From the sequence record NC_028899.1: a stretch of DNA of 64,000 bases; one strand, 5' to 3'. A program made the position numbers and the translations under genes. Within the stretch, counting starts at the first letter, position 1. The number at the start of each line of letters is the position of its first letter. Below are positions 1 through 64,000 of this stretch, in pieces. The notes under the pieces were generated by a model. It was not told where the DNA came from and did no database searches. It saw only the letters and a list, made by a program, of their open reading frames with translations.

Positions 1-97
1 CCTAGGAAAAAGGTTTTCTGGAAAAACGAAAACTGCGATTCTGTACAAAACCGGTTTTGGCAGTGATTACCACCAAATTATTGAGACTTTGTTTGCT

Positions 98-739
98 TTA
101 TTTCAAGAGATCCAGTTCGGTCAGATACCACTCGAACCAGTTCGTCTTATGTACCACGTTCAGGTCGTAGTACATTTGCAGCTTCTCGATCACAGAACGC
201 AGGAGTGTGAGTCGCAGCTCTTCTTTTCGATTGAATATCACCGGCGACAGAATTCCCTGATTGAGGGCCACAACAATCAGTTTGTTCGAAGCCGAATAAA
301 CGCTATAAGATTGATGAAGATCAACCTTGTTCGCTGCATCTTGCTTGAGGTGGTCGATGATGTACTGATTCACCAGCTTGACGCTGTATTCTTGATTGTC
401 GGTGAGTTCCGACAGTTGGTTCTTCGCATACTTATCTGCCTCATTTCCGTTCTGGCTCTGACCCGCTTCTTCCGGGAAGAACCAAAGGTAACCAAGGCTC
501 TTGGTATACCGGCGGGAACGATCGGCGATATGCGGAATCGTACCACCACACCAGAAGATGGACAAACCATCCTCGGAAAAGCGATCGAGCGCGACCAGTT
601 GCTCTTGCGTGAACCACTGGCGCATCTTCTCGAAGTTGACCAGGTCTTCGATCTTGCCTTTCTTGGCAAGTTGCTTGTAGGCCCAGTCCGGGATCACGAC
701 TACCTGGTCGCCAGGGTGAACGTTCATGAAAAAGGACAT
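98..739 (-). CDS. Conserved phiKZ-like protein next to DnaB (gp119-like position)
   Basis: 213-aa ORF from ATG 739 (MSFFMNVHPGDQ). It is divergent from dnaB, as gp119 is from gp118 in phiKZ. Identity is by synteny only. Confidence 0.55.
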   Translation of the reverse strand: MSFFMNVHPGDQVVVIPDWAYKQLAKKGKIEDLVNFEKMRQWFTQEQLVALDRFSEDGLSIFWCGGTIPHIADRSRRYTKSLGYLWFFPEEAGQSQNGNEADKYAKNQLSELTDNQEYSVKLVNQYIIDHLKQDAANKVDLHQSYSVYSASNKLIVVALNQGILSPVIFNRKEELRLTLLRSVIEKLQMYYDLNVVHKTNWFEWYLTELDLLK

Positions 740-840
740 GTTCGCGCCTTCATCCGGAGATTGAAAATAAAATAAAAAAGTTACTCGTTCTACTTTGAAC
801 GAAGCAACAAGAAAACCGACTAATTCCGCAGGTCTTACCA

Positions 841-2364
841 ATGACCCCAAGATTACTTCTTCTTAAGATCATTACGCTCTTGCATCTCGAATCCCAAATC
901 GAGGGAGAGAACGCAAGGTCTTCAGACTTAGCCACCAGCCTGCTCGCCACGGTCAAAATTCCTGAGGCCGATGTGGGCCTCATAGACAGTGAACGAGAGA
1001 TCATTGGCTCGCTCTACAACATATGTCGTAAACTCGCCAACGCCGCTCCCGGCGACGACATGGATAAGTCGGACCTCCTTCAGGAAGTTCGGCTGCACTG
1101 CGGCACAGAGATCGATCTGTTCGAGTCCTTCAAAGAAGGAATCATTCTCGAACTATCACAAGATGGTCTCAAAAAGCGTGTTGGCCATATTCGTAAAGAG
1201 CTTAAAGGTTATCTTCATTACGAAGGAACCAAGAAGCGAATTATGGATGCGGCCCACATGCTGCGTTTCAAAGAGAATTCGATCGAGGACATGGATGCGT
1301 ATCTCCGTGAATTCTCAACTGATATCGAATCGTCGCTGAGTAAATCGAGTAAGCAGGATGAAGCGATTCTCGGCACGATCGACATGCAGGATAAAGATAC
1401 GGTCGTCAAAGCTGCTTGTGCAGTGTCAGATGAGCAATCGGGTGCCGGTAAGCTCAAGACGCATTTGCAAGATCTGAATGACATGATGAATGGCGGCATG
1501 CGCCGCGGTGAATTCATCTGTACGTCGGCTCTGCCACACAACAACAAGACCGGTTTCTCGTTGGACATCTTTGCAGGTGTCGCAGTCAACAACGATCCGT
1601 ATCTGTTCGACGCGAAAAAGAAACCTCTGTTGCTTCGTATCTCGTTCGAAGATGACGTTGAAATGAACTTCAACCACCTCTATAAACACTTCTGGGAACA
1701 GGAGCATGGTGAGGTGGCAGTCATGGTCGGTAAGTCGGAAGACGAAATCGCCCAATACGTCATGGACAAGATGACAGCGCGCGGCTGGCACGTCCGTATG
1801 TACAAGGTCGATCCTTCGTTGTGGTCGATCTTCGATCTGTTTGCATTTGTGCGTGATCTGGAATCGCAGGGTTATGAAATTGCTCTGTGTATGCTCGACT
1901 ACATGCGCAAGATGCCTACTACGGGTTGCGTACAAGGCATTGCAGGGGCTGACGTGCGTGACATGGCTCGTCGTTGCCGTAACTTCTTCAACGCCCGTAA
2001 AACGGCGTTTTACACTCCGCACCAGATCTCGACTCAGGCCAAGGAAATCCAACGCTCGGTTCCGAAAGACTTCGTCAAGATGCTGCCGGGTGGTGGTTAC
2101 TACGACGGCTGTAAGAGTCTGGATGCCGAAATCGATCTGGAAATCTTCCAGCACATCGAGAAGCATAACGGCCATTCGTATTTGACGCTGCAGCGCGGCA
2201 AGCATCGTAACGCTCCGATTCTGCCGGAAGATCAGAAGTACCTCGTCTACCAATTCTACGACATCGGCGGCATTCCTCCGGACATCGGTGGGGAACGCAG
2301 CGGTCTGCGTAAGGTTGGTGGCAAGCGTGCATCGGAAGCTGAAACTGACTTCGACTGGCTGTAA
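841..2364 (+). CDS. dnaB: DnaB-like replicative helicase (phiKZ gp118 type)
   Basis: 507 aa. SF4 motifs: 'GGMRRGEFICTSALPHNNKTG' (variant Walker A), 'LRISFED', 'LCMLDYM' (Walker B), 'TPHQIS', 'QRGKHR'. Confidence 0.85.
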   Translation: MTPRLLLLKIITLLHLESQIEGENARSSDLATSLLATVKIPEADVGLIDSEREIIGSLYNICRKLANAAPGDDMDKSDLLQEVRLHCGTEIDLFESFKEGIILELSQDGLKKRVGHIRKELKGYLHYEGTKKRIMDAAHMLRFKENSIEDMDAYLREFSTDIESSLSKSSKQDEAILGTIDMQDKDTVVKAACAVSDEQSGAGKLKTHLQDLNDMMNGGMRRGEFICTSALPHNNKTGFSLDIFAGVAVNNDPYLFDAKKKPLLLRISFEDDVEMNFNHLYKHFWEQEHGEVAVMVGKSEDEIAQYVMDKMTARGWHVRMYKVDPSLWSIFDLFAFVRDLESQGYEIALCMLDYMRKMPTTGCVQGIAGADVRDMARRCRNFFNARKTAFYTPHQISTQAKEIQRSVPKDFVKMLPGGGYYDGCKSLDAEIDLEIFQHIEKHNGHSYLTLQRGKHRNAPILPEDQKYLVYQFYDIGGIPPDIGGERSGLRKVGGKRASEAETDFDWL

Positions 2365-2382
2365 AAAGCAAAAAAAAAATAA

Positions 2383-2415
2383 GAGTCCCTACTCCCGAAA
2401 GGGAGTAGGGTGCTC
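2383..2415. terminator. Intrinsic terminator between convergent genes
   Basis: CCCTACTCCC-GAAA-GGGAGTAGGG stem with an A-tract on its left (U-tract for minus-strand transcripts). Confidence 0.85.
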
Positions 2416-2420
2416 TGACT

Positions 2421-2729
2421 TTATGCCGGCATCAGCTCAGGCTTGAGTTCTATGACCAGATCCGAAAAGTCACGGGTCAGCACATACGACTCATCCGCTC
2501 TTTGCTCGACGATGTCCAGCGCCTTCAAGACCGACAAGGTGAGTTCCACACTCAGGCCAGACAGGCACTTTGCGAGGTACTCAGACTTGATGTCTTTCAG
2601 CATTGGTCCTTTGCCAAACATAATGATGCGAATGCATCGCAGCCTGTCGTCGTTCAGGTCAACCGAATGACCGTACTTGATTGCAAGCTCTGCTAGTCGA
2701 CGGACTTCGGGATCATGCTTGTTCAGCAT
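2421..2729 (-). CDS. Winged-helix-like small protein (array member 7)
   Basis: 102 aa. 'LTLSVLKALDIVEQRADESYVLTRDFSDLVIE' reads as recognition helix plus wing. Confidence 0.6.
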   Translation of the reverse strand: MLNKHDPEVRRLAELAIKYGHSVDLNDDRLRCIRIIMFGKGPMLKDIKSEYLAKCLSGLSVELTLSVLKALDIVEQRADESYVLTRDFSDLVIELKPELMPA

Positions 2730-3102
2730 TGTCCGTTTCCTCTTTCGGCTTGGAGAACTCCACGATGATTTCCATCATGGAGTCGGTCAGGACGTAGCCC
2801 TTGTTCGTCGGATGAACCACGCCGGAGACGTGCAGCTGGAGCATCACGTCTTTGATGTTTTCGTACGGCATGTAGACCCGACCCTCACGCACTTTCTTGA
2901 GCATGAGGTTTTCGTTGATCGGCCCGTTATCGTTCTTGTAAAGCGTACGGACCACGAAGCCAGACACCGTGATGTTGGCATGGCCGTCGGGCAGGTGCAG
3001 GTTTTCAGCGATGGACTCTTCGGACTTGAAGCACGCCATTGCCATGGACTGGATACGACGGAAGCCCTTACCGTTTTTGTCGATTTTTAACATTTTTAAC
3101 AC
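2713..3102 (-). CDS. Winged-helix-like small protein (array member 6)
   Basis: 129 aa. 'NIKDVMLQLHVSGVVHPTNKGYVLTDSMMEIIVE'. Confidence 0.65.
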   Translation of the reverse strand: MLKMLKIDKNGKGFRRIQSMAMACFKSEESIAENLHLPDGHANITVSGFVVRTLYKNDNGPINENLMLKKVREGRVYMPYENIKDVMLQLHVSGVVHPTNKGYVLTDSMMEIIVEFSKPKEETDNAEQA

Positions 3103-3421
3103 TGACCTCTAAAATGAGTTCTTTAATTTCCGGTGTCAAGCTGTAAAGATTGACCGGATGCGAGTCCACCACACCATTTTCTATCAGATAGCGAAAAGCT
3201 TTCTTGATGTTGTAATCGGTGGCAGTTGCAAACTTATCTTTGCGAATATCACGCCCAAGATCGAAACAGTTATGTTTCTTATTGGGATCGACCAACATCC
3301 TCCTCACAAGCAGGATGTCTAAGCCTACTGGAACTACGCCTTCATCTGGAGCAAGGGTTGCAAGCTCACGCATGCGGACATTGCTCTTATCGAGTTTGGG
3401 TTTTTCGTTCAGCGTCGACAT
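3068..3421 (-). CDS. Winged-helix-like small protein (array member 5)
   Basis: GAGGAG RBS. 'NIKKAFRYLIENGVVDSHPVNLYSLTPEIKELILE'. Confidence 0.7.
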   Translation of the reverse strand: MSTLNEKPKLDKSNVRMRELATLAPDEGVVPVGLDILLVRRMLVDPNKKHNCFDLGRDIRKDKFATATDYNIKKAFRYLIENGVVDSHPVNLYSLTPEIKELILEVSVKNVKNRQKR

Positions 3422-3430
3422 CACTACTCC

Positions 3431-3763
3431 TCAGTGATAGGTTGCTTCATTCTTGATACTTTCGAACACAACCCGCATTTCGGGATGCACTCGATAAAAC
3501 ACGCACGGCAGTTCCGTCTTCGTGGCGAAGATGCCATGCAGCAACATGTCGCGCAGCACATCCTCGACCATCTGGAGCGTATGCTTGCTGTCGTTTTGGT
3601 AGACCGTTCTGGCGATCCATTCCAACGTCAGCTGATAACCTTCCGGCATCAGAATGAAGTGATGGAAGATTCGCATCTTCGCATCCCAGTGCGGCTCGGG
3701 TTCTTTTGCAACGATGACTTTTTCGGCCAACTGGGTACGCCAGATTTGTTTTGCGCTCAGCAT
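3431..3763 (-). CDS. Winged-helix-like small protein (array member 4)
   Basis: 110 aa. 'LTLEWIARTV...MVEDVLRDMLLHGIFATKTELPCVFYRVHPEMRVVFE'. Confidence 0.65.
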   Translation of the reverse strand: MLSAKQIWRTQLAEKVIVAKEPEPHWDAKMRIFHHFILMPEGYQLTLEWIARTVYQNDSKHTLQMVEDVLRDMLLHGIFATKTELPCVFYRVHPEMRVVFESIKNEATYH

Positions 3764-3772
3764 TTCCGGTCC

Positions 3773-4321
3773 TTATTCAAAAGCCTTCTGTTGTTTGAGG
3801 ATGGTGTAAAGATCCATAGCTTCCTTCTTGGTCAGCTTGGACACACCAACATAGATGTGTTCGAGATCTTTCTGAGTCTCGAACAACCACAAAACGTTCT
3901 TGTAAAACTGATACAGGTCTTGAAGCGCAACCTTGTTGCCTTTGACCTGGATGTCCGTCGAGAACAGAAGATGTTTTCCACGCTCACCAGTATAGGTCGA
4001 CATCAAAGACACGAATTCCAGCGTCGGTTGATACCGTATCTGCTGTTCGCCTGAGGCATCAGCGAGAGGTGTCCACTGACTCAAGACAGATGCCTGTAGG
4101 AGATCGCTGATAGCCGTTTCAATCTCCGTTGTGGAAAAGTTGGTCTTACCGCGAATCTTTTCCAAGACTCGAATCTTCGCATGTCCTTCTGGAAATCTGC
4201 TGGGCTCACAGACTACTTGAACAACGCATTCCTCAACCGTCAGATCCTGGCCTAGTTTCACCGGCGCGCAGGCGACTGCAGCTAGTTTCAGAATGGTTTT
4301 GTTGAATTTATCGAGTGCCAT
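3773..4321 (-). CDS. Winged-helix-like protein with C-terminal KG module (array member 3)
   Basis: 182 aa. 'EIETAISDLLQASVLSQW...IRYQPTLEFVSLM', then C-terminal 'IQVKGNKVALQDLYQFY'. Confidence 0.6.
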   Translation of the reverse strand: MALDKFNKTILKLAAVACAPVKLGQDLTVEECVVQVVCEPSRFPEGHAKIRVLEKIRGKTNFSTTEIETAISDLLQASVLSQWTPLADASGEQQIRYQPTLEFVSLMSTYTGERGKHLLFSTDIQVKGNKVALQDLYQFYKNVLWLFETQKDLEHIYVGVSKLTKKEAMDLYTILKQQKAFE

Positions 4322-4354
4322 TTTTGCTCCAATAAAAGGAATTTTGAATTAGTG

Positions 4355-4996
4355 TTACGGAACGAACTTGGCGAGGCTGGACTTGACTTTACCCACGAAG
4401 TCTTTCGTGATTTCAAGCTTCTCGATTTCGTCGAGCGCCTCGTTCAGTTCAGTGATAGTCATCTCGTGCCCCTTGACTTTGTACGACACTTCGATGAACG
4501 ACTTCAGAGGCGTGAAGAACAAAAGACAAGATGCTTTCTCGTAGAAGTCCAACATTTCGTCCATCGTCAGTAACAGACCCTTGTGCTCGAAAACCACCGG
4601 ATCAACACGTCGAGCATATTGCCGATGATTCGCATCTCGCCAATCGACATTGTCTTCCGGTTTCAGGCAGAAGCTGTCAGAGAACTTGGACAGCCTGATG
4701 TCGGAGTGAAGATTCTTGAACACATCGTTCAGCCAATACTTCGTGCGGTTGTTGGGCGTTTGCGCCGACTTCAGAATGCCGTGGCGAGCTAGGTTCTTGG
4801 CTTCCTTACCAACGGTCGTCTGATGCACGTTCTTCAGCAGTCCCGCGATGTCTTTCGGGAACAGCTGGAATTCCGTACCAGCATTGTCCATGAATGCCTG
4901 GACGATACGAGCAGCCAGCGAGCTCGAAATGGTTTTGTCATGTGCGACCATGCCAGCTGCGAGAATGTACGGGTAGGAATTATTATCGGTCTTCAT
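4355..4996 (-). CDS. Winged-helix-like protein with duplicated KG module (array member 2)
   Basis: 213 aa. 'LFPKDIAGLLKNVHQTTVGKEAKNLARHGILKSAQTPNNRTKYWLN', plus 'FEHKGLLLTMDEMLDFY' and 'YKVKGHEMTITELNEAL'. Confidence 0.7.
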   Translation of the reverse strand: MKTDNNSYPYILAAGMVAHDKTISSSLAARIVQAFMDNAGTEFQLFPKDIAGLLKNVHQTTVGKEAKNLARHGILKSAQTPNNRTKYWLNDVFKNLHSDIRLSKFSDSFCLKPEDNVDWRDANHRQYARRVDPVVFEHKGLLLTMDEMLDFYEKASCLLFFTPLKSFIEVSYKVKGHEMTITELNEALDEIEKLEITKDFVGKVKSSLAKFVP

Positions 4997-5045
4997 TTTG
5001 TAGCTCCGTGAAAAGAATTGTAAAAGTTACAACAGGGATTCACGA

Positions 5046-5056
5046 GAATTATATAT
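5046..5056 (-). promoter_or_regulatory. Candidate early-type promoter driving the wHTH operon
   Basis: Minus strand reads TATATAATTC, a variant of TATATTAC, about 50 nt upstream of ATG 4996. Confidence 0.45.
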
Positions 5057-5071
5057 TCGTGAAATAAACTG

Positions 5072-5108
5072 CATAGCACTACACTCTGGCTCACGCCAGA
5101 GTGTAGTG
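5072..5108 (-). terminator. Hairpin + TATG element
   Basis: 14-bp stem CACTACACTCTGGC/GCCAGAGTGTAGTG, GTGA loop on minus, immediately followed by CTATG on minus. Confidence 0.75.
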
Positions 5109-5115
5109 GAGCGCA

Positions 5116-5436
5116 TTATGCTGCGATTTTAAAATTGCAAATCCGGTCGATCTCCAGTCGCGTACGCAAACGCAGACGCGACTCTTTGTGAAGACGAATG
5201 TGATTGATGGAGAAGATACGACGATCCACCAGATAACCTTCGGGCTTCACAAAGCGACTTTTCAGATAACCCCGTTGTTCGAGTGCTTCCAGGACATCCA
5301 TGAGACCATCTGCGAGTAGTTTCCCCTGTGCATCGCGGATCATGTCCGAAGAAGTTTTCTCGACCCCGTAAGGAGCCAACAGAAGACTCATTACCAGCTC
5401 TTCCCGCCCCGTCAATTGATTTTGGTCTTGTTTCAT
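5116..5436 (-). CDS. PadR/BlaI-like winged-helix protein (array member 1)
   Basis: 106 aa. 'LTGREELVMSLL...LMDVLEALEQRGYLKSRFVKPEGYLVDRRIFSIN'. Confidence 0.7.
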   Translation of the reverse strand: MKQDQNQLTGREELVMSLLLAPYGVEKTSSDMIRDAQGKLLADGLMDVLEALEQRGYLKSRFVKPEGYLVDRRIFSINHIRLHKESRLRLRTRLEIDRICNFKIAA

Positions 5437-5459
5437 TTTAAAAAGGTCTCTTATTCTCG

Positions 5460-5642
5460 TTATGCGACCCGTGCCGTGTTGTTCATGCTCTTCTGGTCAC
5501 CGTGCCGGTTATGGCTGGTGAGACCATTGGGATGCATGTCGGATTTCTCCGCTTGTTTCATGTCCTGCCTGACCGCAGGGCTCAATGGGTTTTCGGCTTT
5601 GAAGCCGCCCCATTTCGTGGTGCCGTTTCCGGTTGATTCCAT
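5460..5642 (-). CDS. Small hydrophilic hypothetical protein
   Basis: 60-aa ORF co-oriented with its neighbours and filling the gap between them. Confidence 0.45.
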   Translation of the reverse strand: MESTGNGTTKWGGFKAENPLSPAVRQDMKQAEKSDMHPNGLTSHNRHGDQKSMNNTARVA

Positions 5643-5728
5643 TTTTGTACCCGTCCTTACTGGTGAAAAACCACAGGATCAGTCCAAAAAAAAATAGTAG
5701 TCCGCCCCCGCAGGAGCGGACACAACAG

Positions 5729-5887
5729 TTACTTGTTCTTTTTACCCTTCGCCTTATCTGTGGTAAGGCGTTTATCTTCATCCATCAGCTTGCGTGCCTG
5801 CTCGGTCGTCATGTGATGTCGTTTGGCGATATCCGGGTTGTGGGCCGCGGCTTGAAAAAGCTTTCTCTGCTTTTCGTTGTACGGCAT
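5729..5887 (-). CDS. Small basic phage protein (MPYNEKQRKLFQAAAHNPDIAKR family)
   Basis: 52 aa from ATG 5887 with a GAGGAGG RBS. The 'KQ..LF.AAAHNP..AK' pattern is familiar from small phage proteins. Confidence 0.7.
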   Translation of the reverse strand: MPYNEKQRKLFQAAAHNPDIAKRHHMTTEQARKLMDEDKRLTTDKAKGKKNK

Positions 5888-5978
5888 GGTACACCTCCTC
5901 AGTTGTAAAGAAAAAAGTGACCGAAAGCCTCCAAGCCTTCGGTCACACAAATGCCGACCTAAGGGGTCGACAGCCTCG

Positions 5979-6530
5979 TTACTTCTTCTTGACCTTGGGC
6001 TCGAAAGCCAGATCGAGTTCCTCGGTCCAGTTGTCCTTGATGAACTGCTTGGCGTACTGCTTGTCCCAAATCAGGACGTGTTCACGACGACACTTGGCGT
6101 ACTTGCAATACATGTCGACCGATGCTTCGATGGTGTCCGTCAATCGCACACACATCGCCATCATAGCTTCCAGGTGATCGTAAGGACTCACAATAGCAAA
6201 GCCGTGTTTGCCAGTCAGAAGAGGCATCGAGCCAATCTTCTTGGTAACGACTTTCACGCGATTGAACTGGATGCCAGCCGGAACGTCCGCGAGCAACACG
6301 CCTTTCACGCCGGGAGCGATCGTGAGTTCGTCCACATCCGCTGCATTGAACATGCGGGACGGATTGAGCATCGGAATGGCTTGCAGGCCATGGTCGACGA
6401 CAGGCAGGAAAAGACCATACGGCGTGATCAGATCAGCCAGGTCGAAGCCGTTGTACGAATCGTCACCGAAGCAGCCCGGATACATCGAGAACGCGATCTT
6501 CTCGCCGCGGATCAGGATGATGTTGTTCAT
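5979..6530 (-). CDS. Hypothetical protein, possible degenerate Ntn-fold partner of the upstream gene
   Basis: 183 aa from ATG 6530 (MNNIILIRGEKIAF). ATGA overlap with the upstream stop codon. Confidence 0.6.
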   Translation of the reverse strand: MNNIILIRGEKIAFSMYPGCFGDDSYNGFDLADLITPYGLFLPVVDHGLQAIPMLNPSRMFNAADVDELTIAPGVKGVLLADVPAGIQFNRVKVVTKKIGSMPLLTGKHGFAIVSPYDHLEAMMAMCVRLTDTIEASVDMYCKYAKCRREHVLIWDKQYAKQFIKDNWTEELDLAFEPKVKKK

Positions 6531-7096
6531 TTGAATGCCATCCTTTTCAGTTGGTGACGATGGAAGATGCTGTACTCGCGCGAGACAGAATAAATCACAT
6601 CCGACACGAGCGGTACGACCTGTTCCATGGGAACGTTTTCGCTTGCCGCAATGAATGCGGCGTAAGCGCCGGTGCCGTAGCATGCCGGAATGGAAGAGTC
6701 GAAACGCGTAAGCGAATGCGCCTGCTTACTCGCACCACGCGGCCGGAACGTTTCGTTGCGATCGTACATGCCGCCGATCAGGTGTGCGAAGTAGTTCGAC
6801 TGCTTCGTCATTACCATAAAGTTCAGCTGGCTGCGTTCGTCGAACCAGTCCTGATGTTCCAGTTCCAGGGAATGCTTTTCGCCACGTGCAACGCGGAAGG
6901 TCTGGCGAATGATCTCTTCCAGTAGTTTCTTCTCGTCGTCGGTCAGCGTGGGACCGACAGACGCGAAAGCAAAAGTCTTGTCAGCCGATACGTGGATCTT
7001 TTTCGTCAGCACCGTTTGACCCACAGCGTGCGGCGCAGTCAGTACGCAACATTGATCAGCAATGAGCGTATCTTTGTATAAAACAATCAGCGACAT
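6527..7096 (-). CDS. Proteasome-beta/HslV-like Ntn-hydrolase-fold protein
   Basis: 189 aa with a GGAG RBS. N-terminus 'SLIVLYKDTLIAD', 'TKKIHV' and 'YGTGAYAA' parallel T1/D17/K33/GSG of beta subunits. Confidence 0.6.
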   Translation of the reverse strand: MSLIVLYKDTLIADQCCVLTAPHAVGQTVLTKKIHVSADKTFAFASVGPTLTDDEKKLLEEIIRQTFRVARGEKHSLELEHQDWFDERSQLNFMVMTKQSNYFAHLIGGMYDRNETFRPRGASKQAHSLTRFDSSIPACYGTGAYAAFIAASENVPMEQVVPLVSDVIYSVSREYSIFHRHQLKRMAFK

Positions 7097-7107
7097 AAAG
7101 GCTCCGT

Positions 7108-7135
7108 GACAGTAGAGGCGTGAGCCTCTACTGTC
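7108..7135. terminator. Intergenic hairpin
   Basis: GACAGTAGAGGC-GTGA-GCCTCTACTGTC. Confidence 0.7.
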
Positions 7136-7165
7136 GATGGTTCTACGTTTTAAAAGGAAGCTGGA

Positions 7166-7450
7166 TTACCAGCGTTCGCCCTTCTCGATCGAGCAGCCGG
7201 CCGGCGAATTGCCCTGGCGGCGGCCTGCGGTCGAACCGGACTTCTTCGCAGCGGGCAGTTGCACGACGACGTTGTCGTCGATCACGCCGAATTCGACGCT
7301 GTCGCCGAGCTTGAGCTTCGAGGAGATCGCTTCGACTGCCGGGCCTTCCAGCGTCGTCGGACCGTTGCTGTGCGAGACGATGATGGAGCTCTTCGAGATC
7401 GATTCGACGGTGCCCGTTGCGAGGGGATTCGATTGTGCAGCTTGCGTCAT
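7166..7450 (-). CDS. Small beta-rich (OB-fold-like) protein
   Basis: 94 aa from ATG 7450. 'ATGTVESISKSSIIV...LKLGDSVEFGV'. GC3-rich codons. Confidence 0.55.
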   Translation of the reverse strand: MTQAAQSNPLATGTVESISKSSIIVSHSNGPTTLEGPAVEAISSKLKLGDSVEFGVIDDNVVVQLPAAKKSGSTAGRRQGNSPAGCSIEKGERW

Positions 7451-7522
7451 GACTTCTTGTCCTTGTGACAGAGTTGTGAAAGGGACTGCGGGTACTACAA
7501 AATACAAGTGGCCGATCAAAAA

Positions 7523-8785
7523 TTACTGCTTGTTGGCCAACCGGATCTGCGTGGGTTTTTCCTTGTTGTCGACTTCGATCACGTCCCCGAACTCCAAGAA
7601 GGAAATGATCTTTTCGACCAGGTCGCCCGTGTGGCTCTGGATGAAACCGTCGTAATCGACGACGATTCGAATCGGCGAACTGACGCTGATGCCCGTGACC
7701 TTGCCGCGATGCCAGACGGTTTCTTCCTGAACGTTGACGTTAACGGGAGCCGGCATGGCATTGGCTTCGTCCACCAGCTTCGACGCAACGGCACGGGAAG
7801 ACAACAGATCGGCAATGCCCCCGGTCTTTTCTTCATCCGGGATTCCGGATTCGAGCAGATACGAGCAGAGCTCGACCTTCAGACCCGTGATCTTCTTTTG
7901 GCGATCGGGATCGGTGGCAGAGATGTTGAACATCTCGTCGCGCACGTAGGTGTCGATTGCCTGCTTGACCATGCGAACACGATCGTGGCCTTGAATCTCG
8001 GAATGCAGAGCATCGACGCGTTCCATCGGCTGTTCAGTACGGAAACGATAGTTGCCCGAAACCTTGTCCTTGTAAATGAGATCCGGGACCAGATTTCGTT
8101 CACATACGCGAACCGTTGCGCCGATACACAGTTCCTGGAACTCGACTTCCCACGGCCGATCCTGGCGACCGGATTCGTATTCCTCCTGATTCCAGGTAAC
8201 TGGGATACCCAGCGTCTTCAGCTTTTCGCAGATGATGCCGCACAGTGCTGATTTACCCACGCCAGTACGACCCTCTACGACGACACGAATGTCACCGCCA
8301 TTCAGATAGTCGCGAGGAATGTCCGTACGGCCGAGGACTGCCAGCACCCATGCCGCAGCGCCGTCCCACACGATGCGCGCGTTCTTCGTGTCGTAGTGAC
8401 CATACTCGTTCGGGTAATTCGGATGGTCCGCTTCGTAGCGCTGCACGTCCTTGATGAACGGCTGCTTACGAGCAAACGCTTCGAATGCCTTGTTATCGTC
8501 GACGACGACATCCGGCCCCATGTGAACGAGACCGTTCTGCCACTGATACGGTTCGACCTTGACGCCGTATTCCTTGCAGAGTTCGCGGGCGCGCTTGATT
8601 GCATCTGCTTCGGTCTTGCAATCCTTGCTGTGGATCGCCATGCCGTTCTCGTGACGCAGATACACGCCATAGCCGTCGGTGTCCGCATCGGCACCGTCGA
8701 ACTGTACTTCGATCGAACCGTTTTCGAGTTCTTCGAACGGCGCGATTTGAATTGCGATAACTACGCCCAGATCTTTTTCCGACAT
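7523..8785 (-). CDS. Mosaic multi-domain hypothetical protein with an isolated P-loop segment
   Basis: 420 aa. 'VVVEGRTGVGKSAL' Walker A with no evident Walker B, flanked by small modules. Confidence 0.75.
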   Translation of the reverse strand: MSEKDLGVVIAIQIAPFEELENGSIEVQFDGADADTDGYGVYLRHENGMAIHSKDCKTEADAIKRARELCKEYGVKVEPYQWQNGLVHMGPDVVVDDNKAFEAFARKQPFIKDVQRYEADHPNYPNEYGHYDTKNARIVWDGAAAWVLAVLGRTDIPRDYLNGGDIRVVVEGRTGVGKSALCGIICEKLKTLGIPVTWNQEEYESGRQDRPWEVEFQELCIGATVRVCERNLVPDLIYKDKVSGNYRFRTEQPMERVDALHSEIQGHDRVRMVKQAIDTYVRDEMFNISATDPDRQKKITGLKVELCSYLLESGIPDEEKTGGIADLLSSRAVASKLVDEANAMPAPVNVNVQEETVWHRGKVTGISVSSPIRIVVDYDGFIQSHTGDLVEKIISFLEFGDVIEVDNKEKPTQIRLANKQ

Positions 8786-8814
8786 GTTGTAACCTTTTTA
8801 AAAGAGCTATAGAT

Positions 8815-8844
8815 ATACACAGATGCCCTAGGGCATCTGTGTAT
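8815..8844. terminator. Palindromic hairpin
   Basis: ATACACAGATGCCCTAGGGCATCTGTGTAT. Confidence 0.7.
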
Positions 8845-8869
8845 TCAAACGACATGTTTAGTCGTTGGT

Positions 8870-10045
8870 TTACGCCTTAGTGCGCTTGGTCGCCGGCTTC
8901 TTCACCGGAACCTTTTTCGCAGCCGGCGTCTTCGTTGCGATCATGCCGCCGTCTTCGGTCAGCAGACGGACGCGGAAACCGAACTTCGCGGCGATCGCCT
9001 TGGCCTGGTCTTGATTCAGCTTCGTACCGGCGACAGCACGTTTGACGCCGACTTCCTTGGCCACGCGCAGCATCTTCTCCATGTCCGTCACACACATCGT
9101 GCGCGTCAGATCGACCAACTTGATCGTCACGGGGAGGTCGATAATGGCAGGCGGTTTCGCCTTGGTCAGGCGGTTCAGTGCCTCTTTCAGCGCGGGTTTG
9201 CGAACAGCCATGCCCGACAGGTCGATCGTCGACAGACTTGCGACGGGAGCGGCTGCTGCCGACGAATGAGCCGTAGCCGAACTGAGCGAAGCGTCGGGGC
9301 CCGAAGACAACGATGCGCCGCCCAAGGTGCTTGCCGTCTGATCCAGAGTACCGTTGGACTGCTTGGACGCTTGGAAGCCCGTGATGGCCGTTTTGAGGCT
9401 TTCTGCGAAGGTTCCTTGCTGTCCTTCCACCAGCGTCTTCGTGTCCTTGTAGATCACGATCACGACGACGCCACGCGGCCCCATTTCCATGTACTGGACA
9501 CGATCCACGTTTTCCGGTTCGGAGTTCGCGGTACCTTCAGTGACACGAACGAGTTCCTGGCTCTTCGAGTCGTAGCCGACCCAGACAGCTTGCTTGCCGA
9601 CCTTGTGCAGCCCGTCGGTTTGCGATGCCTTCGGATCTGGATCGCGAGTCGTGATATCGTGCTCGACGACCAGGTGGCGCTTCCAGTACGAGATCGGTTC
9701 CACGACAGGCGTGTTGCTGCCTTCTTCCGGTTCTTTCTGGACCGAACGGATGGTCGGCGGGAAGACTTCCGAAACCATCTTGCCCTTGATGAGATCGAAC
9801 ATCGCCAGGTAATGCGGCTCGTCGGGCTGACGAGCCTGACCGTGGAAGACCACCGGTTCGTTCGAGTTGAACGCGATGGCGTATTGCAGGTACGGCAGAC
9901 CTGCGCCTTCTTCACGGCCGACGGTCGTGGTGAGCTTCAGACCTTGTTGCAGGCAGGCCGATGCCATGTCGGCTTGCATCTTCAGGATCGTGGCGTGTTG
10001 TGCGACGATTTCGAGGTTCGATTGATTTTTTACGAGGCTTTTCAA
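8870..10045 (-). CDS. Hypothetical protein with a C-terminal IF2 N-domain-like module and Lys-rich tail
   Basis: 391 aa, TTG start with a GGAGA RBS. 'LPVTIKLVDLTRTMCVTDMEKMLRVAKEVGVKRAVAGTKLNQDQAKAIAAKFGFRV' resembles IF2_N. Confidence 0.65.
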   Translation of the reverse strand: MKSLVKNQSNLEIVAQHATILKMQADMASACLQQGLKLTTTVGREEGAGLPYLQYAIAFNSNEPVVFHGQARQPDEPHYLAMFDLIKGKMVSEVFPPTIRSVQKEPEEGSNTPVVEPISYWKRHLVVEHDITTRDPDPKASQTDGLHKVGKQAVWVGYDSKSQELVRVTEGTANSEPENVDRVQYMEMGPRGVVVIVIYKDTKTLVEGQQGTFAESLKTAITGFQASKQSNGTLDQTASTLGGASLSSGPDASLSSATAHSSAAAAPVASLSTIDLSGMAVRKPALKEALNRLTKAKPPAIIDLPVTIKLVDLTRTMCVTDMEKMLRVAKEVGVKRAVAGTKLNQDQAKAIAAKFGFRVRLLTEDGGMIATKTPAAKKVPVKKPATKRTKA

Positions 10046-10047
10046 AA

Positions 10048-10395
10048 TTATCTCCGTTTGGAGTTTTGGGATTGGAACGACAAGTCCGTCACATGGATAA
10101 ACTTGTCGTAGAATTCGGATTCCCGAAGGATCTCCGATTGACCATCTTCGCGAATGACGATGAAATCGTACTCGTGACAGACCTGGATATTGTCACGCGC
10201 GAATTCGAACGTGATCTCTTTCATGAAACCACGCACGTTTCGCGCTCCGACTGCTTTCTGGAGAAAGAAGAAGGGGAGCTCGTCGGGATAGCCCCTGTAC
10301 TGAAAAGCGTAGTACTTCTGTGTCGTCGTCGGCACGTGAGCGTACTTTAGCAGTTCGTCTTCTTCTTTCCGTGTGAGTCGACTTTCGCTGTCCAT
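10048..10395 (-). CDS. Small phage protein
   Basis: 115 aa from ATG 10395. 'YDFIVIREDGQSEILRESEFYDKF' matches a common phage module. Confidence 0.65.
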   Translation of the reverse strand: MDSESRLTRKEEDELLKYAHVPTTTQKYYAFQYRGYPDELPFFFLQKAVGARNVRGFMKEITFEFARDNIQVCHEYDFIVIREDGQSEILRESEFYDKFIHVTDLSFQSQNSKRR

Positions 10396-10631
10396 TATTC
10401 TCCCTTCAAAGATGGGACAGGTTGGTATTTGGCCAGATCCTTGGCGAGTATCAGGATCTGTCCGTTGAGGCCGTGCAGATAGTGCATCAGGAACACTGCG
10501 CACAAAAGCACGATTATGCCGAGAACGCTTGCGCGTCGACGGTAGAAAAGTTCGTTGCACAACATGATGATGCTGACGAGCAGCAACAGGCCCAGAGCGG
10601 TGATCGCCAAAAATGCTTGCATTTTATCCAC
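10395..10631 (-). CDS. Small membrane protein (two TM helices)
   Basis: 78 aa, GTG start with an AGGA RBS, two hydrophobic stretches. First gene after the TATATTAC promoter. Confidence 0.65.
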   Translation of the reverse strand: MDKMQAFLAITALGLLLLVSIIMLCNELFYRRRASVLGIIVLLCAVFLMHYLHGLNGQILILAKDLAKYQPVPSLKGE

Positions 10632-10698
10632 TTCCTTTCTTTCTAGTAGCCAACTTATAAAGGCGTTCAGTTACATTTTACTGTCACTATTCAGGCTA

Positions 10699-10706
10699 GT
10701 AATATA
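10699..10706 (-). promoter_or_regulatory. phiKZ-type early promoter motif TATATTAC
   Basis: Exact GTAATATA on plus, intergenic, directly downstream of a terminator on minus. Confidence 0.75.
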
Positions 10707-10730
10707 TCTCCAAAAAAGTCTAGCATAAGA

Positions 10731-10758
10731 CATACAGGAGGCCGAAGCCTCCCGCATG
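10731..10758 (-). terminator. Hairpin + TATG element
   Basis: GGAGGC-CGAA-GCCTCC core with CATAC on its left. Confidence 0.65.
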
Positions 10759-11823
10759 TCAGAACAGATCTTCAGAGAACAACGGCGTGGCGCTAATGAG
10801 GAAGCCTTTATCTTCCTTATCTCGATCTCGGATGATCCCGCCCATTTGCGTTTCCATGGGATGGAACATCTTCGATGAAGAACGCGTCAGCATTACCTGC
10901 ATTTCCGGCGTGTCGACAATCATCTTGTTCTCCACTGCCATGAGCATTGCGCGGTAACGGGTAACGAAATTGCCGTGGTTCGTCAGAAAACCCTGCACTT
11001 CCCGATCATGATGATTACCTTTGGACGCCTCTTGGTATTCCACCGAATGCAAAATGTGGTGGTGACGGTGAGGCCGTTCAACGTACCAGATCACACCATC
11101 AAGCCAATTAGCAGCCGCGATCGGATATTCGTTACCCTGATCGATCGTATCTTCTACCGCACGCACGATCGGAGTGCCGAAGTTCTTCAGCTGATTGAAG
11201 TTCGTCGATCCGAAGATCGAGTTACGCAGCTTCTGCGTGGTCGCCGCATGACTGTCGAGCGGATCGTAGTTGAGGATGGTCACTTGAAGCGACGCCTCGA
11301 CGACCAACGATGCCGCTGTGGCGGTCTTCAGCCATTTACGAGGACCCGTCACAATCGCCACCACAGGTGTCTTGGACCTCCAGAACACCGCGATGTAGAT
11401 GACGTCGTACCCGAACAAGTCGCTAGGTACAATAGCATCCCAGGGAGTGCCGTCCATGATAACGAAATCACGACCCTCCATAGTCGGATGCTCGCCCATG
11501 AACTGGTTGACGTAAGCCAGTGCCCGATGGCAAAGAGCTTCAGTCGTCTGCGGGTTCAGATCGAACATCGGTCGACTCAGCCCACCTGCACGATACACAT
11601 GCTTGCAGGCATTGACAAAACGACCGACGAGTTCGTTCACCTTGGGGCCCAGACCTGCACCGCTAATTGCCCAGTGGCCGGCTACACCTGCCGGATAACG
11701 ATGGTTAGTCTTTCTTACGATCCCGCTCAACAAGCCCGAGTTGTTGTTCGACATGAGGAGTATGCTTCCGGTTGAGTGCTTTACACCATGCGTTGTAAGC
11801 TTGCCGTGCTGCCGGGAAAGCAA
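10759..11823 (-). CDS. Hypothetical protein with a C-terminal phage 'QGFLT...LFSEDL' domain
   Basis: 'IAAA..LDG...RH...QGFLTNHGNFVTRYRAM...LFSEDLF' is a recurrent phage domain. The true start may be ATG 11754. Confidence 0.7.
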   Translation of the reverse strand: MLSRQHGKLTTHGVKHSTGSILLMSNNNSGLLSGIVRKTNHRYPAGVAGHWAISGAGLGPKVNELVGRFVNACKHVYRAGGLSRPMFDLNPQTTEALCHRALAYVNQFMGEHPTMEGRDFVIMDGTPWDAIVPSDLFGYDVIYIAVFWRSKTPVVAIVTGPRKWLKTATAASLVVEASLQVTILNYDPLDSHAATTQKLRNSIFGSTNFNQLKNFGTPIVRAVEDTIDQGNEYPIAAANWLDGVIWYVERPHRHHHILHSVEYQEASKGNHHDREVQGFLTNHGNFVTRYRAMLMAVENKMIVDTPEMQVMLTRSSSKMFHPMETQMGGIIRDRDKEDKGFLISATPLFSEDLF

Positions 11824-12238
11824 ACAATCCGCTGCGTACCGCTTTTGTTAGGGAGATGTGGCCCTTCATCGCCACTTCGAAATCTGCGAGGTTCTGAGCT
11901 TCGTTCGGGTTGTACGGAATGATGCCCAGACGAATCACCATGTCGTGAACGAAATCCACGAACTCAGGATCGGGCCATCCCAAGCCTTTTGCAACTTCGA
12001 TGAGGATGTCCTGACGCCATTTCCATCCCATCAGATATGCCATGGCGTAATAATTCACTGCCTGTTCGGAGCCGACTTCCTCTTCAACCACCGAACCCGC
12101 ATTGACCCGAACCGCAGCCGTACAGAGGTTTGCGAATTCGTAAAGAAAGCGTTGCTTGACTTCTTCCGACAATGCCGGATTGAAGGTATTGACTTTGGCT
12201 TCTCTGTAAATCACGGTTCGCCTCATTAAAAGAAGCAA
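11705..12238 (-). CDS. Hypothetical protein
   Basis: About 160-177-aa ORF co-oriented with its neighbours. Start uncertain. Confidence 0.6.
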   Translation of the reverse strand: MLLLMRRTVIYREAKVNTFNPALSEEVKQRFLYEFANLCTAAVRVNAGSVVEEEVGSEQAVNYYAMAYLMGWKWRQDILIEVAKGLGWPDPEFVDFVHDMVIRLGIIPYNPNEAQNLADFEVAMKGHISLTKAVRSGLFAFPAARQAYNAWCKALNRKHTPHVEQQLGLVERDRKKD

Positions 12239-12245
12239 AAAAAAA

Positions 12246-12268
12246 TGGTGAGGGAAATTCCCTCACCA
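12246..12268 (-). terminator. Intrinsic terminator
   Basis: TGGTGAGGG-AAATT-CCCTCACCA with an A-tract on its left. Confidence 0.75.
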
Positions 12269-12284
12269 CTAACACGCCGAACGC

Positions 12285-13730
12285 TTACGCGCGCAGGAAA
12301 GCGTTCATCGCGTAGAACTTCAGGACCGGATCGAAAGCACCCGAAAGCGTGCCGATTTTCCAGCGGTCATGCGCCGGAATGTGAGCGATCGTTTCCGGCG
12401 ACATGTAGTGCCCGCCGTTCTCGACGTTGGCTTCGGTCATGAAACGACTTTGCACCACGCGCTCGACGGGCTTGCTGACGAACTCGATCGTCTCGTAGAG
12501 CGAATCGACGATCGAACGGCTCCAGCATTCCAGACGAGTCGGAAGAGTTTCTTCGTCGTTGTCCAGATACAGGCGTTCGAGATCGGTGAAGCCGACGTCG
12601 ATGAGCTCTTCTTCGTTCGTGACGATCTCGCAGTTCTCCGGCACTTCGATGGCGATGAACATGCCCAGATGCACCTTCTCGACATCGCCCGACGCGTAGT
12701 CGAGGAAGAAGTTGGTGCGCTGATAGAGCCATTGCTCCGGCGACATCATTTCGGCTTGCGCTGCCGACAGAATGATGTCTTCGACCGTGATCTCGTTCTC
12801 CGTCGGATACGGATCGCCGCCGTTGGCGCTGAGAATTGCCGAAAGTTTCATGCGAATTTCTTCACGGCCTTCGCGGAACAGGTTGTTCAGGATGCCCGTC
12901 CAGAAACCGTCGACGAGCATGCGACCCGTGAAGTTGCTGCACAAAGACATGCCGCTCGGGAGACGTTCGGCGCTGTACTTCGACTGCATCGACAGGAAGT
13001 CGTGCGAGTTGATGTGGCCGCCCACGCCGATCGAGCAACCGAGTGCTAGACGTTCTTCACCGACGCCCTTGCCACGCTGGTACACGAAGATCTGGTACTT
13101 GCCGTTGACCTTCTTGTAGAAGATGACGTACGGCAGCAACTGCACGAAGCGCGTATCGGTTTCGCACCAGCCGCGCCGAATGAAGTTCAGCGCCAGGTAG
13201 ACGCATTGGTTCAGTTCGTTCGGACGCACTTCACCTTCGGGTACAGCGAGCATCGCGTTCAGCAGTTCGCGCGCCGGGATCGCGAGGACTTGTTCGACCG
13301 GCTTTGCCTGGCCTTCGACCGACTCGCAGTAGTCAGTGTAGTTCGGCAGGCGGCCGAAGTCGTGTTCCTTGAACGGATCGTGTTCGACGGGCGGCTTTTC
13401 GTCGATCATCAGCGGGATCTGGCTCGGCATCAGGTTCGTGCCGAACTTCGGTACGGCGATGACGTCGTCGAGGATCTGTTCGCCGAACTGGTTTGCGAAA
13501 CCGAGACTCACGATGCCGCCCATCGGGGTCATCACGGTTTCTTTGTCGTCGCTCATGGCATGCGCGCGCCGGATCTGTTCCAGATTCACGGGGAACAGGG
13601 GTTGGTAGCAGCGGGCCGAGAGCGGGAACGACAGATTGCCGTCGTCCAGATCGTCTTGTTGATTGCAGGCGGGGGTGATCAGAACACGCTGTTCTTGTTC
13701 TGCTTCTTGGAATCGTTCTTCGAGCGACAT
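12285..13730 (-). CDS. Nudix-family hydrolase (COG4112-like) with N- and C-terminal extensions
   Basis: 481 aa. 'QLLPYVIF...YQRGKGVGEERL..GCSIGVGGHIN...REGREEI...HLGMF'. Confidence 0.75.
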   Translation of the reverse strand: MSLEERFQEAEQEQRVLITPACNQQDDLDDGNLSFPLSARCYQPLFPVNLEQIRRAHAMSDDKETVMTPMGGIVSLGFANQFGEQILDDVIAVPKFGTNLMPSQIPLMIDEKPPVEHDPFKEHDFGRLPNYTDYCESVEGQAKPVEQVLAIPARELLNAMLAVPEGEVRPNELNQCVYLALNFIRRGWCETDTRFVQLLPYVIFYKKVNGKYQIFVYQRGKGVGEERLALGCSIGVGGHINSHDFLSMQSKYSAERLPSGMSLCSNFTGRMLVDGFWTGILNNLFREGREEIRMKLSAILSANGGDPYPTENEITVEDIILSAAQAEMMSPEQWLYQRTNFFLDYASGDVEKVHLGMFIAIEVPENCEIVTNEEELIDVGFTDLERLYLDNDEETLPTRLECWSRSIVDSLYETIEFVSKPVERVVQSRFMTEANVENGGHYMSPETIAHIPAHDRWKIGTLSGAFDPVLKFYAMNAFLRA

Positions 13731-13839
13731 GGAAATCCCTTTCTAAAAAGTACTACCGGTTAGGTCAAACCATCCGGTACTGTGATAAAAAATAATGAGG
13801 GCGAAGTGGCTTTCGCCACCCCGCGCTCGTTTTCAAAAG

Positions 13840-14421
13840 TTACATCTTGGGAAACTCAGCCTTTTCCCCACGTTGCTTCTTGGACAGATACATCCGAAAA
13901 TCGGTGATCTGTCGCGACATCCGGTCTCGCAGCTGTTGTGTCTGACCGTAATTCAATCCGATGCTCGTCACTGCATTGACCAGCCTCGCGAAATCATTGT
14001 CGAAACGCTTGTCGGCAAAAGACGCACGAATGCGTGCTACGCCTTCTTCTTCTACCTGATTATCGATGCCGTAACGCATCTGCATGGTCTTGCCCGTTTC
14101 TACAGCCGCCATGTCATATCCGTCACGCCACTGACGCTGAGCCATTTCATGCAGGTCATCAGCACGAATGAGAACGATGAGTTCTTTATTCGCAGGTGGT
14201 TTGTTCAACGACTCACGCAAACCAGGATTGTAGACGACGTGCTGGTTATCCATGTAGGCACGCAGCGTTTCGTTATCGATCCACAACTGGTTGTAATAAG
14301 CCTCGTTGGCTTCTTTGTCAGCCTTGAAGGCAGCCATCTCTCGTTTGTGGTATAAGTGGACGAGAATGCCTATGATTACTCCTCCGAGGATAACTCCTCC
14401 AAGCACCAGTCCATAATTCAT
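13840..14421 (-). CDS. Membrane-anchored hypothetical protein
   Basis: 193 aa with an N-terminal TM segment 'YGLVLGGVILGGVIIGILVHLY'. Confidence 0.7.
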   Translation of the reverse strand: MNYGLVLGGVILGGVIIGILVHLYHKREMAAFKADKEANEAYYNQLWIDNETLRAYMDNQHVVYNPGLRESLNKPPANKELIVLIRADDLHEMAQRQWRDGYDMAAVETGKTMQMRYGIDNQVEEEGVARIRASFADKRFDNDFARLVNAVTSIGLNYGQTQQLRDRMSRQITDFRMYLSKKQRGEKAEFPKM

Positions 14422-14450
14422 CTTTGCATCTCCAGTTATAAAAAGAAAAA

Positions 14451-14484
14451 CATACCCACAGGATGAGGCAATTGCCTCATCCTG
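14451..14484 (-). terminator. Hairpin + TATG element
   Basis: CAGGATGAGGC-AATT-GCCTCATCCTG, with CATAC and an A-tract on its left. Confidence 0.75.
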
Positions 14485-14493
14485 AGAGAAGCG

Positions 14494-14919
14494 TTACTTC
14501 TTCTTGACGACTTTTCGCTCCAGCGGGATGACACCGGACACCACACCCGACTTGATTTCGTCAGAGCGCATCTTGATGAGGATGCGATTGCTGCCGGTAA
14601 CCGGCGGCAGGATGGTAACGTTCGTCCAGCCGTCGGTTTCCAGTACTTCGTGCAGGATGTTCGCGATCAGGCGATCGTCCTTGTCGTCGAGTCGGGCGTA
14701 CAGGTCGATCTCGTGTTCTTTGCCGATGTACCAGGACAGTTCACCGATCGTCGGATCGTACGAGTATAGACCCAGCTTGAAAGCTTTGCCCAGAAGGTCG
14801 AAGAAAACATCCTTGACCTCTTGTTCCGACTTGAAGCGCCGGAAAGGTTTGGAAGAGAACTCCGTGAGTTCTTTCTTCAGATGACGCTTGGCTGCGTCCA
14901 GCGAATTCATGTCGACCAT
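14494..14919 (-). CDS. Hypothetical protein
   Basis: 141 aa from ATG 14919, right after the upstream stop. GC3-rich codons. Confidence 0.7.
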   Translation of the reverse strand: MVDMNSLDAAKRHLKKELTEFSSKPFRRFKSEQEVKDVFFDLLGKAFKLGLYSYDPTIGELSWYIGKEHEIDLYARLDDKDDRLIANILHEVLETDGWTNVTILPPVTGSNRILIKMRSDEIKSGVVSGVIPLERKVVKKK

Positions 14920-14920
14920 T

Positions 14921-15382
14921 TTAGCTCTTGACGAAATAGTGTTCTGCGAAATCTTCGGAGGGAGGGCAGACATGACCATGCTTTTTCAGAGCATCGCGAG
15001 CGGCCGTGATGTACTTGACTTGTTCGTCAGGTCGCAAATCGTCAAGATCGCCGACTGCTCGAATACCCTGCTGCTGGTCGTGGCGGACCATCTGCTGCGC
15101 TACCTTTTCCGTCGCTTCTTCGATGGGCAGATAAACGAGCTTGACTGCATGGATTCGTTCGGTTTCCGGATAGTTCGGCACATAGTTCACACCGAATTCC
15201 GTCATGACTCGATTCGCTTCCATCTGATACTTGCGCTTGTCCTCAGGCGACAACTCTTCGAGCTTGTCGGTGCTGATGATTCCGAGTCGGTAATCACGCC
15301 GCACATTTTGCTCGGCTGCTCGACGAACTGCATCGTCGAGATTGTAATACTTGTTTTTGATCGGCAGGATTTCGCCAGGCAT
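14921..15382 (-). CDS. Hypothetical protein
   Basis: 153 aa from ATG 15382 with a GAGGAGAGG RBS. Confidence 0.7.
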   Translation of the reverse strand: MPGEILPIKNKYYNLDDAVRRAAEQNVRRDYRLGIISTDKLEELSPEDKRKYQMEANRVMTEFGVNYVPNYPETERIHAVKLVYLPIEEATEKVAQQMVRHDQQQGIRAVGDLDDLRPDEQVKYITAARDALKKHGHVCPPSEDFAEHYFVKS

Positions 15383-15473
15383 TAAACCTCTCCTCAATTT
15401 TAAAAAGTTGGTATTCTGGTACAAAAAAGAAAGCCCCGCTATGAAAAATAACGGGGCACCTTCGACTTCCTAG

Positions 15474-15845
15474 TTACTGGAAGTTGTGTTGTTCGTGATA
15501 CCGTTTTTGCTCAGGAGTGGGCAGATTATGCATCGCCACTTCCCAACGCCTACTCCGAACATCCGGTAAGAAGAGCGGGCGTTTCTCGTAATACAGATTC
15601 CGCCAATGATCGTGCTTGGCGACATCTTCCCAACCGTACTCGATTTTAGGAGCTTCGAACGTTTTCGGCTCAGATGCAATCGTGCCGTTCGTCCGATCTA
15701 CTTCGCTAGAGAAAGCGAAGGGGTACCCGCAATGGACGCAAAATAAACCTAAGCGTCCCTGGCCTTCGAAGTTTTTATCGCTGGTTCTTACCGTCCAGTA
15801 ATGTCCGTTATCGCAGATGTACTCTGTGTAACCTTCGTAAGACAT
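15474..15845 (-). CDS. Zn-ribbon-like hypothetical protein
   Basis: 123 aa, 'CDNGH' and 'CVHC' pairs, GAGGAG RBS. Confidence 0.65.
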   Translation of the reverse strand: MSYEGYTEYICDNGHYWTVRTSDKNFEGQGRLGLFCVHCGYPFAFSSEVDRTNGTIASEPKTFEAPKIEYGWEDVAKHDHWRNLYYEKRPLFLPDVRSRRWEVAMHNLPTPEQKRYHEQHNFQ

Positions 15846-15889
15846 TTCTTAGCTCCTCATCCGGGTAGATATACTACCTAGACTTTCGT

Positions 15890-16246
15890 TTAGATGAAAT
15901 TATTACAAGGGTGGTACTCCGATGATCCGACCGTAAAACGATCAGGATAAACTTCAGTACTACTCGTGCCACGAAACCCAGCATAAGCACGAGACTTTAA
16001 CGCGAAGACTTCTTCCCTGGTCAGGGGATTACCATGCGCGTCCATCTCTGCATGGATTTGGAAACGACGGAATGCCTCGTCAGCTTCTTTCTTGACTTCT
16101 TCTGCCGCGATGAGCCCACGACTTTCAGCTGTCAGTTTGTAAAGATATCCAGTCGGCTGTGCAGCCTGCCAACGTTCGCTTTCTTGGGCAAACCGTAGCC
16201 GGAAACGATCTCTTGCTTCCAGGCGTTTTTGTTCCTTAGTCTTCAT
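15890..16246 (-). CDS. Hypothetical protein
   Basis: 118-aa ORF whose start is embedded in the CTTTTAAAATG motif. Confidence 0.65.
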   Translation of the reverse strand: MKTKEQKRLEARDRFRLRFAQESERWQAAQPTGYLYKLTAESRGLIAAEEVKKEADEAFRRFQIHAEMDAHGNPLTREEVFALKSRAYAGFRGTSSTEVYPDRFTVGSSEYHPCNNFI

Positions 16247-16276
16247 TTTAAAAGGCTTTCCTTTAAAACGTTACAG

Positions 16277-16302
16277 GATATGACGGATGTCTCCGTCATA
16301 TC
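16277..16302. terminator. Intergenic hairpin
   Basis: GATATGACGGA-TGTC-TCCGTCATATC. Confidence 0.7.
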
Positions 16303-16320
16303 AGCTACTTCACTTTTGCT

Positions 16321-16830
16321 TCAAGGAGCGAGCGCAAAAGTCTCGTCATGTGCCGCCCACTCCTCTTCGCTGGCGCGTTTGGCATGTTCGAGATTGATCT
16401 GCCTCGTGCGCAATTGAGTCTTGCGCTTGCTACCATGATGGGATGCAATTGCAGGCCGCCGATTATACAACCGGTCCAGTCGGCGAATATACTGCAACGC
16501 ATGCCATTCGCTGATGAAAAATGCTTGCTTGGCCTCCGGGTAGAGAGAGGATGTTGCCGGCTCCGCTTTTGCAAACGGAGTATCGATCCCAACATCCGAG
16601 AAGTGATGTGAATGGACATACGAGGTCTTTTTGCGACCATCCATTTCGATCGCTTCGAACCATTCGTACGTATCCGGAAATGCGGCGTCTTCGGTTTCAA
16701 CCGAACGTTCGTAGCCGCTCGTGACGAAAAGCTTTACGATGTCTCGTGAGAAATTGAAGCCGTTAACAAAATAAAGCTTGGCACCTTTTTTCACGTCTTC
16801 GAACTTGGCACGACCAGCTTTAGTTGCCAT
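16321..16830 (-). CDS. Hypothetical protein
   Basis: 169-aa ORF with a GGAGGA RBS. Confidence 0.7.
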   Translation of the reverse strand: MATKAGRAKFEDVKKGAKLYFVNGFNFSRDIVKLFVTSGYERSVETEDAAFPDTYEWFEAIEMDGRKKTSYVHSHHFSDVGIDTPFAKAEPATSSLYPEAKQAFFISEWHALQYIRRLDRLYNRRPAIASHHGSKRKTQLRTRQINLEHAKRASEEEWAAHDETFALAP

Positions 16831-17068
16831 TGCTGTTGTCCTCCGTGGTACCGTTCGTCTTGTGAACGAACGCGTTGTATTGATCCCGCAGTACTTTGAT
16901 CGGACCCGGTTTGCCCGACAGACCTTTTTCGTCGAGACTGTCGATCACCACGAGTTCACGAATGAGATGTCCCGGTCCCATCAGGGCGCGAAGCAAATCC
17001 CCCAGAGCTTCTGCGTCCACTGACACCATCAAACGTTCTTCTTGTACTGCCGGCGCTTCGTTACTCAT
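16820..17068 (-). CDS. Hypothetical protein
   Basis: 82-aa ORF with a GAGGAG RBS. Confidence 0.65.
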   Translation of the reverse strand: MSNEAPAVQEERLMVSVDAEALGDLLRALMGPGHLIRELVVIDSLDEKGLSGKPGPIKVLRDQYNAFVHKTNGTTEDNSNGN

Positions 17069-17097
17069 TATGTTCTCCTCTACTACATTGTAAAAGG

Positions 17098-18339
17098 TTA
17101 ATCGTGGTAGTACAGCAGTTCCGATGCGTTCTTCTCGTCGATCTCTACCTCGATCTTTTCAACTTCATCGAGCGGAGTGAAAACCAGGCGTTGATACTTG
17201 CGCAGGAAATCGACAAGCTTTTGCACATCGAAAATCCAGAAATGCATCCAGTCGTCATTCAGAGGACTGAATTGCGAAATCACTCGGCCGAAACCACGCG
17301 ACTTCATGTAGTCGAAGATCCGATCCGAGTTGATCCACTTGCCGTAATGATCGGGATGAGTGCCGATCACATCGAGGATCACGTGAAGCAAGATGTCGTA
17401 TTCGCCGAACAGATACTCGCCTTTGCGCAACTTCGGACGTTCGTACTGCGGGTTCTCGTCGTAAAAGGCGTTGAACTGAATAACGTTCTCGGCCAGGAAC
17501 CCGTCGAGCGTGCGCAGTTTCAGACCGCCGCGATCATTGATCAGGTTCACCTTGCCTGCTCCACGCTTGATGACCCGACGCACATGTGCAAGGTTGTATT
17601 CCTCGGGTTCTCCAGCGAACATCTCGCCTTCAGCTTTGACTTCCTTCATGGACAGAAGGTAGTTACGAGCGCCGATCACGTAAATCGAATCGACCGTGAG
17701 TTGCTTCGGTTCCTTCATGCCAGGGCCGACAAACACTTCGACCACCGTACCTTCCGGAAAATGCGCCGGTCCGAACTTGATGTCCATCTCGGTTTTACCC
17801 GAGCGGCCGTAGCGCTTTTCGTAAGAAAAGAACTCGTAGCCATATTCTCGTTGGAACTCCCAGAACGTTTCTCGGTCCTCGATTTCGTACCCGAGCGGAT
17901 CACGCATTACCCAGCAGCCGAAAGATGTTTCGTTCTGCTGCCAAGAAATCTGCCAACCGTCTTTACTCACGAACACATCCTGCTTGCGTTCGACGAACAC
18001 TCGGTGCCATCTCTTATTCAGAGGGACCTTGTAGAAGTATTCCTTCGGATCCAGGATCGCCGACTGTAACCACATGTTCAGGTGAGCTTCGAAAACATGC
18101 AGCTTTTCGTACTTGAAATAAACGCTTCTCTGGTCTTTCAGGAAACCACCGGCGCTGTTGAAATCGCCCATGGTGCAACCCATGAGTTTCTTTTGCATGC
18201 AGCGGAAAACTTTCAAACCGAGCCGCATCATTTTTGTGTTCATGGTGAACATCTGCTTGCGATTACCGCCTACTTCAGTTGCCCACGGATTGAGCTGCGA
18301 AATGTCCAGCAGGTCACGGCGCAAGTTATTCGATTCCAT
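17098..18339 (-). CDS. Hypothetical protein
   Basis: 413-aa aromatic-rich ORF with a GAGG RBS. Confidence 0.75.
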   Translation of the reverse strand: MESNNLRRDLLDISQLNPWATEVGGNRKQMFTMNTKMMRLGLKVFRCMQKKLMGCTMGDFNSAGGFLKDQRSVYFKYEKLHVFEAHLNMWLQSAILDPKEYFYKVPLNKRWHRVFVERKQDVFVSKDGWQISWQQNETSFGCWVMRDPLGYEIEDRETFWEFQREYGYEFFSYEKRYGRSGKTEMDIKFGPAHFPEGTVVEVFVGPGMKEPKQLTVDSIYVIGARNYLLSMKEVKAEGEMFAGEPEEYNLAHVRRVIKRGAGKVNLINDRGGLKLRTLDGFLAENVIQFNAFYDENPQYERPKLRKGEYLFGEYDILLHVILDVIGTHPDHYGKWINSDRIFDYMKSRGFGRVISQFSPLNDDWMHFWIFDVQKLVDFLRKYQRLVFTPLDEVEKIEVEIDEKNASELLYYHD

Positions 18340-18387
18340 CTTTACCTCATTTTAAAAGGGACTTTCGGAGTGAGACTGCGAGTGGTC

Positions 18388-19230
18388 TTATTCTTCCTCG
18401 GCGTGTGCGATCTGGGATGCACCGTCGGGTTCTCTTTCGAGATCGCATCCTCCACTTTCTTTCTTGCGGAGTCCGTCAACTTCATGGGAATCTTTGAGCT
18501 TGCCATCGGCTTCCTCAGATTGCGTTTTTCGAGCGGCCAGATTTGCGAGACGTTCGTCAATCGCACTCTGGAATGTACGTTCGTTACGACGTTCCCAGAT
18601 GAATACCGTTTTCGCCATCGTCTCGCAGGCCGGACATTTCTCACACGCCACCATCCGGTCATCGACTGATTTCGGCAATTCACAGATCCACAGATCAGGG
18701 ATGATTTCCAATGGCATTTCTGCCAGGATTCGATCCTTCGTCGTGTACATCAGCGGGAACCTTATCGGGATCGGTTCGTACCTGGCGAAGTTACAGGTAT
18801 GTCGCCAGGCCGCTTCCATATCGCCGAGATGAACTGCAAACTGGTCTCCCATCACGTATCCCAGGCAAACTTCTGAATGCCGTTGGCCGTCAGCGGCAAA
18901 TTGCAATCCAAAAGGCCAAACCAACGCCTGCGAAAACGTATGGTCAGGAATGTTATTATTCCATGATTCTTTCCAGCTTCCTGCGTTTGTGCGAGAGGCG
19001 ACGAACGAATCGCCGAGACTGACGATCGTATCCGAGAGAACTTTACGACCCGTTTTGTCCTCGAAGAACTTGATGATCTTCTCGCGTGCTGCGAGCTCCA
19101 TCTCGATCTTTTCTTGGCTCTGCGTTGCCTTGATGTAACAGGTATGGACATCGCCCTGTTCCAATTGTTTCCAGAGCATGTACGAGGAGTCCATACCGCC
19201 GGAGAAGACCAGAAGAGGATGCTTGGCCAT
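18388..19230 (-). CDS. QueC-like PP-loop ATPase (7-cyano-7-deazaguanine synthase family)
   Basis: 280 aa. 'LLVFSGGMDSSY' PP-loop and C-terminal 'WICE...CEKCPAC' four-Cys Zn site. Confidence 0.8.
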   Translation of the reverse strand: MAKHPLLVFSGGMDSSYMLWKQLEQGDVHTCYIKATQSQEKIEMELAAREKIIKFFEDKTGRKVLSDTIVSLGDSFVASRTNAGSWKESWNNNIPDHTFSQALVWPFGLQFAADGQRHSEVCLGYVMGDQFAVHLGDMEAAWRHTCNFARYEPIPIRFPLMYTTKDRILAEMPLEIIPDLWICELPKSVDDRMVACEKCPACETMAKTVFIWERRNERTFQSAIDERLANLAARKTQSEEADGKLKDSHEVDGLRKKESGGCDLEREPDGASQIAHAEEE

Positions 19231-19790
19231 TACTTTCCTTCCTTCTTATTTTCGAATTTGGAAAAAGAATCGAGGTCAGAGAACTTGATCTTCCCTTCCG
19301 GCAACTCCAGTTTCAATTTGTCAGATAACCGAGGACCATCATAAGGCTTCGGGTTATTCGGATTCACATCCGGTCCCTTGAACTTACTGGCGTAAGTGCC
19401 GACTTCCATCAAAGGCGGGTGATCTGCATCTGGCGGAACAACGCCAAAACTCAGACTGCCGTCCGGATTCATCTGACAGTCAATGGCAATTGCAGGACCG
19501 ATCTTGCCGAGCAACTCCATACCGGCTTCGGTAATCGTCGGCCGGTAATTTGGTTTTTGTTGTTCCATTGAAATCACGACTACCTGTCCCTTTGGAAATC
19601 CGCCGCGAAGTGCCGGCATTCGACCGATCTTCGTCGGACCAGGAGGCACTACCAACACCATATCGCGAGGACCGGCATCTTTCGATGCCTGATCGATGCG
19701 CTCCTGGATATCTTTCGGCAATACCGCATGACTGGCTTCCAACAATTCATCGATGATCGGTGGCGTAATGTTTGTCAATTTCTTATCCAT
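19230..19790 (-). CDS. Pro-rich hypothetical protein
   Basis: 186-aa ORF coupled to the QueC-like gene by a TAATG overlap. Confidence 0.65.
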   Translation of the reverse strand: MDKKLTNITPPIIDELLEASHAVLPKDIQERIDQASKDAGPRDMVLVVPPGPTKIGRMPALRGGFPKGQVVVISMEQQKPNYRPTITEAGMELLGKIGPAIAIDCQMNPDGSLSFGVVPPDADHPPLMEVGTYASKFKGPDVNPNNPKPYDGPRLSDKLKLELPEGKIKFSDLDSFSKFENKKEGK

Positions 19791-19804
19791 CTTTCACCTT
19801 CTTT

Positions 19805-20251
19805 TTAAAAGAGAGCCTTGAGCATCTCGGCGACTTTCTTGTCAGCCGACAATGCCAGACAGGTTGAGTGTAGAGCGTGTACATTGTCAAAATGCATCGC
19901 TCGTTGGTCTTCTTCATCCGCTTGATATTGCTTGTATTTCAGCTTCGCACGGATGTTACGGTAATAGGGGAGAATCTCATCCTTACATGCTCGCAGTACA
20001 GTAAGGATGCCCCGATTCGGATCGTCTTCATGAAACAACTTCCGGATCAAGGGAATGTTATCGAGAGAAGGCGGCAGCAGAAGCAGTTCTCGACAAACTG
20101 CCATGCGAATGTATTCATAGCGCGCATGCACTGCGGCTACGCTGATGCCGTAGTCTTTGCCGACACGGGCGAACCCTTTACCTTCGAACACGATTTCTTC
20201 GAAGATTTCGAAATACTTGTTCAGGTTTTCCAATGTCTGCATTATGTTCAC
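19805..20251 (-). CDS. Hypothetical protein
   Basis: 148-aa ORF with an ATGA overlap to the upstream gene. Confidence 0.65.
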   Translation of the reverse strand: MNIMQTLENLNKYFEIFEEIVFEGKGFARVGKDYGISVAAVHARYEYIRMAVCRELLLLPPSLDNIPLIRKLFHEDDPNRGILTVLRACKDEILPYYRNIRAKLKYKQYQADEEDQRAMHFDNVHALHSTCLALSADKKVAEMLKALF

Positions 20252-20436
20252 CGATTCAGATGCGAAACCAGTGTTTCGGCTTCTTCTTGAGAAAAGACGA
20301 CTGCGATTTCGTCACCGCCCGGATCCATGATCCTGAATTGGTCGACGGCAATGAGTTGTTCTGCTCCTCCGACGGGATGGCGGTAATAATCTTCACCGCC
20401 TTCATCTTCCACGTTGATTTGTTCCCATGTATACAT
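20248..20436 (-). CDS. Small acidic hypothetical protein
   Basis: 62 aa from ATG 20436 with a GAGGAG RBS. Confidence 0.65.
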   Translation of the reverse strand: MYTWEQINVEDEGGEDYYRHPVGGAEQLIAVDQFRIMDPGGDEIAVVFSQEEAETLVSHLNR

Positions 20437-20490
20437 CTTGTTACTCCTCATTTTAAAAGTGGATGGACGGCCGAAGCCGTCCCCTGGTGT

Positions 20491-21039
20491 TTACTTCTGC
20501 TTCGGGTAAAGATAAAACACTGAGATCAGGCGACACTCTTTGTCCAGCGTAATCGCTGATTCGCCCAATAGCAGCCGTGAAGCATTTTCAAAACCACGAC
20601 TGCAGGCCGAGATGTAGTCGCTAAGCGACATGATCAACGAGCCGAAGCAGTCTTTCGTTCGGACCTTGCTGTCATCAGAGTCTGATGCAAAGTTCAGCGG
20701 ACAGACCTTTTGATCGATGGGATCCGAATCTGCAATGACTGGGCAGATCCAGTTACTCCCCCGATGATCCTGGATCACTACGAAAGCCGTGAGGTCTCGG
20801 ATCTTGTTGGTTTCGGTATCCAGATACTCCACATACGTTCCTTCCTCACGGGCCTTGAGGATATCCTCATAGATCGTGCAGAACGTATCGGAGTCCGTGA
20901 TCAGCTTCCCGAAGTAGATCAGCGGATTCTGAAAAGGCTCCGGATCTTCCTTGGTGAGCAAAGAGTTCTTCCAAGGGATCGCGGAGGCGGTGGTTACGGG
21001 TTTATCTTCATTCTTAGGTTTATTGACAACAGGGTTCAT
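20491..21039 (-). CDS. Hypothetical protein
   Basis: 182-aa ORF with an AGGTGAG RBS. Confidence 0.65.
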   Translation of the reverse strand: MNPVVNKPKNEDKPVTTASAIPWKNSLLTKEDPEPFQNPLIYFGKLITDSDTFCTIYEDILKAREEGTYVEYLDTETNKIRDLTAFVVIQDHRGSNWICPVIADSDPIDQKVCPLNFASDSDDSKVRTKDCFGSLIMSLSDYISACSRGFENASRLLLGESAITLDKECRLISVFYLYPKQK

Positions 21040-21192
21040 GGTTACTCACCTGTAATTATTGTAAAAACAGAACTGCCTATTGGCAGGCTCTTCCCCCCAG
21101 GTCTAAGCATTATTGCAGACGAGTTATCAAATTACTCGCTTGTCTACAGAACTTCAGTTGGATGATATATTTCTGATTAAATATACAGCAAA

Positions 21193-21231
21193 CATAATCC
21201 CAGGGAACCCTTTCGGGCCCCTGGGATTATT
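21193..21231 (-). terminator. Hairpin + TATG element
   Basis: ATAATCCCAGGG...CCTGGGATTAT stem, with CATA at its left edge. Confidence 0.7.
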
Positions 21232-21252
21232 GTCGTATTGCTTCTTACCTAC

Positions 21253-21696
21253 TTACGCAGCAGGTGGCGCCGTACCAGCAGCCGGCTGTGCCGGCGTCTG
21301 TGGTGCTGCAGCAACGCTCGGTGCTGCGGCCGATGGTGCTGCGGATGCTGAAGCCTGTGAAGTTACTGCGGAAATAAGGGCTTCAGCGTTGGCGATTGCC
21401 TGTGCATCCGTCGCCGATGACGTCAATGTATCGAGACGCTTCTGTTTGATCAGGCGGGAAGCCGCACCGACAAACGAGATGATCGCGATGATGTGCGCCA
21501 GCTGCGGAGGAGCACTTGCGCCGGTCAGCAAACCCGACTGGAGAGCCAGGTTGTACAGATCCGGAGCGGCGCCTACGATGGCGAAGAACCACACCGAGTA
21601 CATCGTGTAGAACTTGCGCCATTCGGAGACGAGTTCGAGACCGATCTTGTTCAGACCAGCTTCGATCTTATCCCCGAGTGTGGAGAAAAAGCTCAT
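21253..21696 (-). CDS. Putative holin with an Ala/Pro-rich tail
   Basis: 147 aa. 'LVSEWRKFYTMYSVW...' followed by two TM segments ending 'ASRLIKQ', a pattern seen in a phage holin family. Confidence 0.65.
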   Translation of the reverse strand: MSFFSTLGDKIEAGLNKIGLELVSEWRKFYTMYSVWFFAIVGAAPDLYNLALQSGLLTGASAPPQLAHIIAIISFVGAASRLIKQKRLDTLTSSATDAQAIANAEALISAVTSQASASAAPSAAAPSVAAAPQTPAQPAAGTAPPAA

Positions 21697-21707
21697 GTTT
21701 GCCTCAC

Positions 21708-22310
21708 TTATGAAAGAACTACGATACCAACGTCCTTGACACGGAGTTCTCCGTTAGGAGGGTACACCATGACGTGAGGAACATTAGCTGCATACTGACG
21801 AACGGTTTCATCCGCATCGTCTCTTTGCCTGGCTTGCTCGTAAAACCACTTGGTCTTGCCGAGATACTTCTTGCACTTGGATTCCATTGCTCCGGGACCC
21901 GTGCCAATGAAACCACGAGCACGCATTTCTTTGTAAAAAGCACGCAGCGCCATTTCACGTTGTTGTCTTGTCATGTGGTACCAATCGAAACGATCAGACC
22001 ACTCATCCATCTCCGGAGTCTCAACGACTTCGAATACCATATCGTGCGGCATGTCAGCCGTATCCACGATATGCATGTAGAGTTTTTGTCCAGACTTCCA
22101 GAACTCGTGTTTATGCTCGAAGATTCTGGCAATGTCTTTCTCGGGAATTGGTTCGATGAAAAGCGAAATGTGGTCGTAGTAACCACCCGGCATCCCATAG
22201 AGTGCCTGATCGGTCACATCTTTCTTGATTGCTTCAGGAGAAAGATGGTGAGTCAGTCGGCTCGTCTTAAGAGTCGCGTATTTCGCTTTCGAGTAATGAT
22301 AGAAAAGCAT
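21708..22310 (-). CDS. Conserved jumbo-phage protein (LYHYSK...YYDHISLFIEPIP family)
   Basis: 200 aa from ATG 22310 with a TAATG overlap. Confidence 0.65.
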   Translation of the reverse strand: MLFYHYSKAKYATLKTSRLTHHLSPEAIKKDVTDQALYGMPGGYYDHISLFIEPIPEKDIARIFEHKHEFWKSGQKLYMHIVDTADMPHDMVFEVVETPEMDEWSDRFDWYHMTRQQREMALRAFYKEMRARGFIGTGPGAMESKCKKYLGKTKWFYEQARQRDDADETVRQYAANVPHVMVYPPNGELRVKDVGIVVLS

Positions 22311-22795
22311 TACTTGATGTCGAACGTCTTGGTTCCGTCGCCTTCTTCCTTGGGCGGCAACACTTCCCACTGAACGAGGATCTCGCGCAGCTTCACCCAG
22401 TCAACGCAGGGTTTACCGTTGCTACCCATCTTGAGCGGAATGCCGATACCAGCATCGTCCACATAGATGGAAGCGTAGACTTTCGGAGAATTGGACCACT
22501 TCTCCTGTTCCGGGTTTTCATTGATTCCCCAGAAGTCCACATTGTTCTTGTTGCAATAGACGACAGCTTCGTGCAGCTTGTCTTCCGATCGCATGGTCAG
22601 AAGAATGAGCTTGATGCCCACCTTCTTCAATTCTTGCAGGACTTCAATAGCCCCTTCATTCGGTTTACCGATGTACGGAAAGTCGTTCTCGACAATCGTT
22701 CCATCGAAGTCGATTGCGAAGATGGTCTTTTCGAATTTCTTCTGTGACTCAGCTTCGTCGACTTGCGTCACTTCGTTAGTGTTAAGCCACGGCAT
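22310..22795 (-). CDS. HAD-superfamily hydrolase (BT0820-like)
   Basis: 161 aa. 'IFAIDFDGTIVE' (DxDGT), 'LILLTMRS', 'KVYASIYVDD'. Confidence 0.85.
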   Translation of the reverse strand: MPWLNTNEVTQVDEAESQKKFEKTIFAIDFDGTIVENDFPYIGKPNEGAIEVLQELKKVGIKLILLTMRSEDKLHEAVVYCNKNNVDFWGINENPEQEKWSNSPKVYASIYVDDAGIGIPLKMGSNGKPCVDWVKLREILVQWEVLPPKEEGDGTKTFDIK

Positions 22796-22845
22796 ATCTG
22801 CACCCTGTTATTTGTCACAAGATCAGGCCAAAAAAAAATATAGGA

Positions 22846-22878
22846 CATAGAATGGATGGGCTTTCGCCCATCCATTCT
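22846..22878 (-). terminator. Hairpin + TATG element
   Basis: AGAATGGATGGGC-TTTC-GCCCATCCATTCT (GAAA loop on minus), with CATAG and an A-tract on its left. Confidence 0.8.
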
Positions 22879-22888
22879 GTACGGCTCG

Positions 22889-23359
22889 TTAGTCCTGAGT
22901 AATCAGGACGTATTCCCACTTATCGGCATTGGGAATGCACCGGTCCTCTGCCTTCTTGTAAGCCGAAGCTTGTTCCCACAGACTCGACTGTTCGATCAGC
23001 GTATGAACGATTGTTACCGCCATGCCGATCTTGTCGAGTTCTTCACGAGTGAGGACACGAATCAACTTGTTATTCGAATCCCACGACTTATGAACGATGT
23101 CGTGAGCCTCGGCCAGAATCTCTTCAACTCCGACCGATTCGAAACCTTTGAGCAACTCCAGACCCACGAGAATCCGGATCTTGAGCGTGATGCGATCTCC
23201 GTTATTGGCGAAACCATCACGATAAGCCAGCAACCGGAAATAGTTGTTCAGCGTCATCGTAATGGAATCGTCCTGGGAGTACTCGAACGTCTTTGCCGAG
23301 TATTCAACTGCACCATCTTGCTTGGGACGGAAGCCTTTGCGGATTTGAGTTTTAGCCAT
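22889..23359 (-). CDS. Hypothetical helical protein
   Basis: 156-aa ORF. Confidence 0.7.
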   Translation of the reverse strand: MAKTQIRKGFRPKQDGAVEYSAKTFEYSQDDSITMTLNNYFRLLAYRDGFANNGDRITLKIRILVGLELLKGFESVGVEEILAEAHDIVHKSWDSNNKLIRVLTREELDKIGMAVTIVHTLIEQSSLWEQASAYKKAEDRCIPNADKWEYVLITQD

Positions 23360-23367
23360 CTTATTGT

Positions 23368-24249
23368 TTACTTAGTTTTGAAAAGTGATACAACGTTTTG
23401 GGGTTTCGGACGAACCATGAGATTCGGGATATCGTCCTTCGATGCATTCATGACTTGCAGCGCCCAGAAGAACACTTTGCCGAGTTGGTTATCGACATAA
23501 GCTTCTGGAATCGCGACACCAGTTGCCATACTGTACGCCATGGCACATTGACGATAGAACGTCTCGTCCAACATGCCGTAGAACTTTACGAGCTTCTCGG
23601 GGTCCTGCCACAGGCCGTGCATCTCAGCCTGATGGATGCTGCCGATCACGCGATCCAGTTCCAGCTTATTGAACATGTTCGACGGGTATGCGACATCACT
23701 CTTGACTTCGGTCGTAAACGCAACGCGCTTTCGTTGCAAGATAACCATCGAAACCAGGTAGTCCAATACCTGCAGACCTTCGTACGCCATACGCTGCGGG
23801 ATATGGGAACCCGTAAACATTGCATTCGCATTGAAGTACGAAATCATGCTCAACTTGACCATGACATTCTTGGTCGTCTCGTTCAGAGCTTTGACGAACT
23901 CTGGATCCTGATTCTGGACCTTCTCCATATTCAGGTTATCCAATAAGAGCTTCGTCATGTCGTGACGAGCAATGACCAACTGCTCGACTTCCAGGAGCCA
24001 GCCGGGCTGAACCTGGGTCGGATAAATCGGTGCGTCGAAGCCGAGTCTGCGATGAGCGATCGTCCCGTCGGGATCCGCTTTTACCGCTTCGAGAACAGGT
24101 GGAAGAGTCTCAAGACTTCCCAACCATTCATATACGCGAATGGCATTAGATGATGAATTGAACTTGCCATCGAAGTCCTTAATGCATCCTTCAATGCTTG
24201 GTAGAACATATTCTTGTTGTCCGAGGTTGATTGTCAAAGGGGTTTTCAT
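23368..24249 (-). CDS. Hypothetical protein
   Basis: 293-aa ORF with a TAATG overlap. Confidence 0.75.
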   Translation of the reverse strand: MKTPLTINLGQQEYVLPSIEGCIKDFDGKFNSSSNAIRVYEWLGSLETLPPVLEAVKADPDGTIAHRRLGFDAPIYPTQVQPGWLLEVEQLVIARHDMTKLLLDNLNMEKVQNQDPEFVKALNETTKNVMVKLSMISYFNANAMFTGSHIPQRMAYEGLQVLDYLVSMVILQRKRVAFTTEVKSDVAYPSNMFNKLELDRVIGSIHQAEMHGLWQDPEKLVKFYGMLDETFYRQCAMAYSMATGVAIPEAYVDNQLGKVFFWALQVMNASKDDIPNLMVRPKPQNVVSLFKTK

Positions 24250-24782
24250 TAATAACTCCGATTCGATAGGCTCTGGGCCAGTACTACGTTTTTGGGAAAG
24301 TCATTGAGGTCGTCAAAATGACTCTCTTGTACGTCCACCCGAAAGGTGAAGTTATTGATCTTCGTCAATTCCGTGACGGCGGTCAGATCACTGGTGTAAT
24401 ACGGATCGTCTTCCTTACCTCGTGCCATCTGATGCGGCATGAAGTAGTATCCTGCACCTTCCAGGCAATCGATGGCTTCTTCACCAGCATCCAGGATGAG
24501 ATTCCTCAAACGCTCTCTATCCAGATGCGAGAGATGGTAACGCCCGATTCCATATTCGTTCATGATACCGAATGACAGGTCTTCCAGATTCTGTCTGCAT
24601 GCTGCAAGGGATCTGGGAAACATGGAACAGGCAGTCATCACCTCTTCGATGAATGCATAAAAGCCCATTGCTCTGAGGAACCGATAGTACTCCGGCCATG
24701 GTTCCGTTCTGGCACGCTCCATTTCTTTATCGTACGCGACGTAGGAGCGTTTTAGCCTTATGACAAAAGTAAGTGTGCTCAT
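24249..24782 (-). CDS. Hypothetical protein (possible paralogue of 24727-25191 and 26858-27238)
   Basis: 177 aa: N-terminal beta strand, acidic helices and a terminal 'FTFRV' strand. Confidence 0.65.
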   Translation of the reverse strand: MSTLTFVIRLKRSYVAYDKEMERARTEPWPEYYRFLRAMGFYAFIEEVMTACSMFPRSLAACRQNLEDLSFGIMNEYGIGRYHLSHLDRERLRNLILDAGEEAIDCLEGAGYYFMPHQMARGKEDDPYYTSDLTAVTELTKINNFTFRVDVQESHFDDLNDFPKNVVLAQSLSNRSY

Positions 24783-25191
24783 TTCGTAATGGATGTTTCA
24801 CTACGATTGCAAAATTGGATCGAGAAACAGGAATGACTCTGACTGGTCTAGTCCCGCGCTCGCGCAGATAATCGAAGAGATGGACATCGTCAAACATCTC
24901 AACGATCGATTCGCATATTGCAAAAAGAATCCCACAGATCTTTGCGTAAGGCTCGTCCTGTGAGAAGATGTGTTCTTGTACGATTCCTTTATCGTAGAGT
25001 TTGCCGATAAAGTATTCGATTTCATTGATCTGCTGGCGTGCTTCTCGCACATTGTCAATGCCTTCAGTTAGAAACTTGACTATTTCCTCCAAGAGATTTC
25101 GGCGATCAACATCTTCAAACATCCCGGACGGGTCGTTATGGCGTATGTAGCGATCTATGTTAAAGATCACGCCAAATCTATACTTCGCCAT
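24727..25191 (-). CDS. Hypothetical protein
   Basis: 154 aa from ATG 25191 with an AGGTG RBS. Confidence 0.65.
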   Translation of the reverse strand: MAKYRFGVIFNIDRYIRHNDPSGMFEDVDRRNLLEEIVKFLTEGIDNVREARQQINEIEYFIGKLYDKGIVQEHIFSQDEPYAKICGILFAICESIVEMFDDVHLFDYLRERGTRPVRVIPVSRSNFAIVVKHPLRNEHTYFCHKAKTLLRRVR

Positions 25192-25204
25192 GATACACCT
25201 AATT

Positions 25205-25358
25205 GAAAAAGACCCCACTCCGGACCCCAATGGGTCCAGAGCGGGCGACACTATGACACGAAACGAGATCAACGGCTAAATCGGATCACCTGCCCATGCC
25301 ATTAGTCCCGAAAGAATAGCTCCGCACAGAGGAGAAAGTGCTGGAGATGGAGCTATTC
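25205..25358 (-). ncRNA. Candidate structured sRNA or attenuator leader
   Basis: Bounded by TATATTAC (25365-25372) and a hairpin plus U-tract (25206-25245). Carries a 10-bp 5' stem, GAATAGCTCC/GGAGCTATTC. Confidence 0.45.
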
Positions 25359-25364
25359 AATTAG

Positions 25365-25372
25365 GTAATATA
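25365..25372 (-). promoter_or_regulatory. phiKZ-type early promoter motif TATATTAC
   Basis: Exact intergenic match. Confidence 0.75.
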
Positions 25373-25385
25373 TCGGTGAAATGCG

Positions 25386-26648
25386 TTACACCGCGGCGCG
25401 GGGGAACTTGATCGGCGGATGCGATTCGTACCAGACTTGGAGGTTCTTCGCCTCGAAGTCTTCGACGCAATCCAGGCTCGGATCGACAATGATGCGTGCC
25501 GGCTTCATCGGGGTACGTTCCAGTTGCTTGTTCACGCCTTCATGCTGGTTGTGGTAGATGTGGTAGTCGCCCATGAAATGGGTGTATTCCCACGGCACCA
25601 TGCCGGTGACTTCCGCCAGCAGATGCGCGAGCAGCGAGTACATGCCGACGTTGAAGACGGTTCCGAGTGGCACATCCTGCGAGCGCGCGAAGCAGGCGAG
25701 CGAGAGCTTGCGACACGGATAGTCGCCACGAACCTTCTCGACTTCCATGAGTCCGGCTTCCGAGAGTTCCAGCGTCGCATCGTTGGACAGGTCATACTGC
25801 ATTTCCTTGCCACCGATCAGACCACGGCGCAGCAGCAGATCGTTCTGGCGCATCTTCAGATACGATTCCAGCTGTTCGTGCGTGAGACCGCGCATACCGC
25901 CGAACACTTCGTCGTACTGCTTCTGGCCTTCGTCGTCCTGATCCAGCATGTAGCGCAGGACCTCGAAATCCGACATCGGGGCCGTATTGACTTGCCACAT
26001 CGAATGACACGGTGCAAGTGCCATACGACCAGCGTCTGCGTTTGCGGCAGGCGACTTCTTCGTATCGGGCAAGAGACCAGCATGCCACACGTTCACGACG
26101 AGACGACGGCTGTCGGGGTTGTTCTTCAGTTCGTTGACGATGTACGCGAGTTGATCGACGCCGCCAGAACCACCCTTCTCGAACGGCTTCGAGCGATCTT
26201 CCAGGAATTGTTCGAAGACGATCATCGCTTGTTCGGCCGTGAATTCGTAATGGCGATCCTTGGCATCTTGAACGGCCAGATCTAGCATTACTGCCAGATT
26301 CTCTTTGTCCTTGCCGCTGAGATTGGTCAAGCCCGTTGTCCAGTTGCGCCACTGCTCACCATACATCGGTCCGATGGTGCGGCTTTCCGGACCTGCCCAC
26401 GCCGACCAGATCTTGTTGTCGCGATCTTCGAGCCAGTCCACTGAGATGATGCCCTTGAGCATCCATTCCAGTTCTTCGGCGATCTTCTTGTACGCCACTT
26501 CGCGCGTGGTCGGAATCGGCCAGATGCCATGACGAATCGAGAACTTCATCATGCCGCCGAATTTCGATGTCGTGCCCGTGCCGGTACGATCGGTCTTCAC
26601 ATCTCCCGTTGCCAGGATTTCCTTCAGAGTGTCCAGGTATTGTTTCAT
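25386..26648 (-). CDS. thyA: Thymidylate synthase with insertions
   Basis: 420 aa. 'DRTGTGT', 'GPMYGEQWR', 'NPDSRRL', 'MALAPCH', 'RSQDVPLGTVFN', 'GDYHIYHNQ'. Confidence 0.95.
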   Translation of the reverse strand: MKQYLDTLKEILATGDVKTDRTGTGTTSKFGGMMKFSIRHGIWPIPTTREVAYKKIAEELEWMLKGIISVDWLEDRDNKIWSAWAGPESRTIGPMYGEQWRNWTTGLTNLSGKDKENLAVMLDLAVQDAKDRHYEFTAEQAMIVFEQFLEDRSKPFEKGGSGGVDQLAYIVNELKNNPDSRRLVVNVWHAGLLPDTKKSPAANADAGRMALAPCHSMWQVNTAPMSDFEVLRYMLDQDDEGQKQYDEVFGGMRGLTHEQLESYLKMRQNDLLLRRGLIGGKEMQYDLSNDATLELSEAGLMEVEKVRGDYPCRKLSLACFARSQDVPLGTVFNVGMYSLLAHLLAEVTGMVPWEYTHFMGDYHIYHNQHEGVNKQLERTPMKPARIIVDPSLDCVEDFEAKNLQVWYESHPPIKFPRAAV

Positions 26649-26857
26649 TTTTTACTCAAAAAAGTCAAAAAAAAATACCACCGGTATATCGGTGGCATGG
26701 GTAAAGAATTACTTCTGACTACGTTCGATTTCCCGACGCATGAATTCTTTTACGCCAAAAGGATCAGGGTCGTCCTTATAGAAATCATAAGCTGTCTTAG
26801 GCGGTGCGGCTTCGATCTTAAAAAACAGAAAAAAGTACGGAAGGAGATTGGTACTCG

Positions 26858-27238
26858 TCATACGCGAATCTCCATTACCGAAAGATAAGTGCCCGGTTTA
26901 ACAATCAGATAATCCGGCAAAGGAATGCAGCTGATTTGTTCCAGATACTTTTTGAAGTACTGCATCGCTTCTTCAACTCGCAGCAAATACGGCATCACGT
27001 CAGCTGGGAGTTTACCGAGTCGTTCTTTGATGTCGATTTCCACGTCGTCAAGAAAGTTACATAAGACGTAATCGAAATCATCACCATTGCGAACCATCTC
27101 GCCTTGGAGGCGTTCGACCAATTCCTCACAGAGTTCGATATAATCGTACTCTATGAAAATGGGCTGTTCTTCAATCAACAAGCGGCCGATACGTTTCTTC
27201 TCGTAACGGTCACCGAGGAGGTAACGGGCTTTTCGCAT
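26858..27238 (-). CDS. Acidic hypothetical protein
   Basis: 126-aa AT-rich ORF. Confidence 0.65.
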   Translation of the reverse strand: MRKARYLLGDRYEKKRIGRLLIEEQPIFIEYDYIELCEELVERLQGEMVRNGDDFDYVLCNFLDDVEIDIKERLGKLPADVMPYLLRVEEAMQYFKKYLEQISCIPLPDYLIVKPGTYLSVMEIRV

Positions 27239-27588
27239 CGTCTTACCAAAGCAAAAAGTGAAAGGGGTGTAGCATTGTGAAATTCGTACTCTGACAACGA
27301 GTCTAAAAGTTCGAACTGTGACAATTGCCGATAAATCTGCTTAGCCAGCTTTTGCAGTTTCTGTATAATCTTGCTGGCCTTTTCAAAAGAATATCCCTGA
27401 GCATAAAGATAGCGTCGTGTGCCGTCCAAGTAGTTCCTTAAAATTTTGGACTGCTTGGTAACACCAAACGCCAGAGATACTCGCAGGTGTTCGTAATAAC
27501 TTTCCAAAAGTTTAAAGAACCGCTTTTTAAAGCGAACGTGTTTCGGATTTGGTCTTTTAAAACCAAAAATCAAAAAAGATGTTTTCAT
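27175..27588 (-). CDS. Basic hypothetical protein (first gene after an early promoter)
   Basis: About 137 aa from ATG 27588, Lys/Arg-rich, AT-rich. Confidence 0.55.
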   Translation of the reverse strand: MKTSFLIFGFKRPNPKHVRFKKRFFKLLESYYEHLRVSLAFGVTKQSKILRNYLDGTRRYLYAQGYSFEKASKIIQKLQKLAKQIYRQLSQFELLDSLSEYEFHNATPLSLFALVRRCEKPVTSSVTVTRRNVSAAC

Positions 27589-27629
27589 GCAAATGAAAGG
27601 TTCGTATGAAACGAACTTACAACAAAGTT

Positions 27630-27637
27630 GTAATATA
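27630..27637 (-). promoter_or_regulatory. phiKZ-type early promoter motif TATATTAC
   Basis: Exact match just downstream of a terminator. Confidence 0.75.
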
Positions 27638-27668
27638 TGCCTGACCAAAACTGGAATGAAATTGCGGA

Positions 27669-27703
27669 CATAAGGATACCAGGAGGCACGAAGCCTCCTG
27701 GTA
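27669..27703 (-). terminator. Hairpin + TATG element
   Basis: TACCAGGAGGC-ACGAA-GCCTCCTGGTA with CATA on its left. Confidence 0.75.
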
Positions 27704-27715
27704 CACTCACTCAGA

Positions 27716-27802
27716 CTACACGAACAGCCACGGGAAACACATCTCCCACCATGCTCGCACGGCAATGCCGTAAGCAAGGCCCATCTGTGCCGGAAGCCAC
27801 AT
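27716..27802 (-). CDS. Unannotated 28-aa hydrophobic peptide MWLPAQMGLAYGIAVRAWWEMCFPWLFV
   Basis: AAGGAG RBS 7 nt upstream of the ATG. Sits between the 417-aa gene and its terminator. Confidence 0.6.
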   Translation of the reverse strand: MWLPAQMGLAYGIAVRAWWEMCFPWLFV

Positions 27803-27835
27803 CTTAGATCTCCTTCGTTGTAGATCCAGCGACAG

Positions 27836-29089
27836 TTACACCTGCTCCAGCGCCTTGAACTCGCCGGTGATCTTCGCGATCATGTCGTTCGTCAGCTGGA
27901 AGATGACGCGAGCGATGTACACCGCATGCGAGATCTTTTCGCCTTCTGCGAACGTGTCGTTCAGGTTCTTGTATTCGGACGCGAGGATGCCCGAGTTCAG
28001 AACCTCGTTCACGAACGGCCAGTTCGCCGGATCGGAGATCTTGCGCTCGACGGCGGCCAGGTAGACGCCCTTGTCTTCGGTCGACAGTTCTTCGAAGACT
28101 TGAGCGCACAGCACGACTGTGCCGAGTTCAGCCTGACGCTGCACGTCACGAGCATCCGATGCGATCTGCGCTGCTTGCGAAGCGTTCATCGTGATCGGAT
28201 CGACTTCCTGGGACGCCATTTCGCCGACGAATTGCGCAGCGCCTGCGTCCTGACCGAGTTCGAGTTCTGCTTCGTCGGCCGGTTGTTCTTCCACGACGGG
28301 AGCTTCGACCTTCGGTGCGTCGACGTGTTGTCCGCTCTGCTTGGGCGTGTTCTTCGCCTTCTTGCTGTTGCCGTTCTGCTGGCCCTGGAACTTCTCACCC
28401 AGTGCTTGCAGGCCGGCGCCGACGTAGTTCTTGAACTGGTCTTCGTCGAACGTGATCTTCGGGTTGAATGCGAGCGTCGGCAGGTTGACCTTGATCTTGT
28501 TCAGGATTTCCGCTTGCAGGCGATCCGGGCCGATGAAATCGGCGAGTTCGACCACGGGCGAAACGATCGTGAACGCGAATGCCTGGTCGGCATCGCTGCC
28601 TTCCTTGAGCCACAGCTTGCCCTTGATGCCGGCGACCTTCGGAGCCGACTGCACGCCGCGGATCGCGTTGAAGAACACGAGGTTGCCCAGCGGTACCTGG
28701 ATCGTTTCGACCAGCGGCTTCTTGTTGCCGTGCGAGACCGACGAGTAGTCGACGCGGTTCGTGTTCAGCTGGAGCAGATTGCGGAACAGCGTGACGAGTT
28801 GGCTTTCCGACGGCAGGCTCGGCGCTTCGGTGATGCCGTAGTGGTTCTTGAACGAGTCGCTGTTGACGAGGGCTTGCAGGGCCTGCGCCAGGCGCGTCGT
28901 CAGTTCCTTGACGTTCTTGCGATGCTTCTTCAGTTCCGCGAGATTGCGGTGCAGACGCCAGTAGGCGACATCGCCGTTCGGCAGCTTGACGGCACCCGAG
29001 GGCAGATCGGCCGAGAGCGTGTTGAAGATCTTCGGCAGCGGCAGGAACTGGATGGTCTGGCCTTCGACGGCACGTTGGAGTTTGCTCAT
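27836..29089 (-). CDS. Hypothetical protein, probably highly expressed
   Basis: 417 aa with a strong GC3 codon bias and an acidic disordered linker. Confidence 0.8.
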   Translation of the reverse strand: MSKLQRAVEGQTIQFLPLPKIFNTLSADLPSGAVKLPNGDVAYWRLHRNLAELKKHRKNVKELTTRLAQALQALVNSDSFKNHYGITEAPSLPSESQLVTLFRNLLQLNTNRVDYSSVSHGNKKPLVETIQVPLGNLVFFNAIRGVQSAPKVAGIKGKLWLKEGSDADQAFAFTIVSPVVELADFIGPDRLQAEILNKIKVNLPTLAFNPKITFDEDQFKNYVGAGLQALGEKFQGQQNGNSKKAKNTPKQSGQHVDAPKVEAPVVEEQPADEAELELGQDAGAAQFVGEMASQEVDPITMNASQAAQIASDARDVQRQAELGTVVLCAQVFEELSTEDKGVYLAAVERKISDPANWPFVNEVLNSGILASEYKNLNDTFAEGEKISHAVYIARVIFQLTNDMIAKITGEFKALEQV

Positions 29090-29253
29090 GATGTACTCTG
29101 AGTGAAAAGTTTTGAAAGTCCCAAAATCGGGCGCAAAAGAAATGCCTGGATACGCTCAGACAGCTTTTCCAGCGAATGGATCGTTTTAAGTCAGCACGTG
29201 AAACATATGCGTATCATGCCAAATCATAACAAGCCGACAATAGAAAAAAACTT

Positions 29254-29277
29254 GACAGGAGGCCGAAGCCCCCTGTC
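29254..29277 (-). terminator. Intrinsic terminator
   Basis: GACAGG.GGC-CGAA-GCC.CCTGTC with an A-tract on its left. Confidence 0.65.
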
Positions 29278-29282
29278 TCTTG

Positions 29283-29699
29283 TTATAGCGAGTGGTAGAT
29301 ATGCACAGCCCAGTACATGATCTTTCGCTTGATCCATGGGGTACCGAGTACCTTCATGGCCAATTCGAAAATCTTGTCGACTTCGGTTTGCGTGAGTTTC
29401 AGATCCGGATTGTCTCCGTTCTTCGTCAGTCGCAGATTTTGACAGAGATAGTCATGCAAAACTGCCGCCTGACCGTACACGCCCCAAGGTGGGAAAAGCC
29501 ACCACAGCATGCGTGGAACCGTTGCACCGTCGGTAAAGAAACCATCGGGCACGGTCACATATTTTTGTTCCTCGGTTTCGCCGATGTAAAACGTAAAAGC
29601 ATCATCGGTAAACCAGAGGTCTTTGTCTTTGAGTTTCGACTGGATGGCTGAGTACCGAATGCCAACTTCTTGGTCGAATGACCCCGTCACTACTGCCAT
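29283..29699 (-). CDS. DUF1353-family protein
   Basis: 'TVPDGFFTDGATVPRMLWWLFPPWGVYGQAAVLHDYLC'. ATG 29699 has an AAGGA RBS. Confidence 0.8.
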   Translation of the reverse strand: MAVVTGSFDQEVGIRYSAIQSKLKDKDLWFTDDAFTFYIGETEEQKYVTVPDGFFTDGATVPRMLWWLFPPWGVYGQAAVLHDYLCQNLRLTKNGDNPDLKLTQTEVDKIFELAMKVLGTPWIKRKIMYWAVHIYHSL

Positions 29700-29729
29700 A
29701 GCTTTTCCTTGGCTGTTAAACCAAATGAT

Positions 29730-29763
29730 CATAGACTAGAGAGGGCGAAAGCCCTCTCTAGTC
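29730..29763 (-). terminator. Hairpin + TATG element
   Basis: GACTAGAGAGGGC-GAAA-GCCCTCTCTAGTC with CATAG on its left. Confidence 0.75.
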
Positions 29764-29776
29764 CACGTTTCGTTGA

Positions 29777-30445
29777 TTAAGCCGGCAAGGTGATTTCAGC
29801 CGGGATCGTCGGGAGGTCAGCAGCTGTTGCTGCCTTTGTCACGGCGTCCTTCAATGCCCACCCTGCGCCCAAGAAGCCAAGATACGCTTCGTAGGCTGCA
29901 TCCGACAACTGAATGATCTGTGCCGGCGTACACATGTGGGTGACGTTCTCCCAGTCACGGAACGGCATGACCGGATCCGTGGTACCTTGGGCGGTCAGAG
30001 CATCCGCGCGAATGCGGGCGCTGGCGATATTACCACGATCGCCATCACGCAATTGCACGTGGCCAGCCACGTCGGAGAACGTGAACGAGAAGCCCTTTTC
30101 GAGGGCTGCTGCCAGCTTGGTGTTGATGTCGCTCATCAAGGCTGCCTTGGAGGAAGCCAGTTGAGCCGCGGTTTCGTCCGTCGTGAACGCACGTACGTTC
30201 CAGCCTTGAGACCAGACGCCATTCGCGAAGACGGGATCGCCTTCGGTCACAACGTCGCCCGCAGGCTGGGTAACTTCCGCCACGACGAAATAGCCGAGCG
30301 AATTGAGGTATGCCTCGTCCACTTCGTCCGGAAACGAAGTGTTCGGGTTGTCTTGGCGAACCTGACTCAGAAAAACCGGGTAAGTGTTCGCTTGACCTTC
30401 TGCGCCGATCTTGATCAGGCGCGTCGACAGATTGACGGTCGTCAT
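29777..30445 (-). CDS. Tail-fibre assembly chaperone (DUF4376-like)
   Basis: 222 aa directly after the fibre gene. 'QLRDGDRGNI...FRDWENVTHMCTPAQIIQL'. Confidence 0.7.
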   Translation of the reverse strand: MTTVNLSTRLIKIGAEGQANTYPVFLSQVRQDNPNTSFPDEVDEAYLNSLGYFVVAEVTQPAGDVVTEGDPVFANGVWSQGWNVRAFTTDETAAQLASSKAALMSDINTKLAAALEKGFSFTFSDVAGHVQLRDGDRGNIASARIRADALTAQGTTDPVMPFRDWENVTHMCTPAQIIQLSDAAYEAYLGFLGAGWALKDAVTKAATAADLPTIPAEITLPA

Positions 30446-30460
30446 GTTTATTAGCTCCTA

Positions 30461-33400
30461 TTAGTTCGGAACCGAGCCGACCATTTCCGTACCGTCCCAC
30501 TGGAGGACGATCGTCGTCGTGCTGTTGGTGAAAGGAGGTGCCGAGCCGTCGAACCAACGGATCGAACCAGACGGCAAGTTCCAGGTGAACGCACCGACCT
30601 TACCGTACACCTTGATCACGACCGTGGTACCACGGTTGGCCGCAGGCATGTTGGTGATGTTGATGGTGGTAGCCGCCGTATTTTGAATACGGAACACACG
30701 GGCAACCGAAAGGTCGACCGTACCCACACCGCCCGTGATGGTCACGTCCACAGCGCTGAGCGTGTACGTATCCATGCGAGACCACGCCCCATTCTTCATG
30801 AGGTACTGGCTCGAATCGGTCGGGATGGTATCGAGTACCGGAGCATCGACCCACTCGCCGTTCTTCAACACGTAGATCTTGCCGTCGGTGTTCGACGGAA
30901 GCGCGTTGATGACGTCGGGCAGATTTTGCCAACCGGTATCGGTGTAGGCTTGCCACTTGCCCGTTTGCGACGGGGCATTCAGGTTCCCACCGCCGATATG
31001 GCCCAACGAGGCCCACGTTACCGTGTCGGTCTTGGTGAAGAATTCCTGCGTATTGCTGTTGAAGAAGTAGTCGCCAACACGACCGTCCAGTGCTTGCGGA
31101 TTGCGTGCGAACACGATCCACAACGTACCTTGCGGACCGGTAGCACCGGTATCACCCTTCACACCTTGCAGACCACGCAGACCCTGAATACCTTGCGGAC
31201 CTTGAGCGCCAACCACGTGACCGAGGTTGAACCACTGCGAAGTGGTCGACAACCAGATCCAGCAGTTGTACGTTCCAGGCGTGCTCGAATCCGGAATTGC
31301 GTAACCCGTACCCGCCGTACCCGTTGCCGGGAGTTGCGAGGAATCTGTCAGCGTACCGATGATCGAGATTGCAGGACCAGTCTGGCCTTGAGGGCCAGTT
31401 GCACCATCAGCACCTGCGGGGCCTTGCGGACCAGTCGTCAGGGTGATGTAGTCGTTGATGGTTGCGCCGGCGGGGAGTCGTCCGGCTGCGATTGCTGCGT
31501 CGACCGCAGAAGCGCCGGCAGGACCGACGAGGGTTTGCAGCCAGGCGGCTTGCGTACCCACAAATCCGCCAGCGACGGCTGCTTGGTATGCGCTTTGGCC
31601 AGTTGCCCCAGTGTCACCTTTAACACCTTGAATCCCCTGAGGACCTTGGGGACCTTGGGCTACCGGACCCGCGTCCACCCAGGTCGTGCCATTGTTGATG
31701 AAGATGTGACCGCCGGAGGTAGCCACTTGCGAGAGCGTACCAGCAGGGATGACACCAGCCGATGCAAAGTCGCCAATGTATGCCAGGCTCGTGCCTTGAG
31801 GACCGGTGTTACCCGTGTCGCCCTTGACACCTTGAACGCCCTGAATACCCTGGTCGCCCTTGGGACCAACAAGCGAAGCCAACCACTGTGCCTGAGTGCC
31901 TGCGTAGCCTTGGTTGACTGCGACTTGATAAGCCGAGTCACCTTGCAGACCCTTCAGCGAAGTGAGCCATGCCGTGACATCGCCAGAGAAACCGTTGGCT
32001 ACTGCCACTTCATAAGCCGTTTTACCGTCAGCGCCGACCGGACCTTGCAGACCTTGCGGGCCTTGCACGCCAATCGGACCGTTGTCGACCCAGCCCGACG
32101 TCGCGTCCCACAAGTAAATGTGGTTCGTGTCATTGGTGGTCGCAGCAGCGCCGGTGTTCGTACCCGTGGGCAGAGCAGCAGCGTTTGCGAAAGCGCCGAT
32201 GTACGTGAAGCTCACGCCATCCTTGCCCTTGAGCGAAGCCAGCCATTCCGTGACCGTGCCTGCGAAACCAGCAGCTTGCGCTTGCTGATACGCCGACAGA
32301 CCATTGGTACCGTTCGTACCGTTGGCGCCACGCCACTGGCCCATGTTCACCCATTGGGCGCTCGTGCTGTTCCACACGTAGATGTAACCACCGACTTCGT
32401 AAGCATCGCCATTGGCGTTGCCAGTTGCCGGGAGATTACCTGCCGCGGCAACGGAACCCTTCGCGTTCACCGGTTGACCAACCGGGCCTTGCGGACCCGT
32501 TGCACCATCGGCACCCTTGAAGTTGCCTGCATCTTGCCAGGCAGCACCATCCCACGAGTAGAAATGACCCGCCACACCGTACGTATCGCCGACCTGGTTA
32601 CCCGTAGCCGGCAGCGATGCGACATCCGCTACGTTGCCCTTCGGCGTCATCGGACGACCAGCAGGACCCTGAGCACCGGTTGCACCGGGTGCGCCAGTGT
32701 CGCCCTTCGGACCGACGTTACGGCCCAAATTCACGAACTGGGAATTCACCCAGACGTAGAAGTCGTAGCCGTTGGTGTTGTCGCCAACCAGGTAGCCGTG
32801 GTTGTTCGTGCCGGTTGCAGGCAGATCGGCCGCCGCTGCAACAGTACCGTCTGCAACGAACGAGATCGCCGTATCACCCTTGACGCCTTGCGGGCCGGTG
32901 ATGTACTGCACGAACAGATCCAGCGTGTTGACTTCCGGATGTTGGGCACGGATGACGTCCCATGCCGACGGACCTTGGGCGCCGGTCGCACCAGTCGGAC
33001 CGACAGGACCTTGCAGACCTTCGTTGCCTTGTTCCTGCCAGATCGTGCCCTGCCACACCCACATGGACTTGCCGATGAGCCACGAGTCACCGCTGCGCTG
33101 ACCCGAAGTCGGCAGATATGCCGTCGACGGAAGCGAACCGAGCACCGTGATACCGGAACCGTCCTTACCAGGCAGACCCTGGAAGTTGCCCATGTCGACC
33201 CATTCACCATTCAGGTTCATGAAGACGTGGGTACCGACGAAGAAATAGTCGGATTGCAGGAAGCCCGACGGATCGGGCAGATCTGCGGACGTAGCGACCG
33301 AGCCAACCAGATGGCCGAGGACCGAGCTTTGGCCGGCCGGGCCGACCGCGCCTTGATCACCCTTCGGTCCCTTGAGGGACGTCAGCCAGCTGTTCAGATC

Positions 33401-34027
33401 ACCTACGTAACCCTGGTTGACGGCATCTTCGTACGCGGACTTGCCGTGCAGGGAAAGCAGCCACGTCGGTTCATCACCGACGAAACCGTCGGCAACAGCT
33501 ACTTCGTATGCCGATTTGCCATCGGCGCCGTTCGTACCGTTCGTACCTGCATCGCCCTTGTCGCCTTTGGCGCCTTTGATGCTGGCAAGCCACGTCGGCA
33601 GATCGCCGACAAAGCCTTGAGCAACGGCGTCTTGATACGCGGAGTTACCCGTCGCACCAGTGTCACCTTTCTGGCCTTGAGGGCCTTGATTGCCCTGGAT
33701 GCCTTGGTCACCTTTCGGGCCCTTAAGTGATGCCACCCAGTTGGCTTCCGAGCCAACATAGCCCTGATCAACTGCCGACTGGTATGCGGACTTGCCGTTC
33801 GCACCCTGAAGACTTGCCAACCATTGGGCCTGCGTACCTACGTAACCTGCTGCGACTGCGACCTCGTAGGCCGACTTACCGTTGACGGTAACACCACCCA
33901 ACGGAACCTTCACGCTGGCCGCCTGGCCGACGACATGCACTTCGATATACGAATTCGCAGCGTCGATCTGGCCAGTCAACAAGTCGAGTTCGAGGATGGT
34001 TTTACCCACCACTTGAGTACCTGACAT
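30461..34027 (-). CDS. Collagen-like tail fibre / receptor-binding protein
   Basis: 1188 aa from ATG 34027 (GGAG RBS). Many Gly-X-Y tracts interleaved with 'G.SAY..AV..G..G....WL.SL.G' and 'G....A.LP..G...GD.Y....W...G' repeats. Confidence 0.85.
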   Translation of the reverse strand: MSGTQVVGKTILELDLLTGQIDAANSYIEVHVVGQAASVKVPLGGVTVNGKSAYEVAVAAGYVGTQAQWLASLQGANGKSAYQSAVDQGYVGSEANWVASLKGPKGDQGIQGNQGPQGQKGDTGATGNSAYQDAVAQGFVGDLPTWLASIKGAKGDKGDAGTNGTNGADGKSAYEVAVADGFVGDEPTWLLSLHGKSAYEDAVNQGYVGDLNSWLTSLKGPKGDQGAVGPAGQSSVLGHLVGSVATSADLPDPSGFLQSDYFFVGTHVFMNLNGEWVDMGNFQGLPGKDGSGITVLGSLPSTAYLPTSGQRSGDSWLIGKSMWVWQGTIWQEQGNEGLQGPVGPTGATGAQGPSAWDVIRAQHPEVNTLDLFVQYITGPQGVKGDTAISFVADGTVAAAADLPATGTNNHGYLVGDNTNGYDFYVWVNSQFVNLGRNVGPKGDTGAPGATGAQGPAGRPMTPKGNVADVASLPATGNQVGDTYGVAGHFYSWDGAAWQDAGNFKGADGATGPQGPVGQPVNAKGSVAAAGNLPATGNANGDAYEVGGYIYVWNSTSAQWVNMGQWRGANGTNGTNGLSAYQQAQAAGFAGTVTEWLASLKGKDGVSFTYIGAFANAAALPTGTNTGAAATTNDTNHIYLWDATSGWVDNGPIGVQGPQGLQGPVGADGKTAYEVAVANGFSGDVTAWLTSLKGLQGDSAYQVAVNQGYAGTQAQWLASLVGPKGDQGIQGVQGVKGDTGNTGPQGTSLAYIGDFASAGVIPAGTLSQVATSGGHIFINNGTTWVDAGPVAQGPQGPQGIQGVKGDTGATGQSAYQAAVAGGFVGTQAAWLQTLVGPAGASAVDAAIAAGRLPAGATINDYITLTTGPQGPAGADGATGPQGQTGPAISIIGTLTDSSQLPATGTAGTGYAIPDSSTPGTYNCWIWLSTTSQWFNLGHVVGAQGPQGIQGLRGLQGVKGDTGATGPQGTLWIVFARNPQALDGRVGDYFFNSNTQEFFTKTDTVTWASLGHIGGGNLNAPSQTGKWQAYTDTGWQNLPDVINALPSNTDGKIYVLKNGEWVDAPVLDTIPTDSSQYLMKNGAWSRMDTYTLSAVDVTITGGVGTVDLSVARVFRIQNTAATTINITNMPAANRGTTVVIKVYGKVGAFTWNLPSGSIRWFDGSAPPFTNSTTTIVLQWDGTEMVGSVPN

Positions 34028-34076
34028 GGAGAACTCCCATTTCCTGTAAAAAATTACTTTTCGTTTGCGAAAAAAA

Positions 34077-35141
34077 TCAGACGTAAGTACGTGCGTCACC
34101 GCCAACGGTGCCTACACGATAACTGCCGTCTCCGACGAGCCGTACGTTCACGATCGTAGGCTGGTCGTATGTGACTTTGAGGGTGTACGTACCCGGAAGC
34201 CAACCGAGAGATGTCGTTTTAAAAGTGATCGGATATTCACTGAGTCCAGGCTGGAATGCCGTGTTCACAATGTCATCTGCGGTCAGGTTCAGACCGAGCG
34301 CAGCGTTGATCTCATCGAGTATGCTGTAAACCGTAAACGGTTCGTTGGGTACGAGCACCGTCGGGATATTCCCATCGGTGAACTGGTCATTGATCGTGCT
34401 CGGGCTGACGCGAGTGTAGTACAACCACTGATCGACATACCCTTGTTTATGCGCATACACAAAAACTCGGGTATTACGACCGGCAGGAGCGACCGAAACG
34501 GTTTCCATGGCACCGAAATCGAAATCGATCATCTCTTGCCAATTCACGTTGCTATCGTGATTGGCGATGCTCGTCAGCTGCGCTTTTTTGTCTGCCTGAA
34601 TGTCGGTCGCTTTAACGAGACCAAACAACAGGTAATTCGGGAACAGCAGATTTTTCTGACCACCGCCCTGGACGTTGATGTAGCGCCATCCCGTCCAGAT
34701 TCTGGAAGTCGGTTTTGCGGTGATGACAAAGTCAGCATCCATTGTGGTATACTCGGTATTCTCCAGATCGTTCTGGCTCAATTGCACGCCGAGCTGACGA
34801 TTGATCTGGTCGAGTATGTCATACGTTTTGAACGGAATTGCGGGAGGGACGATGGTCGTGCCATCCACCACACGCAGTGCTGCGAGAGGAATTCGATGAT
34901 ACAGGAAGCCGGTTACCTTCGGCACCATGCGATAGTCGAATTTCTGTTGAATCTTCGCAGAAATGTAACTGTTGGGATCGTCTTCAATGTCGGGACGCTG
35001 ATCCAGTGCCTGAGGAGTACCGAATACCACCACGGAGGATGGCAGTTTGTACTTGTTAGTTACATAGATCAGATCGCAGAGGGTTTCTGTCTCCGGACGA
35101 TTGAAGTCGTATGTCAGAATGAACTGGAAGATCGATGACAT
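34077..35141 (-). CDS. phiKZ-like tail/baseplate structural protein with a duplicated domain
   Basis: 354 aa from ATG 35141. Repeat 'YHRIPL...PFKTYDILDQINRQLGVQLSQNDLEN' / 'YTRVSP...PFTVYSILDEINAALGLNLTADDIVN'. Confidence 0.7.
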   Translation of the reverse strand: MSSIFQFILTYDFNRPETETLCDLIYVTNKYKLPSSVVVFGTPQALDQRPDIEDDPNSYISAKIQQKFDYRMVPKVTGFLYHRIPLAALRVVDGTTIVPPAIPFKTYDILDQINRQLGVQLSQNDLENTEYTTMDADFVITAKPTSRIWTGWRYINVQGGGQKNLLFPNYLLFGLVKATDIQADKKAQLTSIANHDSNVNWQEMIDFDFGAMETVSVAPAGRNTRVFVYAHKQGYVDQWLYYTRVSPSTINDQFTDGNIPTVLVPNEPFTVYSILDEINAALGLNLTADDIVNTAFQPGLSEYPITFKTTSLGWLPGTYTLKVTYDQPTIVNVRLVGDGSYRVGTVGGDARTYV

Positions 35142-35206
35142 ATGACTCCGTTCGGTGGTTAAAAAAACAAAAAAATATACTCGGCTCAAACGATTAATGC
35201 TGCAGA

Positions 35207-35236
35207 CATACTATCCAGGACTTCAGTCCTGGATAG
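35207..35236 (-). terminator. Hairpin + TATG element
   Basis: CTATCCAGGAC-TTCA-GTCCTGGATAG with CATA on its left. Confidence 0.75.
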
Positions 35237-35250
35237 CAGTCTATGTACTT

Positions 35251-35547
35251 TTACCGAGCCGGCTTACGGGCCGGTGCGATACCACTGTACGAGTACAGGT
35301 GGGTCGCTTCGATGCCTGCCATCTTGGCGTGGAAGAACAGTTCCGTGATCAGTTCCGGTGTCATTTTCGGGGCGATGGTGTGGCCCTTGAAGAAGAACGA
35401 AATCGTGATCGGGTTCTTGGCTCCTTCCTTGAGCCAAGTGCCGACGATGGCGCCGTGCTCGCCTTTACCAGCGGCTTCAGGGCCGAAGAAAACTTCATGC
35501 TTCAGTTCACGGTTCTTGCCGAAAATTGCGCCCAGGATCTTTTTCAT
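35251..35547 (-). CDS. Small hypothetical protein
   Basis: 98 aa, GGAG RBS, GC3-rich. Confidence 0.7.
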   Translation of the reverse strand: MKKILGAIFGKNRELKHEVFFGPEAAGKGEHGAIVGTWLKEGAKNPITISFFFKGHTIAPKMTPELITELFFHAKMAGIEATHLYSYSGIAPARKPAR

Positions 35548-35607
35548 TTGTAAACTCCATTCAACATTTTGAAAGTAGGGGACCGAAGTCCCCCGATTTA
35601 CGACTGT

Positions 35608-36018
35608 TTAGTCGTTGTCGTAATACTGCTGCTCACGCTCATAATCTTCCTGATCTTTCTTCAGGCGATTCTGATGCGTAGGCTGCGTCTTACATCCGTT
35701 GCAGATGAACAACGGTTTGTCACCTTGTGGTGCGTAGAAGTCATACCACTTCCAGAGTACCCCTTCCTTTTTAGGGAAGGACAGATGACAGTCACGACAC
35801 TCATGAGGTTCGTTATCTTCCGCCTCCTGAGCTTTCTCGTCGCATGCTTTGCAGCACACGTGAGAACTGACTGGGCCGAAAGAATCCATCTCTCGACGCA
35901 GTGCAACTGCTAAGTTGATGTCGGCGTCAACATGCTCGCAGCCGCCATCTTCTTCCAGTCGCGCTTGTTTATACTCGGGCGACGATGCCGAGATGTCTGA
36001 GCGAGTGAACCAGTTCAT
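35608..36018 (-). CDS. Cys-rich Zn-finger-like protein
   Basis: 136 aa. 'CEH...CCKAC...CRDC...CNGC'. Confidence 0.7.
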   Translation of the reverse strand: MNWFTRSDISASSPEYKQARLEEDGGCEHVDADINLAVALRREMDSFGPVSSHVCCKACDEKAQEAEDNEPHECRDCHLSFPKKEGVLWKWYDFYAPQGDKPLFICNGCKTQPTHQNRLKKDQEDYEREQQYYDND

Positions 36019-36081
36019 GGTTTTCGCATTCTCCTAAAAAGGTTTTGAGCGAGAGCGATGCTCTCATTTTGGTCCAGCTAT

Positions 36082-36552
36082 TTACATCCCGTACTTGACC
36101 AGCAGGTCGTCGAACTTCCGGAAGAACTCTCCGCGGATGTACGTGACGCCGCCGAACTCGCGAGCACTGACGCGATCGTCGGGATTGATGCGGTAAGCGT
36201 GAAGCATGACGTCTGCGATCATCGGTTCCAGTTTGCGGACGAACGGAGTATTGTAATCCGCATCGAAACCGAAATGGCTGAGAACCGTCAAGTACGTATT
36301 GACGTCGATCGCCGAATGCAGACGAGTCTCGTAAAAGGTACGAGCATCATCGGCCTTGACACGAAAGCTTGCATCCATCAGCCACTTGTCGACTTTGATC
36401 AATGCAACTTCGCTTTTCAAATCGTCGTTCGAAACTGCAAACGGCTGAAAACGAAGATCGACCATGCCGCGTGGAGTACCGCCGAAAGTCTGTTCCATCG
36501 CTTCCTGCATTTCACCGGCGTAAATAACCTGAACCACTTTGATCGTGCTCAT
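36082..36552 (-). CDS. Hypothetical protein
   Basis: 156 aa with a GGAG RBS. Confidence 0.7.
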   Translation of the reverse strand: MSTIKVVQVIYAGEMQEAMEQTFGGTPRGMVDLRFQPFAVSNDDLKSEVALIKVDKWLMDASFRVKADDARTFYETRLHSAIDVNTYLTVLSHFGFDADYNTPFVRKLEPMIADVMLHAYRINPDDRVSAREFGGVTYIRGEFFRKFDDLLVKYGM

Positions 36553-36605
36553 TCCGACTCCATTTTAAAAGGGAACGAAAGCCTTTGTGTGGCTTTATCC
36601 TTTTC

Positions 36606-36613
36606 GTTATATA
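36606..36613 (-). promoter_or_regulatory. Early-promoter-like motif TATATAAC
   Basis: One mismatch to TATATTAC, downstream of a terminator. Confidence 0.5.
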
Positions 36614-36637
36614 TCAATGAAAAAATCTAAAGAGAGA

Positions 36638-36672
36638 CATAGACGAGGATAGGGCTTTCGCCCTATCCCGTC
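36638..36672 (-). terminator. Hairpin + TATG element
   Basis: GGATAGGGC-TTTC-GCCCTATCC with CATAG on its left. Confidence 0.75.
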
Positions 36673-36679
36673 TTTTCGT

Positions 36680-38062
36680 TTAATCCAAACCGACAAGACC
36701 TGCCTGATTGGGATCGTCCGCTCTCACGAAGATCACCATGGCAATAAACGAACGGTAGCCATTTGCCAGCAAACCTTTACCGTTCATCTTCGTTTGGATA
36801 TGAGCCTTAAGCAGCACGCCGTTGACTTCCTTCACCTCGCCTTCGTTCAAGAACATGATCTTCACGTTCAAGCCAGGTTTGATGAGTTCCGGATCTGCAT
36901 TTTCCCATTCGACCGTGTAGAAGTGACCTTGACTACGAGCCAGTCGGGAAGTAGCGAGATATGGATTAGCAGTGATGTTTTCAGCCGACATGCGAACATT
37001 GTTCTTTCCGTTAGGAGCTTGCTCACCAACGAATTCACTGTTGTTCTTACTGCGCTGTACAAGCGCTGTGTTATTGCCATCCTTCGAGAAGCCCTGGACG
37101 ATCTGGTTGGCATCTGCAAACATAACGCCATTACCAGCGTTATCCTGGATCTGACTCTTGTCAGATTGGATCTTCTTGTTACCTGTGGACAGGATGGTCG
37201 TAATGCCATTCTGCGTGAGGTAAGTCTTTTCGATTTGAGGATAACGTTTAGCAGGAACCGAGATGACGATCAGTTTCTCTTTCGCATCGTCGAACCCTGC
37301 GGTGTCGTAAGGCGGATACACGTACCAGATACGGTCATGGACAAACTGCGCCATGCCGGTCGGGAATACGCCGCCTGTTTTCTTTTGTACGTAATCAGCC
37401 AGATCCGACAACATAACACCATGGTCGATGATGACCTGAGGCCACTTATCAGTAGCCGCAGATGGGTGCATGTTCACACCCAGAAGCTTCTCATCGTCAT
37501 CGAGTTGCAACTCAGCGCAATGCATCGTGATTGCATTCTTGATGACATCGGCATTGGTCGTATTGGTGTAGTTACCACCAACCGATACCTTAGCAATGTC
37601 GTCAAGCAGTTTCGGTTTCAGCTGAATGTCGATTTCCACGAAGTCAATCAAATTCTGGACTTCGCGACTCAGGCTTTCTGAGTTATTGTCTTCCGCCATG
37701 TAGGGACGGGCTTTCGGGTCGATTGAGACATTGAACGTCTCGACAGTCACGGAACCAGGTTGGTCGGACTTGTCGTAGTTTGTATAATTGAGGAGTTCCG
37801 TTTTCAGGATAAACTCCAGATTTCCCTTAGCCGGGTAAATCTGCGTGGTGTAGTCGCCAAGCAACATCACCACTCGCATCATTTTGACTGCACCGTAAGC
37901 GAGTTCGTAATCGGCATGCTCATCGATGTCGGTGATCTTGATCACATCGAACGTCTGAGAACCGATCTTGAACTGCCCGGTATAGCTGTAGAAATTGGGA
38001 GAAACGCTGGACTGCATGACTCGTTGAATCTCGAAATCCAGCGGTGTGCTATCGACAATCAT
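36680..38062 (-). CDS. Virion structural protein (phiKZ gp101-like)
   Basis: 460 aa, last gene of the conserved structural block. 'GIYxYY'-like 'GMAQFVHDRIWYVYPPYD' and 'W.N..P.LI.PG'. Confidence 0.65.
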   Translation of the reverse strand: MIVDSTPLDFEIQRVMQSSVSPNFYSYTGQFKIGSQTFDVIKITDIDEHADYELAYGAVKMMRVVMLLGDYTTQIYPAKGNLEFILKTELLNYTNYDKSDQPGSVTVETFNVSIDPKARPYMAEDNNSESLSREVQNLIDFVEIDIQLKPKLLDDIAKVSVGGNYTNTTNADVIKNAITMHCAELQLDDDEKLLGVNMHPSAATDKWPQVIIDHGVMLSDLADYVQKKTGGVFPTGMAQFVHDRIWYVYPPYDTAGFDDAKEKLIVISVPAKRYPQIEKTYLTQNGITTILSTGNKKIQSDKSQIQDNAGNGVMFADANQIVQGFSKDGNNTALVQRSKNNSEFVGEQAPNGKNNVRMSAENITANPYLATSRLARSQGHFYTVEWENADPELIKPGLNVKIMFLNEGEVKEVNGVLLKAHIQTKMNGKGLLANGYRSFIAMVIFVRADDPNQAGLVGLD

Positions 38063-38763
38063 TGCACGCGATCGTTAATACCGTTGCGATCCATATATGA
38101 CAGGAAGATGTCACGCATGGACGGACGTTCCGGCAACTTCTTCTCTTCCTGATTCTCGGCAGGCTTTTCGTCGACACGACGAGCAGGAGAGTATTGGTTG
38201 TGGACCGTATAGTGGTCGTCTTTTGCCTTGTTGCGGTTCTTGATCCGGTTGTCGACTGCTTCGAACATTTTGTGCAAATCGATGATTTCGCGCTGCACAC
38301 CTTCGGGAATGAAAGTGCGGGCGAACTCTTCTCCGTACTCATGACCAGCGTACTGATACACGGCTTCGGCGAATTCGTCGATCTGAACCAGATCTTCAAA
38401 CGGCACATTGTGATTGAACACCGTCGACTGAATGCGCTTGGCCCAATCGAAGGTGTAATCCTGGCAAATCTCGTAGATCGCTTTCGTATCGTCACGACGG
38501 ATGATCGAGACCATCGTGTGTTCGTGATAATACTCCACCATCTGAGCGATAGTGATGTAACAGGGAGCAGCCTGTTTCATCAGCTCCCGGTCTACGTTTT
38601 GGTTACCCGAAGTGGGTAGGCCATAGCGTTCCAGGTACGCCGTACCATAACGAGCGATACGAGGTACCCGACAATACCAGACCCGCCCCCACAACGGATA
38701 CCGAGGATCATCCATCGGGATGCTACTCGGATTCGGCGCTGGACGTTTCTTCTGTTCTGTCAT
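38059..38763 (-). CDS. Conserved protein (phiKZ gp100-like position)
   Basis: 234 aa with ATGA overlaps on both sides. Confidence 0.6.
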   Translation of the reverse strand: MTEQKKRPAPNPSSIPMDDPRYPLWGRVWYCRVPRIARYGTAYLERYGLPTSGNQNVDRELMKQAAPCYITIAQMVEYYHEHTMVSIIRRDDTKAIYEICQDYTFDWAKRIQSTVFNHNVPFEDLVQIDEFAEAVYQYAGHEYGEEFARTFIPEGVQREIIDLHKMFEAVDNRIKNRNKAKDDHYTVHNQYSPARRVDEKPAENQEEKKLPERPSMRDIFLSYMDRNGINDRVQ

Positions 38764-40109
38764 AACCTTCTCAAGTTGTACTTGATCAGCAACAGCAGCA
38801 ACGGGAAGTAGTAGAACTTCTCCACATGTCCCCAGTTGTAGCTGTCGTCACACAGTTTCAGAATATCGCTGGCTGCGATAATTTTAAAGTCAATGTAGTC
38901 GAGCAGCAGGCTTTCGAGCAGCGACAGGTTCGTGTTGTCACGCGTATAGAACGCCTGAGAAAGCACGTAACCATCAAGCATGTTCACCGGCTTGATGTTC
39001 GGCATGACCCCTACGCTACCATCCGTCGGAGGCGGCACGGGCACATACGGCGGCATCGTGGACACGATGTTCACCGGCAGCACAGGTTTCTGGATTTCCT
39101 TGGACATCATGAAATCCACATTGGTTTTCGCATCAAGCGGATACACCACTTGAGCAATACCGTTGTAGCGCATGCTGGCAAGCAATGCCGAGCGATGGAA
39201 GTTCACACGAGACGTAACGCCCGTCTTCGTGTAAATCATTTTCATGAGCTTCGGATCACGATTGGACAACATCGTCCAGAGACTCAGCGAGCCGATTGCT
39301 CCATCGTCACCGATGTTCAGTTCACGGATCGACTGGATATGCACGTCGTCAAACGAGTCCATGATCGACTTGACGAAATCCACGAGACCATGGTCATACG
39401 TCGGCACATCTTGCATGGGCACGACGAGCGTCATGTACTCACGGCTGAAATACTGGTTGAAGTACAACTGAATCATGTCGTACCAATAGGCCGCGAGCTT
39501 CTTGCCGTTCTCGTAGTCCTCTTCGACCAGCAACGGATTCTGCAAATTCAGCAGGAAATCCTTGACGAAGTAGTACGTGACCTGAGTCTTCTGTTCCAGA
39601 TCGTTGATACGAACCCGATCGTTGATCGCGACCAGCTGGTATTCGATGGTGTGCGCATGATCGAGGAAGATCTGCATCGCCGTGACTTTCGTCACTTTGA
39701 AGATACCCTCGCGACCATCTGCTACACCGGCTCGGAACATGTCGCCTTCCTGAGGAACCAGGAACGGATACACGTTCGACATACCCTGCATCGTGATTTC
39801 GTTGGTAGCCGGATCCTGCGAGACTTGAGTCAAGTCCTGCGTGACCTTCAGTTCCATCGACCAGATGCGGCGATACTGTTGTTGAACTGCCGGCAAGGAA
39901 ATATCCTGACCTTTCAGTTCGCTATTCTGATCGAGGATCTGTGAGTAGTAATCCACCACCCACGGCGAGCCTTCGATATACGCGATCAGATCGCTCTGAG
40001 GCGTATAAGTGGTATCGATGACAGCAGTCTTGACACCTGGCTTAAACGGACGAACGATGTCCGGTTTGGGCAGGTTAGGAGACTTGTCGGTATCTTCCCA
40101 AAGTGGCAT
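38760..40109 (-). CDS. Virion structural protein (phiKZ gp99-like)
   Basis: 449 aa. 'LIAYIEGSPWVVDYYSQ', 'VPQEGDMF', 'E.FY..PLLLLLIKY'. Confidence 0.65.
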   Translation of the reverse strand: MPLWEDTDKSPNLPKPDIVRPFKPGVKTAVIDTTYTPQSDLIAYIEGSPWVVDYYSQILDQNSELKGQDISLPAVQQQYRRIWSMELKVTQDLTQVSQDPATNEITMQGMSNVYPFLVPQEGDMFRAGVADGREGIFKVTKVTAMQIFLDHAHTIEYQLVAINDRVRINDLEQKTQVTYYFVKDFLLNLQNPLLVEEDYENGKKLAAYWYDMIQLYFNQYFSREYMTLVVPMQDVPTYDHGLVDFVKSIMDSFDDVHIQSIRELNIGDDGAIGSLSLWTMLSNRDPKLMKMIYTKTGVTSRVNFHRSALLASMRYNGIAQVVYPLDAKTNVDFMMSKEIQKPVLPVNIVSTMPPYVPVPPPTDGSVGVMPNIKPVNMLDGYVLSQAFYTRDNTNLSLLESLLLDYIDFKIIAASDILKLCDDSYNWGHVEKFYYFPLLLLLIKYNLRRL

Positions 40110-40117
40110 TACGTCCT

Positions 40118-41668
40118 CTATTTCTTCGTGATTTCATAAACGCCATTGACTGTTGAGAACTGCACAGTCTTCATGGCACGATTGATGACTCGACCACGCA
40201 TGCATTCTGCAAACTGATCGAAAGTACGAGCGTTCAGGCCCTTGGCGATGTACTGACCGCAAGGACGATCGGAAGTCGTCGGTGCGATGTAATCGACGAT
40301 CTGATCGAACGCACAGCGTTGGGCTCTCAGACGCGCTTTAGCGTCTTCTGTGAGGTTTGTGAAGTCAGTTGACACCGACACACGGACGTGGTAGTACCGA
40401 CGCTTATTGAGCGATCTGGTGCTCCACACGTTGAGGTTCTCGTCTACACGGATCCAAGACGGATCCATGAGGTTACGGCCCATGTACAAACTGACGTTTA
40501 CAGCCGAATTGCGAGGCTGCGTTACGTACTGGGCTTCTGAGGCGATGAACTGCTTCATGCAGTCACTGAACTTGAATCCGTACGAATCTGCTTCGAGATC
40601 CGTCAGGTTCAGTAGCAAGTTAGGCTGACCATCTGGTTCGTCTCCCACGAGCACAAGAGTCGTTACCATGCGCATCGTCTTATCGACGACATTGCGAGGC
40701 ATGAACTCATCGAACGTCGGGAAATAACGACCCGGGAAATCGTTGTACGGAGCACCGACGTTTTGCATCGACTCGAAAGACTTCAGGTGAGCAAGCGACC
40801 ACGACCGCGAGGTCTGGTGATCTTTCAGGCGTTGAAATCCTTCTTCATTCCGATACTTCTTGTCGAGGATCTGATTGTGAATCACAATCGGATACATGAA
40901 GTGGACATCCTTCGGTTTCTCGTAACGCAAGACGTAAGGGATTTCGACTTCCCACACGTCCGTCTCATCCTTGCGTTGGCCGAAGTCCGGTTCAGCACCG
41001 ATGTCGAAGAAACCGATACAACGACACTGCGTCTCTTTGAAGACGCCCAGCGTATTCTTGCCGGTCTGGTCGGTGAGCACACCCCAACGCGGGTTCACCC
41101 ATTTCTGGAAGAACTCATCGAATGTGTCGCCATAACCTGCCACGTTTTCCGTCATCTGCCAGATGGCTTTCAAGATAACCATGAAAGATTCAGGCATCGA
41201 GAAAGAATACTGGAGTGTGTGGAGCCAAGTATCCTCGCGATTCGGGATCTTCATGATCATGTAATCGTACCAGCGACGGGCGTCCGTCTTGTTCTTGGCA
41301 CGATAGTGAATCGTAAACTTCATTTCCACCGATGCATAGATCGGTCGCATTTCGACTTCGAGATCTCGATTGAGGAAAAGCGGAATCTGTTCGGCCTGTT
41401 TGGTCACCATCGCGGGCAACCAGTCTTGTACGTAGTTCTCCGTGATTTCCACGAAGATCTTGTCGGTGGAAGGAAAGCGCACGCTTTCGTTTTTCTTCGA
41501 GATGTAGCCGTGAGGCTGAGCCACCGTATCCGTATAGCCCGGATAATTGATGGTCATATCGGCAGGCAATCCCATCCGGTCGATCAGAATTTCCTGAACC
41601 GTTGCAACAGCAATCGCACGGCTTACCGACTGATCGGATTCCAGGATAGGTCGTTGTACTTTGGGCAT
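40118..41668 (-). CDS. Virion structural protein (phiKZ gp98-like)
   Basis: 516 aa. 'Y.KP......YPIVIHNQ'. Synteny. Confidence 0.65.
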   Translation of the reverse strand: MPKVQRPILESDQSVSRAIAVATVQEILIDRMGLPADMTINYPGYTDTVAQPHGYISKKNESVRFPSTDKIFVEITENYVQDWLPAMVTKQAEQIPLFLNRDLEVEMRPIYASVEMKFTIHYRAKNKTDARRWYDYMIMKIPNREDTWLHTLQYSFSMPESFMVILKAIWQMTENVAGYGDTFDEFFQKWVNPRWGVLTDQTGKNTLGVFKETQCRCIGFFDIGAEPDFGQRKDETDVWEVEIPYVLRYEKPKDVHFMYPIVIHNQILDKKYRNEEGFQRLKDHQTSRSWSLAHLKSFESMQNVGAPYNDFPGRYFPTFDEFMPRNVVDKTMRMVTTLVLVGDEPDGQPNLLLNLTDLEADSYGFKFSDCMKQFIASEAQYVTQPRNSAVNVSLYMGRNLMDPSWIRVDENLNVWSTRSLNKRRYYHVRVSVSTDFTNLTEDAKARLRAQRCAFDQIVDYIAPTTSDRPCGQYIAKGLNARTFDQFAECMRGRVINRAMKTVQFSTVNGVYEITKK

Positions 41669-41710
41669 AAGTGAGTCCCGTATTGGTTCTATGTCAAAAG
41701 ATCAAACGAT

Positions 41711-41742
41711 ATACTACTCCTGGCACCGGCCAGGAGTAGTAT
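41711..41742. terminator. Intergenic hairpin
   Basis: ATACTACTCCTGGC-ACCG-GCCAGGAGTAGTAT. Confidence 0.7.
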
Positions 41743-41745
41743 CGA

Positions 41746-42159
41746 TCAATCACGCTGCATGTAATCGGGTAAATCAGGAAATGGCTGGATCGTTCCTTTC
41801 AATCCATGGGAACAGTCCGAAAGGAAGAATACTTCACCAGGTTTAGCGCCGTTGCACCCTACCCAGGTATGACAGCGCTGACACTCGAAATCGTGTTCGT
41901 CTTCCGGATGCTTTTCATTGAACGTACACCAGCAATCATCGCCAGCTTTATGCGAAGAACAGTAGTGGCCTGTTGTCACCAGTACACTCGGACCAAATAC
42001 GGGGTTGTTCACATCGCCATTCCACGTCCAGTTTTGTCCTGGGCGACCACCTGCCGTTGTGATCTGGTGTGAGGTTTTGCATCCCTGACACCAATACGTC
42101 AAACCACTACGTCCCTGGCTGTCTGCCCAGCTACGTAGTTTCTTTGAGAGCAGTCCCAT
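41746..42159 (-). CDS. DUF6527-like Cys/His-rich protein
   Basis: 'YWCQGCKTSH...WTWNGDVNNPVFGPSVL...RCHTWV...FLSDCSHGLKG'. Confidence 0.65.
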   Translation of the reverse strand: MGLLSKKLRSWADSQGRSGLTYWCQGCKTSHQITTAGGRPGQNWTWNGDVNNPVFGPSVLVTTGHYCSSHKAGDDCWCTFNEKHPEDEHDFECQRCHTWVGCNGAKPGEVFFLSDCSHGLKGTIQPFPDLPDYMQRD

Positions 42160-42195
42160 AATCTTCTCAACGAGTATTGTCCAAAAGATCAACGC

Positions 42196-42223
42196 CTACC
42201 AGTAGCCTTTCGGCTACTGGTAG
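42196..42223. terminator. Intergenic hairpin
   Basis: CTACCAGTAGCC-TTTC-GGCTACTGGTAG. Confidence 0.7.
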
Positions 42224-42233
42224 ATGTCAATGC

Positions 42234-42473
42234 TTAATCGTCGTTGCGCGTACGCTCACGGAAGCCGCTATGGCTCTGCATGCGGGTCTTCAGGTCCTTG
42301 TTGCGACCATCGATACCGACAGCATGTCCGACTTCCTTGACGGCATTGCCGATTGCTCGGCCGGTGCCTTTCACGAGTTCACCTACGTTCCCTACGTCGT
42401 CTTTCAACGACTGAGTGAACGAACTCATCGAGGCTTGTTGTTTGGTGGGACGGTCGTGGCGGGAGAAACCCAT
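42234..42473 (-). CDS. Small hypothetical protein
   Basis: 79 aa with an amphipathic 'VGELVKGTGRAIGNAVKEVGHAVG'. Confidence 0.55.
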   Translation of the reverse strand: MGFSRHDRPTKQQASMSSFTQSLKDDVGNVGELVKGTGRAIGNAVKEVGHAVGIDGRNKDLKTRMQSHSGFRERTRNDD

Positions 42474-42475
42474 GA

Positions 42476-43786
42476 TCAGTGTCCGTGCTTCTTCAGTTCG
42501 ACCTGGTTGCCGTTCTTCATGTTGAAGGCGAGCACATAGGTCGTGAGGTTGATGAAAGCATTGACGACGCCGTCGACCAGGCCGTAATACATCAAGGCCG
42601 GTTGATCCATCGTCTTCTGGAAGAACTTCAGATCGTACATCATCACATCGCGCTCGGTCTTCTTCTCCTTGCTGGAGAACAGATTCGCGCCATGCTTCTT
42701 GATCTTCGCTTCCACTGCCTTGATGAACGCTTCCTTGTCGGCCTGATACTGACGCATCTTGTCGGCAAGTTTCTCGCGCTGCTGGTTCAAGAACTGAATG
42801 TTCTCGATGAGCTTGTCCGGATTAGCGGCGTCGCCATCCAGCACAGCGTACTTGTTGAGGTTGATCACACCCTCGACTTTCGTCTTGCTCACGCGCAGCT
42901 GGTCCACCCAACGCAGGTTTTCCTTCATGGCATCGCGACTTTTCGGATCGTACTTCGGCGGCTCTGCCATCTGGATGGTCACGTAGGTATTGTCGCCGAA
43001 TTCTTCCGACGCATACACCTTCACGTTGCCATTCTTACCGCGTGTTGCGGCCAGGATCCGACCATCGTGCGTTTCGTGGAAAGCGATGGGCATCGGCTTG
43101 GATTCGATCTTCTCACCGATGATGCTTTCCTTGGCGGACTTGTTCAGTTCGCCTTGAGCCGTGAACACCTTGACCATTTCGCTACCGATCTGAGCCAGAT
43201 AGGTCGCATTCATGATGCCATGATTGGTCGTGATGTTCTTGAGGATCTCGGGCTTGGAGAGGTCGCACTTCTCGAAGTAGCCATGGGGACCAACCGGATA
43301 GGGAGCAGACTTCTTCTCCTCGTCCGTACGCTTTTCAGCAGCGTCTTTGACTTCTTCGGCTTTTTGCTTCAGTTCACCGACCTTCTCTTCAGCATCCTTG
43401 TTGCGAGTGAAGATCCGCTTGATCAGACCCCACACCCACTGGAACGCTTTCTTGATCGAGTTGATGATCGACATGAAAACGTTCTTGACGCCTTCACCAA
43501 AACCCTCCAGAGCAGCATGACTCAGGTCATGCGTCTTGAAGGATTGGAGATCGGGCATCGCTTTGTACGGGGCACCGCCGATGCGTCCCAGTCGCAGGAA
43601 CGATTCGACCGAGTGTTGGACGAGTTTGTAAGCCGTCTCATCGAGTCCCTTGTCGCCATCTGCCATCAAGTCCTGGGTATAGACCAGCGATTCCAGAGAC
43701 TGAACAGCGGTTTCGACTTTCTCGTTATCGTGAGCATACGCCTGGAGGTCCATTTCCAGATCGTCGGCATAAGTGAGTGTGCTCAT
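42476..43786 (-). CDS. Internal head / ejection protein (phiKZ gp93-97 paralogue family)
   Basis: 436 aa. Propeptide with SLE/SVE/ALE sites, then 'FMSIINSIKKAFQWVWGLIKRIF'. Confidence 0.75.
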   Translation of the reverse strand: MSTLTYADDLEMDLQAYAHDNEKVETAVQSLESLVYTQDLMADGDKGLDETAYKLVQHSVESFLRLGRIGGAPYKAMPDLQSFKTHDLSHAALEGFGEGVKNVFMSIINSIKKAFQWVWGLIKRIFTRNKDAEEKVGELKQKAEEVKDAAEKRTDEEKKSAPYPVGPHGYFEKCDLSKPEILKNITTNHGIMNATYLAQIGSEMVKVFTAQGELNKSAKESIIGEKIESKPMPIAFHETHDGRILAATRGKNGNVKVYASEEFGDNTYVTIQMAEPPKYDPKSRDAMKENLRWVDQLRVSKTKVEGVINLNKYAVLDGDAANPDKLIENIQFLNQQREKLADKMRQYQADKEAFIKAVEAKIKKHGANLFSSKEKKTERDVMMYDLKFFQKTMDQPALMYYGLVDGVVNAFINLTTYVLAFNMKNGNQVELKKHGH

Positions 43787-43807
43787 CTTTTTACCTTAAG
43801 TAGACGT

Positions 43808-43846
43808 CATAAGAGATACTCAGGGACCCGAAGGCCCCTGAGTATC
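43808..43846 (-). terminator. Hairpin + TATG element
   Basis: GATACTCAGGG...CGAA...CCCTGAGTATC with CATA on its left. Confidence 0.7.
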
Positions 43847-43890
43847 CCGTTTGACTAGACCGAAGTCAGTCTACCGCACGAGGCGAAGGA

Positions 43891-45207
43891 TTACTCCTTC
43901 GTTTCGTACTGGCGTGCCGACAGCTCAGCGTACTGCAGTGCCGAGCTCATGCCGCGGATCGAGTGCGAAGCGAACGAAGCCGCCGGCTCGTCCATCAGCT
44001 TGCGGAACATCGTTGCCGATGCCTTCGCCTTCTTGCCTGCGTCGCCCTTCGAATCGCCAGCTTCACGAGCCGCGCCCGACGCGAACTTTTCCAGCTTCGC
44101 GATGAACTTCGACTTGTTGTTGTTGATTTCGGTCAGGTTGCGCTTGTACTCGCTGACTTCGCCCGCGAACTTCTCGATCGCTTCCGCGAAGCCGCGGATT
44201 TCGTCGACGCCCAGGACCTTCAGGGTCTTGCCTTCTTCCTTCTTCTCGGAGAGGCTGACCGAGCCGGCCTTGATCTTGTTCGCAGCTTCTGCCGCAGCCT
44301 TCGCGTCGTCGCCGCCGCCAGCGCCCGGCACTGCCAGGTAGACGACCGTTTCGCCCGGGAAGCGCGAGGTCACGAAGACCTTGACGTCGCTTTCAGCCGT
44401 CACGCGCTTCATCGTGCCGCTGTCGGCCGGCTTGAGGCCGTATTCGCCCGGAGCCGGCATGATCGGCGTGACCGTCGACAGATCGGTCATCTTGCCGAAC
44501 GCGTCGGTGAACTTCTTCTGCGCTTCGAACAGCTTCTTGCCTTCGCCGGCGAGACCTTGCAGGTCCGAGATGCTGACCGGGTTGCCGTTGATGCGCACCG
44601 CGTTGTACAGGCTGTCGTTTTCGAGCGTCGACTCTTCGGCTTGGCCGCTGAGACGGGTCGTCGATTCCTTCAGCTTCTTCGCGCGGGCTTCGAGACGTTC
44701 GGCGGCGCCGAAGATCTTGTTGAAGAAGTTGCGCACCCACTCGATCGACTTCTTGATCGCATCGACGATCGATTGCCAGATCTTCTTGGCGGAGACTTCC
44801 AGCGCTTCGACCGTCGCACGGCCCAGCGCTGCGCGGTTCGAACGGGTCTTGAACGACTCGCTCGACGGGATGCCGAGTTGCTTGTACGTCACGCCGATGC
44901 GGGCGACCTTGAGCAGCGTTTCGACGGACGTTTCGATGATCTCGGCCGTGTTCTCGTCGATGCCTTCGCCTTCGTTCGCTTCCGCGACTTGTTCGGCGAT
45001 GGTTTCCAGGCCGTCGGCGGCGACAGCTGCCGCGTCGATCTGGTCGTTGCCCGTGTTGATCGCTGCTTCGTCGGCGTTGATTTCGCTGACGGCCGATGCC
45101 AGGGTGTTGGTTTCGTCCGGAGCGATTGCGTCAGCGCCGGTCATGGTGTCTGCGGCGTCGAAGTTTTCGTTCGAGTGCAGGATGCCGCTTTGCGGAAGGA
45201 AAGACAT
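43891..45207 (-). CDS. Internal head protein (phiKZ_IP, gp93/95-like)
   Basis: 438 aa. Acidic propeptide, then 'ALEVSAKKIWQSIVDAIKKSIEWVRNFFNKIFG'. Very high GC3. Confidence 0.85.
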   Translation of the reverse strand: MSFLPQSGILHSNENFDAADTMTGADAIAPDETNTLASAVSEINADEAAINTGNDQIDAAAVAADGLETIAEQVAEANEGEGIDENTAEIIETSVETLLKVARIGVTYKQLGIPSSESFKTRSNRAALGRATVEALEVSAKKIWQSIVDAIKKSIEWVRNFFNKIFGAAERLEARAKKLKESTTRLSGQAEESTLENDSLYNAVRINGNPVSISDLQGLAGEGKKLFEAQKKFTDAFGKMTDLSTVTPIMPAPGEYGLKPADSGTMKRVTAESDVKVFVTSRFPGETVVYLAVPGAGGGDDAKAAAEAANKIKAGSVSLSEKKEEGKTLKVLGVDEIRGFAEAIEKFAGEVSEYKRNLTEINNNKSKFIAKLEKFASGAAREAGDSKGDAGKKAKASATMFRKLMDEPAASFASHSIRGMSSALQYAELSARQYETKE

Positions 45208-45339
45208 GTGGATTACTCCATTGCAATGAAGGTTACTAAGAGGCCCTTAGTTTAAAACACCTACTCACGTAGGATCCTGAAAAACGTGCATTCTAAACTA
45301 TATGCCTAAAACGCCACGCTTTAGTTTCTCACCAGACTA

Positions 45340-45924
45340 TTAAGAGCCGAAAAACACGCGCAGCGAGATGAGCATGTCGCTCAAACCGTCACGCTGACCG
45401 AGCCAGGTGCGCAAGAAGTCCCGGATCAACACGGGGTCATTGCGGTAACCATTGACCAGATATTCGCGCGTTGCGACGCCAATCGTCCAGGCGTTATGTT
45501 TGCCGATGTCCAAGGTATCCAGGAAGATCATGGGATGATACTTCCGAAAACCCGTATACACGTAGCAGACCGTCTCGTCGACGAAACGATTTTGCATCGT
45601 GTCAAAATATGGGTTTTGTTTTTGTTTTTCGATCCATTCGTTGATGGTCAAGGTACCGAAAGCACGCAGAGCTGCCACATACAGGCGTTCGCGGAAAGCG
45701 AAGTCCTGCTTGAGCACACTTTCGTGCTTCAGGGTCTCTTTGTAGAGCTCCTCAATCGCCTGATTCGGAGTGAGGTCGTTATCCTCCGACTCCAAGGTAA
45801 TCCGGCGAGTTGCGGTACCTATAAGATCCACCTGAATGGGTTTGTTGACCTGTGCCTTACGGTACTCGATGGGCGCACCGAGAAAGCCGTTCGGATAGAG
45901 CTTCAACCCACCGAAGATTTTCAT
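45340..45924 (-). CDS. Virion protein (phiKZ gp91-like position)
   Basis: 194 aa with a TAATG overlap. Confidence 0.6.
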   Translation of the reverse strand: MKIFGGLKLYPNGFLGAPIEYRKAQVNKPIQVDLIGTATRRITLESEDNDLTPNQAIEELYKETLKHESVLKQDFAFRERLYVAALRAFGTLTINEWIEKQKQNPYFDTMQNRFVDETVCYVYTGFRKYHPMIFLDTLDIGKHNAWTIGVATREYLVNGYRNDPVLIRDFLRTWLGQRDGLSDMLISLRVFFGS

Positions 45925-46814
45925 TACTGCATCTCCTCTTCGGCCTTGTTGATTTTGTAAATCAGTCCTTCCGACTTGTCGCGCAGGATTTTGATCTCCT
46001 TCTCGATCTGCGGATTGGACTTGCCTTGTTTTGCTTCTTCCAGCAGCAGGATGCGTTGCTGGATGCGCCGGAGGTCTTCTTGCGCTTCCTTATAACGCCA
46101 TGCCTGGAATTCAGCGATCCACTTGCCGATGTGGAAGAACGGGTTCAGGCTGACCGGGATGAAGCCCATCTTGAACGGGTCCATTTTCAGTCGGCCAAAC
46201 AGCGCGTTGTTGTCGTCGCTGTCCGGATCCACCTTGACATTCGGGATGTCGTCGAACTTCTGCTTGAAGTGATCGTCCGACAGTGCTTCAAGGGTTTCCA
46301 GGAAGAACGGGAACCGATCCTCGACCCAGGCAGCTTCGCCCTTCGTGAGGTTATCCTTCTGGTAATCCTCGTACATGCCGACCGCTTCCGTTTCGTACAC
46401 CGTAACTGCTTCGATGAACTTGCGGATGAAACGGTTCATGAACGCAGCATTGTCCACCAGCTGCATCATGACTGCCGAGCGATGATCGATCGACATTTGC
46501 GAAACCGTTTCGGGCATCGACTTGCGAATTTCCTGGCCGAGGATGTCCAGGTTCTTCTGCACCTTGTGGAGGCGATCACGCAGGTCTTCGATGACGCTCG
46601 CGTTGCGACCCAGACGGAACGCTTGGCGATAACGCTCTTCGTAACCGATGACCACTTCCGACTTCGGCTTGATCGTTTTGAATGCCGCAGCAGCGGTGCC
46701 GACGATCGGTACGACCTTGGTGCTCAGATCTTGCTGGACCACGTCCAGCGAGGAGAGTACCTCGTCCTTACCCGTCACACCCTTGAGCGACTTGACGTAT
46801 GCGTTGATATTCAT
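45924..46814 (-). CDS. Virion head protein (phiKZ gp90-like)
   Basis: 296 aa. 'NPFFHIGKWIAE' followed by a C-terminal coiled coil. Confidence 0.7.
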   Translation of the reverse strand: MNINAYVKSLKGVTGKDEVLSSLDVVQQDLSTKVVPIVGTAAAAFKTIKPKSEVVIGYEERYRQAFRLGRNASVIEDLRDRLHKVQKNLDILGQEIRKSMPETVSQMSIDHRSAVMMQLVDNAAFMNRFIRKFIEAVTVYETEAVGMYEDYQKDNLTKGEAAWVEDRFPFFLETLEALSDDHFKQKFDDIPNVKVDPDSDDNNALFGRLKMDPFKMGFIPVSLNPFFHIGKWIAEFQAWRYKEAQEDLRRIQQRILLLEEAKQGKSNPQIEKEIKILRDKSEGLIYKINKAEEEMQ

Positions 46815-46830
46815 GTTGGCGGCCTTGCTG

Positions 46831-47925
46831 TTAGAAGCTCGGGGCGTTGCCGAGCTGGTAAGCTTTCAGAATATCGGTGATCGAGGCACCTTCCTTCTGG
46901 TTGGACGCCTTGCACTCGCGGATCGACAGATCCGACACCGACGGGATGCCGGTCGTGTAGAACTGCACACGGTCGTATTCCGTATCCATCACCGCCACGA
47001 TGAACAGACCCGTTTCGTCGAACAGGCGCTGGCGTGCCTTGAAGTTGCTGAACTTGTCGTTCATCAGCAATTCGACCTTCTTGATGGTTTCCGCGCTGGT
47101 CACCACCAGGTTGGTCGCATTTGCCACCGACGGGTTCAGGCTCAGGAAGCCGGCGAACTTGTTGCTGCGACGCTGGTTCGTCAGAGCGGTATAGAGACCG
47201 TTCTTGTCGTCCATCAGACGCTTCTTGTGTTCCTTCACCAGATCGCGTGCCGTGAGCAGGTCGATCAGGTTGATCTGACCCGACTGGTACTTGATCCAGC
47301 GCGAACCGGCGCTGTTGTCGGCATGACCCGTCGCCAGGAACTCGGCGAGCAGGCCCGGCACCATGGTGTTCGCGTTCAGGCGAATCATGATCGGCAGAGT
47401 CTGCTTGTTGGCGCCGCTGGAGATCTGGACTTCGAGCAGCTTGCCCACCGACAGATTCGAAGCTTCCTTGATCACTTCAGTCGAACGCGCCGCGAGGCCG
47501 CCCGGTTCCATGATGTCGTTTTCTTCGACGCTGCGCGCTTCGTTCGACGGGTTGCCGAAACGCGGCAGGCGGTGTTTGAAGCCCTCGTTGGAGATGCTCC
47601 AGATCGCGCCGGCGGTATCGACCACGCTGTCTTTGACGGAACGGTTGGGGTTGAGTTTGTCCAGATGGCGAGCCACTGCGACATTGTCGATGCTGACCGT
47701 GAGCATGTTCCAGGCCAGCAGATAGTATGCCGAAAAAGCCGAATGCAGTGACTGGGTCACTGTGCTCGTATTTTCGTTGAAAAGCACACTGGAGTCGACG
47801 ATGAGGTTGGGTTCCACACGGGACGGGCGGGTGTAGTCGACGTACGAATCGGCTACGCCGGAACGCCACGCGTCAACTACCTTGCCGACGGTAACGAGGC
47901 CGGCTTCTCCGAACTTTTCAAGCAT
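46831..47925 (-). CDS. Virion head protein (phiKZ gp89-like)
   Basis: 364 aa. 'DYTRPSRVEP', 'NLSVGKLLEV', 'DILKAYQLG'. Confidence 0.7.
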   Translation of the reverse strand: MLEKFGEAGLVTVGKVVDAWRSGVADSYVDYTRPSRVEPNLIVDSSVLFNENTSTVTQSLHSAFSAYYLLAWNMLTVSIDNVAVARHLDKLNPNRSVKDSVVDTAGAIWSISNEGFKHRLPRFGNPSNEARSVEENDIMEPGGLAARSTEVIKEASNLSVGKLLEVQISSGANKQTLPIMIRLNANTMVPGLLAEFLATGHADNSAGSRWIKYQSGQINLIDLLTARDLVKEHKKRLMDDKNGLYTALTNQRRSNKFAGFLSLNPSVANATNLVVTSAETIKKVELLMNDKFSNFKARQRLFDETGLFIVAVMDTEYDRVQFYTTGIPSVSDLSIRECKASNQKEGASITDILKAYQLGNAPSF

Positions 47926-47958
47926 GATTTCATTCCTCGGGATAACAGGACTTTTAAA

Positions 47959-49269
47959 GTGGATAACAGATTAGATCTAACGATTGACCAGATCTATCAA
48001 CTCGGCAAAAATGGTTCTGAGGACCTTGCAGCCGGGCTGGAGCGCATTTACAACGCGACTCCGCTCGGACCGCTGCCGAGTAACATGGTCAACACGATTT
48101 ACGGTATCAACCACCGACAGACTCAGCTGGCTTTGCCTTTCAACCGCGACAATTATGGTTTGACATTTTTTACGCGGCCAAGGATGAACCTGACCACTAA
48201 CAACATGCGTTTTGTTAGGCAAATGTATCCGTTGTTGAACACGGAGCCAAGGTCTATTCAGCGGATTATTCGCTGCTTGCTGGATCCCTCACTGGCATAT
48301 CCAGACACGCAGTATACCAACATCCAACCTGTCAAGTCGCCCTACGTGGACGACCTGAATATGTTTATTCCTCTGCTGTCAAATCTTTGCCTGACAGTTT
48401 CCGGCTGGCCTGATTTCGTCGTCGATACTCATACGACGCCCGAGGGTCATTACCGGGAATCGCACAGCATGATCGACAGCAGTGTTGAAGTGAAAAACAC
48501 ATACGAATTGTCGGTGTCCTTTCGGAACATACCGAATAATCCGGTCACATTATTGTTTTATTTCTGGATCTTCTACGCATCGAAGGTCTTCGAAGGTGAA
48601 ATGATTCCGTATGGCTCCTCGCTGTACGAAAATGAGATCGATTACAACACCCGGATCTACCGACTGGTACTTGATCCGACCAAACGATACGTGCAACATA
48701 TCCTGTCGACGGGTGCTTCGTTCCCGCTGAACGCTCCTGTTGGTGCGCTTGGCAACTTCGATCACGAGCAGCCCTTCAATGAATCAGGGGATAACGTCAA
48801 CATCCGTTTCCAATGTATCGGGATGGATTACAACGATCCGATTCAGATCCAGGAATTTAACACTGCCGTCTCGATCATGAATCCTGGCATGGATGACGCA
48901 TTCCGTGACCAGTATTACATCAAGATTCCTTACCAGATCCTTTCGTTCTTCAACATGCGTGGTTATCCGCGCATCGAGAAGAGCACGATGGAACTGGAAT
49001 GGTACGTGTCCTATGCGATGTTCCAGTCGTATGCCAGCCAGCTGGCTGACTTTGCGAATATCCAGGGTATGCGCAACCAGACGTTCTTGCAATATATTTC
49101 CGCCTCTAGTGTCAATGATTATAAGAAAGCGTTGAGTGACATGGATAGCTCCGTGCCTAACGCTACCTATAACGGCGGGCTGGTCAAACGAGCCGTCAAT
49201 GGCGAATTTAGCCAGGATGAACTCGACCAGATTTCTCAAGCATACTTCGCTTCCAATGGAGCCAATTAA
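47959..49269 (+). CDS. Virion structural protein (phiKZ gp88-like)
   Basis: 436 aa on the opposite strand. 'GINHRQ', 'GLTFFTRPRMNL', 'DYNTRIYRLVLD'. Confidence 0.7.
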   Translation: MDNRLDLTIDQIYQLGKNGSEDLAAGLERIYNATPLGPLPSNMVNTIYGINHRQTQLALPFNRDNYGLTFFTRPRMNLTTNNMRFVRQMYPLLNTEPRSIQRIIRCLLDPSLAYPDTQYTNIQPVKSPYVDDLNMFIPLLSNLCLTVSGWPDFVVDTHTTPEGHYRESHSMIDSSVEVKNTYELSVSFRNIPNNPVTLLFYFWIFYASKVFEGEMIPYGSSLYENEIDYNTRIYRLVLDPTKRYVQHILSTGASFPLNAPVGALGNFDHEQPFNESGDNVNIRFQCIGMDYNDPIQIQEFNTAVSIMNPGMDDAFRDQYYIKIPYQILSFFNMRGYPRIEKSTMELEWYVSYAMFQSYASQLADFANIQGMRNQTFLQYISASSVNDYKKALSDMDSSVPNATYNGGLVKRAVNGEFSQDELDQISQAYFASNGAN

Positions 49270-52187
49270 TGGGCACGATTCGTGACTTCATGAACGACGC
49301 GCTAGCCGCGTCGTATGACCCTAGCGGTCAGTACCGGGCTTCGATGCGAACACTCACAGCGATCATGAACGGGGAGGTGGATGACATCTCCCCTGCCAAC
49401 CCTGTCGTGTACGCGCTCGAAACTCAAGGCGCCCTGATTGCAGCGTTCACCGAGAACATGCAATCGGAAACGCGGCGTCTGTTGCAAGTGGCGGCGCTGA
49501 CTCCTCAGGACCTCTACCCGCACATGGCAGATGTCCACTTCACCAACATCTTCAACCTGCCGGCGAAGACGACTTTCACTCTGATTCTGGATAAGAAGGA
49601 AATCCTGAATTCGATGAAACCGATTGCCGGCACGATGTCGAGTAAGGTGACGATTCCTCGCGACACGTACTTCACCATCTCGGACTACGTCTTCGGTATT
49701 CACTATCCGATCGACATCATCCAACAGGTGCATGGCGGCATTCGCGTGGCGTACGACACGAGCCAGACCACACCGCTGCAAGCACTCACGACGAACATCC
49801 TGAAGACCCGGGAAGTCATGCGTGACGGCGTGACGTATCTGGCCATCGACATCGATGTGTTCCAGTTCGTCATTGCGAGCAGCACGCCGACAGTGACGCA
49901 GGGCACGACGTTCAGCAAGAACATCGCAATCACGGATCTGTACTACGCCACGCGTGTCTATCGCACGCTTTCGGACGGTACGCAACAAGAGATCCCCGTC
50001 ACGTACAGCGAGAAGATCTACGATCCGCTCAATCCGTGTGCCGTGGTGAAGCTGCTCGATGGCGTGGTGAACGTATCCATCCCGCAGATCTACATCAACA
50101 ACCAGCAGGTGTTGGGCGAACTGCGCATCGACATCTACACGACGAAGGGTCCGTTGCAAACGGATTTCAGCAGCTACTCGATTGGCTCGATCGGCTATCG
50201 CTTCCGCGACCTCAACAAGAACGCGGATACGACGTATACGGCTCCGATGCAGCAGCTGGATACCTGCACCGTGCTGGGCGAGCAACCGGTCTCTGGTGGC
50301 GTTCTGGCGATGACGTTCGACGAACTGCGCACAGCTGTGATTTCTGACGCGATTGGCGATCCGACTCTGCCGATCACGCCTGCGCAGATCCAGAACTACA
50401 TCACGCGCTTGGGCTACGACGTCATCAAGAACATCGATATCGTGACTGACCGGGTGTTCCTGGGTTCGAGGAACATGCCTGATCCGACGGATCCGTCTTT
50501 GCTGACGGCCGCGAATGCATCCATCGAAACGATGAATGCTTCGTTCACCGATCTAATCGGCAATTCGGCTGTGGTCGACAACACCTCGGATTCGAATTCG
50601 GTCACCCTCACGCCGTCGGCGATCTACCAGTTGGTGGATGGCACGCTCAAACTGGTGGATGATAGCACGCTGACTGCGATCAAGCAGATGCGTAGCGATC
50701 TGAAGGCTACCTACATCACGAACGGGAACTTCCTCTATTCGCCGTTTTACTACGTGCTGGATAAGAGCAACAACCAGTTCCGTCTGGCACCTTACTACCT
50801 GGATAACCCCCAGGTTCTGTCTCAGACATTCCTTCAGGACAATGAAGGCACGCTGCTGCAGGTCAATACCAACGGTTACGACTTGCTAAAGACGGCAACG
50901 GGTTTCCAACTGAAACTCACGGTCAAATCCAACGACGACTACAAGGCCCTTCAGGACCAAGACGTCCAGTGTATTCTGGGCTTCAAGTCGCCGACTGAAG
51001 AAGATCCTTGCTGGTTGGTCGGTACGCTCTTTGGCACCGATCCTCAGAGCAAGGAGCGGATCTTTACGTTCGATCTGAACACCCAGTTTGCCATGGATGT
51101 GAACGATCGGATCGATTTCCGCAACTTCAAGATGTACGACACCACGAACAAGACGATCTATGCGGATCTCACGCAGGACTTCACTGTTATCTATGCGACG
51201 CAATCGCAAATGGGTAACTTGTTCGTACCGGGTATGATCGACGCATTGCTGCCGCGTTATCTGGTCGGTGCTAACAGCAAGGCGATCTGTGAAGAACGTC
51301 TGACGCTGAAGTTCGGTGACGCATTGTCGAACCTCTGGGCTCGTGCGCGTTCGGTCGCATCGACGGTCGAATACGAAACGTATCCGACCGATCAGATCCT
51401 GCGCTATTCGTCCGATCAGTGGAAGACCGATCCTGCAACCGGCAACCAGATCTTCATGGTCGATGGTAAACCCACTCGCGTTTTGCTTCATGCGAAAGGG
51501 GATCCGATCCTGGACGACAATGGTAATCAACAGATCCAGTTCCCGGCGGGCTCGGTGGTCTATGACTACACGCAGAATCCTCCGGTGCCGGTCGTCAAGA
51601 ACGTGCGTTATCTGAAACACCGCTTCGAGCTGTTCCTGATCGAAGGCGTGTACGCTTTCAGCAATGACGACATTGCCGTAGCCTATCGCAACACGGTGGC
51701 CCAGCAAGTGGCTTCGTGGGTGACGACGGACATGGTGAGCGTTCAGAAGGCTTCGATGGACAAGTCCCGTGTCTATTTCTATCCGAAGACCATCTTCGGT
51801 ACGATCGAAGTCATGGTGGCTGATGGCATCGTCCAGCAGATCTCGGCGGGTCAACGTTTCGACGTGGCTCTGACGGTGTCCAAGGAAGTCTATCAAAACG
51901 AAGTGCTGAAGGCACAGCTGGTGACGCAGACGACGACGACTATCGCCGCTTATCTGACGAACCAGACTCTGGCCAACAGCGACATTGTCGAAAATCTACG
52001 CGTTGCGTATGGTGACGACGTCCTGGATGCTCAAGTATCGCTCTTTGGTGATGCTGCAAACATCCCTGTGATGCAGTTGGTCAACGAAGTACATCGTTGC
52101 GGTATTCGTAAACGCCTGGTTTCTCGTGATGACGATAAGCTGGTCGTGGAAGAAGACATCAACGTGACCTTCAGTGTCATTTCGTAA
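49269..52187 (+). CDS. Large virion/baseplate structural protein (phiKZ gp87-like)
   Basis: 972 aa, coupled by TAATG. 'LYPHM', 'GG......E.LR..VI', 'N.TDR'. Confidence 0.7.
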   Translation: MGTIRDFMNDALAASYDPSGQYRASMRTLTAIMNGEVDDISPANPVVYALETQGALIAAFTENMQSETRRLLQVAALTPQDLYPHMADVHFTNIFNLPAKTTFTLILDKKEILNSMKPIAGTMSSKVTIPRDTYFTISDYVFGIHYPIDIIQQVHGGIRVAYDTSQTTPLQALTTNILKTREVMRDGVTYLAIDIDVFQFVIASSTPTVTQGTTFSKNIAITDLYYATRVYRTLSDGTQQEIPVTYSEKIYDPLNPCAVVKLLDGVVNVSIPQIYINNQQVLGELRIDIYTTKGPLQTDFSSYSIGSIGYRFRDLNKNADTTYTAPMQQLDTCTVLGEQPVSGGVLAMTFDELRTAVISDAIGDPTLPITPAQIQNYITRLGYDVIKNIDIVTDRVFLGSRNMPDPTDPSLLTAANASIETMNASFTDLIGNSAVVDNTSDSNSVTLTPSAIYQLVDGTLKLVDDSTLTAIKQMRSDLKATYITNGNFLYSPFYYVLDKSNNQFRLAPYYLDNPQVLSQTFLQDNEGTLLQVNTNGYDLLKTATGFQLKLTVKSNDDYKALQDQDVQCILGFKSPTEEDPCWLVGTLFGTDPQSKERIFTFDLNTQFAMDVNDRIDFRNFKMYDTTNKTIYADLTQDFTVIYATQSQMGNLFVPGMIDALLPRYLVGANSKAICEERLTLKFGDALSNLWARARSVASTVEYETYPTDQILRYSSDQWKTDPATGNQIFMVDGKPTRVLLHAKGDPILDDNGNQQIQFPAGSVVYDYTQNPPVPVVKNVRYLKHRFELFLIEGVYAFSNDDIAVAYRNTVAQQVASWVTTDMVSVQKASMDKSRVYFYPKTIFGTIEVMVADGIVQQISAGQRFDVALTVSKEVYQNEVLKAQLVTQTTTTIAAYLTNQTLANSDIVENLRVAYGDDVLDAQVSLFGDAANIPVMQLVNEVHRCGIRKRLVSRDDDKLVVEEDINVTFSVIS

Positions 52188-52203
52188 CAAAAAAAAGATG
52201 AAC

Positions 52204-52237
52204 CATACACACCTGGGCTTGCGCCCAGGTGTGTATG
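52204..52237. terminator. Bidirectional terminator carrying TATG on both strands
   Basis: CATACACACCTGGGC-TTGC-GCCCAGGTGTGTATG between convergent genes. Confidence 0.85.
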
Positions 52238-52248
52238 TGCTCTTTCGT

Positions 52249-53979
52249 TTACAGACCAGTGATCTTGCGCAGATCAGCAGCAGATGCAGCCGAGATTTCC
52301 ATCGAGCCGTGCTCGTCGTCTTCGCCATCGGTCGTGAACGACACACGAACGCGATCAGCACTCACCCATTGCGAAGGCAGCAGGTGTGGACGCACGATGT
52401 TCTCATCCATCTCCTTGGTCGTCTCGACCAGTTCTTCAGCCAATTCTTCCAGCGAAGGAGGAATCATTTCACCGAACTTGTTGTAGAAATGAATGATCTC
52501 GCCGGCGTTCTTGCGCAGCGTATCGACGATCTGGTAACCGTGCTTGCTGACTTCCGCATAGACGCGGGAGATTTCAGCATAGACGCGCATCAGGCCCACG
52601 AAGTTGGTCGACAGAGCACGGTGGATACGCATGATCTGCTGAGCACGCTTATCCTCGTCCTTGCTTCCTTCGTACTTCGTCGTCTTCGACAGATGATTGG
52701 CCAACGATTCGAGTTTCTTCAGCGTGGGCTCGCCCTTCTGGAGCAATTCGATAAACGTGATGAGGCGCACGAAACGCACTTCACGCATACGACGCACGCC
52801 CAGGTGGTAGCCCACGAGCAGTTCTTCGAGATCGTTGTAGTTCGGTTCTTGCGAACCGTACTCGGCGATGTCGTCCTTCAGTTGCTGGGCCCAGTGAGGG
52901 ATCGTATCGAACGTGTACCCGCCAAACTTCAGCGTGTTCTTGTCCAACACCATTTCTTCCAGGACCTTGAGCGAGCTGCTGAACTTCATGGCTTCAGAGG
53001 TGTTCTCGCTGTTGCCACGATCGTCCGTGTGCTCGAACATATCTTCGAGCAGTTGCAGTTGTTGCGTCACGAGAGACGCTGCTTCAGCAAAGCCGTCGAA
53101 CGAAGCCATCACCAGATCCACAGCCTTGTTACGCAGGCCGTAAATCAAGCGGGCGTACTTGCTGGGATTGCGCATGTAGCGATAAGCTTCTTCGCCACCT
53201 TCCATCGTCGTGAGGATCTCGGCCAGATTCACCGAGATGTGGTGCTTGCGCGACGGTACCGGATCGATGCCCTTGATGAGATCATCGGTGTTTGCGATGA
53301 GATCGTTCTTGAGCGCCTGAGGAATACGAGAGTTCTCGATTTCCTTGTGGTCGAGTACCGCCGGCACTTCCATCTCGATGTGCTGGGTCTTCGCTCCCTG
53401 GACCGCCTTGATCGTTTTCTCGACCGCGTGATCCTGGTTCTCCAGCTTCTTCTCGGATTCCTTGATGCCTTCCTTCGCCTTGTTCAGATCACCAGAGCCA
53501 CCGCTTTCCGATTCGCCACCGAAGAGCCAGTTGATGAACTTATAGATCAGAGCGACGAGGAACGCGATCGCTGCTGCAATCACGACCCACATCTTGGCGG
53601 AGATCGATTCCAGGCTCGGCTTGTAGCCCACGCCGGACACGTCTTCCGTGAAACCGTTGGGCTTCACGAACGATTCCATGTCCGGAACAAGCTCGATCAG
53701 TTCATAAGCCATACCACGACTCATGCCCTTGGCTTGTTTCATGCGACCGTAAAAGTCGCACAAACGGTTGACGTAAGCTTCGGTGGAGACGATGAGATCG
53801 ATGTCGTCTTTCATCTCCGGGAACTCGTTGGCAAGCTCCGGTTGCTTGAAGATGTCGACGTTCGGAATCTCGAACCCGCTGTTGGGACCGCCGTTCGCAG
53901 CCGACTGCATGGCTTGTTTACGGATGTCCTCGTTATCGTTGAACTTGTCCCAGGTGAAAATGGAATCGCCTCGCATCAT
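52249..53979 (-). CDS. Processed internal head protein with a hydrophobic helix (gp86-like)
   Basis: 576 aa. STE/SLE sites followed by 'MWVVIAAAIAFLVALIYKFINWLFGG'. Confidence 0.7.
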   Translation of the reverse strand: MMRGDSIFTWDKFNDNEDIRKQAMQSAANGGPNSGFEIPNVDIFKQPELANEFPEMKDDIDLIVSTEAYVNRLCDFYGRMKQAKGMSRGMAYELIELVPDMESFVKPNGFTEDVSGVGYKPSLESISAKMWVVIAAAIAFLVALIYKFINWLFGGESESGGSGDLNKAKEGIKESEKKLENQDHAVEKTIKAVQGAKTQHIEMEVPAVLDHKEIENSRIPQALKNDLIANTDDLIKGIDPVPSRKHHISVNLAEILTTMEGGEEAYRYMRNPSKYARLIYGLRNKAVDLVMASFDGFAEAASLVTQQLQLLEDMFEHTDDRGNSENTSEAMKFSSSLKVLEEMVLDKNTLKFGGYTFDTIPHWAQQLKDDIAEYGSQEPNYNDLEELLVGYHLGVRRMREVRFVRLITFIELLQKGEPTLKKLESLANHLSKTTKYEGSKDEDKRAQQIMRIHRALSTNFVGLMRVYAEISRVYAEVSKHGYQIVDTLRKNAGEIIHFYNKFGEMIPPSLEELAEELVETTKEMDENIVRPHLLPSQWVSADRVRVSFTTDGEDDEHGSMEISAASAADLRKITGL

Positions 53980-53990
53980 GGCGGTTCACC

Positions 53991-54467
53991 TTAGGAAATC
54001 GAGATCTTGCCGGTCTCGCGCAGCTTCGAGATCAGCAGGTTGGCCAGTTGCAACACGCGGCCAGCCGACAGACCCGTTTCCTTGATCGCTTCCCAGACTT
54101 CGACCGACATGATCGGAGCCAGGCCCATGGCGGTTGCCATGAAGTCGAATTCCGGATTGGCGTTGTAGTCGCACGCGTCACCGTTCAGGATGCGGCTGCG
54201 CAGCAAGAACATCATCTTGGCTGCATCGCACGCTGCCATCACGTCGATGAGGAGTTCTTCGTTCAGGAACGAGACCGTACGAGCCACGTTGCCCGCGTGT
54301 GCATCTGCGAACACCGTCATCGGGTTCAGTTCGTTACCGATCTTCGGCACGAGATGATTGCCGATCGCCATGCCGACGATAACCGGCAGGATCAAACGAC
54401 GTTTCACGGTGTCGGGCAGCATGAGGCTGACCTTGCCCGCAAATGCTTGAATTTCGAGATTCTGCAT
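53991..54467 (-). CDS. Virion protein (gp85-like position)
   Basis: 158 aa. Synteny. Confidence 0.6.
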   Translation of the reverse strand: MQNLEIQAFAGKVSLMLPDTVKRRLILPVIVGMAIGNHLVPKIGNELNPMTVFADAHAGNVARTVSFLNEELLIDVMAACDAAKMMFLLRSRILNGDACDYNANPEFDFMATAMGLAPIMSVEVWEAIKETGLSAGRVLQLANLLISKLRETGKISIS

Positions 54468-54484
54468 GATGGATGACCTGTTGT

Positions 54485-55795
54485 TTAGGCGTTACGGAAT
54501 TTGTTTGCGTAGTAGAACAGCTTGTTGGACGCCATGTCTTCGAGCTGTTGCTGGAATTCGATTTGCTTGCGCTTGTTGACGCCCGTCGGAATCAGGTAGT
54601 CGTAGACCAAGCCCACCAGCTGGGTATGGTCTTTCATGTTTTCGTTGACCTTGTCGATCACGTCGATGTCCTGACGAATACGTGCCGAGTCTTCCTTCGG
54701 CAGATCCGGACTCTTCAGTTCGTTCACGAGGTCGTTGCGGATACGCTTGAAACGCGCACCGGCCTTGTCGTACCAGTCGTGGTGGCTGTCGGCGAGCAGC
54801 AGGCCGGCGAGCAGCGCAAACGTCGTGTAGGCAGACCACAGCTGGCCCGTAGCCACTTCGAAGATACCGAGGCCGAGAACAGTGAGCTTCAGGAATTCGA
54901 CGAAGAAGTAGCTCACCCAGCCGCGGCGATAGATCGTGCCCTTGTAGAGCTTGTCCAGTGCCGTCACCAGATCGCGGGCTGCGCCATGACGCGTTGCGAA
55001 CTGATCCGACAGTGCTTCGAAGCTGTTGATGTCGTAGCCTTCCACGCCCGACTGGCTGCGGTTCTTGCGAGCCAGGTTCGTGATGATGACCGTGTAGATC
55101 GTCGTGTTGTTTTTCTTGGAAAGCTCTTGCGCGTCGACGGCTTCCAGAGCCATCATTTCGCCAGCTTCCTTGATGATGATTTCGCGTTGGCCGGCATCGG
55201 TCGTACCGTCCAGTTCGCGCACCATCGTGATGAGGATCTGGTTGGTCGTACGGAAGCGCACGAGGTGTTCGTAGAACGACCACACGTGACCGACTTCATG
55301 CAGGATGATTGCCGAAATTTCGGCGCTCGTGTATTCACGGCCGTCGAAGAGTTTGTAGAGCAGACCCTTGTTGCCGTAGATCATGGGGGCATTGAGCCAC
55401 ATCTTGATCGGCGGCAGATCTGCGAAGTAGCCGTCCACCCAACCTGCGTTCAGGTCGAGCAAACCGCGTACTTCCTTGTCCTTGCTCTTGCGCACGTCTG
55501 CCAAGCTCTTCTTCGAGAGCGTGGTGTCTTTCCAGCCGTAGCCTTCGAGCAGCGGGCTGTTTTTGTCGATGTGCGGTGGCTCCGTCATCATCGGCATATC
55601 GCCGACCGAGATGTCGAAGCTGATGTTCGTAACGTCCTTGATGACTTTCGCAACTGCGATCTCGAACTCGGTGCGTGCCTTACCGTCGCTATCGGTACGG
55701 TACTTGTCGATGATCGCCGTCAACTCGCGATGGAGACGATCGTTCTGGAACGAGATGCTCTCCGGCGAATAGATGGGATTGATTGTGGTAAACAT
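54485..55795 (-). CDS. Virion head protein with a zincin HExxH motif (gp84-like)
   Basis: 436 aa from ATG 55795. 'SPESISFQ', 'AIILHEVGH', 'EALSDQFATRHG', and a hydrophobic C-terminal half. Confidence 0.7.
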   Translation of the reverse strand: MFTTINPIYSPESISFQNDRLHRELTAIIDKYRTDSDGKARTEFEIAVAKVIKDVTNISFDISVGDMPMMTEPPHIDKNSPLLEGYGWKDTTLSKKSLADVRKSKDKEVRGLLDLNAGWVDGYFADLPPIKMWLNAPMIYGNKGLLYKLFDGREYTSAEISAIILHEVGHVWSFYEHLVRFRTTNQILITMVRELDGTTDAGQREIIIKEAGEMMALEAVDAQELSKKNNTTIYTVIITNLARKNRSQSGVEGYDINSFEALSDQFATRHGAARDLVTALDKLYKGTIYRRGWVSYFFVEFLKLTVLGLGIFEVATGQLWSAYTTFALLAGLLLADSHHDWYDKAGARFKRIRNDLVNELKSPDLPKEDSARIRQDIDVIDKVNENMKDHTQLVGLVYDYLIPTGVNKRKQIEFQQQLEDMASNKLFYYANKFRNA

Positions 55796-55891
55796 GTTTT
55801 GGCCGACCTTTGTCAACGGTAATTAAAAATCAGACGACACAATTCTGTGCCTGAAATTGTCCTACGCCTCATAAAAAAGGTGCGAAACGGG

Positions 55892-57985
55892 ATGAATCCT
55901 ATTCTGTTACTCAATAAGAGGAACAAAACAGCAGTTTATCCACCGGATCTGCTGATTTTCGACATCGATCGAACCTGTCCGATTCTGGGAAATCCCTATC
56001 CGATGGGTGACCAGGATGATGTCGATGAACGAAATCACGTAATCGAAGAGTATCGAAAACACTTCGAAAAAGAGTACGCTCGTAATGGTGCTCTCACGAA
56101 AAGAATTCATGAATTTGCAGACTTGATTCGCAGCGGCAGGCGGATCGGTCTTAGATGCTGGTGTCACCCAAAACCGTGTCACGGCAGAATCATCATCTCT
56201 AAGATCAAAGAACTCCTGGAAGGAACCATGTCGGAAGCGCCTAATAAACCGAACAAAGAGTTTTTGAATTACCCTTTCAATCCAGAAGACATCGACTACA
56301 CGGAATGTCGTTTCGCCATTCACATGCCTCGGCGTGGAGAGAATGGTATCGACCTCCATGCAGTCAAGGAAGTGATCCACTTCAAAGACGGAACCTCCAA
56401 GCCTTGGGTCCGTTACGTTCCGAACTACAAATGCAAGTTCTGGACAACGCGTCCCCACTTACGTAAAGGGCAGTTTGCCCACAAACAAAAGAAAGAGTGG
56501 GAGCATCTCGACAATCTGGTCGAAGGTCAAGCCACTGCTTCGGATCTGCCGTTTGCGGTCGCCCGTGCTCTGGACCAGTTACGTCTCGCGCAGCGTTACT
56601 TCGATCTGAAGGATTCGCCTTACGTCTATGGTCTCGATATTCCATCGACGGTACAACTCAAGCACGACTATACCGTGCGCATGCAAGGCAAAGCCGATAC
56701 GCCGTTCATTACGGCTTACTCCGATACTGAAACGAACATGCTCGGTATCGAAGAAGGCGCCAGCAAACACATCATCATGCAGTCGCTCTTCCACGAAGAT
56801 GGTCGACTCTATACGGTGATTCTGAAAGACTTCTTGAAGACTTTGCCGGGTAATCCGGAACAGGCTTTGCGCGCGCTCTACGACGAACACATGCCTGAAC
56901 AAGGTAAGGAGATCGTCAAGGAGTGGGAGATTCTGCTCGTTGATCAACCGATCGATATCGTGAAGGCCATTCTGCTTCGGTGCCATACCTGGCAGCCTGA
57001 CTTCCTGTCGTTCTGGAACATGATCTTCGACTTGGACAAGATGATCGAATGCGTTGAAGACGCTGGTTATCGTGTCGAGGACATCTTCTGCGATCCGCGC
57101 TTGCCGCGTGAGCTGCGTTATGCGTATCTGAAGCGCGCTAACCCGTCCAAGACGTCTGCGTCGGGCCGCCTGATGACCAAGAAGCCTGCTGATCAATGGC
57201 ATAGCTTCCTGTGTCCTGCATCGTTTTACATCATCGACCAGATGGCGACCTATCGGTTCATCCGTAAGTCGAAGCAGCTGGAAAAGAGTTACGGTCTGGA
57301 TGACATTCTGGGCAAGGAACTCAAAGGTCTCGGTAAGCTCAAACACAAGCCTGCTGAAGGTCTGACCAAAGCTGAATTTCACATCTTCATGCAACAGAAG
57401 TATCCTGGCGAGTATGTGATTTATCACATCTGGGATGCGGTCTGTATGCACCTGCTGACGCTGAAGACGAAGGATCTGTCATTCTCGTTGCCAGGTACGA
57501 CGGAGTTCTCGGACTTCATGAGCTTCGAGTCTGAACCGAAGCGTTACATCCACAAGTTCCACTTTTACGCATTGGAGAAGCATAACTGCGTAACAGGTGT
57601 GTCGAGTAAGGCACTGGTGCAAGAATACGACGACATGACCATTTCCACCAAAGGTCACATCGTCACGCTTGAACCTCATTTGACAGTCGATACTGGGCTT
57701 AAGGTCTTCAATGATTATCCCGGGTTACAGACGAACTTCTACGGTCATAATGCTGACTTGGACGTGAAGTCCAGTTATCCTTACGGCCAATGGGGTTTCA
57801 ACATGTCGCGTATGACGACTGTTCGTGAACTCATCGAGATCGAAGGAGTGCGAGATCATACTCGTCGCATCCAAGGTCTGAACATTTCTGGTGGACGCAG
57901 TAATGCAGTTGAATTCTGTACTGAGATCTTCGGCCTTCCGAGCCTCGCTGAACTCGACAAAATCTACGATCAAGCAAATGCTTAA
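55892..57985 (+). CDS. DUF4326 fused to a phiKZ gp82-like RNase H-fold / DNA-polymerase exonuclease-like protein
   Basis: N-terminal 'LGNPY...LRCWCHPKPCHG'. Downstream 'YSDTET', 'WNMIFD', 'YHIWD', and 'DLDVKSSYP' (PolB region II-like). Confidence 0.7.
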   Translation: MNPILLLNKRNKTAVYPPDLLIFDIDRTCPILGNPYPMGDQDDVDERNHVIEEYRKHFEKEYARNGALTKRIHEFADLIRSGRRIGLRCWCHPKPCHGRIIISKIKELLEGTMSEAPNKPNKEFLNYPFNPEDIDYTECRFAIHMPRRGENGIDLHAVKEVIHFKDGTSKPWVRYVPNYKCKFWTTRPHLRKGQFAHKQKKEWEHLDNLVEGQATASDLPFAVARALDQLRLAQRYFDLKDSPYVYGLDIPSTVQLKHDYTVRMQGKADTPFITAYSDTETNMLGIEEGASKHIIMQSLFHEDGRLYTVILKDFLKTLPGNPEQALRALYDEHMPEQGKEIVKEWEILLVDQPIDIVKAILLRCHTWQPDFLSFWNMIFDLDKMIECVEDAGYRVEDIFCDPRLPRELRYAYLKRANPSKTSASGRLMTKKPADQWHSFLCPASFYIIDQMATYRFIRKSKQLEKSYGLDDILGKELKGLGKLKHKPAEGLTKAEFHIFMQQKYPGEYVIYHIWDAVCMHLLTLKTKDLSFSLPGTTEFSDFMSFESEPKRYIHKFHFYALEKHNCVTGVSSKALVQEYDDMTISTKGHIVTLEPHLTVDTGLKVFNDYPGLQTNFYGHNADLDVKSSYPYGQWGFNMSRMTTVRELIEIEGVRDHTRRIQGLNISGGRSNAVEFCTEIFGLPSLAELDKIYDQANA

Positions 57986-57987
57986 AG

Positions 57988-58031
57988 CATAGCACTCTAC
58001 TCCTAGCCGAAAGGCTAGGAGTAGGTCTATG
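57988..58031. terminator. Bidirectional terminator flanked by CATAG/CTATG
   Basis: CTACTCCTAGCC-GAAA-GGCTAGGAGTAG between convergent genes. Confidence 0.85.
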
Positions 58032-58036
58032 TCTCT

Positions 58037-58633
58037 TTACAACACGCTATAACCAGCAGGCGTATAGATTGGGTTCTTTACGTAATCAGCAATAGACGCT
58101 GTCGTCAAAGCATGCGGACTGGCTGCGATCGGATACACTGTCGTCACACCAGCCGTGTACGACGTCATGTATGAAGCGATCGTAATCGCGCCTTGCGAGA
58201 CGCCGTTCTTGTAAAATACAGCAACACCATTTGTGAGGTCACATGCGAAACCGATGTTATCGCCTTGTACGAAAGCAGTACCGTAGCCAGTACGCGAGTC
58301 GGCACTGCCATACATAAGCTGTGAAGTACTGCCAGTACAATACCAGCAGAGTTTACCGCCAGTCTTCCATGGATCGTTCAGAGAAGCCGTGCTATTAGCC
58401 AAGCCAAGAACCGGACTGTACTGGTTATTGCCTTCGAACAACGTGGCAATAATTTCAAAATACCATTTGCCGGTCGATTTTCCGTTTAAGCCAAAGACAG
58501 CGCCACCGATATCACTCAGGTTAGCGGTGTAGTTGTTATTGGAAAGCGTAACGGTAGAAGCCTTCATGTTCGGGTTGAAACCCGAACTTAGAGGAGCGGC
58601 TACTTTCTTTTTTAACAGCATTGCGGCTAGCAT
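58037..58633 (-). CDS. SPRY/B30.2-domain protein (paralogue 2)
   Basis: 'TGKWYFEI...VLGLA...GDNIGFACDL..G...FYKNG'. Confidence 0.75.
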   Translation of the reverse strand: MLAAMLLKKKVAAPLSSGFNPNMKASTVTLSNNNYTANLSDIGGAVFGLNGKSTGKWYFEIIATLFEGNNQYSPVLGLANSTASLNDPWKTGGKLCWYCTGSTSQLMYGSADSRTGYGTAFVQGDNIGFACDLTNGVAVFYKNGVSQGAITIASYMTSYTAGVTTVYPIAASPHALTTASIADYVKNPIYTPAGYSVL

Positions 58634-58636
58634 AAA

Positions 58637-59242
58637 TCACCACCGTGAGAAACCGGACGGAATTGGATTGAGTAAACTACCTGTGGAGATGAGATCGACA
58701 ATACCGTTCGTACCAGTTGCGTAAGGACTACCGCACAACGGATAGAACGTATGTCCGACGTTACTGTACGTCGCCAGACTGAGTGTCGCGTATGGAGTTG
58801 TTCCGATATAGAACTGAACTGTGTTGTTGACTAGATCCAGAGCCACACCAACCGTAGCACCGGTCGTGAAGAATGTACCATAGTTAATGGACTTACCAAC
58901 TCCGTAGAAGACCACGCAGTTGCTAGGTGCGTTCGAATAAACCAGGACTTCATCCGGTCCGTTGTTATACGGATTGGTCAAGTCGGTACGTTCGGAACAG
59001 ATACCGACGACAGGCGCCGCTCCACCAGACCAACCGCTTTCAACCTGAATGATTTTGAATTCGGTATACCACTTACCGGTGGTCTTTCCGAGAGTCCCAC
59101 GCACTGATGCATGAGATGAAGAATTAAGGGTTGCTCGAAGGTTTCCATTTGACAAGGTGGCACCCGAGCTTAATGCCGCTGGATCCCATGTCTGAGTCGA
59201 ATTCGGAATGACCTTTTTCTTCAAGAGCATTGGCTCGAACAT
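58637..59242 (-). CDS. SPRY/B30.2-domain protein (paralogue 1)
   Basis: 'TLSNGNL..T...SVRGT...TGKWYTEF...VGIC...GATVGVALDL'. Confidence 0.75.
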   Translation of the reverse strand: MFEPMLLKKKVIPNSTQTWDPAALSSGATLSNGNLRATLNSSSHASVRGTLGKTTGKWYTEFKIIQVESGWSGGAAPVVGICSERTDLTNPYNNGPDEVLVYSNAPSNCVVFYGVGKSINYGTFFTTGATVGVALDLVNNTVQFYIGTTPYATLSLATYSNVGHTFYPLCGSPYATGTNGIVDLISTGSLLNPIPSGFSRW

Positions 59243-59283
59243 AATGATCCTAATTCCGCGTGTTAATTGTCATAGGATCCGGA

Positions 59284-59318
59284 CATAGGTCTCCTACTAG
59301 GCTTACGCCTAGTAGGAG
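59284..59318 (-). terminator. Hairpin + TATG element
   Basis: CTCCTACTAGGC-TTAC-GCCTAGTAGGAG with CATAG on its left. Confidence 0.75.
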
Positions 59319-59323
59319 TATCG

Positions 59324-60052
59324 TCAATCGGTGATGTACTGCACGATGTTCACGACGGACTGCTTGACTGAATCCAGATCACGCGTTGCATCGACGGTGA
59401 AGAGCGGACCGGCTTCCAGCAACGTACGTTGGCTGAATTGAGTACGGAAGTTCTGGATGAGGTTTTCGAAGAACTCGTCGGGCTTCGATTCGAATGCATC
59501 CTTCTCGCCCGATGTCGCGGTCACGCGTTCTTCTACCCGTGCGCGTGAAGTTGCCAGATCGATGTTCAAGAAGATCGTCGCATAGCCCTTGATCTGGTTG
59601 TAAAGCCATGCACGCTTGTCAAGCGGATAAGCGGCCAGGATGTTGGGCAGGTTCAGATGGTAGTCAAACATCTGATCACAGAGCTTCTTAGGGATTCCCT
59701 GAGTGTAGTGCTGGTACACCCACGTCGTATCGTTCCAACGGTCACTGACGACCACCTGACCAGCCAGAAGGGCAGGAATGATCGACTCGGTCAGTACACG
59801 TCGGCGCAGATACAGAATACACGACAGAACTGCCGGCATCGGGATACGTTGATGGATCCATGCATCGCGCATGAACGACGCTTCTTCGTCTTTCGGATAC
59901 GCTGCTACGAGCGTATTCGGAATCCCTTTCTTCGACAGGTAGTCGCTGATGAATTGGGAAATGCTGCTCTTGCCACTACCATCGATTCCTTCGATGGTCC
60001 AGAAACGATTCTGGTTCGCACCGATTTCTTTAGCATCCGGAAAGAAAGCCAC
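59324..60052 (-). CDS. tmk: Thymidylate kinase
   Basis: 242 aa. 'TIEGIDGSGKSS' P-loop, 'VVVSDRWNDTTWVYQ', 'TIFLNID'. Confidence 0.9.
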   Translation of the reverse strand: MAFFPDAKEIGANQNRFWTIEGIDGSGKSSISQFISDYLSKKGIPNTLVAAYPKDEEASFMRDAWIHQRIPMPAVLSCILYLRRRVLTESIIPALLAGQVVVSDRWNDTTWVYQHYTQGIPKKLCDQMFDYHLNLPNILAAYPLDKRAWLYNQIKGYATIFLNIDLATSRARVEERVTATSGEKDAFESKPDEFFENLIQNFRTQFSQRTLLEAGPLFTVDATRDLDSVKQSVVNIVQYITD

Positions 60053-60136
60053 GGTCTTCCTCGCAATTTAGTAAAAAGAAAGCAAAAAAAAAATCCCCAG
60101 TGTTACCTGGGGATTAAGACATGCGCCATCCGAGGC

Positions 60137-60901
60137 TTACACGCGGCGCATGTAAAGGCTCAGAGGCACATAGGACGGATTCACGAAGCGGTACATTGCT
60201 GCACGCGCTTGTTCTTTACGGCGGATGTTATCGGCATAATCCAGCATCGTCGACAACTGTTCATTCGTTTTGGCAATACCCACGTGGATTGCAGCGCCCC
60301 GATCGATCGACCAGTACTGCACGCCCACATTCCCGTTGTCGTAGCAGCGGATCTGCACGCCATCGGGTACGACGAGATCTTCAATCGTCAGCTGGTGATT
60401 GCGGTTGTACTTCACCGGATACCAGAGGTTCTTGTTGACTTCGTCTGTGACGAAGCGCAGGTTGTCGAAGTAATAATTGGCTGCTTCCAGAACCATCGAC
60501 TTGTAGTCGGGGTTATAGAATTCCTTCGACAGTTCCGTACCACTGAAGACACGGATGATCACCTTGCGCGGTCCACGCTGTACTGCCACCATTTTCGACG
60601 GCAGGATGAACACGCCATGGCCGGGAATGACCTTGACGCCTTCTTCCTTCTTGTCGAACAACTGCCGCAGTTTCCCGCGGCCGTTGAATGCCTTCGACTG
60701 CCCCAGCGCCGTATTGTACATACGGAATGCTTCGGGCGTGATGGCGTCATCGACGACCGGAGTGAACAAGTGGTTCTGGCGAATACTGTTGACGCGCCAT
60801 GCCTTCTCGTCACCCCAGTTAATCATGACCAGGTCAGAGTCAATGGGAAACTCGTGACCAACGATACGAACAACATTTTTGCCGACAGAGATTTGCTTCA
60901 T
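60137..60901 (-). CDS. Hypothetical protein
   Basis: 254 aa, AAGGA RBS, GC3-rich. Confidence 0.75.
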   Translation of the reverse strand: MKQISVGKNVVRIVGHEFPIDSDLVMINWGDEKAWRVNSIRQNHLFTPVVDDAITPEAFRMYNTALGQSKAFNGRGKLRQLFDKKEEGVKVIPGHGVFILPSKMVAVQRGPRKVIIRVFSGTELSKEFYNPDYKSMVLEAANYYFDNLRFVTDEVNKNLWYPVKYNRNHQLTIEDLVVPDGVQIRCYDNGNVGVQYWSIDRGAAIHVGIAKTNEQLSTMLDYADNIRRKEQARAAMYRFVNPSYVPLSLYMRRV

Positions 60902-60946
60902 TGTCGATTATTCCTTGCAGATTTTGAAATTGAATACGTCGACGTG

Positions 60947-61675
60947 TTAAACGTCGATTTCCTCGGGGGTTGCTGCTTCCGGGGTTTCCCCCGTTGCTGC
61001 TTTCTGGCGAGCCACAATGATCCGCTTTGCCATCTCGACGGCCACCAGGAAGTGGGCGTGAGAAGTCAGATACGGATTCTTCGGCACCGATACAGTACTC
61101 GCCAAGCGCCGCGGATCGCCAGCCTGCTCATAGTTCTCCAGCGGTTCGGTTTTCTGGTAGGCGTCGATCATCTCCTTGACGGCGGCGATGACCGAATCCA
61201 CCCACACATACTTCATCTTCCATGCGGACTTGTAATACCGCTTGGCGTCTTCTTCGTTGAAGCCGGCGGCCGCGAGGGTCGTCAGGCAGCCTTGCTCGAA
61301 GATTTCGCGCGTGCGCACGGACAGCGGAATCGCGACGATGGTTCGTCCGACTTCCTTTTCATCCTGTTTACGGATGTTGACTCGAAGTTCCCACTCACCG
61401 AGTCGATGGGGTACGCGGCTCCAGCCGTGGAAGAACTGCACCAGGTCTTTCTGGCGTCCTTCTGCGACGATCCGCTCGATCTCTGCGACGGCAGCTTCGT
61501 CAGCCGGCGACACAGAGGGCATGGGGTGCGGTCGCATCGGCGGGCGATGCGCGGTATGGTTATTTCCTCCACGGCTATAAGTTGCCGTATGCGGCCGATG
61601 ACGCTGGCCTTCATGTGACTGGGGCGTGTTTTTCTTGTTGCCGCCGAATCGATGAGTCATGTTGAGATAAGTCAT
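60947..61675 (-). CDS. Hypothetical protein with a disordered His/Arg/Pro-rich N-terminus
   Basis: 242 aa with a GGGAG RBS. Confidence 0.75.
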   Translation of the reverse strand: MTYLNMTHRFGGNKKNTPQSHEGQRHRPHTATYSRGGNNHTAHRPPMRPHPMPSVSPADEAAVAEIERIVAEGRQKDLVQFFHGWSRVPHRLGEWELRVNIRKQDEKEVGRTIVAIPLSVRTREIFEQGCLTTLAAAGFNEEDAKRYYKSAWKMKYVWVDSVIAAVKEMIDAYQKTEPLENYEQAGDPRRLASTVSVPKNPYLTSHAHFLVAVEMAKRIIVARQKAATGETPEAATPEEIDV

Positions 61676-61830
61676 TTAAGACTCCCTAGACAATTTTGGT
61701 AAGCGAGGGATTCGCTTGTTTTAACCAACAGAACTAGAACCCAGCAAAAGTTTTAGCCGGAAATTCATTTTGATTATATATTGTTGATTTTTTCTGCATT
61801 ATATCTGAATGCTAGAGAAATAAAAACAGA

Positions 61831-61867
61831 CATAGACAAATACCAGATGCCCGAAGGCATCTGGTAT
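61831..61867 (-). terminator. Hairpin + TATG element
   Basis: ATACCAGATGCC-CGAA-GGCATCTGGTAT with CATAG and an A-tract on its left. Confidence 0.8.
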
Positions 61868-61869
61868 CG

Positions 61870-62421
61870 TCATTTCGCTGGCGGCTTTGTAGGAGTCGTC
61901 TGAGACAACTGACGCTCCAGATTCTTGAGGAGGCTGCTTCCTGCCCCGAACAGCTTAGCGGAATGCTTCTTGGCAGAATTAATCACCTTCAAGAAATCCC
62001 TTCGAGGATAATGAATCAGTTCATCGAAGGATAGCCCGAAGATCTCATGAACCCGGTTCTCAGCGAACTGGTCGAGCCGGAAGTCTATCGGATCAACAAC
62101 GGACAAGTCCTCAAGAGGAGAACAGAAGAGCAGAGGCCATGGAACAGCCTCTGTATCCGGCGCATCGTGATTGTAAATACCAAATGCGGTTTCGTACTTC
62201 ATCCGCATGAACAACTCGGCATCTACCACGTTGGGTAGTCTGGCGGTTGTCATGGCATCCAGAATCACGTTTGCCGGATTGTATTGCTTGTCTTCTGCTC
62301 TCACCTTTTCGGGTGCTAGTCCGATGTGCCCTCCAGTGCTCGTGACGTAATCCCAAGCAACTTCTGCTCGACCAGCTGAAAAAAAACCGAAATCGCATCG
62401 ATTGCGATCAGGCGCGGCCAC
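61870..62421 (-). CDS. Conserved phage protein in the -1 frame of the upstream gene; possible frameshift extension
   Basis: Open frame overlaps the upstream gene by 106 nt. C-terminal 'EIFGLSFDELIHYPRRDF'. No clear own RBS. Confidence 0.6.
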   Translation of the reverse strand: MAAPDRNRCDFGFFSAGRAEVAWDYVTSTGGHIGLAPEKVRAEDKQYNPANVILDAMTTARLPNVVDAELFMRMKYETAFGIYNHDAPDTEAVPWPLLFCSPLEDLSVVDPIDFRLDQFAENRVHEIFGLSFDELIHYPRRDFLKVINSAKKHSAKLFGAGSSLLKNLERQLSQTTPTKPPAK

Positions 62422-63839
62422 TTGTCGCCGGACTTGGTGTCCTCGTACTCGTTGACCGAAGTCGTCGCGATGATCGCGACTTGCGTGTTGTTGATGTACT
62501 CACTGATCGCCTTGAAGAACTTCGAGGAGATCTCGTCGGATGCCGACAGGGACGAGAGAACCTTGTCCACGTTTTCGCGCGTGGTATAAAGCTCGCCGTC
62601 TTCTTCGATCGACTTGACGTAGTGCGAATACTGACGCAGACGCGAAGCCTTAGCCAGCTGGCTAATGTACTGCATGCGCTTCTTTTCGTCTGCTTCGGCG
62701 CCCAGTGCTTCATGCACTGCCGCCTGGATCTCGTTGATCCACTTCTCGCCTGAGTCGAAGTACTCACGCAGGCTCGGCGTGTACAGATGCAGCTTCACGC
62801 CATCGCCGATGTCGACAACCGTGTTCTGATTGAAGACAAACTGGTCCTTGTACTCCTTGACCATTTTCACGGTCATGGGCTGCTCGATGCGCTTGACCAT
62901 GTGCGCCAGCTGCTCTTCCTTGAACATCTTGGCGTTCATGAAGAGCGCCTTACGCAGATCGATGATCTGGTTGATTTCCTTGGCCGGCAGCTTGGTGTCT
63001 TCCGTAAAGACTGCACGCGACATCGGGAAGCCGTTCGGATAAACCGACGTAGCGACCGATTGCGCGATCAAGGGCAGATCGTTGATCGTGATGTGATCGA
63101 CGATGTTTTCCTTGGGCAGGTCTTTGACGGTGGTCTCGACCATCGAGGCGAGCCATGCTTCGACGATCGCCTTGGCTGTGAAGACCGAGTTGTTCGCGAA
63201 CATGAGGCCATGCGTTGCACGACCGAGCTTGACCGGCTCGGCGATGACCGCACGCCACAGGCCGATGATGTCGATTTCTTCGAGCGGTTTGACCGTTGCG
63301 TAGAACCCGGAGCCCACCAGCGGAACCTGGACGGGCGAACCCAGGCCCAGACGCGACTTCACCGACAGAACGATACGTTCGGAGCTCATGTTCGAACCAC
63401 GACCGCGGTTCGAGAACTTCGGACGACCGATGTTGATGTTGCTGCCGTTGTAGGTCAGCGCATTGCGCCATTCGGCGTTCGGGTCTGCCAGTGCATCTTC
63501 GAACACGCCATGCGACGGAACCGAACGGAAGCCGTTGAGTAGCGTCTGGTACCAGTTGACGGAGTCTTCGTGAACGTCGACTTCGCCCATCTTGGTTGTC
63601 GCCATGTCGTCGTTCACGCGCGTTGCGGTGTCCGGCAGCAGCGGGATCAGAACGCCCTGGAACTTTTCGACTTGTTCGTCGGTCGCGTCGGACATGAGAG
63701 CGGTTTTGCTCTCGTAGTTTTTGTCTTGCTTGGGCAGCTGTGCGTTCTGCGGGTCGATATTGACCTGCGTCTCTTCCGGCATGACGAGATCCGTTTCGTC
63801 ATGCTGGCTGCCCGGGGTATCTTCCGGTGCGATTGCCAT
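62316..63839 (-). CDS. Conserved phiKZ-like protein (possible baseplate-hub / tail assembly chaperone)
   Basis: 507 aa with an AAGGA RBS. 'GLGSPVQVPLVGSGFY.TVKP', 'I.INDLP.IA...A...YPNGFP'. Confidence 0.7.
   Translation of the reverse strand: MAIAPEDTPGSQHDETDLVMPEETQVNIDPQNAQLPKQDKNYESKTALMSDATDEQVEKFQGVLIPLLPDTATRVNDDMATTKMGEVDVHEDSVNWYQTLLNGFRSVPSHGVFEDALADPNAEWRNALTYNGSNINIGRPKFSNRGRGSNMSSERIVLSVKSRLGLGSPVQVPLVGSGFYATVKPLEEIDIIGLWRAVIAEPVKLGRATHGLMFANNSVFTAKAIVEAWLASMVETTVKDLPKENIVDHITINDLPLIAQSVATSVYPNGFPMSRAVFTEDTKLPAKEINQIIDLRKALFMNAKMFKEEQLAHMVKRIEQPMTVKMVKEYKDQFVFNQNTVVDIGDGVKLHLYTPSLREYFDSGEKWINEIQAAVHEALGAEADEKKRMQYISQLAKASRLRQYSHYVKSIEEDGELYTTRENVDKVLSSLSASDEISSKFFKAISEYINNTQVAIIATTSVNEYEDTKSGDKWPRLIAIDAISVFFQLVEQKLLGITSRALEGTSD
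62379..62387 (-). other. Candidate -1 ribosomal slippery site (G)U_UUU_UUU
   Basis: Codons GTT TTT TTT (V485-F487) of the 507-aa gene, with the -1 frame open to 61870. Confidence 0.45.
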
Positions 63840-63852
63840 GTGGCGTGTTCCT

Positions 63853-64000
63853 TTAGATGCGGATCAGATCGTGACCCATGCGCGGATCGACGTTGATCGG
63901 TTCTTGGGCTTCAGCAGCCGCCGAGAGAGCTTCTGCATCGATGCCGTCCAGACCTTCCTTCGGCTGCTCGACTTCTTCAGCCAGCTGAGGACGGTCGCCT
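63853..64000 (-). CDS. C-terminal end of a gene truncated by the window edge
   Basis: Frame ...GDRPQLAEEVEQPKEG...MGHDLIRI* ends at TAA 63853. Confidence 0.6.
   Translation of the reverse strand, partial: GDRPQLAEEVEQPKEGLDGIDAEALSAAAEAQEPINVDPRMGHDLIRI

Follow-up and report, generated by a model that had tools for sequence, protein, structure and literature searches.

A lineage-specific tandem array of diverged winged-helix genes in the Ralstonia jumbo phage RSF1

The locus and its genes

The window, i.e. the whole stretch of 64,000 nucleotides analysed here, corresponds to bases 124001-188000 of Ralstonia phage RSF1 (NC_028899.1; Chiangmaivirus, Chimalliviridae). A sequence-only reading of the window had proposed seven consecutive minus-strand ORFs of 102-213 aa as a tandem array of winged-helix proteins, and all seven ORFs are present. 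They correspond to ORF127-133 of RSF1, all annotated as "hypothetical", and are here referred to as o1-o7:

2421-2729, minus strand: o1 (ORF127), 102 aa, acidic (pI 5.7), member of the new winged-helix superfamily
2713-3102, minus strand: o2 (ORF128), 129 aa, or 126 aa from the ATG at 3093, superfamily member
3068-3424, minus strand: o3 (ORF129), 117-118 aa, basic (pI 9.6), hub of the paralogue network
3431-3763, minus strand: o4 (ORF130), 110 aa, divergent superfamily member, joined by the iterated profile only
3773-4321, minus strand: o5 (ORF131), 182 aa, winged-helix domain and a second module
4355-4996, minus strand: o6 (ORF132), 213 aa, N-terminal superfamily domain and an o5-type second module
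5116-5436, minus strand: o7 (ORF133), 106 aa, basic (pI 9.5), single copy, winged helix

In RefSeq, the starts of o1, o3 and o7 are placed later, giving proteins of 60, 75 and 87 aa, respectively. Ortholog alignments in the relatives cover the full length of the longer forms (102, 118 and 106 aa), and for o2 the orthologs favour the ATG at 3093, which gives 126 aa. Three, possibly four, of the RefSeq start codons in RSF1 look wrong. In RSL2, one gene carries no annotation. The computed pI is 9.5-10 for o3 and o7, and 5.7-7.8 for the other array proteins.

Sequence relationship between the paralogues

The four peptide strings quoted in the sequence-only reading occur exactly in the ORFs. The motif given there does not match any ORF in its literal form, but a slightly loosened regular expression matches five of the seven array ORFs and none of the remaining 283 window ORFs with a length of 60 aa or more (about 47.8 thousand residues). 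The signature is thus specific and not a chance pattern. From the alignments, the signature of o1-o6 starts with an N-terminal L(D/N)K..(D/N)..ϕ..LA helix and H1 ϕ(V/I)R.ϕ, and continues with H3 L..L...Gϕϕ, the wing strand Y.LT and a following helix ϕ..Lϕ.E, where ϕ is hydrophobic.

Ortholog alignments taken from 11 loci were compared all against all using hhalign. The strongest links are o1-o3 (95.3%, E 2e-8), o1 to the N-terminal domain of o5 (95.1%) and o2-o3 (92.4%), followed by o5-o6 (74.9%). An iterated profile, S2, finds all 10 members of the o4 family at E 1.5e-6 to 0.03, while the best decoy among about 290 window ORFs has an E of 0.92. In hhalign, this profile is linked to o4 at 73.8% and to o6 at 62.6%. 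The membership of o4 and o6 (links of 63-75%) is moderately supported at the sequence level, but not decisively so. These comparisons demonstrate, at the level of profiles, that o1-o6 are one family of six paralogues that were born by duplication and have diverged to 15-25% identity, as the proposal of a tandem array had implied. However, the duplicated set does not have seven members. Between o7 and o1-o6 no sequence link is seen (hhalign 2.5-5.9%, hmmsearch scores within the decoy range), and o7 also lacks the superfamily signature. Judged by its sequence, o7 is a separate lineage.

No model in Pfam or NCBIfam matches any of the seven proteins. The o1-o6 family, as defined by its profiles, is new: Pfam, NCBIfam and the named PHROGs do not contain it. 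When the o1-o3 profile was run exhaustively with hmmsearch over 1.8 billion representatives, 30 sequences matched. Among them are P0037 and P0045, whose repeats exceed the Pfam MarR gathering cut-off; the match to a protein with such repeats has an E of 3.6e-8. Among the marginal PDB sequence matches of the family profile, about 8 of 12 are winged-helix proteins (CRP, MCM, BlaI, TFIIF, Zur).

Fold of the array proteins

The AF2 model of o5 has a pLDDT of 81.8 overall and 83-96 over residues 1-110. Its secondary structure elements, H29-37, E47-48, H49-59, H64-76, E80-83 and E96-99, give the topology H-b-H-H-b-b. The winged-helix domain covers residues 1-120 and has an additional N-terminal helix and a long helix past the wing, and the best 50 PDB matches in Foldseek are mostly winged-helix proteins (TFIIE-alpha, MecI/BlaI, PadR, MarR, Orc1). 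Residues 121-182, approximately, form a second module, a beta-hairpin plus helix with an internal sequence repeat, modelled at a pLDDT of only 60-80. The earlier suggestion that two ORFs share such a module is borne out by o5 and o6, as their C-terminal parts alone align in hhalign at 65% (E 6e-5, 53 columns).

The model of o7 (pLDDT 81) has the topology H-b-H-H-b-b-H, with H10-20, a bridge at 27, H29-35, H45-54, E58-63, E72-77 and H79-101, i.e. an extended wing and a long C-terminal helix. Its best PDB matches in Foldseek are LmrR/PadR, TFIIE-alpha, Pex and RTP. Structure prediction and Foldseek thus give a winged helix in both proteins, and the match of the o1-o3 profile to MarR-repeat proteins agrees with this. 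By homology to o5, the same fold can be assigned to o1-o4 and o6. A Z-alpha type, also considered in the sequence-only reading, is not supported, as no Z-alpha entry is found among the best 50 PDB matches of o5 and o7 or in the PDB sequence matches.

Pairwise BLAST between the paralogues is weak (E 0.004 to 1), which would fit unrelated or spurious small ORFs that resemble each other by chance. However, this explanation is refuted by full-length orthologs of the array ORFs conserved in at least nine phages, profile-profile probabilities of up to 95%, two confident AF2 models and the absence of the motif from the other ORFs, and it can be dismissed for practical purposes.

The operon and its regulatory elements

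From o6 to o1, the genes are separated by gaps of 33, 9 and 6 nt, followed by overlaps of 26-35 and 17 nt. With this spacing and a conserved promoter-like block ahead of them, o6-o1 look like one operon, as had been proposed from their tight packing. The following elements surround it:

2387-2410, minus strand: GC-rich hairpin with a 10 bp stem and the loop TTTC, then a T-rich tail
5004-5007, minus strand: GGAG, ribosome-binding site of o6, kept in nine relatives with an alignment covering the site
5019-5031, minus strand: inverted repeat TGTAA-N3-TTACA, conserved, flanked by the promoter-like block and the o6 ribosome-binding site
5041-5068, minus strand: AT-rich promoter-like block TTTATTTCA-N3-ATATATAA(T/C)-6N-G, (nearly) invariant in 10 phages
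5048-5055, minus strand: TATATAAT, within the promoter-like block
5077-5108, minus strand: 14-bp hairpin directly past the o7 stop codon, with compensatory changes

Both flanking signals named in the sequence-only reading are present. The promoter-like sequence expected at about 5050 is found at 5048-5055, and the terminator expected at 2383-2415 coincides with the hairpin at 2387-2410, which lies between o1 and the convergent DnaB gene and is likely the terminator of the o6-o1 operon. The layout of the promoter-like block, an AT-rich element, six nucleotides and a G, matches that reported for vRNAP promoters of phiKZ-related phages (PMC5312081).

The inverted repeat is a candidate operator; it occurs once in the window, is not enriched, and may just as well belong to the 5' untranslated RNA. 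In the hairpin at 5077-5108, 93.6% of the cells are paired and both sides have changed in 7 of 14 pairs. This hairpin is terminator-like but has no adjacent U-run, and the terminator scan made no call there.

Evolution and distribution

Relative to RSF1, the eight close relatives show 87-96% identity in DnaB, 37-45% in o1, 38-60% in o4, 37-59% in o5 and 57-66% in o2. The array proteins, at 37-66% identity compared with 87-96% for DnaB, evolve several-fold faster than their neighbours. Each locus contains four to eight copies of the domain, and copies have been gained, lost and fused between close relatives. The o2 subfamily has the widest metagenome spread, and o6 is, among the relatives examined, restricted to a few metagenomic ones. 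The fusions include a 452-aa protein with two domains at locus L010, and a 594-aa protein with two to three domains and a 252-aa protein with two at locus L020. A tandem array or a fused multi-domain protein is the typical state of this new family. The o7-type gene differs, being present exactly once per locus and 75-83% conserved among close relatives.

Among isolated phages, the family is restricted to one genus (9 of 50,697 records). It was not found downstream of DnaB in RP12, and tblastn, within its sensitivity, finds no array family in other Chimalliviridae of the phage collection. The array is thus a lineage-specific tandem expansion of an unclassified winged-helix family. That the set is "ancient", as had been suggested, is doubtful because the family evolves fast and occurs only in Chiangmaivirus and a few uncultivated contigs. 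No published description of the array was found in the literature, in line with the earlier remark that no such array was known in Chimalliviridae.

Comparison with known winged-helix systems

The closest known system for o7 is PadR (PF03551; LmrR/PadR-s2). The o7 model of about 105 aa, with a winged helix and one long C-terminal helix (H79-101), has the PadR-s2 architecture, which is found in o7 only, and in the PDB it matches chains of LmrR, PadR and Pex best (E 2e-4 to 5e-3, TM about 0.53). The gene also lies directly upstream of the conserved inverted repeat. However, o7 is only 15-19% identical to its matches, o1-o6 have an extra N-terminal helix and another sequence signature, and the Pfam PadR model matches none of the seven array proteins at E up to 1 and none of 48 family members. 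For MarR (PF01047), the likeness consists of the o1-o3 profile match to a protein with MarR-passing repeats and of the MarR and SlyA chains in the o5 Foldseek list. The Pfam MarR model does not match the window proteins, so the link is transitive, via P0037 and P0045, and the dimer interface of N- and C-terminal helices is not seen in the o5 model.

BlaI/MecI share a winged helix followed by a helical C-terminal part, occupy ranks 2-12 in the o5 search and include the marginal sequence match BlaI, but the E-values are weak (3e-3 to 2e-2), the whole-chain rmsd is high and there is no cleavage-sensor context. The models of the kleisin-interacting tandem winged-helix proteins (MksE, ScpB, DUF4364) give no match above their cut-offs; only the fused relative P0042 has sub-threshold matches, with 22.1 bits for DUF4364 (cut-off 26.9) and 15.4 for MksE (27). 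The archaeal virus proteins F-93 of SSV1 and Stf76 of pSSVx are structural matches of similar size, but have no sequence relation to the array and exist as single genes.

According to a survey of jumbo phages (Iyer et al. 2021, PMC7824862), each phage encodes 1-15 specific transcription factors, mostly HTH/wHTH, and in Bacillus phage G the Myb-type HTH and zinc ribbons, the latter to about 35, are expanded. In both phage G and RSF1, a jumbo phage has multiplied one small nucleic-acid-binding domain; the RSF1 array differs in the domain family, in belonging to a nucleus-forming Chimalliviridae genus, in forming one tight operon and in the fused polyproteins of its relatives. A term search of the survey for RSL2 gave no mention of that phage.

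Possible functions of the array

We are highly confident in the identity, fold and evolutionary history of the array. We favour that its proteins are nucleic-acid-binding regulators, with o7 controlling the operon. In this mechanism, o7 is probably a dimeric DNA-binding regulator, which would likely target TGTAA-N3-TTACA and thereby control whether the operon is transcribed. The six paralogues would then be co-produced as sequence-diversified nucleic-acid binders that tune phage or host transcription in infection. The members named as basic, o3 and o6, would be the better DNA/RNA binders, and the acidic or neutral o1, o2, o4 and o5 may be partners or modulators. As relatives fuse the same domains in single polypeptides, the paralogues may work either in hetero-oligomers or next to one another. 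This mechanism is tentative. Among the six paralogues, four have an acidic or neutral pI and few basic residues in their third helices, which is unusual for DNA-binding winged helices. Further, regulators of a core programme are usually conserved, so the several-fold faster divergence of the array counts against it. For identity and mechanism jointly, a compromise probability is about 0.5.

The host-takeover repressor, nucleus-architecture and decoy roles put forward in the sequence-only reading are conjecture, and the early expression proposed there is unsupported. It is possible, though doubtful, that the locus encodes a diversifying module for interaction with the host, in counter-defence or host takeover. 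The winged helices would then serve mainly as protein-binding or decoy surfaces rather than as DNA readers, and every paralogue would be tuned to its own host target, one of which may be the host RNA polymerase, required by RSF1. The divergence relative to the flanking genes, the changes in copy number, the acidic or neutral pI of most paralogues, the genus restriction and the absence downstream of DnaB in RP12 all fit this, and replication is rifampicin-sensitive in RSF1 and RSL2 but not in RP12 and RP31 (PMC5468394). However, nucleic acids are the commonest winged-helix ligand, o3 and o6 are named as basic, no host partner is known, relaxed constraint also fits the fast evolution, and no likeness to known anti-defence proteins was seen in the library and structure searches. 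Clearly less probable is the more specific idea that the six paralogues, whose units are encoded as single polyproteins in relatives, assemble into a modular winged-helix hetero-oligomer. This would be a device for host takeover or counter-defence that diversifies rapidly and is specific to the Chiangmaivirus lineage, with the conserved PadR-like o7 as its dedicated switch; for example, it would redirect or sequester host RNA polymerase, or else be a decoy for winged-helix-based host sensors. In contrast to Chiangmaivirus phages, phiKZ does not need host RNA polymerase.

Two further alternatives appear quite unlikely. Architectural proteins that coat or organise phage DNA in the phage nucleus, with winged-helix units in series, would agree with the multi-domain fusions, the adjoining replicative helicase and the co-expression of six genes from one unit. 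However, chromatin-like proteins are normally abundant, basic and conserved, while the array is mostly non-basic and poorly conserved, and the other Chimalliviridae in the collection lack the family in tblastn. Alternatively, o7, and perhaps the whole set, could be an initiation cofactor like TFE/TFIIE-alpha that docks on a multisubunit RNA polymerase (phage or host) and not on an operator. TFIIE-alpha (5gpy_A) ranks 1 for o5 and 5 for o7 in Foldseek, TFE-alpha is also in the o5 list, the extended wing is as in o7, and the o7 ortholog of L010 is named "transcription initiation factor IIE alpha subunit" by its source database. Against this, the TM-scores are only about 0.5-0.6, PadR/LmrR matches are equal or better for o7, and there is no sequence match. 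A zinc ribbon is also missing; o7 has one cysteine and o5 three, none in a CxxC-type motif pair. Finally, the distribution does not track phage RNA polymerases, and o7 is outside the conserved gene set of Chimalliviridae, with tblastn matches in the phage collection to Chiangmaivirus only.

The winged-helix fold itself is very common, and the array is a useful annotation and a lead, not a surprise. A fold can now be assigned to seven "hypothetical" genes and to the orthologs of these in nine isolated Ralstonia/Burkholderia jumbo phages, and the fast-evolving array is a candidate host-interaction module in phages under study as biocontrol agents. To our knowledge, the specific regulators of gene expression in Chimalliviridae are largely unknown, and o7 with the adjoining strongly conserved promoter-like and inverted-repeat block provides a concrete candidate regulator and site.

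The array represents the tandem expansion of one private winged-helix family that evolves fast, together with a separate and conserved PadR-like winged helix, o7.

The seven ORFs and their annotation

The window covers bases 124001-188000 of Ralstonia phage RSF1 (NC_028899.1). The phage belongs to the genus Chiangmaivirus, placed in the family Chimalliviridae in the current NCBI taxonomy. All seven minus-strand ORFs that the sequence-only reading had described are present where it placed them, beside the DnaB replicative helicase gene as the annotation shows, and they correspond to RSF1 ORF127-133, every one annotated as a hypothetical protein:

2421-2729, minus strand, o1
2713-3102, minus strand, o2
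3068-3424, minus strand, o3
3431-3763, minus strand, o4
3773-4321, minus strand, o5
4355-4996, minus strand, o6
5116-5436, minus strand, o7

From o6 to o1 the genes are as tightly packed as had been proposed, with gaps of 33, 9 and 6 nt and overlaps thereafter. The RefSeq starts of ORF127, ORF129 and ORF133 lie downstream of those used here and give proteins of 60, 75 and 87 aa. Orthologs from six related phages align over the full 102, 117-118 and 106 aa of the longer o1, o3 and o7 reading frames, so RefSeq seems to place all three starts too far downstream. For o2, the orthologs favour the ATG at 3093.

Two further genes concern the annotation. ORF134 (5460-5642) has 33 aa from its RefSeq start, while the open frame has 60 aa and the relatives are annotated with 58-60 aa; a wrong start is less certain here than for the three ORFs discussed, as the alignment covered the last 33 aa only. 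In RSL2, an intact unannotated o3-type ORF (about 2955-3355 of locus L004, minus strand) lies in the RefSeq gap between ORF121 and ORF122, and it aligns with RSF1 o3 end to end at 44% identity.

Six of the seven proteins are paralogous

The peptides quoted earlier for a common winged-helix motif are exact. The motif taken literally matches no ORF, but a slightly loosened form matches five of the seven array ORFs and none of the 283 other ORFs in the window.

BLAST searches of the RSF1 paralogues against one another give weak matches. The syntenic region, from the DnaB-like helicase to the array, was sampled in six annotated relatives, the IMG/VR contig L010 and three metagenomic contigs located via protein matches (L013, L016 and L018). 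Orthologs exist for each RSF1 ORF in these loci; for o6 there is one (in L016), in addition to P0069 from the protein search. Profile-profile comparisons of the ortholog alignments give a clear result and connect o1 with o3 (95.3%, E 2e-8, 93 columns), o1 with the N-terminal half of o5 (95.1%), o2 with o3 (92.4%) and o5 with o6 (74.9% over 122 columns). Of the 210 pairs of families compared, those with the unrelated neighbours o8 and o9 among them, 185 stay below 5%.

A second-iteration profile, S2, was built from the o1, o2, o3 and N-terminal o5 families plus distant matches. It retrieves all ten members of the o4 family nearly end to end (E 1.5e-6 to 0.03), while the best decoy among about 290 window ORFs is found at E 0.92. 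In hhalign, S2 reaches 73.8% against o4 and 62.6% against o6. The seven ORFs had been taken for mutually related duplicates; by profile similarity this holds for o1-o6, but o7 is not demonstrably related to them. No link between o7 and o1-o6 is found by hhalign in local, low-mact or global mode (2.5-5.9%), and neither of the profiles S2 and S3 retrieves o7, its hmmsearch scores being within the decoy range. The pattern G-ϕ-L-x-(S/T)-(R/K)...P...(Y/I)R(L/V)H, in common in the o4-o7 MAFFT alignment, is not counted as evidence.

In o5, o6 and their relatives the winged helix is followed by a module that looks like two copies of strand-(K)G-strand-helix. A second module common to two of the ORFs had been noticed before, and the C-terminal parts of o5 and o6 alone do align (65% probability, E 6e-5). 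In the structural model this module is a beta-hairpin and a helix at moderate confidence, and the fold search gave no distinct structural match for it.

A winged-helix fold outside the named families

Scans of the seven proteins with Pfam, NCBIfam and PHROGs return no named family, and 48 members of the family have only scattered Pfam matches, all below threshold. An exhaustive hmmsearch with the o1-o3 profile over 1.8 billion representatives finds only 30 proteins at E <=1e-3. Among these are two repeat proteins, P0037 (788 aa, six matched stretches) and P0045 (851 aa), whose repeats exceed the Pfam MarR gathering score; the stretch matched by the profile is the MarR match. Against PDB sequences the family profile has twelve matches, all marginal. 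About eight of these fall on winged-helix domains (CRP, MCM, BlaI, TFIIF, Zur) and align to the same portion of the profile. The o7 and o4 profiles gave nothing useful in the PDB sequence search.

Structure prediction, the check that had been named for the fold, returns winged helices for both proteins modelled. Of the two outcomes named beforehand as refuting, models that are not wHTH and a lack of mutual profile similarity, neither is seen, o7 excepted for the second. The AlphaFold2 model of o5 (48-row alignment) has a pLDDT of 81.8, with 83-96 over residues 1-110, and shows an N-terminal helix, H-b-H-H-b-b and a long helix. Its best 50 PDB matches are mostly winged-helix proteins (TFIIE-alpha, MecI/BlaI, PadR, MarR/SlyA, Orc1 and SSV1 F-93). 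The o7 model (11 rows, pLDDT 81) has the order H-b-H-H-b-b; its wing is extended, and a C-terminal helix of 23 residues follows. LmrR/PadR, TFIIE-alpha, Pex and RTP are the PDB structures that it matches best (E 2e-4 to 5e-3, TM about 0.53). In the viral predicted-structure database BFVD, o7 finds only wHTH proteins of a generic viral kind, none of them a functionally known protein from Chimalliviridae. The array proteins are predicted to fold, and would work, like winged-helix proteins generally. By the sequence models of these families they are not members of PadR, MarR, BlaI, Z-alpha, TFIIE or MksE.

Distribution of the family

Among 50,697 isolated-phage records, o2 or o7 is found in nine Chiangmaivirus genomes only. 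No family member lies downstream of DnaB in the outgroup phage RP12 or in the more distant contigs L011 and L012. The order of an o7-like gene, the array and DnaB is retained in L025, another more distant contig of 45 kb. Two short metagenomic contigs, L023 and L026, carry four or five consecutive family genes without DnaB or an o7-type gene; some of these genes have two domains and an o5-type second module. A DNA search with L023 gave no match among isolated phages.

P0037 is a bacterial protein (6001-8367 of L021, GCA_054021655.1) in which charged linkers join at least six winged-helix repeats of MarR type, and P0045 is similar. The P0037 locus looks like a defence island, because two gene pairs adjoin it: a PARIS-like one, made up of an AAA_15/AAA_21 ATPase and a DUF4435 gene, and one of HEPN and nucleotidyltransferase.

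Divergence, copy number and fusions

Between RSF1 and eight close relatives, the identity is 87-96% for DnaB, 81-85% for the upstream ORF125 and 75-83% for o7. For the array it is 57-66% (o2), 44-65% (o3), 37-59% (o5), 38-60% (o4) and 37-45% (o1), and o6 is missing from most of these relatives. In all of the twelve loci, a single o7-type gene accompanies four to eight copies of the family domain. Copies can also be fused, as in two more distant relatives. At the same position beside DnaB, L010 has a 452-aa protein with two copies (11935-13293), and L020 has a 594-aa protein with two or three copies (8001-9785) and a 252-aa protein with two (9789-10547). As fused forms occur in relatives, the paralogues are suggested to act together.

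In FLC8, FLC6 and FLC4-5C, two additional genes, of about 170 and 283 aa, are located between DnaB and the array, and no relation of either to the family could be detected. The same three phages have a gene of 61-64 aa whose match to the domain is confined to the H3-wing-helix end (hhalign 52%), and which may be a family copy that has been truncated. A few genes past the array in RSL2, ORF128 (6429-6719 of L004) is annotated as a HicB-like antitoxin, and no counterpart is annotated in the matching part of RSF1.

Possible functions of the array

According to Iyer et al. 2021 (PMC7824862), between 1 and 15 specific transcription factors, the majority of them HTH or wHTH, are encoded by most jumbo phages, and other DNA-binding domains have expanded in Bacillus phage G. 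A literature search found no published description of this winged-helix array.

The reading that we rank first, tentatively and at a probability of about 0.3, is that the array proteins would be nucleic-acid-binding regulators. The charge of the proteins varies: o3 has a basic pI of 9.6 and o6 a mildly basic one of 7.8, while o1, o2, o4 and o5 have a pI of 5.7-6.9 and a third helix that is poor in basic residues. The array could also be a protein-binding module for host interaction or counter-defence. This is favoured by the evolutionary pattern of the array, and we rank it second as a comparably doubtful possibility. An architectural role for the proteins seems improbable, and a role like that of TFE would be equally hard to expect.

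The regulatory surroundings

The o7-o6 intergenic block is conserved above the surrounding coding sequence in ten phages. The elements around the operon are:

2387-2410, GC-rich hairpin 3' of o1
5019-5031, inverted repeat TGTAA-N3-TTACA
downstream of the inverted repeat, GGAG and then the o6 start codon
5041-5068, promoter-like block with invariant TTTATTTCA-N3-ATATATAA(T/C), six bases and then a conserved G
5077-5108, 14-bp hairpin, 93.6% paired, with both sides changed in 7 of 14 pairs

The promoter-like block has the same layout as the virion-RNA-polymerase promoters of phiKZ-related phages, where an AT-rich element is followed by a start six bases downstream (PMC5312081). It is equally possible that the AT-rich element is a -10 box of the host polymerase, because replication of RSF1 and RSL2 is rifampicin-sensitive (PMC5468394). 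A sigma-70 scan upstream of o6 gave nothing convincing. Early expression of the operon is plausible. We infer that o7 is the strongest candidate to regulate the operon by binding DNA, because it is basic, single-copy and PadR-s2-like in build, and its gene is immediately upstream of the promoter-like block and the inverted repeat.

The window as a whole shows no enrichment of the inverted repeat, and the 21-nt promoter block has no second copy there with three mismatches allowed. A short core, (A/T)TATATAA(T/C), occurs three times in the window, always intergenic and on the minus strand, which is too few for a defined promoter class. The further copies are at 36606-36614 and 61773-61781. Ahead of all three (5048, 36606 and 61773) lie TATG(T)C and a T-rich stretch, and the copy at 61773 has a hairpin ahead of it as well; they may form a small promoter class of RSF1.

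ORF135 (5729-5887; 52 aa, pI 10), a small gene for a basic protein that lies a short way upstream of o8 and o7, is 67-75% conserved in close relatives. It is flanked by two strong terminator-like hairpins on the minus strand (5700-5721 and 5917-5946), and it looks like a tiny transcription unit of its own.

Follow-up and report, generated by a model that had tools for sequence, protein, structure and literature searches.

A diverged IF2 N2-type domain in a modular protein of the nucleus-forming jumbo phage RSF1

ORF140 of Ralstonia phage RSF1, a phiKZ-like, nucleus-forming jumbo phage, encodes a modular protein that joins an N-terminal domain, an Ala/Ser linker, one diverged domain of the IF2 N2 type and a Lys-rich tail. 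Its product (BAS04932.2) is recorded as a hypothetical protein, and the gene occupies positions 8870..10045, minus strand, of the window, that is, the whole 64,000-nucleotide stretch of NC_028899.1 analysed here. The reading frame is intact (391 aa plus stop) and opens with a TTG start, preceded by a GGAGA Shine-Dalgarno sequence six bases upstream and coupled to ORF141, whose stop lies two bases before it. Because residues 1-22 are conserved in relatives, we take this long form of the protein to be the real one.

Domain layout and the C-terminal module

The N-terminal domain (residues 1-228; 9362..10045, minus strand), whose core is conserved across the family, is modelled by AlphaFold2 with pLDDT mostly above 90 as a long helix (residues 11-33), a beta-rich domain and a further helix (residues 213-228). 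It is followed by an Ala/Ser-rich linker (residues 229-295; 9161..9361, minus strand), predicted to be flexible from its composition (20% Ala, 20% Ser) and low pLDDT, below 50 at residues 233-281, and a short helix at residues 284-294 directly precedes the C-domain. The IF2_N-family domain itself, recognised from profiles, AlphaFold2 and Foldseek, spans residues 296-362 (8960..9160, minus strand), and the protein ends in a Lys-rich tail (residues 363-391; 8873..8959, minus strand) that is predicted to be disordered and has a net charge of +6. The Ala/Ser-rich segment before this C-terminal stretch and the Lys-rich tail after it had been pointed out in an earlier note on this DNA, and both are plainly read in the translation.

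The same note proposed, from the letters of the sequence, that the C-terminus of ORF140 carries a module resembling the N-domain of IF2, and suggested Pfam IF2_N as a check. Profile, orthologue and fold evidence bear out the proposal and confirm that the module is a diverged IF2_N-family domain. Pfam IF2_N (PF04760; gathering cut-off, 25.3 bits) did not match ORF140, either whole or as its C-terminal 102 residues (290-391), even at E≤10. The suggested check was thus negative for the RSF1 sequence alone, an outcome overturned by the deeper tests (profiles, orthologues and fold), and ORF140 is best described as a diverged IF2_N homologue that lies below the Pfam threshold for membership.

Profiles were more sensitive to this relationship than the single sequence, with which a phmmer search of PDB was blank or uninformative. 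Among 177,635 PDB sequences, the best match of the ORF140 family profile was IF2, in its N2 region (E 0.084), and a profile of only the eight RSF1-type C-domains placed Pseudomonas aeruginosa IF2 first (E 0.0012, 22.3 bits), a result that is non-circular, since the profile was built without known IF2_N sequences, and marginal when taken alone; Escherichia coli IF2 came second with that profile (E 0.18). HMMER aligns the module with IF2 in the spacing of T-I...L, G and N/D-Q..A..A..F/L-G that the earlier note had read by eye. The module and IF2 N2 share about 20% identity, the mark of an old divergence, and the capture that the note supposed is no more than a possibility. Pfam and NCBIfam gave no GTPase or IF-2 family match (G domain, or the fMet-tRNA-binding domains C1/C2) in ORF140, which, judged by its sequence, is not IF2 itself. 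NCBIfam gave nothing informative for the single sequence, and the sole PHROG match was phrog_36087, where function is not assigned. Pfam matches to AsiA (14.8 bits) and CCD48 were below threshold and had no structural support, and they were set aside.

The predicted structure agrees with the profiles. AlphaFold2 models residues 296-362 as three helices and a small beta-sheet, with a pLDDT of about 96 in the full-length model and of 81-88 in the domain-only model. Modelled residues 300-362 superpose on the N2 sub-domain of IF2 (7UIU) over 70 columns, with a TM-score of 0.66-0.68 and an rmsd of 2.2 Å. In Foldseek searches of PDB, the IF2 N2 sub-domain ranked first for both the full-length and the domain-only models (E 1.4e-4), and matches one to four were all IF2, the fifth having E>0.1 and an rmsd above 10 Å. 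The module, as modelled, is therefore a compact fold that is superposable on a solved IF2 N-domain. Its net charge is +7, with nine conserved basic positions. A match to T7 Gp1.2 (TMt 0.5) in the fold search with the full-length model was not repeated with the domain alone. ChmC is an RNA-binding, chimallin-associated protein; it was dropped as a candidate, there being no match of that name in the PDB sequence searches or among the listed top Foldseek matches.

Comparison with the two N-terminal repeats of IF2 assigns the module, on sequence, to the N2 (G-domain-proximal) type and not to the N1 type. Scored against the two repeats of P. aeruginosa IF2, it reached 32.3 bits with N2 and -1.2 bits with N1, and no N1 structure was present among the Foldseek matches of the ORF140 models. 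Likewise, the IF2_N modules of the family members P0020 and P0021 align to positions 2-66 of the 587-position TIGR00487 IF-2 model.

The N-terminal part, of about 230 residues, is an unrelated domain predicted to fold separately (AlphaFold2, Foldseek), as the earlier note had supposed. Its fold gave no significant match and no usable TM-score in Foldseek searches of PDB and BFVD, its sequence had no match in Pfam, NCBIfam or PDB, and a 34-sequence profile found nothing in PDB. The domain is kept in 31 proteins out of the 1.84 billion representatives searched. The suggestion that it might be an effector found no backing, as nothing marks it as an enzyme or effector, its invariant positions being Gly, Pro, Trp and Asn. 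Nor did the view that GC3-rich codons point to high expression hold, because the GC3 of ORF140 (0.732) ranks 11th among the 44 genes of the window and is unremarkable. Recognition of the C-terminal module offers a first point of entry into an orphan family of 31 members (phrog_36087) and into its N-terminal domain, which lacks a known fold.

Family members and the h16-contact loop of IF2

In three positional orthologues of ORF140, defined by synteny (P0020, P0021 and P0022), Pfam records between one and three IF2_N domains. Our scans placed P0021, with 81.6 bits over three copies, and P0022, with 25.7 bits, above the gathering score, and P0020 has a precomputed Pfam IF2_N match. The profile of RSF1-type C-domains matches those same repeats, at residues 328-383 and 384-448 of P0021 and at residues 248-303 and 322-381 of P0020 (27.4 and 24.8 bits), and an iterated profile unites the RSF1-type C-domains with the IF2_N copies of the orthologues. 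Over the same repeats, P0021 and P0022 also show weak Pfam cross-matches to HTH families.

The module is unevenly distributed. Among the more distant members examined (P0014-P0042 without P0018, P0041 and P0042), it was found only in P0020, P0021, P0022, P0027 and P0028; 20 of these 26 members gave no sign of an IF2_N-like module, and neither did P0011 and P0012. Copy number ranges from 0 to 3 in the family, and the orthologues with two or three tandem copies suggest an avidity anchor. Since many members lack the module and the Lys-rich tail is more widespread than it, the module may be one of several interchangeable anchors. A LysM domain is present in one distant family member, and ALTTAQ repeats occur in two.

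Cryo-EM of IF2 shows N2 holding the factor to the 30S shoulder at helix h16, where an extension lies in the minor groove (PMC9192638). The h16-contacting residues in P. aeruginosa IF2 are Ser277, Val278, Lys279 and Arg259 (PMC9192638), of which the first three, the main h16 interface, fall in the helix1-helix2 loop, equivalent to RSF1 residues 318-320. No part of the phage domain is less conserved than this loop, which has a basic share of 0 and a top-residue share of 0.25-0.62 at these positions, and three of the eight RSF1-type sequences have a 6-residue indel in it. To judge from the alignment, the h16-contact residues of IF2 are not conserved in the phage family. Basic residues that immediately precede the first strand form a conserved patch, the position of K297 being basic in all eight sequences. 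The variable loop makes the same docking geometry as in 7UIU less likely, and leaves the binding of structured RNA as likely as before.

Overall, the phage module and IF2 N2 (P. aeruginosa residues ~261-322, 7UIU/7UNV; E. coli residues 311-367, 3JCJ) are alike in fold, in the signature aligned by HMMER and in their basic character, with basic residues just N-terminal of the first strand. Unlike IF2 N2, the phage module lies at the C-terminus, after a disordered linker and before a Lys-rich tail, and no GTPase domain follows it; it also differs in its low identity, its indel-variable h16 loop, its varying copy number and its position below Pfam detection.

Operon context

From its arrangement in RSF1 and relatives, ORF140 appears to be the last gene of a conserved three-gene operon, ORF142-141-140, behind a conserved AT-rich promoter-like motif. 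The first gene, ORF142 (78 aa; 10395..10631, minus strand), contains two hydrophobic segments that suggest a small membrane protein, and overlaps the start of ORF141 by one base. ORF141 (115 aa; 10048..10395, minus strand) is directly upstream of ORF140 in every relative examined and is a likely candidate for its partner; it had no match in PDB. Among the neighbours, ORF136-146, there was no Pfam family, and their PHROGs were only of function not assigned.

The motif, ATATATTAC (10699..10707, minus strand), is 68 nt upstream of the ORF142 start. It belongs to a class that, searched as an 8-mer, occurs seven times without mismatch in the RSF1 genome, each time on the minus strand, between genes and upstream of one, and it is found at the same place in six relatives; we call it promoter-like from this distribution in RSF1 and its relatives. 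It may resemble the phiKZ early-promoter core. Early promoters of jumbo phages, used by the virion RNA polymerase, are AT-rich motifs of this kind (reviewed in PMC7598289), and the motif upstream of ORF142 is probably an early promoter. Since the operon lies behind it, ORF140 is probably early, an assignment made from the motif alone.

Two hairpins bracket the unit. One, GC-rich with a 6-bp stem and a TTCG loop (10737..10752, minus strand), sits between the ORF143 stop, which it follows directly, and the motif, and a hairpin like it is present in the relatives. The other, a perfect 11-bp hairpin read from the sequence in the 84-nt gap between ORF140 and ORF139 (8817..8842, minus strand), probably marks where the ORF142-141-140 transcript ends or is processed.

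Possible functions of ORF140

Nucleus-forming phages part transcription from translation, and the field has yet to explain how their mRNAs, once exported, gain host ribosomes (PMC12908238). Our best explanation, which we favour tentatively, is that the basic module and tail of ORF140 are an anchor to structured RNA, most plausibly to the 30S subunit at or near h16, and that the protein is probably early. Under this explanation, ORF140 would be made in the cytoplasm, and its C-terminal module and Lys-rich tail would hold structured RNA; the target would be the site of IF2 N2 on 16S rRNA helix h16 or its vicinity. The anchor would thereby bring the N-terminal domain to ribosomes engaged in initiation, or would compete with the one that IF2 itself uses, probably early in infection, when a nucleus-forming phage must capture host ribosomes for its exported mRNAs. 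Because the homologous IF2 N2 anchors on h16 of the 30S shoulder, 'ribosome-docking module', the role put forward in the earlier note, is a reasonable hypothesis, and by this analogy docking is plausible.

It is also possible, with somewhat lower probability, that ORF140 is a general nucleic-acid binder that holds RNA or DNA without ribosome specificity, for instance phage DNA, or phage mRNA that is being or has been exported, its N-terminal domain oligomerising or recruiting partners. The charges of the C-domain and the tail would suit such a role, as would the unconserved h16-contact loop and the weak HTH cross-matches of P0021 and P0022, and Lys-rich, histone-H1-like tails are the commonest C-terminal feature of the family, present also where no IF2_N module is detectable. 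However, the domain-only Foldseek search found no DNA-binding HTH protein below E=1, its only clear matches being IF2 N2, and the homologous domain of IF2 is known to bind one particular helix of rRNA (PMC9192638). If the module is such a generic RNA/DNA anchor, its recognition is a useful annotation and no more. We think it unlikely that ORF140 is instead a protein-protein adaptor, linked to transcription or coupling factors in place of rRNA. The precedent is the N1 domain (Domain I) of E. coli IF2-alpha, whose direct contact with NusA, at the C-terminal part of that protein, was seen by pull-down and photo-cross-linking (PMC12297416), and which is a homologous repeat of N2 (PMC9192638). N1 thus belongs to the same domain superfamily as the phage module and shows that IF2_N-type domains can dock, but the module scores as N2 and has no structural match to N1. 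Moreover, phages of this type transcribe with their own RNA polymerases inside the compartment (PMC7598289, PMC12908238), which makes NusA an unlikely target.

It is very unlikely that ORF140 enters the virion together with the genome, as an internal or DNA-condensing protein whose Lys-rich tail neutralises DNA. The tail itself, the LysM and ALTTAQ elements of distant members and a major head gene about 9 kb from ORF140 are in keeping with such a role. Yet ORF140 is left as 'hypothetical' in the RSF1 record, where other genes are called 'putative virion structural protein'; its counterpart is absent from the FLC6 and SURPRISE13 structural lists, no relative has a virion annotation, and the promoter-like motif is of the early kind. 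The LysM match, moreover, is closest to the model of the E. coli LysM/BON protein, which is cytoplasmic. That the resemblance to IF2 arose by chance in an unrelated small alpha/beta domain is a view close to refuted: it can draw on the missing Pfam match of the RSF1 copy and on the modest E-value of the non-circular profile, but three independent lines, namely the sequence profile, the threshold-passing IF2_N domains of syntenic orthologues and the fold match, agree against it.

The RNA-anchor explanation has a wider and decidedly more speculative form, which we regard as rather unlikely. The IF2-anchor-derived module would tether 30S subunits or initiating ribosomes to a phage platform, perhaps located at the nuclear shell or at the vesicle of early infection and made of the N-terminal domain, ORF141 and ORF142. 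It would so tie translation initiation to the export of phage mRNA, or displace the anchor of IF2 itself on host ribosomes.

To our knowledge, PhiKZ014 is the sole characterised family of jumbo-phage ribosome binders. PhiKZ014 (PMC10914614) and Churi gp335 (PMC11849849) are early proteins that bind host ribosomes, and with its N-terminal and central parts PhiKZ014 clamps the 5S rRNA of the 50S subunit (PMC10914614). PhiKZ014 and ORF140 each come from a nucleus-forming jumbo phage, are of similar length (370 and 391 aa) and are early, probably so for ORF140. Whereas PhiKZ014 acts on 50S, the IF2-like module of ORF140 would point to the 30S shoulder. Homology between the two was rejected: hhalign against PHIKZ014 from NC_004629 gave a probability of 0.2% with the alignment of the whole family and of 0.06% with that of the C-domain, ORF140 had no match to PHROG 16056 (the PhiKZ014 family), and PDB 8CD1 was outside the top 50 Foldseek matches. 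Our literature search found no description of an IF2_N domain in any phage protein. In IMG/VR, a search with the full family alignment found only the RSF1 and RSL2 loci. ORF140 is a concrete candidate for a second, 30S-directed route to host ribosomes, in a lineage, that of RSF1 and RSL2, without a recognisable PhiKZ014 copy.

C-terminal module of ORF140

The window corresponds to positions 124001-188000 of the Ralstonia phage RSF1 record (AP014927.1; 222,888 bp), which is 100% identical to window bases 8000-11000. RSF1, a bacterial virus of the genus Chiangmaivirus, is a jumbo phage related to phiKZ; its multisubunit RNA polymerases are split, and a nuclear-shell protein has been predicted for it (PMC11898562; PMC5468394). 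The minus strand carries nearly all genes between window positions 3400 and 48000, and ARAGORN found no tRNA or tmRNA genes in the whole window.

ORF140 (8870-10045, minus strand; BAS04932.2, 391 aa) is deposited as a 'hypothetical protein', and its product contains the C-terminal stretch quoted in the earlier note. The start is a TTG, with GGAGA six bases upstream and the ORF141 stop two bases before it, and is the right one, because residues 1-22 are conserved among relatives. Composition is mixed over residues 1-225, followed by a segment with 20% Ala and 20% Ser (226-295), a segment of net charge +7 (296-362) and a tail with 24% Lys and a net charge of +6 (363-391).

The Pfam IF2_N model, which the earlier note had proposed as a check, matched neither the whole of ORF140 nor its last 102 residues, even at E<=10. 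With a profile of 12 close homologues (alignment A1), the best PDB match was Pseudomonas aeruginosa IF2, residues 260-344 (E 0.084). A profile restricted to the eight RSF1-type C-domains (A5) had as its two best matches among 177,635 PDB sequences residues 261-322 of the same protein, at E 0.0012, and Escherichia coli IF2 residues 311-367, at E 0.18. Three family members, P0020, P0021 and P0022, are positional orthologues, since the gene order around them is the same as around ORF140. Against the Pfam IF2_N cut-off of 25.3 bits, P0021 scores 81.6 with three copies and P0022 scores 25.7 with one, and P0020 has a precomputed match; the NCBIfam IF-2 model aligns, over its positions 2-66, to both P0020 and P0021. 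The orthologues' IF2_N repeats are exactly where the profile of RSF1-type C-domains aligns, and an iterated profile joins the two sets. Adding two P0021 repeats improved the IF2 matches to E 8e-7 and 1.2e-6, values that are partly circular.

AlphaFold2, using a 34-sequence alignment, modelled residues 300-362 at a pLDDT of about 96, with the predicted order strand-strand-helix-helix-strand-helix-strand. Foldseek comparison of the full-length model with 350,542 PDB chains returned as best match 7UIU, the N2 sub-domain of IF2 bound to the 30S subunit. The same structure came first for the domain-only model (E 1.4e-4, TM 0.66/0.68, rmsd 2.2 A over 70 columns); matches 1-4 were all IF2, and the fifth stood at E 0.12 with an rmsd of 10.8 A. 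The agreement of profiles, orthologues and predicted structure makes us highly confident that the C-domain genuinely belongs to the IF2_N superfamily, although it has diverged. Its identity to IF2 N2 is about 20%, and the capture suggested in the earlier note is conjectural.

N2-type features and putative docking surface

IF2 N1 and N2 are two homologous repeats. In extended IF2, it is N2 that holds the factor to the 30S shoulder, through shape complementarity to 16S helix h16, mainly by Ser277, Val278, Lys279 and Arg259, with an extension in the minor groove (PMC9192638). NusA is a binding partner of N1 (PMC12297416). The phage profile scored 32.3 bits on N2 of P. aeruginosa IF2 and -1.2 bits on N1, and by this score the module is N2-type; homology thus points to rRNA docking rather than to NusA. 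In the HMMER alignment, the phage counterparts of IF2 residues 277-279 are RSF1 residues 318-320, which lie in the loop joining helix 1 to helix 2. These columns hold no basic residue and are poorly conserved across the eight phage sequences, and three phage lineages have a six-column insertion within this loop. Nine other positions (292, 297, 309, 315, 327, 335, 342, 354 and 358) are basic in at least seven of the eight sequences. As judged from the alignment, the phage module has a conserved positive surface, but not the exact interface of IF2.

N-terminal domain and family

In the AlphaFold2 model, residues 1-228 start with a long helix and continue as a beta-rich domain; pLDDT exceeds 90 for most of them. 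This domain had no usable structural match in the PDB or BFVD, and the 34-sequence profile found no PDB sequence match. The invariant residues (G88, P96, P97, W121, W155, G157 and N174) look structural rather than catalytic. Whereas the module named in the earlier note is upheld by profiles, orthologues and fold match, nothing seen supports the note's reading of the N-terminal domain as a possible 'effector', and its appeal to GC3-rich codons as a sign of high expression fails: GC3 is 0.732, in the upper third but not distinctive (rank 11 among 44 window genes).

Searched with a profile, 1.84 billion representatives yielded 31 proteins with the N-terminal domain, and in IMG/VR the family loci occur only in RSF1 and RSL2; the family is rare and unannotated. 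Beyond the RSF1-type proteins, only P0020 (two copies), P0021 (three), P0022, P0027 and P0028 have a detectable module. The remaining members differ in their middle or C-terminal parts (LysM in one, ALTTAQ repeats in two), and many that lack the module still end in a Lys-rich tail. What stays constant in the family is therefore the N-terminal domain, and the IF2-like module seems to be one anchor among several that can be exchanged.

An Asp/Pro-rich loop (residues 128-147; window 9604-9663, minus strand) has 15 of 20 positions invariant, and one nearly so, in 12 close relatives. It is modelled at low confidence (pLDDT 60-67), is not conserved in distant members and may be a lineage-specific interaction loop. 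C-termini of P0004-P0009, P0011, P0012 and P0018 were compared with the RSF1 region (8870-8959, minus strand). After the Lys-rich tail, RSL2-type relatives have a conserved end, K-P-Q-S/T-N-D or a shorter -S/T-N-D, that might serve as a short peptide for docking. In RSF1 and in P0002 and P0003, the two relatives closest to it, a single stop a few codons ahead of the others' leaves this end out; we do not regard ORF140 as broken despite this stop.

Probable early expression and possible mechanism

ORF142 (78 aa, two hydrophobic segments) overlaps ORF141 (115 aa) by one base, and ORF141 is two bases from ORF140. RSL2, FLC6, SURPRISE13, RsoM3USA and metagenomic contigs as long as 232 kb share one gene order: a 481-aa gene, then genes for about 170 aa, for about 330 aa (T4_Y16D-like), for 75 aa (about) and for about 110 aa, and last the homologue of ORF140. 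ORF143 (10759-11640, minus strand) stands two places upstream of the operon; homologues in loci L002, L007, L009, L018 and L019 have weak to clear precomputed matches to Pfam T4_Y16D (PF26092), and a Pfam scan of the RSF1 copy gave none. On the minus strand, a GC hairpin follows ORF143 (10737-10752), the motif ATATATTAC lies 68 nt before ORF142 (10699-10707), and a perfect 11-bp hairpin follows ORF140 (8817-8842).

The window holds three copies of this motif's 8-mer core, where 0.27 would be expected, and all copies extend to the 9-mer ATATATTAC (also at 25365-25373 and 27630-27638, minus strand). All seven genomic copies (record positions 8144, 51728, 60180, 134699, 149365, 151630 and 221603) are intergenic and on the minus strand, each ahead of a gene on that strand and often immediately preceded by a T-rich/TTTCA element. 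One-mismatch variants (ATATATAAC, ATATATTTC) precede ORF035, ORF173, ORF211 and ORF216. Six relatives have the motif at the same place in otherwise diverged intergenic DNA. According to a review, the motif that bioinformatics can find in RNAP-encoding jumbo phages is the early-promoter element, AT-rich and roughly 10 nt long, that the virion RNA polymerase recognises (PMC7598289). We regard ATATATTAC as a candidate class of phage promoter, probably an early one, and from its distribution and conservation, together with that review, we infer that ORF142-141-140 is a putative early operon.

Two of the promoter-like motifs are directly followed by some 600 bases of DNA without annotation (24783-25385 and 27239-27835, minus strand). 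The ORFs in these two regions (181 and 200 aa, TTG starts) have no PHROG match, and the regions could hold genes missed in annotation, long leaders or non-coding RNAs. ORF163 is annotated with 112 aa (24249-24587, minus strand); its deposited start looks too far downstream, because a 177-aa form (24249-24782, minus strand; ATG at 24782) matches phrog_28923 over 1-177 of 177 (E 1e-115).

We tentatively favour, as the most likely mechanism, an RNA anchor that targets the 30S shoulder: the N2-type module would dock on RNA there and place the orphan N-terminal domain, in a protein made early in infection. A generic RNA or DNA binder is somewhat less likely. A protein adaptor is unlikely, and a virion-internal protein slightly more so. 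Given the concordant profiles, orthologues and fold, a chance resemblance to IF2_N is very improbable.

The layout of ORF140 resembles that of PhiKZ014, a phiKZ protein made early and in abundance, which acts on the 50S subunit by clamping 5S rRNA (PMC10914614). PhiKZ014 has no Pfam family, and profile comparison gave probabilities of 0.2% and 0.06%, revealing no relation between the two proteins; ORF140 would be, at most, a functional analogue.

Follow-up and report, generated by a model that had tools for sequence, protein, structure and literature searches.

The window analysed here, 64,000 nucleotides of Ralstonia phage RSF1 (NC_028899.1), carries on its minus strand ORF196, the orthologue of phiKZ gp77, followed by the smaller gene ORF195 (Table 1). 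The assignment of ORF196 to the chimallivirus gp77 family rests on a profile match to phrog_4585 (E = 1.5e-154 over residues 3-506), on 221 phage records and 1,301 representative clusters of the family, and on the conserved gene order gp78-gp77-gp76.4. Upstream lie orthologues of phiKZ gp78, gp79 and a virion RNA polymerase subunit, and downstream lie hypothetical proteins and a thymidylate-kinase-like gene. Codons 485-487 of ORF196 read GTT TTT TTT, forming a run of eight T's with 20 sense codons left before the TAG stop. The -1 frame is open from 62421 to the stop at 61870, and a shift at the run would join 487 residues of ORF196 to 169 residues of the -1 frame, giving a protein of 656 aa.

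Table 1. Coordinates of genes and sequence features at the ORF196-ORF195 locus of RSF1
Feature	Position (strand)	Description
Upstream gene ORF196	62316..63839 (-)	507 aa; phiKZ gp77 orthologue (phrog_4585); 0-frame product
In-frame slippery heptamer T_TTT_TTT	62379..62385 (-)	Last base of Val485, then Phe486 and Phe487; inside the eight-T run 62379..62386
Low-variation codons	62355..62390 (-)	Twelve codons (484-495)
Overlap read in both frames	62316..62379 (-)	0-frame tail of ORF196 and first 21-22 codons of the -1 extension
-1-frame extension ORF	61870..62379 (-)	169 codons plus stop; phrog_12109
Stretch between the ORF196 stop and the first ATG of the downstream frame	62254..62315 (-)	Annotated as intergenic in relatives
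ORF195 as annotated in GenBank	61870..62304 (-)	GTG start, 144 aa
Candidate 7-bp hairpin	62353..62371 (-)	Starts 7 nt after the run; weak and unproven
Likely terminator closing the operon	61842..61865 (-)	Perfect 10-bp hairpin with a TTCG loop and a T-rich tail, right after the stop of the -1 ORF

A first-pass annotation made from the sequence alone had described this run about 20 codons before the stop, had noted that the -1 frame is open from just upstream of it for about 170 codons, and had proposed a -1 frameshift yielding a fusion of about 655 aa. We checked each of these items in the sequence, and the observation is correct. Its statement that the downstream ORF has no convincing start of its own is only partly right for RSF1, as a GTG (the annotated start) lies 12 nt after the ORF196 stop and an ATG (62251..62253) lies 63 nt after it. 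However, neither has a well-spaced Shine-Dalgarno sequence and neither is conserved in relatives.

Conservation of the run and of the -1 frame

In order to test whether the run and the -1 relation are kept in orthologous gene pairs, as the first-pass annotation had suggested, we compared 36 genomes of nucleus-forming jumbo phages, down to about 20% protein identity; a search of IMG/VR added only one new locus. In 35 of the 36 the downstream gene lies in the -1 frame, and that frame is open back through the homologous Phe-Phe codons, although the distance from the run to the stop varies from 34 to 142 nt and the distance from the stop to the annotated start varies from -4 to +218 nt. The probability of this by chance is about 6e-6 for the frame relation and about 1e-25 for the open -1 frames, combined over 12 lineages. 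The -1 ORF extends for 154-191 codons after the motif in 14 lineages, and its product is homologous across chimallivirus lineages.

A canonical heptamer, T_TTT_TTT or T_TTT_TTC, is present in 30 of the 36 genomes and is identical in nine Chiangmaivirus genomes, while five genomes have an imperfect one (G_TTT_TTT twice, A_TTT_TTT, A_TTT_TTC and T_TTT_TCT). The run is T8 in RSF1 and in 15 other sampled genomes, and lineages with T7, T6 and even T5 keep the arrangement, always in the phase required for tandem tRNA re-pairing. Among 24 genomes analysed for codon choice, the first Phe codon is TTT in 24/24 and the second in 19/23, and the preceding codon ends in T in 21/24, although TTC dominates elsewhere in the gene (in RSL2, 0 TTT and 18 TTC). 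At the protein level, Phe486 and Phe487 are present in 148 and 140 of 149 family proteins, and the 0-frame protein always ends 11-38 residues later, so the short form is kept too. As the Phe-Phe pair lies in a confidently modelled helix (AlphaFold model of ORF196, pLDDT 89.7, pTM 0.89), part of its conservation is a protein constraint.

Selection at the run and in the downstream frame

Synonymous variation in ORF196 was measured among 12 genomes that share as little as 55% protein identity. It is normal up to codon 483 (0.37 for codons 473-484, after the only upstream in-frame GTG) and essentially absent over codons 484-495, and 0 of 475 windows of the gene are as low. In the overlap, pS is 0.19 against about 0.7 further downstream, and both readings are conserved, although the conserved -1 peptide could partly be a by-product of 0-frame conservation. 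The supposed intergenic stretch after the 0-frame stop evolves as coding sequence in the downstream frame, with pN/pS of 0.42 in that frame against 0.87 and 1.45 in the other two, and it is always free of frame-breaking indels.

We next asked whether start codons could account for this coding-type selection. A conserved Gly-His...Phe-Gly block sits 12-32 codons after the motif, while the first ATG, GTG or TTG comes at codon 86 in phiKZ, 69 in Ea35-70, 52 in PCH45, and 50 and 43 in the related loci L030 and L029; in L029 the -1 frame opens only 11 nt before the run. The GTG 105 nt before the ORF196 stop, which would begin a 183-aa ORF, was rejected as a start because synonymous variation between it and the run is normal and because it is absent in L029. 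The GTG at 62304 and the ATG were likewise rejected as the only starts, since SURPRISE13 has no candidate before +48 and the related loci L028 and L029 lack the ATG. Some lineages do have a plausible start of their own (an ATG overlapping the stop in RP12, and an ATG just after the Gly-His block in PA1C, PhiPA3 and 201phi2-1), suggesting that a free downstream protein may also be made.

RNA structure around the run

No conserved 3' stimulatory structure was found. The RSF1 fold downstream of the run has z = -0.6, the median rank against gene background is 0.42 and only 3 of 17 lineages are unusually stable. The candidate hairpin after the run is supported by weak covariation only, with one compensatory pair and two sequences that break a pair, and is not more stable than background. 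RSF1 has another 7-bp hairpin 4 nt upstream of the run, but this is not conserved either, as codons 475-483 vary freely and the related loci L024 and L026 lack it. No terminator lies between the two ORFs, and a strong one follows the second (z = -7.2). The downstream part has lower GC3 (0.57 against 0.77), as expected for a minor product.

A putative recoding unit

Based on these results, we propose that ORF196 and ORF195 form one recoding unit. In this model, most ribosomes read ORF196 to its TAG and make the 507-aa protein, while at the heptamer a fraction slips back one base, the two Phe-tRNAs re-pairing with UUU in the -1 frame, and continues through the overlap, past the 0-frame stop and through ORF195. 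In the resulting trans-frame protein the last 20 residues of ORF196, most of its C-terminal helix, would be replaced by a flexible linker and a small helical domain, as the predicted structure of the extension has about 30 low-confidence residues followed by such a domain. The analysis itself establishes the heptamer, the frame relation, the open frame, the coding-type selection upstream of any start codon and their conservation across the family, whereas the trans-frame product, the occurrence of the shift on the ribosome, its efficiency and the role of the long form are inferred, all of the evidence being comparative. We consider recoding of one kind or the other very likely, and a ribosomal mechanism somewhat more likely than not.

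The main alternative is transcriptional slippage, in which the phage or host RNA polymerase would occasionally add one U while copying the run, giving an identical protein. rU:dA hybrids are the weakest, and slippage at A/T runs occurs in bacterial IS elements, Thermus dnaX and Shigella mxiE. A transcriptional slippage site is expected to have a long A or T homopolymer, usually of 8-9 or more, whose length rather than phase is conserved. The T8 run of RSF1, its terminator-like layout with the upstream hairpin and the fact that no ribosomal stimulator was found fit this view, and the deposited genome of RTH11 differs in register within the homopolymer from its closest relative, showing that the run is error-prone for some polymerase or for sequencing. 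On the other hand, the T5-T7 runs of orthologues are short for polymerase slippage, and the conserved phase and the variable upstream hairpin also argue against it, so that this mechanism is disfavoured, although the two are not distinguished. A simple sequencing or assembly error, with the two ORFs being one gene or ORF195 a decaying remnant, is effectively refuted, since the same layout recurs in 35 independently sequenced genomes and metagenome contigs from different platforms and laboratories, both the 0-frame tail and the -1 ORF are under purifying selection, and no relative among the 150 best family representatives has a single fused ORF.

It also remains possible, but improbable, that no recoding takes place, and that ORF195 is an ordinary gene translated from its own, possibly non-canonical, start or by termination-reinitiation, the run merely encoding a structurally needed Phe-Phe. 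All public annotations call two genes, RSF1 has the two candidate starts described above, and none of the 150 best family representatives is a natural fusion, the longer proteins carrying N-terminal extensions. This view does not explain the -1 frame in 35 of 36 genomes, the open frame reaching exactly back to the motif, the choice of TTT against codon bias, the coding-type selection and conserved residues upstream of every candidate start, the lack of a usable start for 43 codons in L029 and 85 in phiKZ, or the fact that gene callers give lengths from 107 to 156 aa or no gene at all.

Comparison with known recoded genes

The interpretation offered by the first-pass annotation is partly supported: comparative evidence strongly favours its core inference of a -1 shift at the run, which extends to the whole chimallivirus family, but the likeness to tail-chaperone pairs (lambda G/GT, P2 E/E') is not supported. 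These pairs share with the proposed ORF196-ORF195 unit a -1 shift at a slippery heptamer close to the 3' end of a phage gene, the keeping of both a short and a C-terminally extended product, and conservation by position across very divergent genomes; here this is analogy, not membership. The upstream protein is 507 aa rather than about 130, roughly four times larger, its neighbourhood is an RNA polymerase and helicase block rather than tail tube and tape-measure genes, and its putative slip site encodes a near-invariant Phe-Phe inside a structured helix. Neither piece matched a tail-chaperone family or fold in Pfam, PHROGs, NCBIfam or the PDB, by sequence or structure, and the C-terminal motif of the extension, which the first-pass annotation had likened to chaperone extensions, returned no named hit. 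True homology with these pairs is very unlikely, although the shared logic of a -1 shift near the 3' end adding a C-terminal domain and the weak fold similarity of the upstream protein, described below, to baseplate-hub assembly proteins, another class of tail assembly factor, speak for it.

In phage T7, as proposed here, a U-rich -1 slip site near the end of gene 10A gives a minor, longer isoform (10B) that shares the whole body of the major protein, but the extension in RSF1 is about 169 residues long and is a separately annotated, conserved gene product with its own predicted fold, and the gene is not a capsid gene. Bacterial dnaX (tau/gamma) and IS3-family orfA-orfB use canonical X_XXY_YYZ tandem slippage, and IS3, like the unit proposed here, fuses two overlapping ORFs. 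Their sites have defined stimulators (an upstream Shine-Dalgarno-like element and a 3' hairpin or pseudoknot), none of which is conserved here, and dnaX slippage truncates the protein whereas the shift proposed here would extend it.

Literature searches on PHIKZ077/gp77, on programmed frameshifting in Chimalliviridae, on slippery sequences in jumbo phages and on frameshifting in baseplate hub genes found no report of this arrangement, consistent with the first-pass annotation, which was not aware of one for phiKZ-like phages. The gp77 named in the Goslar, PhiPA3 and PCH45 papers is a different gene. If recoding is confirmed, more than 200 sequenced jumbo-phage genomes, including the models phiKZ, PhiPA3, 201phi2-1 and Goslar, are misannotated at this locus, with inconsistent or impossible starts for the small downstream gene and the long protein missing from every proteome. 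It would add a family-wide recoding event to a core gene of unknown function and novel predicted fold, give a handle on that function through two isoforms with a defined stoichiometry, as in tail chaperones, and offer a natural test of how efficiently U_UUU_UUU shifts without an obvious stimulator. It would also show that near-invariant amino-acid motifs can partly reflect nucleotide-level constraints.

A possible link to baseplate-hub assembly

To understand what the two products may do, we searched both pieces against Pfam, NCBIfam and the PDB by sequence, profile and Foldseek, all without a match; for 17 diverse members of the upstream family, no Pfam hit was obtained at E up to 1, and there was no NCBIfam match. 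The suggestion of the first-pass annotation to compare with gp26/gp51 families did give a lead, but for the upstream protein. The best, although weak, indication is that ORF196 may be an assembly factor for the tail baseplate hub made in two isoforms. Tentatively, and with low probability, an ancient recoding signal may have been fixed in this core gene before the nucleus-forming jumbo phages diversified, making two isoforms of a previously uncharacterised assembly factor, possibly the counterpart of the T4 hub-assembly chaperones, with the long isoform swapping the terminal helix for a tethered helical domain. This would be a second, independently evolved system of a chaperone plus frameshifted extension in tailed phages, working without a conserved RNA stimulator or, alternatively, relying on slippage by the phage's own unusual multisubunit RNA polymerase.

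The lead itself comes from Foldseek hits of the ORF196 model to predicted viral structures named T4-like baseplate hub assembly protein, hub subunit or hub assembly chaperone (E 5e-4 to 1e-2, target-normalised TM 0.37-0.56), the PDB holding no such structure. ORF196 is twice the size of the T4 gp26/gp51 hub assembly chaperones (PMC3004832), no link was found at the sequence level, and the T4 genes are not known to use a frameshift. T4 gp51 is absent from the finished particle, and the 201phi2-1 record marks neighbouring genes, but not this pair, as found in virions by mass spectrometry. Some jumbo-phage records already carry such hub-related names for the orthologue.

A candidate slippery heptamer near the end of RSF1 ORF196

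The stretch analysed corresponds to record positions 124001-188000 of Ralstonia phage RSF1 (genus Chiangmaivirus). The gene carrying the T-run, ORF196, matches phrog_4585 end to end and is the orthologue of phiKZ gp77. Its codons 485-487 read GTT TTT TTT, so that the run of eight T's holds an in-frame T_TTT_TTT heptamer 20 codons before the TAG, with 169 codons of open -1 frame after the motif. The first-pass annotation had reported a U-run about 20 codons before the stop of a 507-aa gene together with an open -1 frame, and this description is accurate. The coordinates of these and of other features mentioned below are collected in the table.

Table. Coordinates of the features considered in this section (RSF1 positions are those of the analysed stretch)
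Feature	Position	Strand	Remarks
ORF196, upstream gene	62316..63839	-	507 aa, ends in TAG
Eight-T run	62379..62386		contains the in-frame heptamer
Open -1 frame	62421 to 61870		
ORF195, downstream ORF	61870-62304		annotated in GenBank from a GTG at 62304
Hairpin upstream of the run	62391-62409	-	7 bp, 4 nt upstream of the T-run
ORF192	59324-60052	-	242 aa
Opposite-strand ORF	59657-61618	+	653 aa
PHIKZ076.4 region of phiKZ	3742-4236 of the phiKZ locus		annotated as 80 aa from the first ATG

In order to understand whether this layout is maintained, we first compared close relatives. Nine Chiangmaivirus genomes at about 82% DNA identity carry the same T8 followed by 26 invariant bases, the stop always lies 71 nt after the first T, and the -1 frame is open for 172-173 codons. 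Six metagenomic relatives with 55-78% protein identity keep the layout, with T8 in four, T7 in one and T6 in one. Their -1-frame peptide after the run stays conserved, including in the relative L026, where the 0 frame stops six bases earlier. Several of them have no ATG, GTG or TTG in that frame until 51-69 nt past the stop, and in L029 the frame opens only 11 nt before the run and no downstream gene was called at all. Gene callers give the downstream protein lengths ranging from 107 to 156 aa.

Dual coding constraint begins at the run

We then tested for selection in 12 genomes. In the stretch between the ORF196 stop and the first ATG, pN/pS is 0.42 in the downstream frame, close to the 0.32 of the ORF body and unlike the 0.87 and 1.45 of the other two frames, while in the overlap pS is 0.19 against about 0.7 elsewhere. 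Along ORF196, the share of identical-residue pairs using different codons is 0.35 overall and 0.37 for codons 473-484, but it is zero or nearly zero for codons 484-495. More specifically, the eleven lowest windows of the gene are centred on residues 484-494, and none of 475 other windows of the same length is as low as the terminal segment. Dual constraint therefore begins at the run, and not at the upstream in-frame GTG.

The arrangement is conserved in distant relatives

The junction was read in 20 further genomes (FLC9, PA1C, phiKZ, PhiPA3, 201phi2-1, RP12, Ea35-70, ChrisDB, SPFM17, Goslar, PCH45, RTH11, LucasX, Xoo-sp14, JM-2012, CR5, Yong XC32, FBKp24, Eowyn, and Psa21) and in the contig L030. 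In every one except RTH11 as deposited, the downstream gene lies in the -1 frame and that frame is open back through the homologous Phe-Phe codons, although the spacing on both sides varies widely. Over all 36 genomes, the heptamer is T_TTT_TTT or T_TTT_TTC in 30, G_TTT_TTT in 2, A_TTT_TTT in 1, A_TTT_TTC in 1, and T_TTT_TCT in 1, the remaining genome being RTH11 with its register difference. The deposited sequence of this Xanthomonas phage has one frameshift in the gp77 orthologue with respect to its closest relative LucasX, which is canonical, so that the annotated 627-aa ORF ends in a non-homologous reading; this is probably a homopolymer-length error or a natural length variant.

Codon choice at the motif runs against genome bias. 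The first Phe codon is TTT in 24 of 24 genomes analysed and the second in 19 of 23, while TTC dominates elsewhere in the same gene. With stop frequencies taken from the -1 frame of each gene body, the chance of the observed open stretches is about 1e-25 over 12 lineages, and 5e-8 for phiKZ alone, where 85 codons lack both stops and canonical starts.

The downstream ORFs, read in their own frame from the motif to the stop, align across lineages and are homologous. They share a Gly-His...Phe-Gly block 12-32 codons after the motif and a conserved helical core near the C-terminus, and the first of these lies upstream of the first canonical start in phiKZ, Ea35-70, PCH45, L030, and L029. The frame of PHIKZ076.4 is open 85 codons further upstream of its annotated start, and that stretch is homologous to the N-terminal part of the downstream proteins of PA1C, PhiPA3, and 201phi2-1.

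The upstream family has 1,301 representative clusters at 50% identity. In an alignment of 149 of them, Phe486 is present in 148 and Phe487 in 140, with 11-38 residues (median 14) following the motif, and none of the 150 best hits is a natural fusion. Both the short tail and the separate-frame extension are therefore maintained, as expected when two products are needed. In the same family, about half of the aligned members (76 of 149) have Cys at five aligned columns, near RSF1 residues 264, 277 and 285 and in an insertion after 463. Four of them, two near residues 277-285 and a CxxC pair in the insertion after residue 463, look like a zinc-binding cluster shortly before the motif, although RSF1 and its clade lack these cysteines.

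Possible mechanism of the shift

The simplest reading is a tandem -1 slippage of the two Phe-tRNAs on U_UUU_UUU. We found, however, no conserved stimulator. The 89 nt after the run fold no better than shuffles (z = -0.6), a 7-bp hairpin 7 nt downstream has one compensatory pair and two breaks, and across 17 lineages the region is not more stable than other windows of the same gene (median rank 0.42). Transcriptional slippage on the T-run would give the same protein and cannot be excluded. The hairpin upstream of the run gives a terminator-like layout in RSF1, but it is not conserved in relatives and synonymous variation there is normal. The persistence of the arrangement with T5-T7 runs and the constant codon phase favour the ribosome. 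All of this evidence is comparative: the layout, its conservation and the selection signatures are shown by sequence comparison, while the efficiency of the shift, its mechanism and the function of the products are inferred.

A strong terminator-like hairpin follows the -1 ORF (z = -7.2) and none separates the two ORFs, so they share a transcript on this evidence. The downstream ORF has clearly lower GC3 (0.57) than the upstream gene (0.77), with similar values in relatives (0.53-0.62), which is consistent with weaker codon adaptation of a minor product.

Full-text searches found no report of recoding at this locus or in Chimalliviridae, and none of the GenBank records read here annotates slippage. 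While the mechanism itself is of a type already known, the gene family and the family-wide conservation are new.

Predicted structures of the two pieces

To understand what the two pieces may be, we analysed predicted structures, always handling the two pieces apart. The upstream protein gives a confident model (pLDDT 89.7, pTM 0.89), in which the motif lies in the C-terminal helix 482-499, so that the long form would lose most of that helix. The model has no PDB match (best E 0.15), and neither the sequence nor the family profile hits any PDB chain. Against predicted viral structures, it first finds its jumbo-phage orthologues and then a series of proteins of about 250 aa named T4-like baseplate hub assembly protein, hub subunit or hub assembly chaperone (E 5e-4 to 1e-2). 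T4 gp26 and gp51 are listed as hub assembly chaperones without solved structures, and gp51 is absent from the finished particle (PMC3004832). As there is no sequence-level support for this link, it is a lead only. A few records, those of Erwinia phage AH06, Klebsiella phage MJ359, and Pseudomonas phage pPa_SNUABM_DT01, already name the gp77 orthologue baseplate protein, baseplate hub or putative baseplate hub assembly protein, in agreement with the weak fold similarity seen here, but we found no published basis for these names.

The extension is modelled with moderate confidence (pLDDT 71), with about 30 low-confidence residues followed by helices, the core at residues 100-140 being near pLDDT 90, and it has no fold or family match. 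The first-pass annotation had interpreted the pair as a candidate programmed -1 frameshift resembling the tail-chaperone G/GT pairs, and this is supported only in part: the comparative data strongly support a shift at the run, but nothing links either piece to the tail-chaperone families.

Further downstream, RSF1 ORF192 has a Walker-A-type motif and its counterpart in the related locus L028 carries a precomputed Pfam Thymidylate_kin hit, suggesting that ORF192 is likely a thymidylate kinase. The 653-aa ORF lies on the strand opposite three annotated genes and is most likely a stop-poor antisense frame of GC-rich coding DNA rather than a gene.
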